Below, in pieces: positions 1-64,000 of a stretch of DNA of 64,000 nt. The translations under genes and the position numbers were made by a program. Origin of the DNA: Iphione sp. A-MEVVRFRX5 (Eukaryota); contig OZ320313.1 in NCBI GenBank assembly GCA_976226885.1, positions 61,256,001-61,320,000 on the forward strand, written 5' to 3'. The first letter of the stretch is position 1. Every line of letters begins with the position of its first letter. Under the pieces are notes generated by a model. That model searched no databases and had not been told where the DNA came from. It saw only the letters and a program-made list of their open reading frames with translations.

Positions 1-544
1 GATTCTCGCTGAAAGCTAACTTCCTCATTGAAAGGGCGCAGCCAGATAAGGTTTTGCGAATAGTACCTGACCGACTGTGACCTTGGAGGTAGTTAGATAA
101 GGCACTGCGTAAGAGACAATGGAACACAGCAGACGACTTTCTGACACGGTTCTCATTTGGTGTAGGAGCTCTAACGTGTGTCGCATAGAAATGGCCATCA
201 TCACGTGACACTAGAGACGCCCGCAGCGTTACCAATAAATGCCTGTTTGCCAGATCTTTTCCAAAGCTTCAGCAGTCACGCAATAGTCTCGGGCCTTTCC
301 TTACTAACTGCTTCTACATCTTTTAAACTTAATTGCAGTTGTAAGTGAAATTCCAAGTAGGTTCATATTTAGCCTCTTTGTCGCCATTTTTAGCAAAATA
401 TAAACACATTGATGGCGCCTCTTTCAGCAAGAAACCTTAAGGCCTATCACAGATTTGCCGTAAGTGGAGAATTCCTGTATCCGAGGAACCATGTGTGAAA
501 CAGTTGCCATGAACCAAAAAAATAGTTTTATTGATGCATCAGTC

Positions 545-698
545 TTTCTTCCCTGTCTTTCTCTGTCTCTCTCCCTCCCTGTCCTCCCGTCATCCTGTCT
601 CTATCTGTGTCTCTATATCTCTCTCCCTCTTTCCCTCTCCCCCTCTGTCTGTCTGTCTGTCTGTCTGTCTGTTTCTCTCTCTCTCTCATTCTCTCTCT
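545..698. repeat. Compound (CT)n/(CTGT)n microsatellite
   Basis: Direct inspection. Confidence 0.9.
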
Positions 699-1039
699 TG
701 TAACGCATTCAACGCCCTCAGTATAAATATCGCATATAATTTGTGTCTTCCGTTTACATGTATCATGATTATCCGACCTATTCAAAAAAAAACGCACACG
801 GTAGCTCCCTAAGCGAATCATTCACTCCGGTTGTGCGCGAGACCACCCCGCCCCCTCACACGGCTCCTAAATGACGCGACATATTAGTCTCATATTTAAA
901 ACCCGATACTCACCTACGAGAGCTCTTGCATCAGCTACCCAGTGTTGTGGGGAAAAAACAAACTAATCCACTGAAACATGATTTGATCCTCAATTCATGA
1001 TTATCAGCTGCAAATACAGCCTATGGATTTATCGGGCCT

Positions 1040-1500
1040 CCCTCTCGCACCGGCGGAAAGGGTCCCATGGGAGATGCCACGGGACGATCAGCCAGGGTCC
1101 CACAGCCGGTAGCGAATGCTAGGGATGGGGATGCGGGAGGCAGAACGAGTGGGCCTCAGGCTTGGTTGTGGCTTCTAATAAGTAGTATATAAATGGGACT
1201 TGGGAACAGGAAGTCGTCCTCAGTCGCTGACGACCACTTCCTGCCGGAGGGCAACAAATCACGAAGGCTGCCTCTAACCACCCTCCTGTTAACACACAAA
1301 GTCGTCCCTGCGGTCCGAGGATGACGCCACAGCGTACTCTAGCGGCAGCAGAACGAGCGAACCTTACGTTAAGGTCACAGATGTGTCTACATCGGCATTG
1401 CCGTCATAAATAAGTGACTATAGTAGCTGCCCCGTTGAAGTATTGAGGGTGATTATAAGCATGCTAAATACCACTACTACCATAAATACAATAAAGATTG
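1040..1500 (+). mobile_element. LTR-like remnant (boundaries uncertain)
   Basis: GC-rich block with TATATAAA (~1186) and downstream AATAAA; shares AGGGTCCCATGGGAGATG-like motif with 51181-51205 and 43446-43490. No termini/TSD resolved. Confidence 0.35.
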
Positions 1501-3930
1501 ATCTCAATGAAACCTGTTTACGAATAGTGAGAATGACAGCATACCGTAAAATGAGTTCAGTTCAGATGAGTAGGAAGCTACGTGTCAGTCAGTATAATGC
1601 CTGTATTCGAACTCCATGTCCGAACAGCGCATCTATACATTGAACTTATCTTCTTTACGGTATTCGCCCGTTATCGATTTTATCAGCTGCAGTTTACTGA
1701 CAAAAGCTATGATGTCAAGCATGCAGACATACCCGCTGGCGAGTGGCAATCTGTAAGCTCCCTGTTGTTTATCCTTTATGAGGTTGTCGTGTGGTAGCGT
1801 CTCGTCAACGTTGCCATGTCAACATTCATCACCAGGCGGCCTGCCTACCGCCACATTTCACCCGCCCACCCATCCGCCACCGCGTTGAGAGTCTCCTTCC
1901 AGCGGCTGAGTACCAACACTGACCAGGCTCATCCACCATTGGAAAACCACATAAAAACCCTCCCTTAATAACACGTCTCTCAAGAGCCACCAGTCAAACA
2001 GGTAGACCTACTTGAATCTTAAAGCGTCCTGAAAGTACTTCCATTGCGGGAAAACACTTCGGGCTTCACTTACCATTCGTCCCCTCTGCCTGTAACCCTT
2101 TAAACTAAGTTTTCGCCCACCATTTCATGGGCAGAGATATTTGTCATATAACGATAATGTCTTTCAGATCCAATTTGCTGACAGCCTGTTTTGATGGTAG
2201 TGTGGGACAAACAAGAGGGACTTGGCAAAAAATTGGCCTGGCATTCGAAGGATGTCCTAGGAGCAGTCATTGCGTCCACCTGCCTGTAATGATGTTTGCC
2301 ACTGTCAGCGGACCGACCATCCACTCAAATAACGGTCTGCTCCCTGATCGATTTGGCCGTCAGAGAACAAAACAATGACGACTTGACTGGGAGAGTCTAA
2401 AAAAAGGAACGAGCAGCAGACAAACGGAATCTGGGCACAAATAACGAGCCCACTCCTTCCGCCTCCGTCAAAGGTTGCCCTCTAGTGGTGAGCCCAGACA
2501 ACCTGGGCAGCTCCTCGTACCCCCAGGAGTGGAACAGCCTCCCAACTGATGGCCAGTACTGGCCTCTCGGTTTGCTACAGCAGAGGCGTTGACCCCACTT
2601 GAACCCGGGAGCTTGACCTTTTCCAGACATGTCCGGGGCTCGGAGATTCTCCAGTGTACGGCCAGTGATCATGTAGCAGCTATAGTACAACTAAACGAAA
2701 CAGGCGCAATCCTGTTTCCTTTCCTGGAATCAATGGCGGATTTGAATACAGTTCCTCTTGCTACTGTGAATTCATAAAATTACCTGTGGGTACAACGAGT
2801 CTTGGCTAATGGTTTAGAATTAATAATACGCCTGTTATTGGTTTTAGAGTACATGTATGTAGAATATCCTCCGATCCAGTCAAAACCTGGTCGGGAATGC
2901 TTTATATCGTGTAAACAGATACGCGATGTTCAAAGTAACGGCGTACACACATTCTTAATCTACTAGTTGAACACCTGCAGAATGTTGTGTTATCCAGATT
3001 ACGTAATAAGCAAATAAACGTCTGTGTACCGGTGTTAGTTATAACTATATTTAGTATTCGCCATGTTCGTCCCCAGAGTGAACTAGCCAATGCAGTTGTG
3101 TGCTTCAATGGCTGAAACCGTTGCATATGTACATGTACATCAATGGAGTAGGGTAACTACAGTTAGAGCTGACATGTTTCCGTTGGAGTTTGACAGTGAA
3201 AGCCCTAGAGGTTTAACGCCCGATTAGGCGCCAAACCCCAGTCAACAAAGGTAATATATTAGTGTCTTTCACTTCAACGCCTTCGTTTTGAAATACAATT
3301 TTCCGAAGCGAGCACCCGCGTATAGAATTTACTATCTAGCGACTGTAGCCTGTTCTTCAAACACGCCCTATATGCAGTTACTTATTGACATTTACGCTTC
3401 AGAGGCTTCTAAGCTTAGATTCGATTGATGGGTAAATTGACTAAATCGGCTGCAAGACCCCTCTGACTGGACGATACGTCACATTACATAACCATTCTGG
3501 ATTCATTCCTCAAATTCTTGTGCAACATTTACTGACTTCGATTCGGTGGCAGTCTACATGCCTGTATACATATTATTTTGTTTATGTAGCCAAACGGCGA
3601 TATGAAATTTTGACTCATTCAAAGTTTGCTTTTCTCTTCGTGAAAATTAATGAAAATAATCGTCAACACACATTGCCGATATAACAAAAATTGTAATATA
3701 TGATCAAGATCCTATTCTAAGATAAAAGACGTGTGAGGTCATGTATGCTTTCGCACAGCATGTATACTTACCTCTCCCTGGTGGAAACCAGATTTACCGC
3801 TACAAGTCATTTTAATGCAGCCATAAGCTTTTCAATGAAAGTACTTTTTTAAAACTCCCATAGTAAAACCATTCCAGTCTTTCAAGGTTTTGGAATCTTC
3901 CTATACTCGGGAAGTCTTTGAATCGATCAG

Positions 3931-4780
3931 CTATCTTTGTTCCGTTTTCTCCCCCATGTATTTTGTTTGAGGTTCTATGTAAATATTAATATCCATGCAT
4001 AAACTAATGTAGTGACGTCGTTTTAAAGAAATACTATAGAGTTTAGGGTAATGAGAATATAATATCCATTTTGGTTGTTGGATATTTGTACGACGCATTG
4101 GACAGATACAGTTATCTTCATTTGATGAGCTGGGTTCAGAATGCGTCATTCCTACGGATGGCCGTCATTTTCCGTTCTAGATTATTTCTTCAGTTATATA
4201 GGCCTACAGCTGCAACCCCTAGTACAATTTTACGCATAAATCAGTTTGTTAGGCTAATCTGTCGGTTGCATGGCTCTCGGTTCTGGACAGACCACGGTAT
4301 TTATACATATTACCGTGTAATCAACATTTAATATACACCTTTCGAAATGGTGGGGACATTATTATAAAGAGAGAGGCCTCACGGGCATAAAATATTTAGT
4401 TTTATATCAAGCAGTATATTTCATTACAGCATATGGGGCCGCTGTGGCGTATCCAGAAAGATGGAAACCGAAGCCTGGTAGTTTGTCATGCAAGCCTTGT
4501 ACATAAATTTTATCAAGTAGAACATCGTTAGAGACAGAATCAAATGCCCGGTGGCAGTCAAAAACACAAAATTGCCCCAAGGTATGCCTCATTAAAAGGT
4601 ATTGTGCATCACATCCATTATTATGACGATTGCTCGTCCTACTTCATATCCAGCCTTCCAGCCATTTTGGGAAGAGGAAATTAAACCATTGTTACTTTAA
4701 AGAGTCATCAATTATGTTGTTGTTTATTTCTATAATTCTTTGTGAAAAAGGAAGTACACTGATTCCGTAATTCATCTTAA
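3931..4780 (-). mobile_element. Highly degenerate LINE reverse-transcriptase remnant
   Basis: Collinear RT motif traces with frameshifts: NY-(P)ISVLPF (~4776-4745), FDCHRAFDSVSNDVLLDKI...G (4592-4407), IEPQTKYMG (~3990-3950). Confidence 0.7.
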
Positions 4781-7700
4781 CTAACAATATATCTCACATG
4801 TAGACGGTGCATGTGAAAATTGTAAATCAGTTAGTATATATGATCTTGATACTACAAAATTAATACACATATAGTAATGACCATTCTTCCAGTCGTACGT
4901 CTTACTGTGCAATGAATTTTTCAGTTCTAACAACTGGTTCCTTCACTTTAGATACCAGCTCTGGTCATGAGTAGACAGAGTAATAGATTTCTGCAATATC
5001 TGTATCGTTTATACACGCCCATTTCTTTGGTGTGCTGTTCTCCTCCTTCTTCATTTCAACATACCTGTATATATTTATGCATGTTATGACCACGTTGAAA
5101 AATAATAATATAATATCATCAAGAATGTTATATGAGTTACCAAGATATATTATTTCCTTAGCTTAGACTATTCTTGACATGTTTGCATTTCTTGGGTATT
5201 GTGATGCGTTTTGCCTATAATGCGGCTGCTGCTGAACCAAATATGTACGGTGTAGATGGAATAGTAGTAAAACAGGTCGATGAAAGCTAAACAAAGCCTG
5301 TTTTGTATTAGTACATGTAGTTTGTTAAAACCACCTATCTTCCAACCAAATCTACATATCAGGGCATATTAATTTTGTCCTAGAGTTTCTCTCTTGTGCT
5401 AAGTGAATTCTTAGATTTTTCTCATTCTCCTTGTTCATTAGCACAGTGTATGCTATGGCCCTACTCAAATTGATAAGAAACCATAACCTGATAATGTACA
5501 TGTATAGTCACACATAACTGTATGACCGAGAGACATGTGCATATACAAATGGCCTGAATAACATGATATGTTATGTGCAACCCCTATTTTTCAACTATGC
5601 ATGATATAAACGTACAGGTACGTAGGGGCCCAGTGTAATCTACATATACTATTTCAAGGAAACTGTCAGAGAAGGGAATTTCTCGTAACTATGGTCTTAT
5701 TCACGACATAATGACAAATTATCCAGACGTTGTTTACCAAGTGGCATCCTAGAAAGTGCCTCTCACTCAATCATTTATTGCCAGGGTCTTTATGATGGCA
5801 TGGGCTCTGCAACTTTTCATCCGTTTCCTCAGATTCACCTCATTATTTCATTTAGATGAGCAGGCTCGAACGGCGCGTGCGCAGGGACATATCTATCGGT
5901 CGATGGTGATAGACAACCTTCCCACTAACACACTCAGCCGCCGAGGTATCATGACCACTTTAGTGGCAGCGTCAATAAAAACCTCGCCACGCTAATCCTT
6001 CAAAATGGACAGACTAGAAAGTGCCGCGCATTTTCATATTATACACTTGCGTGCAAATGGTTTCAGTTCACATTTACTTGTTCAGTTCGATACAGTTAAA
6101 ATTAAACGAAATTGTTACTCCAGATAATGCGTCTAAGGGCCCATGGTTAACTGTCACCCCAAAGCTTGAACACTATTTCTCAAGAACAACTCGCAATGGA
6201 ACCATAAGCAACATGGCCGCTATAGACATATTCGGGCACAGATGCATCGATACAGCAATATCATTAGAGCCATGGCATTCACGTGCCTGTAACAAATTGA
6301 CTCGAAGGTACGCTCTAATACATGAATAGTTCCCACCTCGATCAGAATGCATTCCAAGAAAACCCTTCTGATAGTCCTGACACTATTTCATATGTCGCGG
6401 AAAAAAACAAAAGCCAATGTATCAATTCTGACCAGACTGCCAAGATGCACATGGGGCGATCCTAGGCCAGGTAATTAGTGCTGCATAATTACCATGATTA
6501 CTTAGCCCTATTGCCAGGAGGGTTGATTTACTTCAGGAGGCGATATCAATACAGTGGATGATCCCTGGTGTATTAGACCTGTTCTCCATTAACAATCGAT
6601 GCACCCTGTCCTCCGTGCTCCGTGAGCACCTCCACCGCCAGCACTGCCACATCTCCGGTTTGCTTTATTGCCGCTGGCTATTCATTCGCACTCGCCACAC
6701 TAGAAGCCATGGCAACATGGTCTTTTCTCTCCGTCACCCGCCTCCTCCGCCCTCTTCGCCTCACCCATCAGTCCTACCACCATCCTGTCCACACTACCCT
6801 CTATTACCCGCGCATTAACAATTCATACGTCCATATACTCCGCGCCTGACGCGCACGCGTCGAACGCCTCCCCAGAGTCGCCCTCTGGACGTCGCGCAGG
6901 GAGATGATAGCTCAGTGGGGGCTGGCACAGAGCCAGTACCTGCGTTGAGCGACTCCTTTGAGGCTACACGGCAGAAGTGCAATGATAAACCAGACGGTCA
7001 GGAATGGCTTTTGTTTGTCAGTCCAATAGTGCAGTCAGCAGCAATAACTTTCTAGTCGGAATAGTCAATCCATCTCCGGCTTTCGACACTTAGTGCTCCT
7101 GCGGATAAACCAGGGCCAATGGGGGAGCTCTCTATATCTTTCCTAATGCTGTGGTGCCTATGGCAATTGTTAGGATTTGTCACGAAACCCCTTTTCTGGG
7201 CTAACTCGCGTCCTATGCTAAGCGCGACATTATAAACCAGGACGACATGCATTCCATGGAGAAACATATTCTCAGCTTTGACTTTTTGCTTCTTGTGTCA
7301 TATTATTTCCCATTACCTTTCTTGCTTGTTCGATTCTGCTAAATTTCTAATTGTAAATCATAATAGAAGTTGATACCTTCCATAGCTAATGTCCTGCGCC
7401 GTAAAAAAAAAACGATAGATATGTCTACGCGTTATTCAATTAAAAGCCAAATACATGTACGTGTACATTCGTACAGGTCTGCGGATTACGTCATAATTTT
7501 TTTACGAGACATCCGCCTCCTCCAAGCCTATGAAGAAAATTGTGATTGTGTGACCTGTGTAATTGCTCGTAGGGTCGAAGGCACATAAGTGCCTCTCCCC
7601 ATCCTTAGCAATCTCTATAGCTCCCCGAGTGTCTTACTAGACACCTGGTTCATTTCTCTTTGGACTGCCCAAGGGGTCGCTATCGAACCCCGGAATGGGT

Positions 7701-8572
7701 ATGTGGGAGCTACGAAGCGTTCCATCTTCAATGTCAGGCAAGCACGAATGTCGAGACCTCTGAGACGGTGCGCATGCACACACCATAGAGTTGACCGTCG
7801 GCGTTTTGGCTGATCAACATGGACTGATGGCGAAGAAGTAATTCTTTATTGACTGGCACCTATCCGAAACAAGAAAACGAGATTTTTCGGAGCGGGGAAT
7901 GCCAGGACTGACAACGAGATTACTGTAATTTCCCAATCTGGTCATGCCCGAATCACGCCAAATCTTGGCATTCTTCAGCAACCTCACACAGTGCTCGAGT
8001 GTAAAGTTTCTCCCAGTGTATGATGTGAATAAAACGCAGCCCGTTTCGCAATGGCATCGAAATCGTCACTCTACTCCGCGCCTTGCCAACCAAATATTAC
8101 GCCAATACCACGTATAAATGCGGTTGGTGAATAAGACTGGGTACTGAAGTAACAGTAAAGGTGCCCTTTCAGTTATGCTGCAAGTTGATGGCTGTTGTTG
8201 CATGGCCGCTCTATTCCTCCTCAGCCGGCTGTCTAAAACAATAGGCCCAGTCATCATTAAGCATTTAGCACTCGCTCCGGGCAGACGTGTCAGGCGCGGG
8301 GCGGCCGCACAGACGGGGCTAATCACGACCTGTTCGGCCCGACACGACACACCATTCGGGCCTGGATCGGGGTGATGGTTCTGTCAGCGCCTGCACCTAA
8401 ATCATGCGAGCCAGACTCGCGACAATGCATTAAACATGGTGTCCAAATCACAACACGCTGGGTGCGATTGTTTGTGTGGGATTCCGGTTTTGCGTGTTTC
8501 AGACCTGTTCATTCTTATTCACTGCAGCAGGCACGACGGACTAAGCTGACGGCGTATCCCCTTCTCCTTTAG

Positions 8573-8628
8573 GCTCCTACTCCTAAGTATGATATATTTA
8601 GTGATAACAAAAGAGTATGCCGTGCAGA
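8573..8628 (+). CDS. Candidate 56-nt exon
   Basis: Acceptor ATCCCCTTCTCCTTTAG|, donor A|GTAAGT; two frames open; frame 0 is phase-compatible with 10821-10951. Confidence 0.25.
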
Positions 8629-10709
8629 GTAAGTGCATACCTGTATATGTGAAAAATAGTCACCCTGTATAACAAGTCAATCTATTTGACATATTGCTGA
8701 TGGTTATCTGAAGGAACCTCAGGTTGTGTTGAGATCTGCATTATGGTAGGAAATAAAAGGCACACATAACTAAGATTTTACAAAGAAGTTACTTCGTGGC
8801 AGGGTTAGTCAGATGCACTCACTGGTCTTCCAATTGTCATGAAACAAATCATGTTCACATACGAATGTTCATGCTACCGCATGGAAATGTCATTTATACA
8901 AATAAGGAAAGCAGATTTCTTTACAAAGGACAACACAGTGTTACAGGTTTAATCATGCAGCGGCTAGTTAGTAATTCTGAAACAAATTCAAATTTAGATG
9001 TAAATATATGATCACACATACTATAAATACCCCAGGAAAGCAACGGGACAAAAGGGACCCACTGTGAAGAAACAACCCCGAGGTCTGCGCTGGTCTCCCA
9101 GCCCACAGTATTATATTAAGAGTCTCAGGTAGGCACATTGCATTCATGGGCACGGAACATCCCGTGATATAGCATGTATCGTCACACAAGAGTATTGTGC
9201 TCGACTAGACTTGCATACGATTAAGCCACGAAAATATAGCGCATTATCTAAAATGGTCAATAATTAAGAAGACATCTTTGAAAATCTCATCTATGGGAAG
9301 GCACAAGACCTACTAATGTAGGCTTTATCTTTGCTTATATGAAATTATCTCTAAGCCTTTCCCTCTAGTCAGGGGCTTCTTCATTAATCTATGAAAGTTA
9401 GTCCCTGTAAACTGCTCAAGTGTTTGAGTACCCTCTTAGAATATGCATTTACCCACTAAGTGGCTAATTTTTGTTACTGTGAATATCAGATAACCAATTG
9501 TTCACGAGTATACATGTATATGTTATATGCATGGATTTCTTGTTCGAAATAAGCAGTTTCTACAACAAGGTTTGCTTTATAACTGGTGCACACTAGTTTC
9601 AGACTTTTGACCGGCTGCCTCTCTGCTATTGACCTAAAGGAAAACCAAGACATAGGAAAGCTCACAAACTATGCTTTCAGATGTCTTGATATCTGCAAAT
9701 CTCATTACAGAAACAGGTCCCTAATTGTGATAGGTCAGGCTATATATGGAAGTTGATACAGTTAAGATAAGGTTTGGGAAAGGTTTTGAGCTAGTTAGGG
9801 ACACAGCAAAGGTTGGGGATAATGCAGTAGATGGTATTTGAGTGTATTTATATTGGTTTCCCTACATTGGTAGTGATACAGATCAGCAGACCTATATTCC
9901 ATAGATGGCAGAGGGAAAACTAATACCTTCCATCTTTGGAACACTTTTCCCATCCTAATGTAAGAAGAAAAAGTCGCCAGACAAATGTAACAGCATGTAT
10001 AGCAGGATGTTTTCAATTTGATGGAAACTTCAGTCCTTACTGGGCACGAAATCCGTCAGAAGTTAAACATTTATAGTTGAAGGTTGATCGATAAATTAAA
10101 ACAGAAAGAGTCCGGATATATGGTTATATATTGTATGATGAATACATATATATAAAGAAAAATGAATAGTATCAATATCCTTTTGTGATGAAAGGTAATT
10201 ATGTTAAAAACATATATTCCCAAAATATTGAGAGGCACTTAGACCAGAGATAATTTCCCTTTGTTAGTATTGCATCTTCTACTTCTTTCTACCTCTTCAT
10301 TAATATATTCGAATCAGGTGAAAGACTTAGGTCCTTATTCTGTTCTGTTCATGCAATATGCTTTACAATTTTTGTACAACTGGAAATTGTTGGGATTCCA
10401 TAATAATTATAGATTGTGTTGACAAAGTCCTGTTTTGCTGTCAATAATACAAAGGCCCAAAAGAAGTAGGGGTGCAGAGGGGGTGGAAAGAAAGGAATGA
10501 TTAATCATTTTCCATTTAAGATCTGTTGTTGATATAAATTTTGCGTAGCTAACCTGGTACCTACAATGTCAAATCTTTACATTTATAGAGTGATAGAGAT
10601 GTGACAAGGTACCTGTGACACCAGTGTATTTATATTAACTACATTATATCCTAGACACTATGAAGGTCAACATACAGTGACATATGGGCTATTATTTTAT
10701 TCCATCAGC

Positions 10710-10812
10710 TCTCTTCAACACTCTTTCTCTCCTGCTATTTTTTGTCTGTCTGTCTGTCTCAATCTCTCTGTCACTCTCTGTCTCTCTCCCTCTTTTTTCC
10801 TCTCTCCCTCGC
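10710..10812. repeat. Compound (CT)n/(CTGT)n microsatellite
   Basis: Direct inspection. Confidence 0.85.
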
Positions 10813-10820
10813 CTGTACAG

Positions 10821-10951
10821 ACGCAAAGCACCTCTCAAGAAAGGTGCAGAGGGGTCTGGAAAATCAGCTGAAATTTCCACAGAGCCACATATATGGAAAC
10901 AATTCTGGACACATGGAAAACGAGCCTTAAATAAGTGCCAGCAGCCATCTG
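10821..10951 (+). CDS. Candidate coding exon of an unidentified gene
   Basis: Long pyrimidine tract + CAG|, donor CTG|GTAAGC, open frame RKAPLKKGAEGSGKSAEISTEPHIWKQFWTHGKRALNKCQQPS; tract is a microsatellite so may be fortuitous. Confidence 0.28.
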
Positions 10952-11752
10952 GTAAGCCTTTCCTTTACCCTCTCATCGATGAGTGCTGATAGATTGCTTT
11001 ATCAACCTGATAAGACAGTAGATCGTATGACGGAAATGCCTATACTATTGAAAGCAAATTTGTTCTTTAGCAGACATCACGGCAACCTTTGCAAAAACGT
11101 TTAAAGGTTAAACATATGCCTTTCATCCTCTTACCCTTTACTGTGGTACACACAAATCGATAATGTGTAAAATATCCGACACCATTTCAATGCATAAGCT
11201 TTGGTGCAAACTCAGCCAAAAACATAATTCTTTCGAGAATTTCCTTGATCTATATCATTCTTACCGATTGAACGAAAAAGGAACTATAGTATATAGTTCT
11301 TTGGCCGTAGCACCTGTGGCTTGCAGCTTCGTGCCACTTATCGTCAGAACAAAGAACGCAGCGGTGAAGGACGAAAACGTCAACAACAAAGCACCACCTC
11401 CTTACATTAGCTTAGTCATCTTATATTCTTGATAATCCTGAATGGAGGGGGACCGTTAAACTATGAGTCACCTGACAGATCAGGTCACAGCAATTATGTC
11501 AACTAAACTATGTAAACAACATCTCATCAGTAATCAATTGATATTTCTATTGAAGGATGCAGGTCCTCATTATGGGTCAAAGAACTGTTAGCTGACACCA
11601 ATTCTGAGGACTTTAGATGAAGAGGGATCCAACCCTTCACTGCACTACAATTTCTGATTCTATCCTGACAAGCTCGGTTTTCCTATGAAAACCGATAACC
11701 AGCCATTGCTGATCAAAGACTGCATGCTAGCGTGTAATCACGTTATATATAA

Positions 11753-12930
11753 TCAAAGAATCCTTAGATCGTTCGATGCATGACATTGTATCGAATATCT
11801 GGATTTTTGAAAGCAACGAATGCTACCTACAAAATATACGATGGCTGGTATGACAAAAGATTTTGATATATGAATGACAGTTTGTACGTCAGTCATAGTA
11901 CGAACATGTCGTAGGAGGTTGAGTAGTATATGCGATTTACTAACTTTTGAGCTTTGTTCTGTAGTGAAAGTTAGATATCGGTTTAGATGGAAGCCCATGT
12001 ATTTGCAACGATCTACTTGCTTTATCTCAAGGCCTTCTGAGGTTATACTTAGTTTCCTGGTTATATATATATACTCCGTTAGTACAGAATAACATATCTT
12101 CTGTTCTAGTTTTGTTATTTATAATACCATTTATAAGCTAAACGCCAAACATATAGGACCTTTATATCCTCAAGCAAGGCTGTTTCTATTGCTTTGACAT
12201 TTGCCAAACCATACAGTAATACTGTATCATCCGCATAGAAAATGCAGTGAATATTTGACACACAATTTAAACTGTCGTTTATGAATAAACTAAGCAAGGT
12301 AGGCCAAAGGATGTTTCCTACATATATACCGAACACTCCATGACAGAACGACTGTGTATATACATAGATGTCAGTACTCATAAATAATAGTTATTAGGTT
12401 ATAGGTCATGTATCGAGGCATTGCCCTCCGTGTCTAACACAATTCAACCCTATAAAGTCATGCATCGAAAATGCGAAACAACAAAATGTAAATTCACAGT
12501 CGTATTGCCACAAAGCCGTGACCTTTGATGAATAGCTACAAATCGCGGTTCCTCAAGGAGAAAAACATGACATGGTCCATTATAGATTTTATATGACTCA
12601 TGCATAAGTATACTATTTGGACATTCTAGAGTCAAGATGCCTATTTTGTTGTTCGGGTATTGATAATACTATCGAATTCAAATTAGTAAATCCGAGTTTT
12701 CATTCGCCTTTGACTCGATACAATTACTACTACGTGAATCCAAACCAAATTCCTTTGAGGACAGTGATTGATATTGCTATTGCATAAGTTGGCATCAGGT
12801 ACTCACTTTACCTCTGAACTATTGTCTTGGCTTCTAAAAAGATAGTGATGTGAAAAGACTGCAATTCATGTCGATCAAAGCAGATTAAATCGAAAATAGT
12901 TCACATTTGTTGAATTCAGTCCAGTCTCTC
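11753..12930 (-). mobile_element. Degenerate, internally deleted LINE ORF2 remnant related to the main element
   Basis: GNILWPTLLSLFINDS...IFYADDTVLL (12381-12115) and KYMGFHLNRYLTF...ISKSFVIPAIVYF (11998-11753), parallel to main ORF2 GSILGPLLFLIYINDS/YADDT/KYLG/ILKAFIIPHIEY; weaker linker trace RDWTEF near 12926. Confidence 0.82.
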
Positions 12931-15526
12931 TCCTAATTGATTTTTAATATTGTTTTCATGAGAGCACCTTTCTAAAGACTTCATTTTTCGCATTGATAAA
13001 AAAATTCTTTTGAAAGAACAACGTTAATCGCGAAAAAAAAATCCACATGAAATTTATTTTAAAAGAAATACTATAAAATAACCCCTTGCAATCATCCATT
13101 ATCGTGGACAGACTAAAACAGGTTGCATATCCTTTAGCATCGTGGATAAAATGTTGCAAGCATCCAACCAGGAGTTTTGCGTGCTTTGGTGTGTCTCGCA
13201 GGGGCCATACAAACATATTTCAAGAGAAATAATCCTACAAATATCCTCAGTCGGGCGTGATCTGCCCTGGATCCCAACAGCCAGCGCCTCATGACTCCTC
13301 GCTCTCTGACGCTCTCACACTCCGTCACGCGGGTTGGTCATTTATCACCCTCGTCCAATATTCACTTTCTGAACTCCAGCAGCAGTTCGGATAACCAACA
13401 CAAACAACGGCCGGCCCAATGACAGTATGCGCGGTCATTGGTGATTTGTCTTCAGCTTGTCGCCCTGAACGGTGCCGGACAGGCCAGTTTTCTCATGAAG
13501 CTGTAGACACAGTGGCGTAGATGTGAAAGGAATAAGGCAGGTCTTCGTCGAGGTGACCAATCGTTGAACTGAGTCCTAAAGGCATTTGTGCCTGCACAAG
13601 TACCGACAAGAGTACAGGATATCAGAGACGGAGATGAGGGTACTGTGAGACACAAGTATTAGCCTGGAATTATTGTAACAAGCGAAATGATATTAACACA
13701 GCGAAGTTAAACGGATCGAACACGCTTTTGCTGACACACTGACACGCTTTTAATCTGACACCTCAAGTATCACCATGCACCAGTTATTTACATGAGAAAC
13801 AGTATAATATTATATCAGATTATTACTCGAAATCTATCTTCTGATGCCTAGACTCTAAAAATGCATGATTCCGTCCACTTCCTGATAAACGCCAGTACTT
13901 CGCCAGCGGCGGTCAATTCAGAAGCCACAACTGGATCTATTGTTGTAGTATTCATTCAACGCTCGAGGATTATGAATTTACTTCAACAAAAGGATTCTAG
14001 TATATTTTCTCCTTCATATATTTGATTTCGTAGCACTCCTGTTACTTAATTACATAACATACACGCGATTGTGAGGTCTGTCTACAGTCAGTGCCACGAA
14101 AACAGCATCAAGTACCTTGAAATGTCCCATGGTGCATTTGGCATTGTTTCACACTCTCCTAGGAGCGGTCTGTGGAAGGGAATGTGATGGATGTAGCTTG
14201 ATAATCCATTATGGACATTTCTTCGTCGAGATGCTCTAGAGAAAAAAGAACTGCAAACCTCCGGACACGAACACAGGAGGAAACTGCAGCCATAAGCAAG
14301 TCATCTTCACAAGGTGTATATTAATCACGGGGTAAGCAAAAACCAAGCACAGGAGAAAAAACAAAGAAGAGTGGCCCGCTAGGGGACTGCATATCAGCGG
14401 CCTTCATTAAGATTGCTTCTCGTTTTTTTGCACACCTATTCTGTCCAACGCTGTGTCATCGACATTGTCACCAGACTGTGAGCAGATACAAACGCATTTG
14501 GCGCTCACTAGTTAGCAAAAAATGGTACATGCGCACACAGACTAATCTGCATTATCTTTGTGCTTCATGTACCTCCCGACTCTTTGTTACCAGTCAATGC
14601 ACGCCCAAAACCTATATAAGACTAAACCAGCTGTATAAGAGTCAGCATTGAAGCGTGAAATGCCACAACATTTACTGTCTTTCACTATTCAGCTCTAGTA
14701 AACTGTAATGTCACTGGCCACAGAGGCTGACAAAACTTGACAAAACAAGACGAAAAAGTTCACATTTCCACACAACTGGTCTAATGTCGTACGAAGCAAC
14801 GAATGCACCTAAATACATTACATGGATCCATAACTCATGTCGTTGGCCGTTATTTGGTTTTCTAATTCAAAAAAGTTACCTAAGTCAAGGCTCACTAATA
14901 GACTATTGAACACTTGTCCCTCTATTTTGTTATGATGAACCAGTCAGTTGCGTTCGTTGGTATTCTGGCCTTGGCCCGTTCATTTTTGGGTTGGTATTAA
15001 TGATCTTTTATGTACTAAGAGGTAAAGAATGATAGTCCAGGCGTTGTAAACACAGATTTTTATGGGGCCGAATAGATGACAACGTTGGTTTCCGCAAAAT
15101 CGGTTCCGCGCCTTCCAATTTCCTGGCGATCAAAATAATGCATAATCAACATGATAAGATCTATGATAGGAACAACGTCATTAAAGAAAATGATAAAAAG
15201 CATGAGAACAAGTACTAACTGAATATTGCATTAGTTTTACCGTTAAGGTTGTCACTGCCTGAGCTGCATTTATTTCACTGTCTGGACATGAAAAAAAGAC
15301 CTGCATTTAATAATGAAAGAGTGGATCATGGCAGTTATTGGAGAAAATGTTCGTGCAAGATAGATACACCTGGATTAGAAAAACACTCACTCGTACGTGG
15401 TGAGGTCAATTAGTTATGCTATTTCCCCACAGCTTTTAAGAATAAACATGCACGTAGAAAGTTTACAGTCGGCCCTACTTATCCTAGCCAGCTTTGTTGT
15501 TTGTAAAAATGTCGTGATGAGTGGAT

Positions 15527-16487
15527 CAGGACGGTCCCAGGCTTGGAAGGGAGCAGACGTGCTTTGAGAGGTAGGTGTCTAGTGTTAGTGTGAGTGGAAC
15601 CCTATCCCTACTTGTGCACAACGTATAGGCAGGGCCGATGGTCTGACCAGCCTGTAACCCAAACTGAGTGGTGCCAGTTCTGAGGAAGGGGTGGTGTCCC
15701 TAACTCATGAACATTTACGTTTGTAGCACGTATAGTTCAGCACACCGGCAGGCTGCCCACCTGCTGTAACCCTGGTACTGGGGGGTGAGTGACATGAATG
15801 TGAGTTGGCGGACATGTCACGGCTGACTATACAACCGTACTGACCTACACCGGCAGGCATGCCCACCTGCTATAACCCTGGTTCTGGGGGGTGAGTGACA
15901 TGAATGTGAGTTGGCAGACATGTTACTTTGGTCACGTACAATTCAGAAGACTTCCCGGTGGTGTCCCCCCATCGGTTGAAGCAAACTTTCGTGCAGCCAG
16001 ACGCCGGTGGTCTGCTCAACCACTGTTGCACTGGACTGATGGGCGAGTGGCGGATGCTTGTGCACTCGTCACGCCTGGTTGCACATCCACTCATGCTGTG
16101 CTGACACCTGTCAATCATCGTCATGTCTCTTTCAGCCACGTCTGGGCTCGCCCGCCGTCGTTCTTCCCCTGGCCCGACGTTAAATATAGTCTGGGGGGGG
16201 GGGGGCCCTGAGGACAACCGTTTGGTGTGTGCACAGGCATCCAAAAGTGTGATCAAGAGCCAGCAATCCTCGACCTTCGAGTGAACACCACCACTTCAAG
16301 TCCAGCCTTGGCTGGTAAAAGACTACGTGCAGCACACCGGTGGGAATCCCAGCCCACTGTAACCCTGGCAAGAGGGTGTGAGTGCACGTGCACCTCGGTA
16401 CACTGCACATGCTGTTGCGTTCAAGCATTGGGCTGCCTAATCGGTGAGGCCCCGACGTCATCATTATGTCATACCGTAACCGTAACC
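15527..16487 (+). mobile_element. 961-bp retroposon-like insertion with 11-bp TSD and short-repeat tail
   Basis: GATGAGTGGAT duplicated at 15516-15526 and 16488-16498; 3' end TACCGTAACCGTAACC; internal ~77-bp direct repeat (~15743-15820 and ~15848-15925). Confidence 0.55.
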
Positions 16488-19400
16488 GATGAGTGGATAA
16501 TTCAGAATAACATAACATGGAATAGGAGAAAATAAGCACTTTCTTTAAAACAAACGGTATCTGTGGAGAATCCCTTTGTCTGACTGACTGTTGATCCTAC
16601 GTACTCATATCAAATGTCACGCACCTAAATGAGCTGAGACTCAATAAAGAAATGTACAGATATCACTAAATGAGTGTCTTAAAATGATACCAGGGTGATG
16701 GAAATAATTCACTCCTTCCTTCATTGACTAAACCACTCTGAATAACATATTGTCCCAAAGTTTTGAAACCATGCTCCGGAAGAATATCAGATGACAAGCA
16801 CTTATGCATTTTTCTTTATTTATGTTTGCGGCTTTATGCACGACCTTGTCCCATACAAAATATTATGTCAATTCTTCCTGTATCCACTATTACTTCCTTT
16901 TACACGTTCGTTCTTTTTGTGTGTTCTGTGTTCATTTCTTTCTCTAGAAAACCTCATTATTTATTCACATGACAAGTTGAATAAACGCTCAGTTCAGTTC
17001 AATTCAATTACCTCCAAGACTGAGTTTTGCTGTATTAACACTGACGCTTGTAACCTGCTCATATCGAACAGGCGCATACGTCTAGACAGATGGCATTTAT
17101 GCTTAATCTGTACCATAGTAATTCACTTAAAATACATGTACATTATATGAATATTCCATAAAATTACTTGAAAGGCAAGTCAACCATGACGTTTGTTGAA
17201 TTGCATTCCGAACTATTTTGTTACTCCTTTTACTATAATCAATTACTTGCAGCAATGAAAGGTTAGACACATTGATTCGGAGTGATACATCCTTATTTTA
17301 CAATGCTTAATGTTCAATGAGAAAGTATGTAAAACGACATTCGATGTGGGTTATAACATCATTACTGCCTGAAGAAGCACGTCCTCTCTTAATGTTTTTG
17401 CGATAATGATAGCAGTGGTGCTGTTGAAGGAAACGTCGAGGGCATTTTTCTTGTATTTCATTAAGCCTCCACTCCTGCTCTTGATACAGAGAGAAAGTTG
17501 TTCTGATGAGCAGTAACATTGAAATATAGCACATCACTGCAGTCTGCCCCAGAATCCATTGTTGTGTGGTGGAAGTTAACGGTCGCCCTACATCTCATCA
17601 GCATTATTTTATACACAAGCAGCAGATTGGCCATATTCCGCAAATGGCTATGCTATTAGCTCACAAAATGGGCCCACCTTATATCTAACATATTGATGAG
17701 CAGATGATTTAGCCGCTGATGTATATAGCTGTAGATTCATGACCGGGAGAGCGTCCTTCATCCCAATTTGGTAACCAATCTCTTCTTCCATCCTGAGTAT
17801 GATCAATAGAAAATGAACGTAAAAGTACAATAACATAACTCCATTAGCTCATTTTGTAATATGGTGAGTGATAAACCGAGGTGCAAATGCTAATAAACCC
17901 AGCCATCCTCATCAGAAGCATATAGCACACGGGGGGGCTAGAAAGTTTAGGGTACCCGTGCATGTAATAGGGTTTCTAACTATAGGTAACGATGACGTGG
18001 TGGGCCACTGCTAGCTATCAAGGGTCTCTGTGTGCATCGACTGCCAGTCCAGTGAACGTCATTACACGTGCACAAATAACAACAATAAAGTCACCAAATC
18101 GCATTCTTTCAGGCAATTTCCTGTTGCCAATGCCCATTTACCTGCTAGGTCAGTTAGTATTTTAGCAGTCCCTCGAATATCCCATCAGCACCGTGCGTTT
18201 TCCGGTGCCCCCTAGGCGGCGCTGTAGTGTTTGGTCTGGCAATGCCAGCCTCGTTTCGGACTGTGCCGCCTCGCTTTGGACACAATAGAGAATGATGAGA
18301 GTTCATTAATAACTCATGGGATGTCAAAATAGGTCCTAGCTATGGAGATCAGAGTAATTCGATATAGATCTCCCAGGCACATATCATACCATATGGGGAG
18401 CACATTTGTCAAAAGAGAGATAATTGCCACAAAAGGGCGTAGAAACCGCCCAAAATTTCTATGGATGAAATACATATACAAGTCCGTTTTTTCGACAACT
18501 CATTTAGAATCCGCCTTTTTGTTCAATAGCAGTGAGCTCTTGAACGAGATTTTACGACCTATATATTATTTATGTGTGAAATTAGATTGATTCTCACGGT
18601 GATGGTATGTACAATTTTACTACGTTCTGTGTGGCAATGCAATGTCCGCCTGTAAATTACGTTGTACATTGTCACTCATTTTTTACTTCACTCGTTGTCA
18701 ACCTTTATAAACTGTATTCAGAAAGTTACTATTCCAAGTCTCAAACTTCAAACAACTAGAGAGTCTGTCTAAGTGCTAGATCACTCTTCGAAGTAATTTG
18801 CCCTAAACGAATCATCACAGCGCAGCTATCCATCTAATTCACATCTATTTTCAAACAGACGACGATAATGTTCACGAGATTGTCAGACCAGCCTTATATT
18901 TGACTTTCTGAAGCGCTTTAATGAACCAGCCTGGAAATTGCTGGACGGTCCGCCGCGTACAACGAAGAAAAAAGATTCCACTAGAGAAGACAATGATCCA
19001 GTAGTTGTCTGCAAAGGATATCCTGCTGGTGGTGGCATTGATATAGAAAAGGCTGCTTGGTATCAATCCCCACCCATTGAGCCCTAGCTATCATTCAAGC
19101 ATCAGTCTTCTCTTCATTAAGTTTTTATCGGAGTGCTGAAATGTCGTCACCGCGACGCCTGACGCGGGCTCGACGGCTGCAAGTCCCAATCGGCCCTTGT
19201 CTCGCACTATCTAAGTAACAATGAATATGCAAGCGTCTCTGGCAACGGGTCGAATGCATTTCTCTCCGACGGCGTATTATTTACGGGCGGCAATTTAAGT
19301 CCTCTCAAGTAGCCTTTCATTGTCTAACCAGGATGAGGCTGATGCAATTGCATCCACATTTCTGCCCCTCTTGTATGAGGAGATTTGGCTGCTGATCGTC

Positions 19401-21169
19401 TCCCTAGTGACATGCTTTATATTTCCCCATGATAAAGTTCCGCTCGCATCACATGAAGGACTGGCTAGTGGTCATGAACTGACTTGCAGGAAGAACACGG
19501 AGATATTATATACATGTATTGCGAAAGAGGAAATGTTTGCTTAAATGATAAAGGCCATGAGAAAGTCGTCATTCAGTTGCAAAGGGATCATATTACGAAA
19601 TATATTCCGAGAGCTGAGAGCTATTGCTGTACATGCAAATAAAACACATACAGGTTTGGTTTGAGCTATTTTGACAGAATTAACACAAATACGAAATACT
19701 GTTGACGTGGCCATGTTCCTTCCTTGTTGAAGCAATATCTTGTCAAAAAAACTACCATAAAGTTGAATTACACCTGATGGGATTGGTCTTCCACAAAATA
19801 ACAAGAACGAAATAAAGCCTTAAAGTTATGACACGCGCCTGGAAAACACATTTGTGATATTGTAGAAAAATATACGTGTACATGTCCATGAGAATTATGT
19901 ATAGATTTGCATGTACTAAACCAGACCTCAGTACTTCAATTAGCCGACACTGTGAAAAGAACAGAGCTGTTCATCGTCTTTGTATTTTATACACTTATTA
20001 TAATACTGCAATGTAGGTACAGACTAGAAATATGGCACTCTCGCGGGTGTGCAGTATTTCAGTGTATACGGCACTCTCAGAAGAGCGCCATCTTCCAGGA
20101 TTGTTAAGAATTGTTGCCACTTGAGAGACTTAACAATTAATTATGCTGGAAATAGGTAGTTTGCAGTCAAATAATGACTACGATGATTTAGAAATAAAAG
20201 ATACACACCTTAGATAAATACGTGTACACACCTTAAACTGGAAGTAAACATCCTTCAGTCGGATTGGACGACACAGGTCACATGTATCCCAAACCAATAT
20301 GGCGGCACAGCAAGATGAATGCCAATATGAAAGCTAAGTATTTTCATAATTTCTATAGGAAATGTTATAATAATAAAGATAAAACATAGACGGGGTGCAG
20401 ATATTTAATTCCACCAAAAAATGTACCAGAATGTAATCACGGGATGGTCTTTTTTTTAGTAAAAACCAGGGTTAAATTTTATATTTTAAATTGTTTTTGC
20501 TATGACTAAGTCTAGGGGGCTAAGTCTAAGGAGTCTGTACTGATCTTTGTAATATTCTACAGTAGTTACTTGCTGTAGTTTTTAATAGTCCCGGAGATTT
20601 CCGCTGGTGCACCTTTTGGTGGAATTCATAAGAATTTTCCAGCGTAAATAAAGATAAATAAAAATATGTATACACGGCCATACTTCGTGGGTATGCAAAT
20701 AATTTAAAGTAAGTTCTCCCACCTCGTTAAAAAAATATTTACCTACCCACCGAGTATAACCGTCTGTGTATTCTCTTTTTGTCCAGTACTTCAAGTTTCA
20801 TAACAAGAATGTCTCTTTAGATCAAGTGAAACCCTCTCTCAGCCTCCTCGAAAAACTGAAGAAAGAAAGCAAGAGTTCATGAGTAGATACTTTCTGCCGT
20901 CTGATGAAATAGAGCCAAGAAAGCTACTTATATTGATATACATATATGTCTTAAACAAACAGGGACGCTGTGCATGGGATATGCAATAAGCTGGCAAAGG
21001 GTTTCCGATGTCTTTTATTAGCCAGAGCATCAAAGAGAGAAAGGTGAAAAGAGAGGTAACAATAGATAGGTGGATAGAAGGAGGTCCGATAAATCCGTCG
21101 GGTCATATGTAAACCTACCTATTCTCAGTGTGACAGCACCACCGTTATATCGATATTGTGAAGCAGGAC

Positions 21170-22054
21170 AGTGATTTATGGCAAACTGGTTTGTGGAAAG
21201 TTCTCTGAGAAAAACAACCCATCTCTCTGCCCCTCTCCCTCTGTTTCTCTCTCTTTCTGACGGGCTCCCCTGAGAGTAACTAAGCTTTTCTTCAAGAAGA
21301 TGCTTGGTTAGCCAGAAATGGTAGGCATAGAGATCAAGAAAAGTGAAATCTGACTGTATCATGCACCGTGAAATACAGACAGCCTTAAGTATCCAAGACA
21401 CCATCACTGTTAGTAATACTGGATTCCTCCCTGAGGCACTCCAACTGTTGTTTGTCCCAATAATTAACTTAAAATTTTCACCCAGCATTATTGGGATCTA
21501 TTGATCAAATTAAAATTTAATTTGAGATTTCAGCTTTGGCAGCAACATTGAATGATCAGCTGTAACAAAAGCTTTACATAAGTCAACAAACAGTAGATTC
21601 TTTAATAATATTGAGTTATAATTGTCCAATACTGTTGGATAACCTAGTTTCTACACTGGGGCAACATTAGCTCTTTTCCAGGAATTTGGGAACTTATTGG
21701 ATTCTAATATTTTGTTCAATAAATCTGTCAAGTAAAATTACATAAGAGCAACTCAATTAAAAATTTTGTTGTAATCTGGTAAATATTACTGGGTTTGTCC
21801 TTATTCATCATCAGTGTTATTAAAGCTCCTTCGACTTTCTTGAAGGGTCTAAATTCAAACTTCTTAACAGTTGAATTAATCTCTTGTATATTATTGGCAG
21901 TAGAGCATGGTAATGTATCCAACAGGTCAGATATCACATTAAGAAAGTAGTCATTTAATGAGGTTGGTATATCTTGAAATAGGATATCCCCATCATCTGA
22001 GTGAGTGGACATGAGTGAGTGCATCAAGTTTTGTTCAGTCTTTGTGTGGCCCAA
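21170..22054 (-). mobile_element. Degenerate LINE ORF2 remnant (linker + RT)
   Basis: SLNDYFLNV..FEFRP..MNKDKPS (22054-21728), NKFPNSWKRANVAPV (~21700-21655), FVDLCKAF...DHSMLLPKL (~21595-21530), VGVPQG (~21445-21428). Confidence 0.8.
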
Positions 22055-22250
22055 TGGATAAGATTGCCAGCATCAACATAGGCTATATACACAAAGGACA
22101 AGTTGTAAAAACATTTTAAATGAAAGTTTGCTTAATGTTTTCCTAACTAGATTTGAAAGCGTTTTTAGAACATTTTCTACAAGTGTTTTAGAACATTTTC
22201 TAGAAACATTTTAGGAACTTTTTTGAAAATAAAGTGTCAGTCAGGTTTGG

Positions 22251-22320
22251 GCAAGCTTTGAACCCAGGTCTCCACACATTGCTCTTGTCTAAGCTAGCAC
22301 CCTAACCCACTGGGCCACAG
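22251..22320 (-). other. tRNA-like Pol III head (A and B box remnants)
   Basis: Minus strand GTGGCCCAGTGGGTTAGGG...CCTGGGTTCAAAGC; no full cloverleaf. Confidence 0.45.
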
Positions 22321-22330
22321 GGGCTGTACT

Positions 22331-22922
22331 ACACTCCTGTCATACTCAGAGGTCCCTCACACCTCGCAAGGTTCTCTCCTGGCCTTGTCCATCCTCTGTC
22401 ACTCCTAGAAGTACATACACCTCATCAGGTGATAGCCCAGCCTTGGCTCTCCTTCTGTTATGTTCAGAGGTCCCTCACACTTCGTCAGGTCCTCCCCCGA
22501 ACTTGCTCCTCCTCCTGTCACTCCTAGAGGTGCTCACACCTTGTCAGGTTCTCAGCCAGCCTTGATCGCCCCCCTGTCACTCCTAGAAGTCCTTACACCT
22601 TACCAGGTGATACCCCAGCCTTAGCCATCCTCCTGTAACGCTCAGAGGTTCCTCACAACTTGTCAGATTCTTACAAAACCTTGGTCATCCTCCTGTCATG
22701 CTCAGAGATCCCTTACACCTCGTCAGGTCCTCCCCGAGCCTTGTCCATCCTCCTGTCCCTCCTAGAAGTTCCTAAACCTCATCGGGTGACACCCCCATCC
22801 TCTGGCGTTTTCCTGTTACTCCTAGAAGTCCTCACACTTGGTCAGGTGTTACCCCCATCCTCTGGCTTCCTTCTGTCGCTCTTAGAAGTCCCCACATCCC
22901 GTCAGGTGTGACCCCCACCCTT
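22331..22922. repeat. Minisatellite, ~10 units of 59-60 bp
   Basis: Unit consensus CCTCCTGTCACTCCTAGAAGTCCTCACACCTCGTCAGGT...CCCCAGCCTTGGCCAT, visible as near-diagonal alignment across 60-nt lines. Confidence 0.85.
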
Positions 22923-23409
22923 GTAATGTTAGATGAAGTTCTTAAAATGTTGTAAAATGGCCGCAAACATTGGAATTGCATGAAAACATTATCAAAACGT
23001 TGTAATTACATGAAAATTTTTGCAAAACATTGTAAAATGGTTTCAAACATTATAACCAGATGGAAACTTTTTTTAAAAGTTTTAAAAACATTGTGTACTG
23101 GCTGGTTATGGTGCCCTATTAATAGCATAGACTAAATGAAGCATGTTCAAAGTTCAGAACAATGATTTGATTTCTATCTAAACATAACAGAAAGAATTGA
23201 TGCATGCTGTACCATGAATTGTTTTACTTCTAAGGGATTCACATCCGGATTTAAGATCTTCAGGTGCATAACATACATGAGTGGTTAAAATTATAACATG
23301 ATTATCAAGTATTTAAATCATATCTTTTGATTTAAGATACATCTTTTGAGTATATACATCAAACCTCTAATTGACAAGAAAAGAAAGTGAAATGTATGAC
23401 TTTAAGACC

Positions 23410-23720
23410 TTATAGTGACCTACTTTCATATGCAAATAATTTAATCCAGTGCTGGAAGCCACCGTGACCCAAGAACAGGTTACTCAAAGTCTCAGCATTA
23501 CAAACACTCATTTTGCTCTCATTTTGTGTTAGCAAAACATTATCTTTAGTACATTCAGATTCACTGCTTACACATGTAACTGCATCATTTCTCTCTGCAT
23601 CTCTTCCATAGCTAGCTTGGAAATTTGACATTTTTCGTCTGTCTTGCATTTTAGTTGTACCCAAGTATGGCTTTAATGCCTCTAACGATCTGTGTCCTGT
23701 CACAGATTGAATTTTGTAGA
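23410..23720 (-). mobile_element. Possible LINE ORF2 EN-RT linker remnant
   Basis: HRSLEALKPYLG...NAETLSNLF resembles the linker pattern W..IKP....AE.LN.FF; no catalytic motif seen. Confidence 0.35.
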
Positions 23721-24191
23721 TACTGAGCCGGCATGATCAAGGCCAGTCATCACAGTCTGCAGTAATTGTGTATGTTTTTGATAATCATCCATCCTGTTTT
23801 CCACACATGAATGAATGCCTCTATTTAAACTACCCCTACAACCCTTTTCTCTCTATGCTCCTATCATCCCCCCGAGTCCATTATATCATGTATTTGTACG
23901 AAATCTTTGTTGTCATTGGGTATTGTGGCGAACCATATTTGTGTCTGTTCCCTTTTTTTCTCTGTAGGCTAGGGTGAGACTCGATCGCGCGCAGCTCATA
24001 TTGGTAGTCCAGCGCTGTTATCCATTCAGCCACAGCGACGTCTGTCTATAGTAGTATACTATTACTATGGGTATGAGTTAATAGAGGTGTGGTGACAGAC
24101 TAGGTGACAGGTGGGGTGACACTGATCTCACTTTTTATAAATTTTTTAATGTGAAGGAGACCCCCCACACACCCCCTTTTCTTTCTAATAT

Positions 24192-24398
24192 TTTCATGCA
24201 TTAAATACATTTTTAGCATGACCTCCAGAAATATTTGCCACTTTTTCAGAAAGTCAGAGCATCTTTAGCCGAACCCCCAGTAATATTTGCCACTTTTCAT
24301 GAATTAAATGCACCTTTAGTGCTACCTCTGGTAATATTTGCCACTTTTTCATAAATCAAATGCATCTTTAGCATAGCCTCCAGAAATTTTCCTTTTTT
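24192..24398. repeat. Tandem array, 4 x ~52 bp (copy 1 of a composite repeat spanning ~23820-24950)
   Basis: Unit TTTCAT.AATTAAATGCATCTTTAGCAT.ACCTCCAGAAATATTTGCCACTT. Confidence 0.85.
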
Positions 24399-24850
24399 CC
24401 CTATAATTAATGTGTTGGGAGGCCCCACACACCCCCTTTCTTTTCTTTTTCAAATTTTTGTCTTTTTTCACAATTATATCAGACCCAAACCTTCTAAACT
24501 GGGAAGGCAGCACCTGGCCGAAGTTCCTATATTGTCTCTTACCAAAACCATCTAGACTGAGAGGAGGGTGTGTCAATCACTCACAAGGTCGTCTCAGCTC
24601 CCTTGGGTAGCTCAATTGTGGGTCGGCAAATTCCTTCATTCTAGGGTGGGGTGGTTTGTGGATTCAAACCTTCTCTACTGATCCGTCACATAGCTCAGTT
24701 GATGGCTTCTTGACTGGGTCGGTACCTCGCACAGTTTGTAAGGGGGCATGAAATCCACCTCGTCTATCGACTCGGTGGACCAATGCCTCTTGACTGGGTC
24801 GGCAAATCGATCAGTTGTAGGGGGGGTAGTTTAAATCAGATAATATCCTC

Positions 24851-24919
24851 GGACATGTACATTACAGGTTCTATAATGTCCTCGTAAACTCGGACATTAT
24901 AGCCTGTAATGTACAGTCC
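24851..24919. repeat. Inverted repeat / hairpin (~23-bp stem, 10-nt loop)
   Basis: GTACATTACAGGTTCTATAATGTCC (24857-24881) vs GGACATTATAGCCTGTAATGTAC (24892-24914). Confidence 0.8.
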
Positions 24920-27900
24920 TCGTACATTATCTAATACTTATATCATGTGTTTCACCTGGACCAATCAGATTACAGCATTTTGTAAACATCTGGTTGTTTA
25001 TTGTTTACTTCTGGTTTGCCTACGACTGCACTTTAGCATTACAAACTTGATTGAAATTGACAAATTTGTTTATTTATTTAGCTACAGAAATACTTGAAGT
25101 GGTGATATCGATAGCATTTCAATTTGATTATTTTAGAATGTTTATATGACTTCAAAATTATCCAATCTGCTGTCCTGAAAGAAAATATTCAGCATGCATG
25201 GTCGCATCAGACCAATGCATACATACGACAATGCTGTGGAATAGGGAAAGCACCCCGAGCCATGTTAGAACATGATTCACCATGTCTCAGATTGTGCTTG
25301 AAAACTATATTTTTCTACCATTAATACTACCTTGACGTGTTGCATGCATCACGTGTCAGCCTCAGGGTCACACTAACACAATAAACAGGTTAGTGTTTTT
25401 TTTTTACAGATTAATAAGTCTAGACTTGTTCCCAAGCTAGTTTGCTTACTCTATGCCCAGCGTTGGTAGATGTTTTTCGCGCTGGTCGAAGTATTGTATC
25501 GCCAAATAGTTAATAATAGGAAAGGCGTAATAATGTTTGTAGAAAAAACCCCACAAAGAATCCCATATTGAATAATGTAAAGAAACAATTCAGAATCTCT
25601 GATAGATCTACAAGGGAACAAATTGGCATAAGCTTACACTGACGGAAGTTCTATGCAACCGTCTTATCGCGCTCATGAACAATTCTATCTGAGTGTAATT
25701 TCACTTGCCACACCCATTGTTTCATTTTCCCCGGGACTCGCTGTGGTTCAGTGATGCTTCATTGATCTCATAGAAAATGGCCAAGAGGTATGATAAATTA
25801 CGGCTGCAATTTTATGCCGTTATTCCTCTTCGATTTGGTGCTCATAAATTTGACCAACCGTTTAAAAAATAGACTATGATGAGCAAATCGAAACTCTTTC
25901 TTTACGTTCCTATGCCACTTATCTTATTTTACTTTTTCATTATTCTACTTTTTATTTCATAGTATGAGAAACCCTCGCTCGAATGTAGCTCTCTTCGAGT
26001 AGAATCACCCCGCACAATTTACAAGTCCATGGGCGCGTTTTCGGTTCCTATCTTGTATCCCTGGCACTTTATTTCCTTGATGCCCATATTCGTCTTATTA
26101 TTAGCTTTCGACCACCCGAACTGCTCACCTTATTAACATTCATGACGTGTTACTTTAGGTACGCCATGTGTCCACCAGATGGCAGTATCTACCAGGTAAC
26201 GAGCTGCTCTAACGACTTGGCTATCTGGAGGACAGGGGAATGGCATTGTTGATGATCTATACTTGATGACGCCAACGCAGAACTCATATAGCCTATAAAG
26301 ATCTAGCAACATGCCAGTAAAGATAATATTGATATACGTATCTGATGAATGTAAAAGCATATACAATATTTACATCATAATCAGTAAGTAATTGGACACC
26401 CGAAATGGATGTCACCCTGTTGGTATCAACATATGAATGGTTTAAGTTGCTCCGCCTCCCTGATCCGAAAGCATATGTTTCCCTAGTTTTCGACGTTGCT
26501 TTACACGCCAACATGTATTGGTGATTGAAGCTGTTCGTTACGAGTCTTACTGCGGAAAACTAACTGATCGTGGACTCCATACATGTATACATGTATAAAG
26601 ATGTACTTGAGCATGGTCTTTCTGATGTCGGACGATGGCATGCGAGACACTTAAGCCGCTGTGCTACTGCGGTTGGTGTGTGCAGCCAGCATCCTTTATT
26701 CCTCGTACCTCGATCCTCCACAGGCCCACCCTCCTGGCTATTCGGTGGCATCAAGCCAAGAGTAGATCCCCCTCCCCCCGGCCACCCCCGACCCCTGACT
26801 CCCACCCGACCAGCCACCTATAGTTGGCATAGATCACGCCGCTCTACGGATCTCTCATCACCGACTTACTGTATAGCAGCGCGGCAAAGTCGGCCAATAC
26901 GATGGGCTGTACAGGCCTTCTACTGCCACCCCCATCACCCCCAATTTAACAACAGACACCCGCGACCACCGCCACCGCCAGCGTCGCAGACGTCACGTGG
27001 TACCGGCGGTGCCCTCTGGCGGCCGATAAGACCGATGGGCGCACTGATGTCGGCGATGGGCATGCGCGTGAAGGCGCTTCCGGTGAGTCTGAGTAGCGCC
27101 TCGGTCGACAATAGCGCCATGATGAATGTCACTGTGACGCTTGGCGTTTTGGTACGGACACGGCGGGCGGGGAGGAAGAGAGGACGGCTGGGGCTGTCTT
27201 GGATAGGAGGACATTATCTGTGGCTCTTGCTTCCCGATCTTGCCACCAGGAGGCTGTTAGGACGGAAGTCGTGCTTTCCATCAGAGCCCGGTGTGTCCAT
27301 CCAGTGTGTTCCTTCTGTCAGGTGGTCCTTATGAACAAGTGCTAAATACGCAACACTTTACTGCACCAATGATGACGCCTCGCCTGTATATAATCTATCA
27401 GGTCCCGCACGATAACCTGTATTCAAAACACCAGGTTTTAGAATATATATAGATATAGATGTAGTTATACAACATCTGTTTATTTATTTACCAAATAGAA
27501 GCAGAGAATATTGATCAACAAAAGAACAAGAAGACGCCAAGAACATTGAGGTTTTAATACCCTCGCCTTTACCAAGCCTCTGATAAGAAATCGCTCCATT
27601 ATTGCAGGTGGTGTTTTGTTTTGTATTGTTTTTATTCCCCGGTCGGTATTTCGTATTCGTTTCCCCTATATTAACAACGCAACTTGAGACTTTGGAGGCT
27701 TGACAATAACAAAAACCTAAACATACATGTTCTTTCTCATGCTGCTTTTAAGATGTTCGTAGTGTGCAGCTTCAGAGGCAGGTTCTTGTCCTGGTGGCTT
27801 TGGCGGCCTGAGGGACGTTTTAACTAAGGTTTACTAACTTGTACATTGTTGCGTTCCCTAGAATTACGAAACTGTACAAATCTCTCTCTGATGATCGGCA

Positions 27901-28255
27901 GCTAATTTGTACACATATCTTGCTAGTATTTGCCTGACTTTACAGTGCGGTATAGAGATTTCTAATTCCAGTGAATACACCAAACTCATATCTATACAGG
28001 ATCAGAGCACTTTGTCAAAAGATTAACAATTTTCAAGCTTTAAGACAGTCTCCTAAGTTGGTATATATTCATTTTATTTTACTATCGAGAACTATTTCTA
28101 ATCATCATTAAGCCACCCCTACTATCCGTTTCTCTCTACGTCCCTATCATCTCCCGAATTCATTATATCCTGTAATTGTCCTGTTTCTCAGTTATGGGAA
28201 ATACTCTGTGTTTATCTTCAGATCCTCTAGCCAAATGTGGGAAGGGCTTGAGAAT

Positions 28256-28340
28256 GGTTCGCACCTGGGTCATTCAACATGACTGAGCCTTCCATATGTA
28301 ACCTATGTGAGGGCCGGTGCTCTTGTCCACTGCACCACAG
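28256..28340 (-). other. tRNA-like Pol III head remnant
   Basis: Minus strand CTGTGGTGCAGTGGACAAGAGCA...CCCAGGTGCGAACC, resembling 22251-22320. Confidence 0.4.
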
Positions 28341-28504
28341 AGGTTGTACATAGGTTATACCATCCTTAGGTTAGACCATACTTCTTCCTTTCATTGCAGG
28401 AATAAAGTTGAATAGTTATTGGATCTTTCTCTTTTCATTGAAATATGTTTTCAAAAATTTGTTGATGTGGGAAGAGACGTCCACACCCCACCTTCTTTTT
28501 AATA

Positions 28505-28712
28505 TTTTGATAAATTAAATGCATCTTTAGCATGACCTCCAGAAATATTTGAAGTTTTTCATAAGTTCAGTGCATCATTAGCTGAGCTTCCAGTAATATT
28601 TGCCATTTTTCATAAATTAAATGCTTTTTTAGTGCTACCTCCAGAAATATTTGCAGCTTTTTCATAAATTAAATGCATCATTAGCATAGACTTCGGAAAT
28701 TTTCCTTTTTCC
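28505..28712. repeat. Tandem array, 4 x ~52 bp (copy 2 of the composite repeat spanning ~28105-30070)
   Basis: Same unit and same order of unit variants as 24192-24398; flanks 28105-28170 match 23823-23895 and 29884-30000 match 24738-24855. Confidence 0.85.
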
Positions 28713-28814
28713 TTTCATAAATGTGGAGGGAGAGACCCATGCACATTACATTTTCTTGTCTAACTATAATGTACTGTCTCTTTCTCCCTCTCTCTCTATT
28801 GATGGTGAAAGCTC

Positions 28815-29842
28815 TTGATTGAAATTTGAAATTTGTTTATTGAGTTCACAGTGTCAACACCTCTTGGGTTGATTTACAAATGAAACCCAACCAGATGCAA
28901 CAACATCCAGCAAACAGAAAAGCTTAAATCTAATTAACTGCCATGAGCCTCTTCCTTATCTAATACAGCTCTATAACATTAACTTTCTCATCATGCATAC
29001 ACCGAAAATAGGAAATGATTGTATGAGACAGTCATAATTTCAAGTACCATTCATTTTTCAACTATCAGTATTGTGTGTTGATACCTACCGGGCTCAGTAT
29101 AAAAATCTTTTAATACCTCTTTTAAACTCACATCATTCACCAACGACTAGTGACATGGGCAGCCTATTCCATTTGTTGGCACCAACATAAACAAAACTAC
29201 TAGCATAATATGAAGTACATGGTCTGTTCACCCTTATTGTTGGTCTTGCACCAGACTTGGTTACAGACCTCCTAACACTCAGGAAAAATTTGTTTTGAAC
29301 CATATCATTTGTGAGCATCATCAAGCTATACTCACGGAGTTGTGTCAGATCAAAGATGTTATTGGCACACAACCAGTGTCTGATGTCATCACATGAGGAC
29401 CATGGGTACAGCACTACACTTCTCAGGGCTTTATACCAGAGTCCTTCCTGTATATTCAGTTCCTGTATCCTCATACCATATGAGACCCCCAATCCATAAT
29501 AAAAATATGGACAGACAAAAACCTTAAAAAGCTGCCTCATTATATTCCCAGGTAAGAATTGTCTAGCCCAGTATCCCACCATCAAGATTAAGTCCCAGGT
29601 TTAACTGCTGCCCTTTGCCAAAACACTTATACTTTGTTTTTCCCCTATTTATGCAACGTCCATTATTTGAGCACCTTGCCTTGACATTGTACAAACTGTG
29701 TGGCGCCTTTGATTGCAGAGCCATCCTGTTCGAGCCCCAGGAAATAATCATGATATCATCTGCGGAAAGAAAGATTTTACTGGGAAATTCAATTTCAAAG
29801 ATAGAATTAATTAATTGGCACTTGAACAAGGTGCTATCTTGA
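28815..29842 (-). mobile_element. 5'-truncated LINE 3' fragment (RT C-terminus, 3' UTR, tail) nested in a composite repeat
   Basis: IFLSADDIMI...INRGKTK (29829-29563), FVCPYFYYG...SFVYVGANKWNRLPMSL (29585-29133); tail AATAAACAAATTTCAAATTTCAATCAA at 28841-28815. Confidence 0.85.
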
Positions 29843-32579
29843 CTTGACTTGTCTTGATGTTAGGGGTCACACTCTTCTAGACTGAAAGGGGGATTTGAAG
29901 GCCACCTTGGCTATTGCCTCGGTGGATCTAATCCTCTTGACTGAATTGGCAAATCACTCATATGAAGAGCGGGGTGGTTTAAATCAGTTAAAGTCCTCAG
30001 ACAGGCAATCCACTCTATTATATCCTCGTCCCTCAGCATTATATCATGTAATTGCATGTCCTCATACTTTAACTAATGCTAAAAGTATTCACTTATTTAT
30101 ATAAACTTTTGATATTTCTAAACTCAAAATTAAGAATTGATTCATTATGAGGCAATTTGTGAATTCTACGCTCATGGTATCTTGCAGATTCATTTTGATA
30201 AAAATATCTTGCAACCACAGGATTTGAACTCATTTTCGTATATATTCTAGTCCTAAACCTAAAAGTACTGACCTCTCTTGACTCCTTTCTAGAGTAGTTT
30301 CAAACTGTCATTACCTTTATTCCAGCGAGCACAAAACATTTTAACCATGGTAAGAAACAATATTTTTGGAAAGCAAATAACATAATTTGGTCAAGTCTCG
30401 AAAATATTTTAATGACATTTGACTAATGGTGCAGAAACATTTTTATAAATAATTTGATTTTTCTATTTTGATTTTTTTAAACATTTTGATCACTTCTTGG
30501 AAATGTCAAAACGTACTTTTGGACTTAGAAAAACATTTATTAGCAATTCATGTACTTTCCCTGCAAGAGTTAGAGAAGATCCTGTATTAGGCCTGTTAGA
30601 ATATTACGTATAGGGGAGTAAGCTGCCTTTCACTAATCAGATACGGTGTCTGATTTATGATTTAGGAAGGATGTGATCTATTTTTTACTAATTGGGCACC
30701 ACGCATCAGTACTTGTTAGGTAGGATAGAACCCTTTCTTCCTGCAAGAAGAAAATACGTCCGTCCTCTATGATATTCAGCAAACGTGTATTTTGAAAAAT
30801 TTCTCTCACAAGAGAATGCAATAGATGTGGTCCCGATGTTATTTGATAGGTTGATCGTAGATCTGACTGAAATATGTGCCTGCTTACTCCATAGCTGAAT
30901 GGTAGTCACGCATCGTATTGATGAATGGAAAAAGGTGAAGGATTTCTCATGAGGCAATGAGTAGAAGACCCTTAATGTGCAAGAAATACAATTAATATAT
31001 CAATTTTTCCATCCAGATATAAAATTAGTAACCCCCGCAAAAGGAACAATTGGCTAAAACACGCCCAGGACATGTAGGGATAAAGACCAACAGATATCCG
31101 AAGATAGAGGGCATTAGGAATCCATAGGGAAAAGGACCAATATCGTGGCGAGGTTTAGCGGAACAACAGCAAACCTTGCATTCTATGCGGTAGGCCCCTC
31201 GCGCACATCAAGATTGATGGTGACCGATCACAGTAACGCCATGCACGGCGGTCACGATGCCTTCATACGAAACGGTCTTTTATCACGCGACGCGAAAATG
31301 TCGTCGACGATCGAACAATGGCGCATGCTCGTAATGAACACGCCACTCACGCCACCTGAAGGACATTGCCGGATTCTGCGAATACTTCCCTGTGTGCAAC
31401 CGTGGGTGTGAATGTGCGTGCTCAGTACGTGTGTTAGAGAGCATGTGAGTGTGTGGGCGTTGGTCGTAGAAAATGGTCATGCACGTGGGTGCCTTCAGCA
31501 AGATTCCTACCCCTGCAAGCCAGATCGCCCTCGAGGAAGACATGCTTGGCGTTCGACGTAGTGGTGGTGTTCACGATGTACGTGTAGGAACATGTCAGCC
31601 CACTCTTTTGGATTCCCAGTTTAGCTTAATGCTTCTACCTGTGTCATCATCTATATAGTATTTATTCATCGTTCACACATGCACATATGCCTGTTGTTAT
31701 GCTTGACGTTTGATCTTTTTTAAGTTAATTCAGTTGAGTTTGAAAGTAGGGCATGTTTGCAGTGTTATCAACTTGTCCTCATACATCATCTCTTCACCAT
31801 ATATGTTCTGAATCAGATCCTCATTATAGAACAATTTATCACAGAAATTGATGAAAATTGATGGAATGGAAAACAACAAACAAAACAAACAACAGCAATA
31901 CAATATCAGATAAGCCAACTGTCAAAGATGAAATTGTAACATCATAAATCCTCTGTCCGCTTATATGTCTAGACACTACCCTTTCGTATGATACTCAATT
32001 CACCTACCTATTTTCCCTTCGAGTTCTATCGTATACATCTAGCATAAGTTTATCGTTTTCTTCAATACCTGATGGATCCGTAAACGATCTTCTACCCCAA
32101 CTTGCTAGCCGCGATTCTACACAGCTATTATGTAAGTCTGTCTGAAGTGAGACTGGGAGAGAGTGACATTCATAAGCAGATTAGCTGCACAAGTACATGT
32201 ACATGTAGATGTATATGTGTCGCATGCTTCATCAATTTCTTCATGAGCCTGTTTTCATGTAACCTGAAGTACTTGCATCAGGCAAAAGTCAAACTGCGGC
32301 GAATGATTACATTCAGTCGCTACTTTTGTTTTATTGCAAGGGCATATCAGTTTCAGATTGTCTGTTTCGTTCGTTTCGTGCTCCGCCCACACAATCTGAC
32401 GGTCTTTCAGCAACTATCAAATAACGAAAATTAAAAGGATAAACCGGTGAAGAAGTTTCCTTAACGAAGTCTTCTTTTCGTCAAAATGAGTATTGAATTT
32501 CTTGAGGAGCTAGACAACCTGGCCAGGTTTCAAAGTTCGTTCAGCGGGAAATATTTATTGTATTCGATGCATGAAAAGC

Positions 32580-32609
32580 TTTTTTTTTTTTTTTTTTTAA
32601 ACGTTTATT
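32580..32609 (-). terminator. Polyadenylation signal and poly(A) tail of the LINE
   Basis: Plus strand T19 (32580-32598) then aaacg-tttatt; minus strand reads AATAAACGTTT-A19. Confidence 0.85.
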
Positions 32610-32973
32610 TTCTCTGGAATTTTTTTGGAGGCTCGAGGCCATTACATTTTCAGATATTGTTGATTCGTACATATAAAGTTCTTCAAAACATTCAACGTTC
32701 TTCCTAAGTCTGTGAGAAAATTTGCCTTAATAGTATAGTCGGGTAAGTAGGAGTTGATGTTATGGGATGAGGTTAAAGGTGGTAAAGTTAGCTCTGATGA
32801 GTGGGAAAAATGATATGATATGATAAGGGGTGGGGAAAGGTATGCATGTGTTTTTGGATTAATATTGCACAGTTCCCGATAATCCGTTACTCTTTGGAGA
32901 TATGAAAGTTCATTTGTCAGGGGTCAGGAAGCAGGTCGTCAGGGTTTAAAGCAATCATATTTACTACAAGACT

Positions 32974-35835
32974 TCAGGGCACCCTCCAGTTTTCTTTTCG
33001 CAGCTTTGAGAGAAAGTAGCTTTTCAAATGTTTCTTCAGTATTTTATCCTTGGGTAAGGGACGTAATTTTAAAGACAAGGGTAAGTCATTCCATACTCGA
33101 ATCAGATTGTATCTACATGACTGCTTGTATATTTCTCTCTTTGGTTTTGCACATCTTTTACTTAGCCTAAAATCATTTCTGGTTTTACCTAAGGTAGTTG
33201 ATACGGTCTCACAGGTTAGATCACTCTTTACTGCTAGTATGGCCAGGTGGTAGTCACAACGAAGATCCAAAATTGGTAGATTCAATTTCAAATAGAGATC
33301 GACAATGCTACTAGTCCAGTCTTTATAACAAACCTTCACCACTCTGTCAAGCATCCTCCTAAGATTTAAAAACTGGGTACTGTCTCTCTTGTTTAAGAGT
33401 ACTGCTCCATATTCAATGTGAGGGATTATGAAGGCTTTTAGGATTTTACTTGCTGTTGTCGTACTCATATAAGGTCTTGTTTTATTGAACATGAAAATTA
33501 GTGGTTTAATCTTTTTAATTATTCCTTCAACTTGGCTTCTCTGACTCATGTGTTTGTCTAGAGTTAGTCCCAGATATTTTACAGAATCTACATTTTTGAT
33601 TGGTTGGTTATCTAGTTGTAGGTGTAGATGTGATTTCTTATATTTACTATTTCTGTTGCAAAAAGTGATTACTTCCGTTTTAGATGGATTGATTTTTAAA
33701 CGATTTGTTACACACCAGGTTTGCAGGTTTTGCAGATCATACTGTAGAGTTTCGGTTAGGCTAGTTGGATTTTCTCCCGTTGCCATTAATAAAGTATCGT
33801 CTGCGTATAATATACAAGTTGCACGCCGTATTGCATGAAAGGAGTCATTTATATATATGAGGAACAACAGGGGCCCCAGGATACTTCCCTGGGGCACCCC
33901 TGCTGTCACTGTTGCCAGGTCCGAGATAAGGTTATTTGCTTTCGTTTTTTGAGTCCGATTCGTTAAATAACTTTCAAGCCATGTTCTATATGTAGATAAA
34001 CCGTAATTATTTAATTTATTTAGAATAATTTTATGGTCAATACTGTCAAAAGCTTTGGCGTAATCTACTAGGGCCATACCTGTAAGCAATCCGTTATTCA
34101 GATTCTCATAGATGATGTCTGTTACTGCTACTCCTGCTTTTATTGTTGACTTGTCTTTTCTAAACCCAAATTGTTGTGGATGTAACAAATTGTTTTCCTC
34201 AAGATATTCATATATTCTTGTATGGACTATCCTTTCTATAATCTTGGAAAAAGTCGATAGTATTGTAATCGGTCTATAATTGCCTGCCTGTTTTCGGTCT
34301 CCTTTTTTAAAAATTGGAGTTATAATACCAGTTTTCCAATCTCTGGGTACAATACCTTTTTGCAGTGAACAATTTACCAAGTGCGTTATCTGCTCCGGTA
34401 TGGTTTGCAGTAAATCTTTTAATATTTTGTTAGTGCACCAGTCAATTCCAGATGGTTTATTTATATTGATATTGCCTATAATTTCTTTTATTTCCTTTTG
34501 CGTTGCTAGTTTCATAGGAAGTTCAGTTAATCTTGTCTCCACCGGGCAATGATTGATGGTGTGACTATCATCCAAGGCACCAAGTTGTTTACTCCCTATA
34601 CTTGCGAAAAATGTGTTTATGTAGTTGCAGGATTCGAACTCAGATAATTCTGCACCTGTTGCATCCATAACAATGATTTTATTTTCCTTCTTGTTCTTTG
34701 TTTTAAATAATCGATTGAGGTTCTTCCAGTATTCTTTAGGGCTTGGGTTATTATCTATCATTTTTTCAAAATATTTGGACTTGTTTCTTCTTATAAGAGA
34801 CTTAATAATGTTATTCATTTTATTTGCTAGTAGTAAGTACTTCATTTCCTTCGAACATCGAAATTGTCTCAGGTAGCGGTGTTTCCTATTTATGACTGTC
34901 ACTATTTCACTTGTTAGCCATGGTGTTAAGTATGTCTTGATGTTCTTTTTCCGTTTAGGACAGACAGCATCTAGTATGTCTATTAAGGTTATGCGGAGAA
35001 AATGCCATAAAAATTCTACATCATCACTCTAAAAAAATGGCCTCCAGCACACAGTGTTTAGATGTTGAATACTTTTGTTTAGGGTTTTCTCATTCCAACT
35101 TCTACATACTTTATTTCTTGTTTCGTATTTTTTTAAATGAGGTATAGTTGCTGTTAAGACTATTCCATGGTGATCACTGATGTTCGTCTTATCTATATCG
35201 ACTGATAGTTTCAATTTTGTTCTGGTGTATACATGGTCAATGATAGTGCTGGCTTGTTTTACTTCACGTGTGGGGGTATTAACCATTTGGGATAGTTTGA
35301 ATTTTGCCTCGAAATCTAAAAAATCCTGCTTGTGCCTGTTATTTTTTGTATAATCAATATTAAAATCTCCAATGAGAATAACTGGGGAATTTATGCTGGA
35401 CATGCAGTTTGATAGGTAGTCGAGCAAATTTTCAACCTTTCCTTGGGGTGGACGATATAGTAGGCCTATACTATGGTTTAACTCACCATCTATTTTTATC
35501 CACAAACATTCATACTCTTTGGTTGAATCAGATAAATTGCTGTATATTGACGTGTTAATTATTAAATTTGTTTTAGAATAAATACATAAACCCCCTCCTT
35601 TTTTGGTTTTCAAAGACTGGGTTTTTGTTGCCCTGTCACACCTTGTGAGGTTATATCCGTCGATGTCTAATAGGCCGTCTAGTACGTCGCTATGCAACCA
35701 AGTCTCTGTTAAAAGTACTAAGTCATATTTGTGATTTAAGATTTTAATTTTGAGAATATCAAATTTGTTAAGAACGCTTCGTATATTAATATAGAATATT
35801 TTTAGGGTGCCCCACTGTTGTTTTTTACTACTCAT
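32974..35835 (-). pseudogene. LINE ORF2 (APE endonuclease + reverse transcriptase), 954 codons with one in-frame TAG at 35031-35029
   Basis: Track ORFs 35029-35835 and 32974-34902 are in the same frame with 42 open codons between them (PFF*SDDVEFLWHFLRITLIDILDAVCPKRKKNIKTYLTPWLTSEI). EN motifs YINIRS, LTETWL, YRPP, GDFNID, IDHVY, SDH; RT motifs KPSGID, NYRPITIL, QFGFR, DYAKAFD, GVPQGSILGPLLFLIYIND, YADD, KYLG all intact. Confidence 0.95.
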
Positions 35836-36046
35836 TTACAATAATTCGGGATATGGTCATAGATTCACCCCATTCTAGTTCAGACATACCGATGAATGTA
35901 GAAGTTCGTAGTCGAGTTGATAATAGTGACATAGACAAGAACAGAGTCATTATTGAAAAAGTCCTTAATATCGCGAGAAAAGATAAAGAGATAATATAGG
36001 GGTAGTAGGCCGTAGTGCACATGATTTGCTGATAATGTATGCACAT
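35828..36046 (-). CDS. Candidate 72-aa hydrophobic upstream ORF overlapping the ORF2 start by 8 nt
   Basis: ATG-initiated; hydrophobic stretch PYIISLSFLAILRTFSIMTLFLSMSLLS; stop TAG lies within ATGAGTAG that begins ORF2. No recognised domain; could be chance. Confidence 0.25.
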   Translation of the reverse strand: MCIHYQQIMCTTAYYPYIISLSFLAILRTFSIMTLFLSMSLLSTRLRTSTFIGMSELEWGESMTISRIIVNE

Positions 36047-36788
36047 AGTACAATAGAATCAGCAAGTTGGGATCAGGGGGTGACCACTGGTTTCGAATTA
36101 CAGTTTCATTAATAGGAGTGTACTACCTATTTTAAATAATTCTTCAAGTAAAGGATTATCGGAACTCTGTCTTTATTAGTATTAATAGTTTGAAACGTTT
36201 CAACAAATCTCAAACGAGAGTTTCAATGCCTATGTTACAATCATAATGGATTACATTTATATGAGCCTGGGTATCAATAATCTCAAATGAGAAAGGTCAA
36301 TATATCATAAAACGCATACCATGTTTTTTTTAATGCGATAAATGTATATAGCTGAAGTCCAATGTACAGTAACGATTTCATATGTTAGTTTTGGTTAGTC
36401 ATGACATCAATCCAACACACAGTGCTCTCAACTGAACTTTGTACTGAGTGGCATACTTAAACAATTGCTAAAGTCTACCATTATGGCGTTTGTACTCAGG
36501 AATCTATCCTGTGTAAAATAGTAGCATTCTCGATTCTCCAATGAGAGCATACTTAGACATCATTAGATCTTGTATAACAATACAAGCATTAAACAAGTTA
36601 GATTTTGTATCTATCTACGACAATCTATAACTATCTGTCTGTCCTCTCCAATGAGAGCAGACAAAACGATCGAGCAGATGTGACTCATAAAATGAATACA
36701 TGGGTGTATCCTTCTTATTTACGTAACTCCAACGAGTTGATGCATATTTGTTTACTCAAACGAGTTTTTTAATGTTTATCGAGGCACA

Positions 36789-37457
36789 TTACATAGTGCA
36801 TTTGGTCACAAATTTAATCACTTCCTTTGCTGCTTGATATCTAGCCATATCATCAAAATGGCATCCGTCCACCAACTTAAAATACTTGTGATTGTTGACA
36901 CGATTGTTCCTCGAGTGAATAATTCCTCCTAACCACGGGGTAGGCATGTCCCTGCGTGCATTTGTAGCGGTTATTTCATTGTTGACTTTAAAAATTGCCT
37001 CGTCTATCACAAATTGGTAATAGTCTTTGGTATTTGGGTTAATCAGATAATTTCCCTGGTTGTAGTTATAAGCAGCGATGTCCGTTCCTGTGATGGTTGC
37101 AAATGAGAACGCACACGGCTTCAGGTGTTGCAGCAGCATATTTTCTGCATCGTACAGTTCAATTTGAAAACGAGTGAACATATCATAGACTGAGTCAGTA
37201 GCTGCACTGACCTGACGGATAATTTCGTTGTTTGGGAGTCGAAAATGCCTATCTAGCGTAGTAAGATTGTTGCTACCAGCCCATATTATGGTGAGCTTCG
37301 GTTTGACTTCAAAGGAGAACTGAGTAACTTTACTTGAAACCTGGTATAACCGGCGTCCAGGGAAGCTATGCACTTCAACTTAGTGACCTTGTTTCCATAT
37401 GTCATATTCCAAGTCTCGACCATGCGAGTCTGAGAAACAATGGATTTCTGTTTTCAT
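36789..37457 (-). pseudogene. SGNH/GDSL esterase ORF (222 codons) interrupted by one in-frame TAA at 37382-37380
   Basis: Reading upstream of the track ORF (37373) in frame gives ATG at 37457: MKTEIHCFSDSHGRDLEYDIWKQGH*VEVHSFPGRRL. All four SGNH blocks are then present: block I SDSHGR (Ser), block II SFPG, block III WAGSNN, block V VDGCH (Asp/His). Confidence 0.75.
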
Positions 37458-37508
37458 CAATACCGGTTTACAATACGCCATCATCTGCTACGTTCACTAC
37501 CAGGCTTA

Positions 37509-38492
37509 TTAGAGGCGGACTGACTGGCGTTGGGCGTGATCGCGAAGTTCAGTCAGTAACCTTCCCAGATGATTTTCTCCTTGAAAGTTACCATTCAGCA
37601 GTTGACCTGATCGAAGAGTGTCACCTGCACCCCAAAACGAATCCAGGCTCGCCTCAATCAACTTTAGATTGTTCGTCTCGAGTAGTTTCTTTCCTAGTCG
37701 GGTATTTTGATTGAACTTCGCTTGTAGTAGTTCTCGCATGACATCACACCGTTTGACATTCCAGCTATCATCAAGAAGCAGTCCTCTGCTCTTTGTTTTG
37801 ATATGGGCAGGATCATTCATTTGTAAGAATTCTTTCTGCTTCACACGATCACCCAGGTGCTCGCATTTTGCAATTGCGTAACCCTGTTCCACTGAGTGCA
37901 TGGTCATACCATGCCATGTGAAAGTGCAATTGTAAAAGTTCGACAAGGGATGGTGTTTACCAGCAAATGCCAGGTAGTCCCTATTACTGACCTCAGAGGC
38001 ATTCTCCAATGAGAACTCAGCCGGTAGGTTGTGCAGATTAGAGTGAGTGTACATATGTCCATTTATATACAAACGATCACCCTCGAGTTTTGTGTTTGCG
38101 CCTAGGTTTTTCGCATGGAAAAATACTTTCCTGAGCTCTGCTCTCGAGGACCTCTGTGTAGGAGTTAAATCGTCATTAATCCACACACCTCGAAGATGTT
38201 TAATGTTTGATTTATGGTTGATCACTTCAGTTTTCCACGAATATTTAACAAAACTGACCAGTACATCACGGTGTTTGTTGGGAACTCGAGTACCAAGTCT
38301 AAAACACTGATCAATTTCATAAGGGTGAATTGTTGGTGAGCATGTCTGGAGAATAGACATGACTTTCTCCATCAGTTGCCTGGTCATTTCTGATTCCTCT
38401 TCCATTAGTCCAGAAATTACGATATTGTTTTTCCTTAGGACTTTGTCTGTTTTGGAATCACTAGTTTGTCGAATATATCCCAGTGAATACAC
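37509..38492 (-). CDS. LINE ORF1 protein: L1-type RRM + C-terminal domain (aa ~20-150) fused to a NADAR/YbiA-like domain (aa ~173-320)
   Basis: ORF1 motifs RKNNIVISGL.E, IDQCFRLG, RDVLVSF, VWINDDLTP..R..R..L, GDRLYING. NADAR motifs LSNFY, SVEQGY..AK, DP...K, W...R.DVM..LL.AKF.QN..L...LL.T....L.EAS.DSFWG.G, G.N.LG.LL.ELR match the YbiA/NADAR pattern. Start codon (GTG at 38492) is nominal; true N-terminus probably lost. Confidence 0.9.
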   Translation of the reverse strand: MYSLGYIRQTSDSKTDKVLRKNNIVISGLMEEESEMTRQLMEKVMSILQTCSPTIHPYEIDQCFRLGTRVPNKHRDVLVSFVKYSWKTEVINHKSNIKHLRGVWINDDLTPTQRSSRAELRKVFFHAKNLGANTKLEGDRLYINGHMYTHSNLHNLPAEFSLENASEVSNRDYLAFAGKHHPLSNFYNCTFTWHGMTMHSVEQGYAIAKCEHLGDRVKQKEFLQMNDPAHIKTKSRGLLLDDSWNVKRCDVMRELLQAKFNQNTRLGKKLLETNNLKLIEASLDSFWGAGDTLRSGQLLNGNFQGENHLGRLLTELRDHAQRQSVRL

Positions 38493-41020
38493 TAGAACAT
38501 TTAATTTCCCACATAATACATGTAGTTGAAATATGATTTAACACCTATATTAGTTGATGGTTTAGTTTGTTTTTCTTCCAACCTGCTGGAAGCCCATGGA
38601 TCGTTTGATTCATGACGGATAGAAAACAAGGTTCGTTTTTCTAGTGTAATGAAACAGACTCTAGTTTGTGTTTTGTCACCAGAAGATAACCACCTGAGGA
38701 TCTGATACCTCAATAGATATTGGTTGAAGTATCCAATTTAAAAATTGATAAATTCAAGGTAGATGTACGATAATTAACGTGTATATACTTATAACAAGCA
38801 TGCCTATTTTCAAATCACAATGCTTTCAGGGGTCATTTTATAGGCACATTTGCATGAAGGGAGGCGAATGTAACGCAAAGTTATATGTATGTGAATCTAT
38901 CAATGATTGAGGTAGTCGCGGTTCACAGAAATGCTGAGTCATGCTTTTGGTTTTGCCCGACTGCGAGCTATTGTTACGACCAGGATTCGCACAGAGCTGC
39001 ATACAGGTAGAAACTAACTCATTGCGAAACACATTTCAGGATGGATTGCTGTAGTGGTGAGGTTGCATCGTTAATCAACAAAACGTTCTCATTTTTTTTC
39101 TATCTCTCTCACTGTATTGGAATACTTATGTTACGATATTTCAGTATAAAAATTTTTATTTCGCTTGCAATATTTGATTACATCCACAGCTATGAATTAA
39201 AACTTGATCAGGTGCGAAGGAATAAATAATTGACATTCTGATATGTTTTCCATTTTATTAATATACTATTATCTAGCAACCTCTTCTGCGCATCGCTACA
39301 ATTATTAAATATCTTCATGTATATGACAAGGGTACCGCGAAAATATAATCAACGGCCTTTTCAGGGGTCATAGGGGCGGATGATATTATATCACAATATA
39401 TATGGTACCGGTATAGTTTTTAAAGCACTCGTTCAAAGTATTTGATATTGTATACAAACGAAACTATAATCACGAAGTCCAACATTTGGATGTCGGTCCT
39501 TACAGGAATTTGCATTCCCTGAAGCCATTCTTACCCCTAAAGACCGTCCACTTGCCATTCATATGTCTCCCTACTTTTAATAGTTTTATTCTGGAAAGGT
39601 TGAAATATTGTCACGATTTCCAGCGCAGAGATTGTAAAATTGTCAATTGCTATTCTCATCACTTAATGAAGATGGAAAAGCAGGTTACATACTTTTTGGC
39701 CTGAAGCTGAATAAGAATGCCTCCGAATAGCGTGTACAACAACGAAGCAGCTGCCGGCATGGACCAACCGAAAGGATACTAGGCGTAGCTAATTGAAGTT
39801 CATTTAAATTCTGAGAAATTGCTACGCGTTGGACGACAACGCATTTGCTTTTCGCATGCGAAATTACCATCAGCCGTCAATGAGACGTCAAAGTGATGCG
39901 TTTGGTAGATCGACGATCGCGTTGCAATGACAAAGGGAAGCTCAAAACGCGTTTTAGCTTTCTTTATTGGCTCATTAGGGCGCAGTACTTGGGACGATCA
40001 AACCTGTTTGATTTTGAAGGAAGCAGCCATTCGTATCGCCAAATGTGGATTTACAATTTCGGAAGCGATTGCTGGTTATTTCTAAAATATAACATTATTC
40101 TCAACAGGATAAAATGCTAGTTTTTATCAAAGTATGAATCGCGATTACCCATTTAAGTCATATTTTTAAGAAAGGTGTCACCGGGCCCCTGATCATGATA
40201 TTTGTTATATAAACTTTATTGTGAAAAGCTGAAATTTGCATCGACATATATATATATATATATTTATATATGATGTGATTACAGACTTAATCTTGAATGT
40301 AAACAGCTGTGAGATTGGTTTATTCCATTTAAGTGTTTCCAAATCCAGGAACTTTATCTTAATTGGCGGTGAAATCCACGTGTGAGATTGAATTAATTTA
40401 CCAATAATTAAAGAAAGAGGGGAACACGCCTACATTTAATGTGTTCGCCACAGACGGATTGATACATCGCTACGGTCACAAAAACTAAGCCTGACGTTGA
40501 AATTTTACATCCTTTTGAAATGGAGCCTCATTAACTGGTACTCCAGTAAGATTTCTTCTGAAGTTTTGGTGATATATATGTCGGGGAGATGCAACATCAG
40601 ATGAAAATTTGATTCCGAAGGATGGAAATTTGTCTTTTTCATTTTCCTTCTTTCAGACCAATATTCTGATCATATATTTTCGACGTCCCACAGATTCTCC
40701 GAGTCTAATATGTATGTAAATTGAGAGGTGAATGACTGTGATAGTGACAAGTTGGACAGTTTTGCTCCAAAGTAATTAGAGAACTGAGAATTTGTTTTGG
40801 TGACAGTGATTTGCATAGTAGTGAGTGGCATAACTTTAAAAATGCTGCCCTACATGTGCCAAATACTCAAGGTCCACCGAGGCAATCAATGCATCCTGTC
40901 CCTTTTAGAACTCGTTTTAAACAATCAATTACCGCTCTTGACTACTTTCTCGCTACTCATGTACCTCTCTGATCTTGTTTAGCGCCTCCCTCTTCCGCCC
41001 ACTTGCCACTTCTGGCAACT

Positions 41021-41486
41021 TGTAACGGCTGGAAACCGGAGGTCAACCAAGCCGAAGATAAAAGCAATAGGTTGGGCGCTGTCCTTTCTCCACCGCACGC
41101 TTCAGTTAACCCAAAGCGGCAGCACAATAAAGGCAATTCAAGCCGCTCCCCTTGAAAAGGTCATCGGCATTCTTCAAGGCCGAGACGACCAGCGCGGGCC
41201 TTGACCTCCAATTATAGTGTCAAGGTCGTCGAAGGTCACCAGATGTCACCAGATGCACGACCTGAGGGTGCCACACACGCGTTCGACCACGGCTCACGCA
41301 TGTGTGCGCCGACTCTTCCTGTCACTCGCGCACGGTTGCATCCTGCCGCCATCAATCTGGATATTTCCGATGGCATCATGGTGGCGGTCATTCCAGACGG
41401 TTTCCTCCTTTCATTTATGGTCACGGGGTTGGGGTAGCACTCATCTCTCACGTGTTGGACACCCAAACCCCGAAGCGTCAGTTACA
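41021..41486. mobile_element. Probable solo LTR (466 bp)
   Basis: Ends TGTAAC...GTTACA and GC-rich interior; flanking 4-mers AACT/AGCC differ by two transitions so TSD is unconfirmed. Confidence 0.5.
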
Positions 41487-43083
41487 AGCCAGCTGTTTAA
41501 TTTATCAGTGGTTTCCTAGATTTTTATGAAGAATTTAAAATAACACAAATTTCGTACTTTCTCATGGCACTATCGTCAAAAAGATTTATCATGTCATTAC
41601 AGGATCGAATATATTTTAACATAAATACTATTCATACATTGTAATTTATTACTGTCTTGGACACATTGGATACATGACCTAAAACAATGGCTAAAAATAT
41701 GTGTAAATGTTTGAAACATTTCAAAAATCAGAAATGCACTGCATAATTTTTATGAATCATTTAATGAATGTTCCATTTATTTGAATACATATTGGCAAGC
41801 ATAGATGCAGTATTCATTATCACATTGTTAATGTAAGAAAGATTCCTCGGAGCATGGGATCTAATGGAAAGTAATTCATGCTTGCATTCATCCCGTCATG
41901 TCTTCGTATTGCCATTAAAGAATTTAAAAAGGGTGAAATGTAACGCCATTTCACGAATGAGTAATTGTTTCCAAATGTTACATCGAAAATCAGCAAATCC
42001 ATTGAAGAAGAGGGTTTATAGCTATTGGTCCTGAAATCTGTATGACAAATATATTTGAAACTAAATGTCCTTTTTATGACAAACCTGTTATAACACTACA
42101 TATCTCCCAAATATTTTCATATTATAGACATCTTCTGAATGTCGCCTGTAGGAATGAAGAGGCGACTATAACGTTACCTTCAAATCTTCGAGAACAAGAA
42201 ACTGAATGGGAGAAACAATTTAATTAAGTGGCGAGTTAAGGCAGGGTGGTCACCCAATTTTATTGCAAACCTGCCGTTTCACCAAATCTCCTGTTCTCCA
42301 AGGCTGTTCTAGTTTGATTTAATTTCCATCAGTAGGATCACGACTTTTTCACGATAGACATATAAGAAATAATCGTATTTCTGACACGAACATCGGTTTA
42401 ATGATTCTTTCAGCATCACAATGCTGTATTTACGAGGCCTAATGCCACCGAAATCTTTTTCACATTTCATGAAAATCTGCTCGCGATAACCTTCAAAAGT
42501 AGCGATTTCTTAGGGAAACGTAATATTGTAAGAACCAAATGTAATCAATTGATTGGAAATTCTATCCGTTTGGGATTAAAATTAAGTGGTTCATGCGGTA
42601 TTGGAACATACTTTTTGTTCGTATAGAACGTTTCGAGGCATTTATCTTTCCACTGCCTCATAAATCCCTATTGATGTTAGATCCAACGATATTCAATACA
42701 CAAATGCATATACATTCTGACTGAAGAGAGTTGTCAGTGTCTTTTTAATCAGGATCGGTAGTTTAACTTGCATTTTTCCTTCACTAGTAATATAGATATA
42801 CAGGGATTCTTGCTGATTAAATTGCCCAATTTCAAAATATCTGTTCAAATACGAGAAAGGGGTAAAACACGTCTTACGCCCCCACATATGTATGTATATT
42901 TATAATGTATGTTTCCTAAGGACGCTGCGCCGAGGTCAGCACCTCAGCACAGAGTCAGAATCGAACGCTAGACCAGTTAGTTGTTTTTCATTGCGGCGTC
43001 AAATGTTTTTACTTGGGCCGTAGAAGAACTTGGTGGCAGTGACATCCAAACGCCATTTCCTGTTCACACAGCCTGATGGTCGT

Positions 43084-43775
43084 TGTCGGAGAGGACCGGG
43101 AGGTTAGGTTGTTTTACAGTCGGCGGGGGAGTCTCCCACACGTTGAAGTTAGCCCCGGAGCCCGTCTACCGCCGTTACCGTTCTCCATAGCTCTCATCCC
43201 CTCTTCAAACGCACACCTACAGTGAATACGAAAACCTGCAAGTGATTAGAAAAAGAGGTCGATGAAAAAAGGCCACACACTTAAGATGGGTGGCTCCGAG
43301 TGAAAGGCCAATGCTGTCAGATCAATGATCCCATGAGCTGCTCGAGGTAGAGGAATAGACAATGCGCCGAGCGACTCCCAAGTCGCGCGCCGGGAATACA
43401 AAGTTTAATAGTTAATTAAGGTAAGGGCCACAAGGGCCGGAAGAAAGGGTCCTTGGGCGTAGGCAATCGGACGACCTGGGAGATGCTTGAGATGTGAACG
43501 GATTGGCATAGGGGCGTCAGGGGAGGCTACTAGAAGAGCCTTGGCTGAGGCTCGGGAAGCGAGTGGTTATGGGGGAGAGCGGTGGTATATCCCTCGGGGT
43601 GGTCCAACTCGACCGGTTTATCAGCAGACGATGCAGGGTCTGGATCTCAATAGGGCGCGGTCGTTCGTGGTAGGGTGGTGCCCATTATTTATGCCACTTA
43701 CGCAAATTCTTACCATTTATAGGTTGCATCAATGTAATAAAAATCGATTACGTCGTAAGTCACTGGCGTTACATT
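43084..43775. mobile_element. LTR-like GC-rich block
   Basis: TGTCGG start, GTTACA near 43773, partial similarity (AAGGGTCC.TGGG...TGGGAGATG) to the 1 kb and 51 kb blocks; termini do not match each other, no TSD. Confidence 0.28.
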
Positions 43776-45340
43776 TTTAGTTTCAACTTATCAACTATAC
43801 TACTGACCTGGGTCATGACCCCTGCGAATTTTCTGCTAACGAATTCACTTGGATACACATCCCTCATAATCCATTTCATCTCACCCCTGGTGCAATGGTC
43901 AGTATGTCTGAGATGTCATGCTCTTGCTTGATTACCAATTGAAAGCGAACTGAGAAGTTAAGCCCACGTTAACGGTGGCTGCTCCGCTGATAAATATTAT
44001 CAAGGCGGACAGTGCGCTATCATTCTCAATGGCAGCTCCCATACTATTGGTTGTTCCTATGGTTACTAATTCAAAACCATCCACCATAACGGTAACTAAA
44101 TCCTGTCCTGTTGTGGAAGCAGGAGACGCGCACTGGGCTTCTCATAATAAGGGAAGGTTGAGTATTCATTTCAACATTAACAGTCGACACTCATACCCAT
44201 ATCACAAGACTTGGCAAGCTTTGCTGATCTCTCGAAAAAGCCTCTTCGCGAGAAGCAGATGTGTCTGTCGTGTGCTGTATGTCTTAGGAGATGGGCTCTC
44301 TCAATGGAATTAATAAACGTACATAAACACACCGGCTCTGAAAATCAAGATTAAGTGATGATGGACAATGTCCAAGACTCTCAGCGATGAGTCAATTAAA
44401 GCACGACCACAGCGTCGGTGGCTGTCCTGACGGAGTACATTATATACATATAGTGTCTGATGAAAGTAAATATATTATGATGATTTAATAATGCCATATT
44501 CTCCTGGCAAAATATGTACTCAGGAAGGTGTGAAGTAATTACCGAAAGGCGGCCAGAAAGCGCCAAGGCCAACAGTCCTGCAGCGTGCAGCGTCAGAAAT
44601 ACTTTATCAGTCGCAGTAGATGCTCGGGCACTAGTAGAATTGTATCGTGTTTTTGCCGTTTGTCCTAGGTCCCACAAGGACGTATGCCTGTATTCTGACA
44701 CACGCACCACACCAACTGCAACACGCGCCACCCGTACGCAATGTGCCGCATTGCCCAGAACAGCTACGTGGCATGCATATAACATGAGGATGGCTAGCAG
44801 TGTGAAAATGAGAGTTAAAGGGGGTAGGGTTGAGGAAGGATGCAGATACTGGAATGTTGTTATCCTGAGCATCATCAGACACAGCGCCCTAGTGTCCAAG
44901 GCTTGTCACTAGGGTGCACCATTTACTATAAAAAGCCAACACTTGTGACAGAATTACAACCGTCCGAGTCGTTAGTCTATCCTGCAGGGACTAAGACGGG
45001 TTCATTCACCTCACTTTTTACTCGAACGGTTTAACTTATTACCCACACAAAGAAAGGTCCAGTATTTAGGAGCAGAACAAAAGCCGAAGGTCACATCGTC
45101 ATATATAGCATAATGAGAATGTTCTGGCAGTCTGTCTTGGACAGCACATGTGTAAGAATAATGATTTTTCATGACCTTTTATCAATCATTCTTCAATGTC
45201 CCTGCAATTTACCAAAAGTTAACTTCACTATCAATGTAGATTTTACATCTTGAGGAGGAAGTGGCTCCAAGATTTCCATACTTCCATCTCTAATGATTTT
45301 CTCCCCAGAATATGCCTTTGGCCACATTGCATCTGTAACA

Positions 45341-45674
45341 GGTGGGTGTGGGAGTTACCCTAGTGGTAGAGCACTGGTCCACTGATTGAGAGGTCACAAG
45401 TTCAATCCCAGGCTTGGGACTTGTGATCATGACCAGACAGATTTACTGTAGCCCAAAACCAGAGTGGTCCACAACTTGTATAAAGGCTTTAAGTGTATAG
45501 GATTCTGTGTCCTATATATGCACCCAAAAAACCCAGAAACCTATTCAAAATAAGAGTAGGGGGCAACTCTGGGTACTCTGGTCACTCAATTCTCAATAAT
45601 AGAGGGTAGTATGCTACTCAAGGAGAATATGGAAGAGCCTTGGTTAAAGATAAAAGGAAATGAAATCAAATGAA
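45341..45674 (+). mobile_element. tRNA-derived SINE (central region reminiscent of MetaSINE core)
   Basis: A-box-like CTAGTGGTAGAGC (~45360), B-box AGTTCAATCC (45399-45408), central GTGTATAGGATTCTGTGTCCTATATATGCACC...AAGAGTAGGG, tail GAAATGAAATCAAATGAA. Core-family assignment from memory, unverified. Confidence 0.62.
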
Positions 45675-47171
45675 GCAGCAAACGTAATACTACTTCCATA
45701 TCGCTTGTTCTTTAATTGGTGGTTTAATTTCGCATTTTTATTACAAGCTGTGAGATCACCGGAAAGTGCATAGAGGTATTAACCTTTGTTGCATAAGATT
45801 TAACGTTTGAAAATATTGCAAAAGATTAAGCTAATAGCATCGATTTTTTAAGCTTTTAATGACGGGAATATGATATATTAAATGAAGTAGATAATGGATC
45901 GTTATTCTTCAATGGGTTTTCTCAGTTTAGACGGGAATTTCATCAGAAAATATAGCGCCAGACAGAAAAGTGTGAACGTATTATGCATGATTGGTGTTTT
46001 TATTCAAGTTGGAAGTGATATCTAAAGACACGCATGTAGTCTCGTTCGTGTTCGAATACTTTGACTTTCTATTATAACCTAATCTGAAAGGCAAGACACA
46101 TCTTTCAGCCATATAATTTACGTGTTACTACTTACCCACCAAAGTTGTGACGCATTAGTTTGGCTTTCTGACCACAAATGAATGCGACAGCCGGCCAAGT
46201 TATTCAGTTAATTGACGTTAAAAACAAGAAGGTAGGATGACAAACAGGTCATCAATCTTGATTAGATTTCCTTTAATCTAGGGACTGGAAACGACCACCT
46301 CAAATTTCAATTCCGGCAGGAATTTTGCCTTTCTTTTACGGAACAAATAAACGCAACAGCACTGAGGGTGTCAGCATAATACAGAATTAAGATGAGGTGT
46401 TGTGGCCGAGGATTGGGGGAGGTTTTTTTGTTAAGAGAAGCACCACATGGAGCCGGTATGATGAGACGCAGGAACGGGCGAACTGGGAGTCATGAAAAGG
46501 TTGAACGGGTGACTCGGTCACTGCATAACTACTCCCTGCTTTGTCCCTACCCTACAGCCGGGGCTATATAGCAGTTTGCTCTCTCGCACCCCGACATTAA
46601 TTCCACTTAACATGTCGTACCTCACATCTCCTACCTTCCTCCTTCGTGTCGCATTTCATTTCCCGCAACGACAACTCACACGCACTATATCTGCATGATA
46701 TTTAAAGAAGTGGATACCAGCATTTCGCATTTTCACACGGGTAACGCGTCCAGAACTGTTCTCTGTTGAGTAAAATCTACTGCAGCTGCAATTTAATAAA
46801 TGTTTCACGTTCATTTACTCCACTTTCTGAACCGGCAAGCCTCATGATCTACAGAGGATTACACACCTCTCGTGCCAATGATGCCTGACATAATACCAGG
46901 ACATTCTGCGTTCTTGTAAACTCTGAGCAGTGAGGTCTATGTTATGTCGTTCTCATTAGTTGAATAATAAGGCTGCAAATAATAACTTAAAACTCCAACA
47001 AGGTATTAATCTGGATACATGGGGTGCGCGCTTTGACAGGGGTGCCGTGTGTAATATTATCAATTATTCTAGGCAGGCCCTTTTTATGGACTAATCCGAA
47101 ACATTTGGGACATTACATTGGTCTTGTAGGTCATGGTTTCCAACTTATTTACCAACGATGAGCGTGACAAA

Positions 47172-47897
47172 TGTCACGACCCGTTGTGGCTCGACCAATT
47201 ACCATCGTATGGAAATGAGCAGTGGGTTGTGGCCCTACAGACCGTCCCTGCGGGAGTGAGGGAAGCCCCATGAGAAGTAGAAGCCTCTAGGAAACAGAAG
47301 GGCATGCAGATATTCATATGAATTCGAGGCACCCCGAAGCAACGAGCCAACGGACTGAACGTTCCCTGAATTACAATTACGTTTGTACACCATTGTACCT
47401 TAAGTATTAGGGAAAAGCTTACAACAAAAATAGAGAGAGAAATACTCCCGGAATGAAGTATTCCGGTATGTGGACCGTTCGGTAATGGCCGTGTGATACA
47501 TGGATTGAGCAACACCTCCTGTCAGATCAGACTGACCCTGCAACTTCAACCCTTGCCGACCCAACGGATGACAGGTGCCTGTCGGCCGTCAAGTAGCTGA
47601 CACTGCTTGCCGCAGAAAAAGATTCTTCGATCCGGCAACCACCATCATGCCCTTTTATTCCCCTGATTGTGTGCACCTCTGTCGGCGCCCTCGCTTCTTC
47701 ATTGCACAGCAGGAACAAAGAAGCCAGCAGGAGGAAGACGTGCGGGTCTACAGAGGTCTGCTGCGGGGATCTATAATTTCTATACGCTTCTTCACCTTCT
47801 GGGATCCATGCATTGTGCCACACGACAGCGAGTATCATTGCCACGATATCAGATAGTGGACAGTGTTCCTGCTGTCGGACTCGTAAAACAAGTGACA
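47172..47897. mobile_element. Solo LTR (726 bp), likely Gypsy-type
   Basis: Ends TGTCAC...GTGACA; perfect 4-bp target-site duplication CAAA at 47168-47171 and 47898-47901; GC-richer than flanks; no internal ORF homology. Confidence 0.75.
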
Positions 47898-48379
47898 CAA
47901 AGGACCGAGATTGTGTTGTTCATATTTTTTTCTTTGCAGAGGAAAGCAAATATAAAGTTTAAAGATATCTGAACTATCTAGAAGAGAAGCTCACGTATTA
48001 AATCCTAAAGGGAGCGTTTGGTCGTTCAATGCGGAGGGCATTCTGGCGCATTTCATTGGTACCACTAAAGCAAAGGCACACTACGTATAAAGGACCTCAG
48101 ATCAAATGAACCAAAAAGCTAAAGCGAAAAAGGAACACTCACAAAGGGGGACGGATAAGATTTTCCCTGTCATATGACCTTCTTAGCAGCGGGTACAAGC
48201 AAAAATAGTTTGAAGTGTTAAACAGTGAGCTTGACCTAGACAAAGAATTGTCAATTTCATATTTGCTATAGTACATGTAATGTTAGCGATTGGTCAGGAG
48301 CCAATTCGCCTCTGGAAAATGTATTGATGTTTTCCGGAAGGTTTTTCCTGAGTGAGTGTTAAAAGGGTAGTTTTCTTTT

Positions 48380-48855
48380 CCCCTGAAAGAGAAAAAATCA
48401 AAGTCAAAATTGAAAAGTTATTTTATTAACAATAAAAGGAAGGAAAACTTCAGGGTACCTTAAGGCTAAAACTTATCAAGATGTATCACAAACAGGCAAG
48501 TAATTTTTGAGATCTAGCAAGCACTTATCCACCTAAAATCAATATCTACTGCAGTGTCCTTTACCAGTAGCATCACTTGTCATATAGAAACCCTTTCCGA
48601 AAATATGCCTAGTACCGGACTTCCTCCGGGCTTGTGCAATACCTAACATTACATTATATCATCCTTAACCTACTGTAAATACCTCCCCTTCATCATGCCT
48701 CATTCCATCATCATTGGATTTCACTCTGGTTAGATAAGATGTCATTCTCTTAAACACTGTTAGCTGCAACAATGCCTATTATGTACACGACTGCATCTCT
48801 GGATATGTAGGGCCACGGACCCACCACCTTCCAGAATAAATAAACGTTTAAAAAA
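48380..48855 (+). mobile_element. Short 3' fragment of a LINE family related to the main element
   Basis: 48380-48463 encodes PLKEKKSKSKLKSYFINNKRKENFRVP*, matching main ORF2 C-terminus PLPKDKILKKHLKSYFLSKLRKENWRVP*; ends in TTCCAGAATAAATAAACGTTT-A6 like the main element. Confidence 0.78.
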
Positions 48856-50957
48856 CATACTATCCTAAGACTTGCTTTAGAGAAACTGGGTGGAAGTACA
48901 AGCAAGAGATTTTCTACAAAGCCATGATAGCATACATTCTCCCATAACTGCTATCCCAAATTGTTTGCCATTTTCCCTGTGGTTGCTATGGCCTAGTGCT
49001 GCCATCTATTCAAAAATTAGATGACGCATCGTCCACAACAATGGAAGACGAAAGTTTCAGAGCAGTATCTAGCTTGTTTCGCTTTTATTGATTGTAGCCG
49101 TATGGAGGTGGATATATTTGAAGTATGATACTCTCCCACCTTCCAAACCTTTGTGTAACCTTAGAAGCTTTCAATCGCTGCACATTGATACATATATCGA
49201 GCCACACATGAGGTTATACAAGCACTGGTGAAAACATTCGTCATTCAGGAATATAACGTCTAACGTTATCTCATTACAATTTTACTTGCATTTGCATGTG
49301 GACACTGCTATTGATTAGAAAACGAAATAAGTACAAATCCTACTGGAATCAGTTTTGCAATGGACCGGCTAATACCGTACATATATACAAAGGTGTACAT
49401 GTATTACCTTTTCTAAAGAAATATGTTATGTTCTGATCGGAGAATAATGAATACTATTATTTCTTTGTATGTGCCTTTGCAATACATAGCATCGGCAATT
49501 TAAACTACTGTGAATAACAATACCTGCGCTTCTTCAAAGCTAAATTCGTTGTATACTATTGATTCTGTATGTTTGTTTTTCGATTCGCGCAGTCTTTAGG
49601 ACACTTTCTTCACACATCTCCTGTCTAAATTGTCCCGCCAATGCAGGCATGGTCCTCAAGAACGAATAATCGAGAGACGTAGGATCTTAATCTAGCCATG
49701 ACCTTGATTAAGACTCGTCCCTAGCCAAGCCGATTAATCCCAGCTGTAGGACTCAGCAACGACTCAGGCTAGAAGTTAATAGCATGAGAAAACCCATTGC
49801 CTTACGCGGGAAGCGGCTCTTCAGTGATTGAGTAGCTCAGTAAAGTCCGCTTATCTCGAGACTTTAGACCACAAAAATATCATATGCATATAGTGCATGT
49901 AACTATACATATGGTATGGTGTGAATAAAGTAAGTAAAGAACATGTTTAATGTCACTAGCGCACAGACTGTCTTCACGTTTTAGGTCAGTACATTTGCAC
50001 ATGTCAAATTGACCAGGGATTTTTCTTGGCTGTTGCTCACAAAGGTCCGCTGAGATCCACCAGTGAATCTTTTAGTTCATAAGGCAAACAGGCGCATGTT
50101 TAAATGGAATAGTAAGCATTTCATGTTATACATTCGATGTTTTTTCATGCCTTATACAAGCTACACCGTGATTACAGCGGAAGAAATTGTTCACATGCAT
50201 GTAATTTTGTGGATTTCACAAGATGGACCTCCCTGATTGCACATATATAAAATGTGTCTGGACAATCATTTCAGTCCTCTTCCTAACTTATTCTTTTCAT
50301 AGCGTGTTAGTGATCGTTGTGAAGCCGAAAATCATAAGAAACCGTACTTTAATGAGAATGTTTCTACAGTTGTAGGGGCACAAGTTGCAAAGCGTGAGCC
50401 TAATGAGCATCATCGTAAGCGAAAACAAGCTTAGCACTAAAATGCGACATTTTCTGCCCTTGTTTTATCAAAGAATCTTTAATCATCAAAAGGAGATATT
50501 TATTTGACTTAGTTGTAAGACTTTTCGAATTTTTTTCCGAAAAAAAGGGAAAATATTCTAAGATGGAGCAAATTCCTCGAATTTAATGCCCGGCAAACGA
50601 CACTAGGGACATCAGTTTTCCCGAAACACAGACGCATTTTATCTTAATAGCAACTGCCGCTGCTATATAAAAAGTGCCTCGTTGACTTTTTATCCATTAA
50701 AGCATCCATCCTCCCTCTGATGGTAAATACTGCTTTCACATTCTGCATTACTAACGATGCTGCGGCAGACAATTATTACAGTTACAGGTCCATTTAAGTG
50801 TTGCTGGTCGGCAAGTAGTCTATCGGAAGAGTGCTGTATATAACCAGGAAAGTTACATTCGCTCTGGGTAATAGTAACCTTGCGCTAATCAGATTTGCGT
50901 ACTGTGTGTGGACCATATATCAGGGTGTGCCATATGGTTACTAAACGATTCGGTGAT

Positions 50958-51400
50958 TGTTGCAGCAGGCAGCGAATGAGGTGCTCCCGTGGAAGGGGCC
51001 TCTAAGCCCATTGGTGTACGTAGATAGACGACAGGCCGCCGTAAAACCTGCTGTAACGGGCCCGTCCCCTGGCCAGGGCTGCACTCCGGTTAGCACCCCA
51101 CCTCCTCACGGCCTAATGAAATCATATTACCTCATTGCCTTTGGAAATCGTATCAGACTGGCCACGGGCCCGTGTGGCGCAGGGACCATGGGAGATGTCA
51201 TATCAATACAGGGTCAGGCCAAGCGATGGATGAGGGGGGATTGGAATGGTCAGCAGTTTTCTCTACCGGCTTCCCCACCCCACCCTTACAGAAGGCAACC
51301 CTATGTCTGTAGTATTCTCCCGGCGGTTGGTGGCAGAGAGTGTCGAGAAGTCCACATATGTGGAATGGGTTATCATATTTACACCGCCAACGAAGACCTA
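50958..51400 (+). mobile_element. LTR-like remnant related to 1040-1500
   Basis: Starts TGTTGC; AGGGACCATGGGAGATGTCA...CAGGGTC...AGCGATG parallels the block at ~1066-1120. 3' end not found. Confidence 0.33.
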
Positions 51401-54400
51401 TGACTAAATCATTGTATAGACTGTTAACGGCAGAAATCTACACAGGTAGAGTCCTCTTAACAACGTATGAGCGTTGCTTTTTTCAAGAACCACTTTCATC
51501 ACAATTAACCATAACCTTAATATGCTATGGTAAATATAGCACTAAGACGCGATATTAATAGTAAATCTATAGGGTTCCTTGTGTAATTAATTTGCTTCAA
51601 ATTGTTAAATTAATCGATATGTTCTATATACCTGTGTTGATTTGGATATATTCAAACCCAATCAACACAACTAAAAGGGTAAGAGGTATAGCCTGTTCTA
51701 ACCGAAAATGTGTAATACTGTGAGTTATTTGGCTTATTTTACGGTAAAAGCCAGTCAGCTCACAGGTAGATATGTACTTCCATGCTGTAAATGGTTTTGC
51801 TTCTATGTGCGGAAGATGTATTTGGAAAGTACAACGTGCAGTGGACAACTGCACTGGGATTGATTGAATTCGGTGTCTCTGTCCGACATTACTGCAAGCC
51901 CTACTGCTTCTCTTCGAGTTCCATTAAGTTCCCATAAGCCGTGGCTTTCTTTTAAATGATGAAACACAGTCTAATTTCATTAGGCTAAAATTGTGACGCC
52001 CCTCTCCAGCCGTCGAAAAATAACATTTATTATCACAAACAGCATCGTTAAACTGTGAGGCTCAAATATCAAAGTACTACTTAATTCTTGATTGTTCGGA
52101 GCGTGGGAGACGCGGCTCAAAAGTGGCGGCTCGATGGGGGAGGCAGTGAAAGATGGAAGGAACAGGGAGGGGGCTCACTGTTGGGCGGGTTGGTGTAGAT
52201 GAGCTGAAGCTCACTAATACGCATTTGCCAATTATGCGTCATTACGTGAGCATCGACGAACGGGGGCTGTAAAAGGATGGGAGGGTAATGACAGGCCGTG
52301 TTCTCGGGCTCCACTCTCCACCGTCCGTCCTCCTACCAACGTCCGTCCGTCGCTGCCAGGAAAGATTTTTGGCGGCACCGAGCCAAATTTGCCCAGGCGG
52401 CGCTGCGGCTCGCGCCCCGTCGCGTTTAATGTTTCAGACCAGGCGTCAAGGGGTTGAAATTTCAATACGCACGTGTATTGGCAGCAACTATGAATGTGCT
52501 GCCATAATGGGTGCGACTCGACCGCCCTAAGTGTCTGCATGTCCCTTCAGTGCGCCTCTGCATGTCAGCGATAATTGGGTGAAACACAGCTAATGATCAT
52601 GTATTAAACTATAACGTGTTTGTATATGATTATCTCAACGCGGTTGCTATCGGACTGCATCAAATAATGATCGATAATAAGTGGGTTATTATATAGCCCC
52701 TTCGAAAAAATGCAATCCGCATTTGGAGAAGGTGACGTTTCGTTAATATCAGCCAGGTTAAAACTTGACACGAAGAATACTCATCATCATTTTCTGCACA
52801 AGTGCGAAATAACAGTTGCGATACTTAATTGCGTTCATTACGTAGGCCTCCGCGTTTTCAAGTACTATTCTGCCAAGACGCTATTTTATCTGACGTATTT
52901 TAATAGGTCCATTTATGTCTGAAACATATTTACACTGTAACTTCTTGTTGGTGCGAGTGTATAATCGAGATCAATGTTCAACTTCAAAGTGGATGTTTAC
53001 ATCTGCGAAATCCTCTCCAGTAGCGTGGGCAACGACTGATTACTTCCATATTAATCTTCACATGCTCCCCTGATGGTGTGTCCCATAATACATGTACATC
53101 GAATAATCTCGTCAGAATATTCACTTTCTATAAAATGAGTGCGCAGGACAGTCCAATATGTACATTGATGTACAGTTGCGCCATTTACCTAGGTAAACAC
53201 TTCAAGTCAAGCATCCATTCTTTCATTGACCCATACCAGATGCCAGGTCCGTGAGGCAGTTCTCTCTGCGACACGAATCCCTCTGTATCCCCCTCTACGG
53301 TTCGATGAACGAAACAATCTGAGGTGCATGTATTTGCCTCAATCTCTCCCATTTCAGGGTATCAAGTGTATCCATGCACTGGACATTTAGTTCATGTCCT
53401 ACTCACAGAGAAACCTATAAAACTAGCGGTGGCGACGAGGCAGCTTTTCGGAAGAGTCTTGTTTCGACGCACGTGTCCTTCTACTTCTAATGTTTGCATT
53501 TTTTTTTAAAATTTGGAAACAGATGATACTTTTGAGTTGCTCTCGAGTGACTGGCAACCGAGGAGCTAAACATAGCCCGACATGGACGATGTTTACTCGC
53601 CAACCTCCGCCGAATGCCTTCTGTCGAATGTCACTCCGGACAATAAACAGGCGGTGGAATCTGCGTGGTTGCTATGGTGACCGTTCCTGGTGACACGAGT
53701 TGATGCGCTCGCTTTGTTCCCCAACTCTCATTAGCAGCCAGTTGTCTGCAGGTGTCTCCGCTGCTGGGGCTTGGTACGACTGTCGATCGTGCGAACCATT
53801 CAGTTATCCACAGCACGGTACAAACTGCAACTCGGAGTTTGACGCTGTATCGTTCCATATAACAGCGCAGGAAGAGTTTGAATATGACGGGGCAGTTACT
53901 GCTGCTATGTGGGGTACAAGAGCACCTTTGTAGTTGATGAAAGTCTATCGATATTATTTTCTAGGTGCATTGTTTGTATTGTTTGGATAAACTCTTTACT
54001 CATTTGGTGAAGCGTTATAATAAAATAGCGTCCTCTATTCATTGATGAAAAAAAATTATTTACATTCGCGGCACGCTTTATAGACAACAGTGTGTTTGCA
54101 TTCTTTCCGATGCAAGTCAGTTTTCGGGGGAAATTGAATGTTACAGACACTTTGAATGTTTTATATGTGACAGTTGTATCGATGGAACATATTCTACACG
54201 AATACTCTTTGAATTAACTACTTTTGAATAGAAATGTTTATCTGAAGCGATGATGGTGCTTTATTTCATGCCCTCTTTGTATCGGAGAATGTGGTAGTGT
54301 AACTTTAGTGGAGACATTTGTAGAAGGCACACTCTTTTCCCCCTCAGCCCTAGACACATCTGGTTTCCTAATTTAAAATCTACCTGCGTCTAACAGATTA

Positions 54401-54962
54401 TGAGAAATACACACCCAACAGGTCCCCAATGCCGGTCTTTCCAGATTCTATATCTGGACGAAGAATCACACATATATTGGTTGATGGGGAATTTGAACTT
54501 AGTCTGGGCGCCATACGTCAGTACGCCCTTCCTAAGTAACAGCCCATGCCTAAGACATGACACCCAATTAAAGTAACTGTTGTTGTCTATATACGGATAC
54601 ATTTTACATTAATTCTAGCACTGAATGCCGTAACCAATGACCTTTCTTGACGCCTTCCCTCTCCAGAGGGCGTCTGCCTACTACCAATGGTTACTTGTCA
54701 GCGACAGAATATTAAACACATTTTATTCATTTTATTCGAAACACATTCCGAGCTTCAGAAACTTCAGTAATTTGCTACATCACCCGACTGGAATTCTTAG
54801 TGAATCTCCTAGTAGTATTTTGGCTGTCATTATACGACAATCGAACAGGCAGTGTGATGAGATTCAGAGGCTCTTCTAGATTCTTTCATAGACACGGTAA
54901 CAACTACTTGTTATTCAATGATTGACTTGCTGCATGTGAAACTTTGAAGAGCTTTCACCTAC

Positions 54963-55078
54963 CTCGACGTGTCTCATTCCTCCAGTTGAAATCTCATACA
55001 TTGATTCCAACAGTGAAAGATTAAAGCTTTTCATCACTGTGCCATCAATAACATTTTGTTTCTCTCTGTTCAAATATC
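54963..55078 (-). CDS. Candidate coding exon of an unidentified gene
   Basis: Acceptor TTTCACATCTGCAG|, donor GAG|GTAGGT, open phase 1-0 frame GYLNREKQNVIDGTVMKSFNLSLLESMYEISTGGMRHVE. No family recognised. Confidence 0.3.
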
Positions 55079-58000
55079 CTGCAGATGTGAAACATTCAGC
55101 TCCGGTTTGAAAAGGTGGTTCTTTTCTAATTTTCCTAAAAGATTTGCAATTAAATGCTGCGAAAGTAAGCGGTTTTCCAATTCAGCTTTACTCGATAAGC
55201 ATTCCATGTTTAATTAATGTTAAGAGAAAAGAACTGTCTTTTTCTCATAGTTCGTATTAGGTTTTGAAATGCCGGTCGCAGCACGGGTTTATTTCGATGG
55301 TCCGTTCCGTCCAATCGTGTATCAATCTAATGCGCGTCACGGGAACCACGCTTTTCATCCGATGAGAAATAACGACGTAGGCCTTTCCTCCGAGCGCTTT
55401 GCCGCCGAAGATAAGAAATGAGGTGAAATCGTTACTGACCCTTCATCTTCTGCCAATCCCTCAGTTCGGCTGTTCAATATAAAAACAAGGCATCAATCAG
55501 AGAGCCTGCCTCTCCCACTGAAACAGGCCCCTATGGGAACAGGATAGTGAGGGTTAAACTAAAGTAGCCTATCGAAGCAGTGCGGGACCTGTAATATTGT
55601 TAGGTTCAGACTTTACATAGCCACATCCTACCACACGCGCTTCGAAAACCATTTGCCAAAAGACCGAGTGGCTCAGGTTTCAGACTGTGGTGGCTGTTTT
55701 AGGGCGCCATAGATTCCCCAACACCCCTTTGGCACCGTTGATATACATGTCAGTGAACTACCGTTATACCTTAATATAACACCACTCTGCGTAAATCCCT
55801 CTCCCCTCTTTTAAAGCTACATTCAAGGATCATTTTCCGATGGTAACCAATGGTTCGGATGATGAGGTAAAATGCTCTATTTGTTAAAGTAAGATATTCA
55901 ACTCCTATATGACTTTTGCTTCATTCTTTATCACATTATCATTTTTGGCTAACAATTATTTCTTCATACAAAGCTATTATTACAAATAAATAGCGTTCAT
56001 TAGATGACCAGTCCATATGGAGCGTATACCGGTGGTATTCAGGTAAACAATGGCAGAGTGGTAGTTGCGCCGTTTCCATAACTTTGAATCGTCGGAATGA
56101 TTTATATTGATTTGAATTATGAATATAGATTCCTTTTATCAAAACAAATACGTAATTGCTTCGACGGAATTAACTCTCTCACGCCTTTTTTCAGTAAATC
56201 ATCCTTCGTTAACCTTTAAAAACTCCACGTCAGCGGTAAACCTTCCGCTTTCGATCTCAACAAACAAGGATATGAAAATAGGTGCATTACGCAGTATAGA
56301 GAGGAGCAACAGAGGGAGAACCAATACTGCATGGAGCCTTCGTTCGTCAATCATTATGTAATACTGTAGAGTCACGCTGCCTTTCCTTTACCCTGAACAA
56401 TTGCATCAGATCCCTTTTAAACGACTCAATCTCTCCGTAAACCTGCTGTGCTCTCAGGCCTTTCTTTCACTGCCACCTTCATATGCTTGAATAGATTACC
56501 GTTAGGTCAGTCTGCTAGCCCTTTAACGAAGCAAATGTGGGTCTAGATGATAGACGTGCGCCGAAACATCGATTGTCCGAACAGGCGGGTGGTGTCCCAA
56601 CGTCGCAAGGTTTTGTCCGATGCCGATCTCTGATCCGGTGGACCACCTGCCATTCTTGTAGCGGGCACCTCACGACTCCAAGGTATCAGACAAGGCCGCA
56701 TTGATTGGCTTGTTTGCCTCACTCTGGGGAGCAGTGGGGGGACCACGTGTCAGGTAACACAGCCAAATCAATAGCCTAATCAATCGAAGATCAAAGAGCC
56801 AACATCCACCTTTATCTACCACAGCCCACACCTACTGTTACGGACTAGGAAATGAGGCAAGGCTCTAACCTTCAAGTCAGGCAAATGGGAGTTTTGTTGT
56901 TTGATTAAGTAGTGTCTGTCTAGAAGCTCATAGATTGACACTCTTTCAGAACTAAAAAGGTTCCTCAGATCTGGGAAGCCAATAATTACCTATGATAGGT
57001 TATATAGTCTCCAATAATAGCCTTTAATCTGTCCCTTTTTGACCTTGCTCACAATGGGTATGCTCTTGCGAAACCTTGAAATAATGTCTTTTTCAAATGT
57101 TTTGTTGCCAACCTTTTGTTTTGTGCATGGATAAAAAATGGAATGTTTAGTGGTCCTTGCAGGTGAGTTTATGTTCTATCACAACCTGCTGCCGTTTTGG
57201 TTAGAAGTGATGCTATTAACGGCAGAGGCAAAATTCGTTCAGTGACAACCATTCATTTAACTTTTCTGTTCGAGAGTTCTCAACAAGGACACTTGCATTT
57301 CATCCCAGTAATGATCGGAATAGGTTTTGTTCAAACACGAAAAGCTCGAACAATGTCATTGACATCGCTCCAAACAATGGGTAGTGCATCAATACACCAG
57401 TTTTCTAAAGGCATCATTTCAATTTTTTGCCTTGAAATAATGATCTTATTGTAATACAGGCTATGTTAAAATCAGGATGAAAAAAATATCGCGTCGGGCT
57501 AAAATTGACGGGGGGGGCCTCAGTAAAGTGTATTTCATAATGAACAAAAGAAGATCAAAACTACAAAGCAAAACAGAAGCGCCCAAAATGTAATTCATGA
57601 CCGGCAGAAAGTGTTCTGGACACACGTTATCAAAACACACCCATCTTCATCGTGAAAAATCCATTTAGTGCCCCCTATGGGAATGGATCACCTGTCTGGT
57701 TGGCCAATCATAAATCACCACGCTTCTCCCTAAAGAGAAATGATCGGCCGCCAGTTCGGCGCAAAGTGTTTAATAGGTTCACGCCGTGCCTCGCAAGGCA
57801 ACCGACCAAAGTGATATCCCTATTGGAGCAGTGTCCTTCCCTCACTATTTTAAGGGAATGTCGAATTTATCGATCCCGGCGATAGGCTATGGTAAAACGC
57901 GTGCTATATATTACTGCCCAGCTACAGAGCCACTACTTCGAATACACAAGGACACAAGCAAACTTGAGCCCACTTCGCACATGACTTGTATTTGTGGCGC

Positions 58001-59564
58001 AGCTGTCTGTACGAAATATGTACTTCTTCATGCTTGATATATGCTTTGCCTTGATCATATTTCTTCAATAGAACGACCGAACATATTCATCATAACTGTT
58101 AAGGGTGTCATGTTCCGGGAGGAGGTTTTTGCCTTGTGTCTCAGCAGCACTGCATCCATCTCCATCATGGCTTACTACATGGCATTCTTTGTTTCTCATC
58201 AAGTTACTCTTTTTTTATTCCCTAAGACGACGAACACGCCGGCAACATCGTATAATCATAAATGATGATAAAGTGTTTATATGAAGGTAAGATTTCAAAG
58301 TGTCTGCTTTGTGCAACAAGACCGCTGCAAGATGTTTTAGCCGCTCCCATCTTGTCGCCATGCACCTAGCCTATCTGATGATTGCTTCCTGCAATATCAG
58401 TTGGAGTAAAACCGATGTTTTCACTCTCCCCTGGTCATCCTGACAGATTAGGTCAGCGTGGCACGCGGTACAGCACTAAGGGTGACTTGGATCCGTTTCA
58501 AAACGGTGCCCTCAGATGGGCCACGTGATGGCGCTATCAATAATGAAGTCGCATAGACTTGGAGATCTGATGACACGTGCTGATATGGCCGCCCATTAAC
58601 GCCTTCTGCGTGTCAACCGTCACTATCATGGTTCGCTAACTGTTTACTGGACCTGTGGGGCTCACGGATGTTAATATTTGATTCCAGTATATCGCCATGC
58701 GAAACATTTCTCACGTCCTAGTTGATGCACCAACGTTGGCTCGAGCACCAGAGTAGCAGATAAATTCATCGGTGAACTCCGTACATTTTAGTTCAGAGGT
58801 TGTATAACCTTTATGTACAGGAACATAATTATGTATTCCCTCGCTCTGTCTGAGATTTGATATTTGGATTGCGTGTTATATGAGTATCTAGTGTGGCGAA
58901 ATTGCATCATCATCTCAGGCTGTGCTACACGGTTCTCGGCACGAGTATGAGTACGGGTTTTCCGGATTCAAAATAAACGACTTGAGCTGAAAGCATCCTT
59001 CTGGCCTTAAATCGACCCCCGGAATTGATTTGTTGCATCAGCAACTACATGGGCACCGCCCATTTCCTCCGACAACATCGCTGGTGGTGTACATCCTTAA
59101 GGGATGTTCGTATCACTGGCTTTGTAATATACAAAATTTACCAGTTTCTCAGTGGGTGATTTCGCAAGTATAGAATCTAAACCTTTACACGAACAGAACA
59201 TATCCAATACCAACTGTAAAATTGTGGTTACTTCTCTCACGAGTCCTTTGTTATGGGTACTAGCAGTTATCTATATCACTTGTATGCGGGCATCCATGTA
59301 TTATATATTCTTACGTCTAAAGGTTTTAGGGACAGTCGTGATATTGACGTGTTTACCATGGACGGCAGGTCATCCATTACACATTGACACATACCGAGGT
59401 CCCCAAATGGGACTCTATAATGCCACGCACCCGCATGCTACCTGCTTGCAACACTAAACAAATTTGGATGGACCGGCATGGTGCTGCATTCAAAGTCATG
59501 CAAATAATTGAAAACCGCAGGTGTAATACCATGGCAACTCTGACTCATATCGTATTTGGTAGGT

Positions 59565-59635
59565 CGATGGGATTTGAACTGAAACTGCAGCTACAGGTCA
59601 GGGCCAGAGGCGTTACCAGTGGCTTTCCAACGCAG
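59565..59635 (-). other. Degenerate tRNA-derived SINE head
   Basis: Minus strand AAGCCACTGGTAACGCC...AGTTCAAATCCC (A/B-box-like). Confidence 0.33.
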
Positions 59636-62184
59636 CAATCTATAGCCTAAAAGCAGTGCATCAGAGATCCTTTTCTACAGACAGACGTGGCTGGGTGTCT
59701 TGATCCTTACAAAAGGAAGAGATGAAGCCCGCCAGACTAGACTTTCATTCGATAGATGATATTAGGAAGTACATTACAGACACGTTGAGCTCTACACTTC
59801 AAACCTCTACATCTATTTTCATAATATGCTTTTCCTGTAGAGATTACCAGGTGTGGCTGTAATATGTTGTTTTTACTTCGGACTAGACATGTCATTTTTG
59901 CCATTCTTTTTTACTAGATGTGTCATTAAGGCTGCTCTAATGAGTCTAGGTGATAAATACTTACCAAGATCAGTAAGAATCCAAAAGGAAGAAAACTAAA
60001 CGAAGAAATATTAACGAACGCATTTCACTGATGAGCTTTAAACTAATTTTTCTTGTTGCAAATTGACTGCGATGTCCTCATTGTTTCATAGCATTGAGTG
60101 GAGATCATTCATATAGGGTTTCCCTTCCACTGCATGATGAAATCTGCCTTGCCTGATGGGGTTTCAAACCACAGTGGAAAAAGGGAGGAGACAGCTGGGG
60201 GACTGATTACCCTTTTGTCGCAGACCTCCAGCCAGGATAATTGATTGGATAAGATTCGTCGAATACGTTTTCTTACGGCATTACATAAATAACCAAGGAC
60301 TCTCTCTCTCTTTCTCCTCGTAGCGTCAATTTTAATAGATCTGAACCTTGACTGTCTAACCTCTCACTTCCGAATATACCTATGCGCCTCCTGCTCTCTT
60401 AGACATCACTCACGGTCGTAAACTGCCGCCCTTTTTCTTCCGGCTTTGCAATATCATCCATCAATTGCAAACGCCTGAGGCTGTATTTTCCTCTCAAAGG
60501 TTAGAGGTAATCAGTGCATCGAATGGGGTTAAGATACGTACATGAACTGTAACACTGCTTGATTTTATAGAGCGGACAGGAAATGATATTTTTAAACTCG
60601 TTAAACCAGGAGTGTAAGGAGAACAGATAGCATATGAACGGCCCGTGCTATGGTTCGTTTTATGTCAAGTAGACTGTGGATGAGAGGACTTTCTAAGAAT
60701 GCATTGCCAATGATGAACAGAGTGCCTCTCTATAATTTACTACGTTTGGTGTGTCTTATCTCTCAAGTTGATAAAGACTATTTATTAGTAGGTCAACGGT
60801 CTAATGCCTTTACATCGTTGCAAATGACAATCATGAATTGCCCTTTTATCTCTTGTCGACACGAATGATTCGTTTCCCTATTCAGAGACTTAGTGTTCTG
60901 AGCAGGTATTAAATTCAAAATGTAATCTCTGTCCCCCCAAAAGTCGAAACCATTGGCATTGTCTTGCACACTGGGAGCGCTCTTGCATTGATAAGAATTC
61001 CCCTGTGGCGTTCGAATTCTATACCGATGCAATTAGTTGCGTGAAAGATAATTGTGATTTTATTAATTTTCTGTCAAGGCACACACTGTTGATATCAATA
61101 CTTTTGAGTCCTAACGGAATAGTTTTGTCTCGTTGGTATTAGATATGAACATAATGTGACAGTGGCCAGAAGTAAAAACCATATTTGGTTAATGAATTGG
61201 TGTAGGATTGGTAGTGCAACTGTAGCAATATATAAAAGTGTAAGAAGCTAGATGCACAGGGAGACACTACCAAATGACTTTATTTTTGCTCCAACCCTTC
61301 GTTTTTGTATACATATATATATATATATATCCTCTCTATAACATTTATTTCACACTAACCATTCGGTCTTATAAGGTATCACATCATTATCCCTAGAGCC
61401 ACTATACCATTTCATTATCCCCATGGCATGCTGAGGTGCATTCACCAGTGTTTGCTATCCATGTGCATTTTTATGCGTTTTACATACATTTTCTGTCAAT
61501 GCAGCCTCATGGATGGGGGTGCCCATGACAGTGTGTTTCTAGTGCATGAATGATACTGGAAAAAGAATAAAAACTGGCCTGGCAAATTTCACTGGAAAAA
61601 GTATAAAAACTGGTGAATGTCACTGGAAAAGTCAGTAAAAATGAGGAAAGAAGAGGAAATATGAGGAAATCTGCCAGCTCCAAAGGTATCTCTGGTATAC
61701 TACTGTCTGTTTTGCAATTTCTGTGCATGAAATTATCGGTTAAGGACCATTAATAAACAATGGACAAAAAATGGACACTAACAGACATGAACACAATTGG
61801 CACCCTTCAATGAAAGCCTACAGTTCAATGAAAATGGAGCCAAACGGAGCCGAAACAGAGACAAAATGCATAGACACCAACGCAGGTACGGAAACCAGCC
61901 GTTACAGGTACAGTAAGATGGCAAGTTAGCAGATCAGTACAGAACCTCACAAGTACATCATATATTGTCGGTAGGGAAAACATACTTGGTTCATCCTAGT
62001 TGTGCAGTATAGAAAACAGACAGCAGCACTGTCAAGATCTAGTAATTCTGCAGACACAAGAAAAGACATACTGTGGCGAATGAAGCAATGATGCAAATTC
62101 AAGTAATGTTGTTGATGCTATAGGTCTGGACATACAACACATGTGCAGGACACACACAGATGGAATCCTACTTCGAGTACGATG

Positions 62185-62330
62185 AGGATATATGTAGGAA
62201 GCACTCAGTATTTAATCTACATATGATGATCTATACAGGAAGCACCCAGCATGAGTAACATAAGATGATGTAGATACATTTTAGGAAATACTCAGTACGA
62301 TTAACAGGTGGTGATACATATCGGAAGCAC
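62185..62330. repeat. Degenerate minisatellite, ~4 units of ~43 bp
   Basis: Recurrent ATA..TAGGAAGCACTCAG motif at ~62190, ~62232, ~62275, ~62317. Confidence 0.6.
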
Positions 62331-64000
62331 TCATTCTGCCAGCACCAGGCAATGTATGCACACAAATATGGATCAGTGGCACATGACATCAGGTATGCAG
62401 ATTCAAGTACATCACCGCAAGCAAAGTTAAATGCAGTTGAAGGTATGAATCACAGCCAATGACATCTAGAAATGGGGGCTCCAATCTATAACTACATGAA
62501 ACAAGTAGTACATACATTTAGACCCATGCACATTCCCCTGTACCTTCCAATCAAAGCAAACTCCTCTGCTAGTGGAACTGTTGTTTGGCTAGTAGATAGC
62601 AGAAGAGCAGATACTGGCACTCAGACCCAGAACCCACAATTTGTTTAAAGTAGCAAAGAATACATCTCTGAGCCACTATCTACATGTTAATAGGCCTGTG
62701 CTGAGGTCTTCAACATAATTATGAAGGCCAAATGCCAATATCAAGCAAAACTGAAAATCTCTTCGGGCTAGCTGATCTCACAAGTGTGAAGTCATTCACC
62801 CAGACCCGAAAACCCAATAGTTGTCTGTACAGAGCTTGTCTCTGTCAGACGTATATTTGGAATCCATGAGATCAAGTGCATGATGAAAGCCAGTGAAAAT
62901 ACTATGGGAATCTGATATGCTGGATGCATACTTAGTCACAGCAATACAACAGATCCTACAGGCAGAATCAACTTAAGATAGAGTCAGTGACTAAGTCTGC
63001 TCTGGCAGAAATTAAATTGGACAATTTTTGTCTTTTTCTTTCGTTGTTACTGGATTGAAAAAACAGCAAATGTGTATGGGAATACCACTTATACTGCTTA
63101 GATTATAATGACACTGTTTTATGTTAAACCTGTAACACAACAGTGTATTGGATGTGATATTGTCTTTATTTATGCTGAAGATCGTTCCTGTGAACTTAAT
63201 GACAGCACCCACAACGGTTGGAAAGGGTTCAAATGCCGCATCTCGGACTAAAACTTTTCTACATGTACGTTTTACGAGTCTCCTTGGTAGCCCAGAATAC
63301 CAATTCTAACTTACCTACAATACTTCATTTTAGCTGATGTTCCTATCTTTGGTGACTTTACATATACAGTTCTGGCCAACCTACCATCCTTGATAGCACA
63401 GTATACCACTCTATCCGTGAACCATGTAGTCTACACTCCTACTAACACGTAAATATAACAATCTACAGCCTGTTTTACTTTTGTAAATAGGTAACATTCC
63501 AATAGCCAGCTACTACCAGGTTGTCATGTGGCACGAGGTATCGAGACACAATTGGCAAAGTTCATTCAGGCTCACCACCCAATATCAGTACTGACTTTCA
63601 ATATTTTGCAGGTGTATTTATGTTCATAAGAGTACGGTGGAGTGATACGTGGATGTGGACGAAGGCGAACGACCACAGTCTGATGTAAGGTCGATATCTT
63701 GCAATCTAGGAATTTACACACTGCAGGTGCAGAAGTGGGAAGGAGGGCTTCCTCTATGGACTTCGTGGTGCGCTAGATATAGGTTCCCGTTTAACTGTTC
63801 TACAACTATTATGCATGCATGTGTCTGGAATTCACAGATTGGAGCCGCCATTGTAATATACGATCAATGTGTATTCATGGCTTGTATATACATGCCCTTT
63901 GTATTTCAAACCAAAGTAATTCAACTGTATAATGGTCCCGATGCGGGCTCTGCATGACACCTTGAAATATGGATGATTCTCGAAACAATGCATGCAAATA

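What the first reader, a model, noticed from the sequence alone, without database searches (positions are those of the whole stretch)
37509..38492. LINE ORF1 fused to a complete NADAR (ADP-ribosyl hydrolase / N-glycosidase) domain
Seen: an uninterrupted frame joins an L1-type RRM/CTD ORF1 (aa ~20-150) through a ~20-aa linker to a full NADAR domain (aa ~173-320, nt ~37976-37533) retaining SNF, the Glu of SVEQGY (E202) and the Asp of DSFWG (D284). Known: NADAR proteins include E. coli YbiA (N-glycosidase on riboflavin intermediates) and the antitoxins that remove ADP-ribose from guanine placed by DarT1; acidic residues in these two motifs are implicated in catalysis; animal guanine-specific DNA ADP-ribosyltransferases exist (pierisin, clam CARP-1). 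Known ORF1 accessory domains are PHD, zinc knuckles and esterase; I am not aware of a described ORF1-NADAR fusion, though it may exist unremarked in repeat libraries. Inference: the element may carry its own nucleic-acid de-ADP-ribosylase in the RNP as counter-defence against host ADP-ribosylation of its RNA, cDNA or target site.
Basis: partly seen in the sequence, partly recalled or inferred. Interest (0 to 1): 0.93.

Follow-up and report, generated by a model that had tools for sequence, protein, structure and literature searches.

The report
LINE ORF1 protein carrying NADAR hydrolase
A broken copy of a jumping gene (LINE retrotransposon) encodes an RNA-binding coat protein fused to a well-preserved NADAR enzyme domain. 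The fusion is shared by many LINE families, so these elements may carry their own eraser of ADP-ribose marks on DNA or RNA, though this has not been tested.

Summary
ORF 37509-38492 (-) joins an L1-type RRM+CTD ORF1 module to a complete NADAR domain: Pfam PF08719 E 6e-25; AlphaFold pLDDT 95; Foldseek hits to P. nicotianae NADAR, E. coli YbiA and the human L1 ORF1p trimer.

It is not a chance juxtaposition. More than 100 protein clusters (50% identity) align across both domains. Relatives sit directly upstream of EN-RT ORFs, and one identical ORF1 occurs on five contigs. The NADAR active-site residues are near-invariant. Among five subfamilies the NADAR part is the most constrained region of ORF1 (pN 0.125, with synonymous sites saturated).

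- The second catalytic acid is E280, not D284.
- The GTG start is not real. This copy is 5'-truncated, lacks the coiled coil, and has one stop each in the SGNH-esterase ORF and in ORF2, so it is dead.
- The fusion was already noted in passing for oyster Tx1 LINEs (PMC12477816).

The scan's own unchecked notes report 229 NADAR findings in this genome. Function is inferred only: probably a base-ADP-ribose glycohydrolase carried on the LINE RNP, possibly as counter-defence. This is a new member of a barely described kind. Interest is moderate to high.

The parts
32580..38537 (-). Whole LINE copy, about 5.96 kb: 5'-truncated inside ORF1, 3' end at the poly(A)
   Evidence: tblastn of 160 family ORF1 proteins reaches no further than 38537. 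The A-run and AATAAA were read. No target-site duplication was found.
37509..38492 (-). ORF1 remnant of 327 codons plus TAA: RRM-CTD-NADAR without the N-terminal coiled coil. The first ATG is codon 30 (38403-38405).
37983..38447 (-). L1-type (type II) ORF1p RRM + CTD module, aa 16-170
   Evidence: Foldseek hits to human L1 ORF1p 2ykp/2yko/2ykq at E 2e-6, and to 2ldy and 2w7a. Family motifs G28, E31, R65 and R75 are conserved. There is no Pfam PF02994 hit.
37527..37976 (-). NADAR domain, aa 173-322
   Evidence: PF08719 at E 6.4e-25. TIGR02464 at 88.8 bits. Foldseek hits to 8bau at 3.9e-10 and 2b3w at 3.3e-8.
37887..37889 (-). Codon E202, equivalent to PnNADAR E43 and E. coli C7 NADAR E88; invariant in 48 of 48 relatives
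37866..37868 (-). Codon K209, equivalent to PnNADAR K50 / C7 K95 (phosphate and adenine contact); K or R in 44 of 48 relatives
37653..37655 (-). Codon E280, equivalent to PnNADAR E125 (the Glu that defines the YbiA subfamily); invariant in 48 of 48 relatives
37641..37643 (-). Codon D284, equivalent to PnNADAR D130 (water-mediated pyrophosphate contact); D in 38 of 48 relatives
36789..37484 (-). Separate SGNH/GDSL-type esterase ORF of 231 codons from ATG 37482-37484. It lies in the same frame as ORF1 but is separated from it by five in-frame stops (including ORF1's own TAA). It is broken by one in-frame TAA at codon 35 (37380-37382).
   Evidence: tblastn to the middle ORFs of L002/L003 (3e-13) and L004 (6e-12). 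The L004 ORF passes Pfam Lipase_GDSL_2 at 7.5e-8. The SDS, GSNN and DGCH motifs are visible. The window ORF itself has no Pfam hit.
32974..35835 (-). ORF2 of 953 codons: APE endonuclease plus reverse transcriptase, broken by one in-frame TAG at codon 269 (35029-35031)
   Evidence: Exo_endo_phos at 2.9e-12 and RVT_1 at 1.4e-41. The RT is 35% identical to the RT of the L001 ORF2 (5e-85).
32580..32609 (-). AATAAA signal (32604-32609) and a 19-nt poly(A) tail (32580-32598)

Best explanation
The locus is a dead, 5'-truncated copy of a three-ORF, APE-type LINE: ORF1, an SGNH esterase ORF, and EN-RT.

In intact relatives, ORF1p has the L1-type architecture: a disordered N-terminus, one long helix likely to form a coiled coil, an RRM and a CTD. 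A catalytically equipped NADAR domain of the Glu-Lys-Glu type (as in PnNADAR and YbiA) is fused to the C-terminus. Every ORF1p that coats the element's RNA therefore brings a NADAR active site into the RNP.

Shown here:
- the architecture;
- its recurrence next to EN-RT;
- conservation of the active site;
- strong purifying selection on the NADAR part.

Inferred from published NADAR biochemistry: the domain most likely works as an N-glycosidic ADP-ribosyl-base hydrolase. It would remove ADP-ribose from guanine-N2, and possibly cytosine, on the element's RNA, its nascent cDNA or the nicked target DNA.

Further inferred: this protects retrotransposition from base ADP-ribosylation. The modifying enzymes could be host ARTs such as the CARP-1 family, or ARTs made by microbes.
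For: Domain identity.

Family-wide fusion: 108 representatives at E<1e-30 nearly all align over aa 15-320.

LINE context:
- P0003 is identical on 5 contigs, each followed at the same spacing by a 964-aa EN-RT ORF.
- P0002 shows the same arrangement.
- Logan loci L001-L009 carry ORF1-NADAR, with or without an SGNH ORF, followed by EN-RT.

The full-length relative P0003 is modelled with a 93-residue helix, then RRM, CTD and NADAR.

Active site in 48 relatives: E202, E280 and W244 are in 48/48; K209 is K or R in 44/48; W287 is in 44/48. These were mapped onto the PnNADAR-ADPr contacts in PMC11543638.

Selection across five subfamilies: synonymous sites are saturated (pS 0.73-0.96), while pN is 0.125 for NADAR, 0.168 for RRM-CTD and 0.238 for the N-terminus.

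Biochemical precedent:
- All four NADAR families remove G-ADPr from DNA and RNA, and the NADAR and YbiA types also remove C-ADPr (PMC12945103).
- Phage orphan NADARs (AdfN) are proven counter-defence against DarT1 (PMC11825919).
- CARP-1 homologues are mainly in Bivalvia.
Against: - No assay, substrate or host ADP-ribosylating restriction factor is known for any LINE.
- The window shows no ART gene, and the host taxon was not identified.
- The domain passes the TIGR02464 'riboflavin-intermediate N-glycosidase' cutoff, so a small-molecule activity cannot be excluded from sequence.
- D284 and K209 vary in some relatives.
- This copy is broken, so it says nothing about activity at this locus.
- Expression could not be examined.
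Confidence: 0.55

Rival explanations
1. The NADAR domain acts in RNA-end or NAD-linked RNA metabolism of the LINE transcript rather than in reversing a defence mark. Examples would be removal of an ADP-ribose-type adduct or an unusual cap-like group, or handling of ADP-ribose derivatives.
For: PMC12477816 proposes RNA-intermediate processing for the NADAR domains in oyster LINEs and Ectocarpus Gypsy elements. The ESM Atlas lists a 126-member cluster of giant-virus proteins that fuse mRNA guanine-N7 methyltransferase (a capping enzyme) to NADAR. ORF1p is an RNA-binding protein.
Against: No NADAR has a demonstrated RNA-end or cap activity. All tested activities are N-glycosidic: base-ADPr on nucleic acids or riboflavin intermediates.
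Confidence: 0.2
2. The domain is a housekeeping-type YbiA N-glycosidase acting on small molecules such as reactive riboflavin-pathway intermediates or free ADP-ribosylated nucleotides. The LINE would carry it for a metabolic or detoxifying benefit unrelated to its own nucleic acids.
For: TIGR02464 (riboflavin biosynthesis intermediates N-glycosidase) scores 88.8 bits against a cutoff of 73.7. The Glu-type active site is the YbiA-subfamily arrangement.
Against: Animals do not synthesise riboflavin (established knowledge). The domain is covalently tied to an RNA-packaging protein in more than 100 diverged families. The best structural and sequence match is PnNADAR (8bau), which hydrolyses guanine-ADPr, rather than YbiA. 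YbiA-type enzymes also remove G/C-ADPr.
Confidence: 0.07
3. The NADAR fold is retained as a non-catalytic binding or scaffolding module, for example binding ADP-ribose, NAD or nucleic acid, or helping RNP assembly.
For: K209 and D284 are substituted in a minority of relatives. The pTM of 0.87 for the two-domain model suggests fixed packing of NADAR against the CTD.
Against: Both catalytic Glu residues and W244 are invariant in 48 sequences that are only about 30% identical overall. That pattern is typical of maintained catalysis.
Confidence: 0.1
4. The fusion is an accidental juxtaposition or a gene-model artefact confined to this locus.
For: This copy has no proper start codon and sits in a decayed element.
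Against: The same contiguous two-domain frame occurs in more than 100 clusters at 50% identity. It occurs on five separate contigs with identical ORF1 and ORF2 spacing and in nine fetched loci.
Confidence: 0.01

Closest known systems
NADAR-bearing ORF1 proteins of Crassostrea gigas Tx1 LINEs (Repbase), noted in PMC12477816
   Same: A YbiA-family NADAR domain inside the ORF1 protein of an animal LINE. This is the only published mention found.
   Different: That report is one sentence with no analysis of architecture, active site, selection or distribution. Those families are labelled Tx1. The clade of the window element is unresolved, and it has a separate SGNH esterase ORF and a short (953-codon) ORF2. 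Direct comparison was not possible because no Repbase sequences were available.
Human LINE-1 ORF1p (PDB 2ykp/2yko/2ykq, 2ldy, 2w7a); type II ORF1
   Same: RRM + CTD fold (Foldseek E 2e-6, about 150 columns). Full-length relatives have a disordered N-terminus and a long helix before the RRM.
   Different: Only 16-18% identity and no Pfam PF02994 hit. The LINE protein here carries an extra C-terminal enzyme domain that human ORF1p lacks. The window copy has lost the coiled coil.
Phytophthora nicotianae NADAR (8bau) and E. coli YbiA (2b3w)
   Same: Same fold (TM by target 0.73 and 0.77). The residues equivalent to E43, K50, W89, E125, D130 and W133 are present.
   Different: Those are stand-alone single-domain proteins of cells. 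Here the domain is the C-terminal module of a retrotransposon RNP protein. Identity is 26-30%.
Phage orphan NADARs (AdfN of T4-like phages and others), PMC11825919
   Same: A mobile genetic element carrying its own NADAR. In phages this is shown to strip ADP-ribose from the element's DNA and defeat a host ART defence. It is the closest functional analogy.
   Different: The host is bacterial and the toxin (DarT1) is known. T4-type AdfN replaces the conserved Glu with His, whereas the LINE domain keeps Glu (E280). No cognate host ART is known for LINEs.
NADAR domain at the N-terminus of Pol in one Ectocarpus Gypsy LTR-retrotransposon lineage (PMC12477816)
   Same: Independent capture of a YbiA-family NADAR domain by a retrotransposon.
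   Different: A different element class (LTR), a different fusion partner (Pol rather than ORF1) and a different kingdom. The nearest relatives of that domain are bacterial.
Esterase-type (type IV) ORF1 of CR1/L2 LINEs (PMC4120745)
   Same: An SGNH/GDSL hydrolase encoded upstream of EN-RT in a LINE.
   Different: Here the esterase is a separate second ORF that follows a type II ORF1-NADAR, not the ORF1 itself. Some relatives (the P0002 and P0003 elements) lack it.

Membership tests
NADAR superfamily (Pfam PF08719 / DUF1768) | Profile HMM match above the curated gathering score | tested here: met
   88.7 bits against a cutoff of 35.1, E 6.4e-25, covering profile positions 9-161 of 163
NADAR superfamily (Pfam PF08719 / DUF1768) | NADAR fold | tested here: met
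   AF2 model with pLDDT 95. Foldseek hits to 8bau at E 3.9e-10 (TMt 0.73) and to 2b3w at E 3.3e-8 (TMt 0.77).
NADAR superfamily (Pfam PF08719 / DUF1768) | Conserved Glu and Lys of the ADP-ribose site (PnNADAR E43/K50; E. coli C7 E88/K95) | tested here: met
   E202 and K209 are present. In 48 relatives, E is in 48/48 and K or R in 44/48.
NADAR superfamily (Pfam PF08719 / DUF1768) | ADP-ribosyl N-glycosidic hydrolase activity | not testable with these tools
   Needs an enzyme assay
YbiA-type / Glu-type NADAR (de Souza-Aravind YbiA subfamily as used in PMC11543638) | Glutamate at the PnNADAR E125 position | tested here: met
   E280 aligns to E125 and is invariant in 48/48 relatives. TIGR02464 scores 88.8 against a cutoff of 73.7.
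DarT1-associated NADAR antitoxin (DarG1) | Catalytic Asp two residues before the conserved Glu position (E. coli C7 D171), and a neighbouring DarT1 gene | tested here: not met
   The residue two before E280 is L278. The element encodes only ORF1, the SGNH ORF and EN-RT, with no ART.
Phage AdfN(T4)-type NADAR | His replacing the conserved Glu | tested here: not met
   Glu is retained at position 280
Type II (L1-type) LINE ORF1p | RRM followed by CTD | tested here: met
   Foldseek hits to 2ykp/2yko/2ykq (about 150 columns, E 2e-6), 2ldy and 2w7a
Type II (L1-type) LINE ORF1p | N-terminal coiled coil | tested here: not met
   It is absent from the window copy, which is truncated near 38537. It is present in the family: P0003 has a helix at residues 39-131. 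Trimer formation was not tested.
Type II (L1-type) LINE ORF1p | Pfam Transposase_22 (PF02994) match | tested here: not met
   No hit at E<=10 for aa 1-172. The relationship rests on structure only.
APE-type non-LTR retrotransposon (LINE) | Apurinic-type endonuclease plus reverse transcriptase downstream on the same strand, and a 3' poly(A) | tested here: met
   Exo_endo_phos at 2.9e-12 and RVT_1 at 1.4e-41. AATAAA plus A19. A profile of the ORF2 family hits human L1 ORF2p at 7e-48.
APE-type non-LTR retrotransposon (LINE) | Target-site duplication | tested here: inconclusive
   No shared k-mer of 9 nt or more was found between the flanks. The exact 5' junction is uncertain.
Tx1 clade (the clade named in the only published mention) | RT phylogenetic placement with Tx1/L1 | tested here: inconclusive
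   A single-sequence search hits R2 (1e-15) but not L1 ORF2p. A family profile hits L1 ORF2p best. No reference RT set was available for a tree.
SGNH/GDSL hydrolase (second ORF) | Pfam Lipase_GDSL_2 match and the Ser / Gly-Asn / Asp-x-x-His blocks | tested here: inconclusive
   The window ORF has no Pfam hit. It is homologous to the L004 ORF (6e-12), which just passes PF13472 (33.5 against 32.9). The SDS, GSNN and DGCH motifs are visible.

The most novel reading that the evidence does not exclude
Animal LINEs carry NADAR because their hosts, or microbes living with their hosts, ADP-ribosylate guanine or cytosine bases on retrotransposon RNA, cDNA or nicked target DNA as a restriction mechanism. 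CARP-1-family ARTs, concentrated in bivalves, are the obvious candidates. The ORF1p-NADAR fusion would then be the eukaryotic counterpart of phage AdfN against DarT1. It would point to an undescribed nucleic-acid-ADP-ribosylation arm of genome defence in invertebrates.
Probability: 0.2. Interest if true: 0.9.

Novelty: new member of a known kind. Interest (0 to 1): 0.62.

Why it matters
Accessory enzymatic domains on LINE ORF1 proteins are rare; esterase is the only well-known one. Their functions are unknown.

The NADAR here is near-universally conserved, selected and apparently catalytic, and it sits on an RNA-packaging protein. NADARs have only recently been shown to erase base-linked ADP-ribose from DNA and RNA, and phages use them as counter-defence. 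This makes a concrete hypothesis testable: that base ADP-ribosylation of nucleic acids occurs endogenously in animals and matters for transposon control. The NADAR literature itself leaves open whether such modification exists in eukaryotes (PMC12945103).

The family is large: more than 100 clusters at 50% identity, with intact identical copies. That provides many natural proteins for assays.

Tried and rejected
1. The search for homologous proteins with the 327-aa ORF found nothing. The exhaustive HMMER search was needed.
2. Pfam gave no Transposase_22 hit on the N-terminal half. The L1-type assignment rests on structure.
3. I tested whether the C-terminal extensions of longer relatives (P0005, P0008, P0011) are the esterase fused in frame. 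They are not.
4. Taxonomy of relatives could not be established. Nearly all are unnamed ENA or Logan proteins, and AFDB organisms were withheld. The only usable pointers are Haliotis rufescens, Annelida in the ESM Atlas and C. gigas in the literature.
5. RT clade. I first read (R2 hit, no L1 hit) as 'not L1/Tx1'. I withdrew this after the profile search hit L1 ORF2p best. The clade is left open. The C-terminal WNxLP-like motif and the esterase suggest the CR1/L2/Jockey group, but only from memory.
6. dN/dS proper could not be computed because synonymous sites are saturated (NG86 undefined). I reported pN and pS instead.
7. The target-site duplication search found nothing.
8. Sequencing runs and expression could not be examined. 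None was listed for 36700-38600, and three later attempts on another stretch did not complete.
9. No second copy of the element lies in the window. There is only a 62-aa RT fragment at 12145-12330.
Full report
OBSERVATION

The minus-strand frame 37509-38492 is open for 327 codons.

Its C-terminal half (aa 179-319) matches:
- Pfam NADAR PF08719 at E 6.4e-25, 88.7 bits against a gathering score of 35.1;
- TIGR02464 at 88.8 bits against a cutoff of 73.7;
- by sequence, the solved NADAR of Phytophthora nicotianae (8bau, 3.5e-9) and E. coli YbiA (2b3w, 2.7e-6).

The N-terminal half has no Pfam hit, not even Transposase_22 at E<=10. An AlphaFold2 model built on 48 aligned relatives is very confident (mean pLDDT 95.2, pTM 0.87). 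In the PDB, Foldseek returns:
- the two NADAR structures first (E 3.9e-10 and 3.3e-8);
- then nine chains of the human LINE-1 ORF1p trimer (2ykp, 2yko, 2ykq; E 2e-6 to 6e-5, about 150 aligned columns);
- the RRM-CTD NMR structure 2ldy and the RRM structure 2w7a.

THE ELEMENT AROUND IT

All parts lie on the minus strand.
- After ORF1's TAA (37509-37511) there are four more in-frame stops.
- A second ORF then starts at ATG 37482-37484. It has 231 codons and is broken by one TAA at codon 35.
- This second ORF has no Pfam hit of its own. It is homologous to the middle ORFs of related elements (tblastn 3e-13 and 6e-12). One of those passes Pfam Lipase_GDSL_2. The Ser, Gly-Asn and Asp-x-x-His blocks of SGNH hydrolases are visible.
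- ORF2 follows at 35835-32974. It has 953 codons with an APE endonuclease (2.9e-12) and a reverse transcriptase (1.4e-41), and is broken by one TAG at codon 269.
- The 3' end carries AATAAA and a 19-nt A-tail at 32580-32609.

At the 5' end the listed GTG is only the mechanical ORF start. Stops lie immediately upstream, the first ATG is codon 30, and homology to 160 family proteins ends by 38537. Relatives have 100-250 more residues at the N-terminus. This is a 5'-truncated copy of about 5.96 kb with two further premature stops. It is dead. I found no target-site duplication.

IS THE FUSION MORE THAN CHANCE?

Yes. An exhaustive HMMER search of 1.84 billion representatives found 10,923 proteins at E<=1e-3 and 108 at E<=1e-30. 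Nearly all of the best 150 align in one stretch over aa ~15-320, that is, across both domains.

LINE context is clear in the relatives:
- P0003 (438 aa, 35% identical) is encoded identically on five different contigs of one ENA assembly. Each time a 964-aa EN-RT ORF follows 367 nt downstream, amid unrelated flanking genes.
- P0002 has the same layout with a 1042-aa ORF2.
- Nine Logan loci show ORF1-NADAR followed either directly by EN-RT or by an SGNH ORF and then EN-RT.
- The window's RT is 35% identical to the RT of the L001 ORF2 (5e-85).

A model of full-length P0003 (pLDDT 90) has a disordered N-terminus and one 93-residue helix (39-131), followed by RRM, CTD and NADAR. This is the type II (L1-type) ORF1p plan with an added enzyme. 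According to PMC4120745, type II ORF1 is known in the L1, CR1, L2 and R1 clades, and esterase ORF1 in CR1 and L2. None of the ORF1 types listed there includes NADAR.

IS THE ENZYME LIKELY ACTIVE?

PMC11543638 describes the PnNADAR-ADP-ribose complex. E43 and E125 hold the distal ribose. K50 contacts adenine and phosphate. W89, R93, W133 and, via water, D130 contact the pyrophosphate. E125 defines the YbiA subfamily, and DarT1-associated NADARs use an Asp instead.

Through the 8bau alignment these map to E202, E280, K209, W244, R248, W287 and D284. Conservation in 48 relatives that are only about 30% identical:

| Window residue | PnNADAR equivalent | Conservation |
|---|---|---|
| E202 | E43 | 48/48 |
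| E280 | E125 | 48/48 |
| W244 | W89 | 48/48 |
| K209 | K50 | K or R in 44/48 |
| W287 | W133 | 44/48 |
| D284 | D130 | 38/48 |

Its partner is E280, not D284.

Among five subfamilies with retrievable DNA, synonymous sites are saturated (pS 0.73-0.96, so NG86 dS is undefined). Mean pN is 0.125 in NADAR, 0.168 in RRM-CTD and 0.238 in the N-terminal region. The NADAR part is the most constrained part of ORF1.

WHAT IT PROBABLY DOES

This section is inference. Published assays show that:
- members of all four NADAR families remove guanine-linked ADP-ribose from DNA and RNA;
- NADAR- and YbiA-type members, including an animal (sponge) enzyme, also remove cytidine-linked ADP-ribose (PMC12945103);
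- phages carry orphan NADARs (AdfN) that strip ADP-ribose from phage DNA and defeat the DarT1 defence (PMC11825919);
- CARP-1-type guanine ADP-ribosyltransferases are exclusively eukaryotic and mainly found in Bivalvia.

A NADAR tethered to the protein that coats LINE RNA is therefore best read as a base-ADP-ribose glycohydrolase acting on the element's RNA, cDNA or target DNA. A counter-defence role is plausible but unproven.

The rivals are an RNA-end or NAD-linked RNA-processing role, a small-molecule YbiA-like glycosidase, and a non-catalytic module. The first was suggested in PMC12477816 and is echoed by giant-virus capping-enzyme-NADAR fusions. Chance juxtaposition is excluded.

NOVELTY

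The fusion is not unreported. PMC12477816 (Genome Biol 2025) states that ORF1 proteins of several Tx1 LINE families of Crassostrea gigas in Repbase appear to contain YbiA-family NADAR domains. It also reports NADAR in the Pol of one Ectocarpus Gypsy lineage. Further literature searches found no other mention.

- the breadth of the family;
- the full type II + NADAR architecture;
- the separate SGNH ORF in one lineage;
- active-site mapping;
- evidence of selection.

The RT clade of the window element is unresolved, so I cannot say whether it is the same lineage as the oyster Tx1 families.

The scan's own unchecked notes list 229 NADAR findings in this genome. One describes an intact 7.95-kb three-ORF copy and another a PolB-NADAR fusion. 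I did not verify those. They are leads, not evidence.

VERDICT

This is a new, but dead, member of a barely described kind. Interest is 0.62. The hypothesis it makes testable, endogenous base ADP-ribosylation as a transposon-host conflict in invertebrates, would be important if true. I put its probability at about 0.2.

Noticed in passing
P0001 (NCBI XP_048255699.1, Haliotis rufescens; not in the window): A 4240-aa 'uncharacterized protein' of red abalone contains seven NADAR domains (Pfam 842 bits in total). It was the top hit to the window's NADAR part. It may be a giant multi-NADAR host protein or a chained gene model.
   Followed up: partly
window 36789-37484 (-): A separate SGNH/GDSL-type esterase ORF lies between ORF1-NADAR and EN-RT. 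It is in the same reading frame as ORF1. It is present in some related elements (L002-L004) and absent in others (the P0002 and P0003 elements), so it is an optional third module.
   Followed up: yes
window 12145-12330 (-): A short reverse-transcriptase fragment (62 aa, 37% identical to the element's RT). It is a remnant of another LINE.
   Followed up: no
ESM Atlas cluster, not in the window: A 126-member cluster of Nucleocytoviricota proteins fuses mRNA guanine-N7 methyltransferase (a capping enzyme) to NADAR. This is another case of a NADAR tied to RNA handling in a mobile or viral genome.
   Followed up: no
Logan contigs L001-L009 (samples ERR14368245/48/49): One set of samples holds at least seven diverged ORF1-NADAR LINE subfamilies (59-85% pairwise protein identity) with intact ORF1s. 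This indicates a diversified and probably recently active family in that unnamed organism.
   Followed up: partly
window 26570-27334 (+) and 44396-44899 (-): These are the only other ORFs of 160 aa or more in the window. Neither has a Pfam match.
   Followed up: partly
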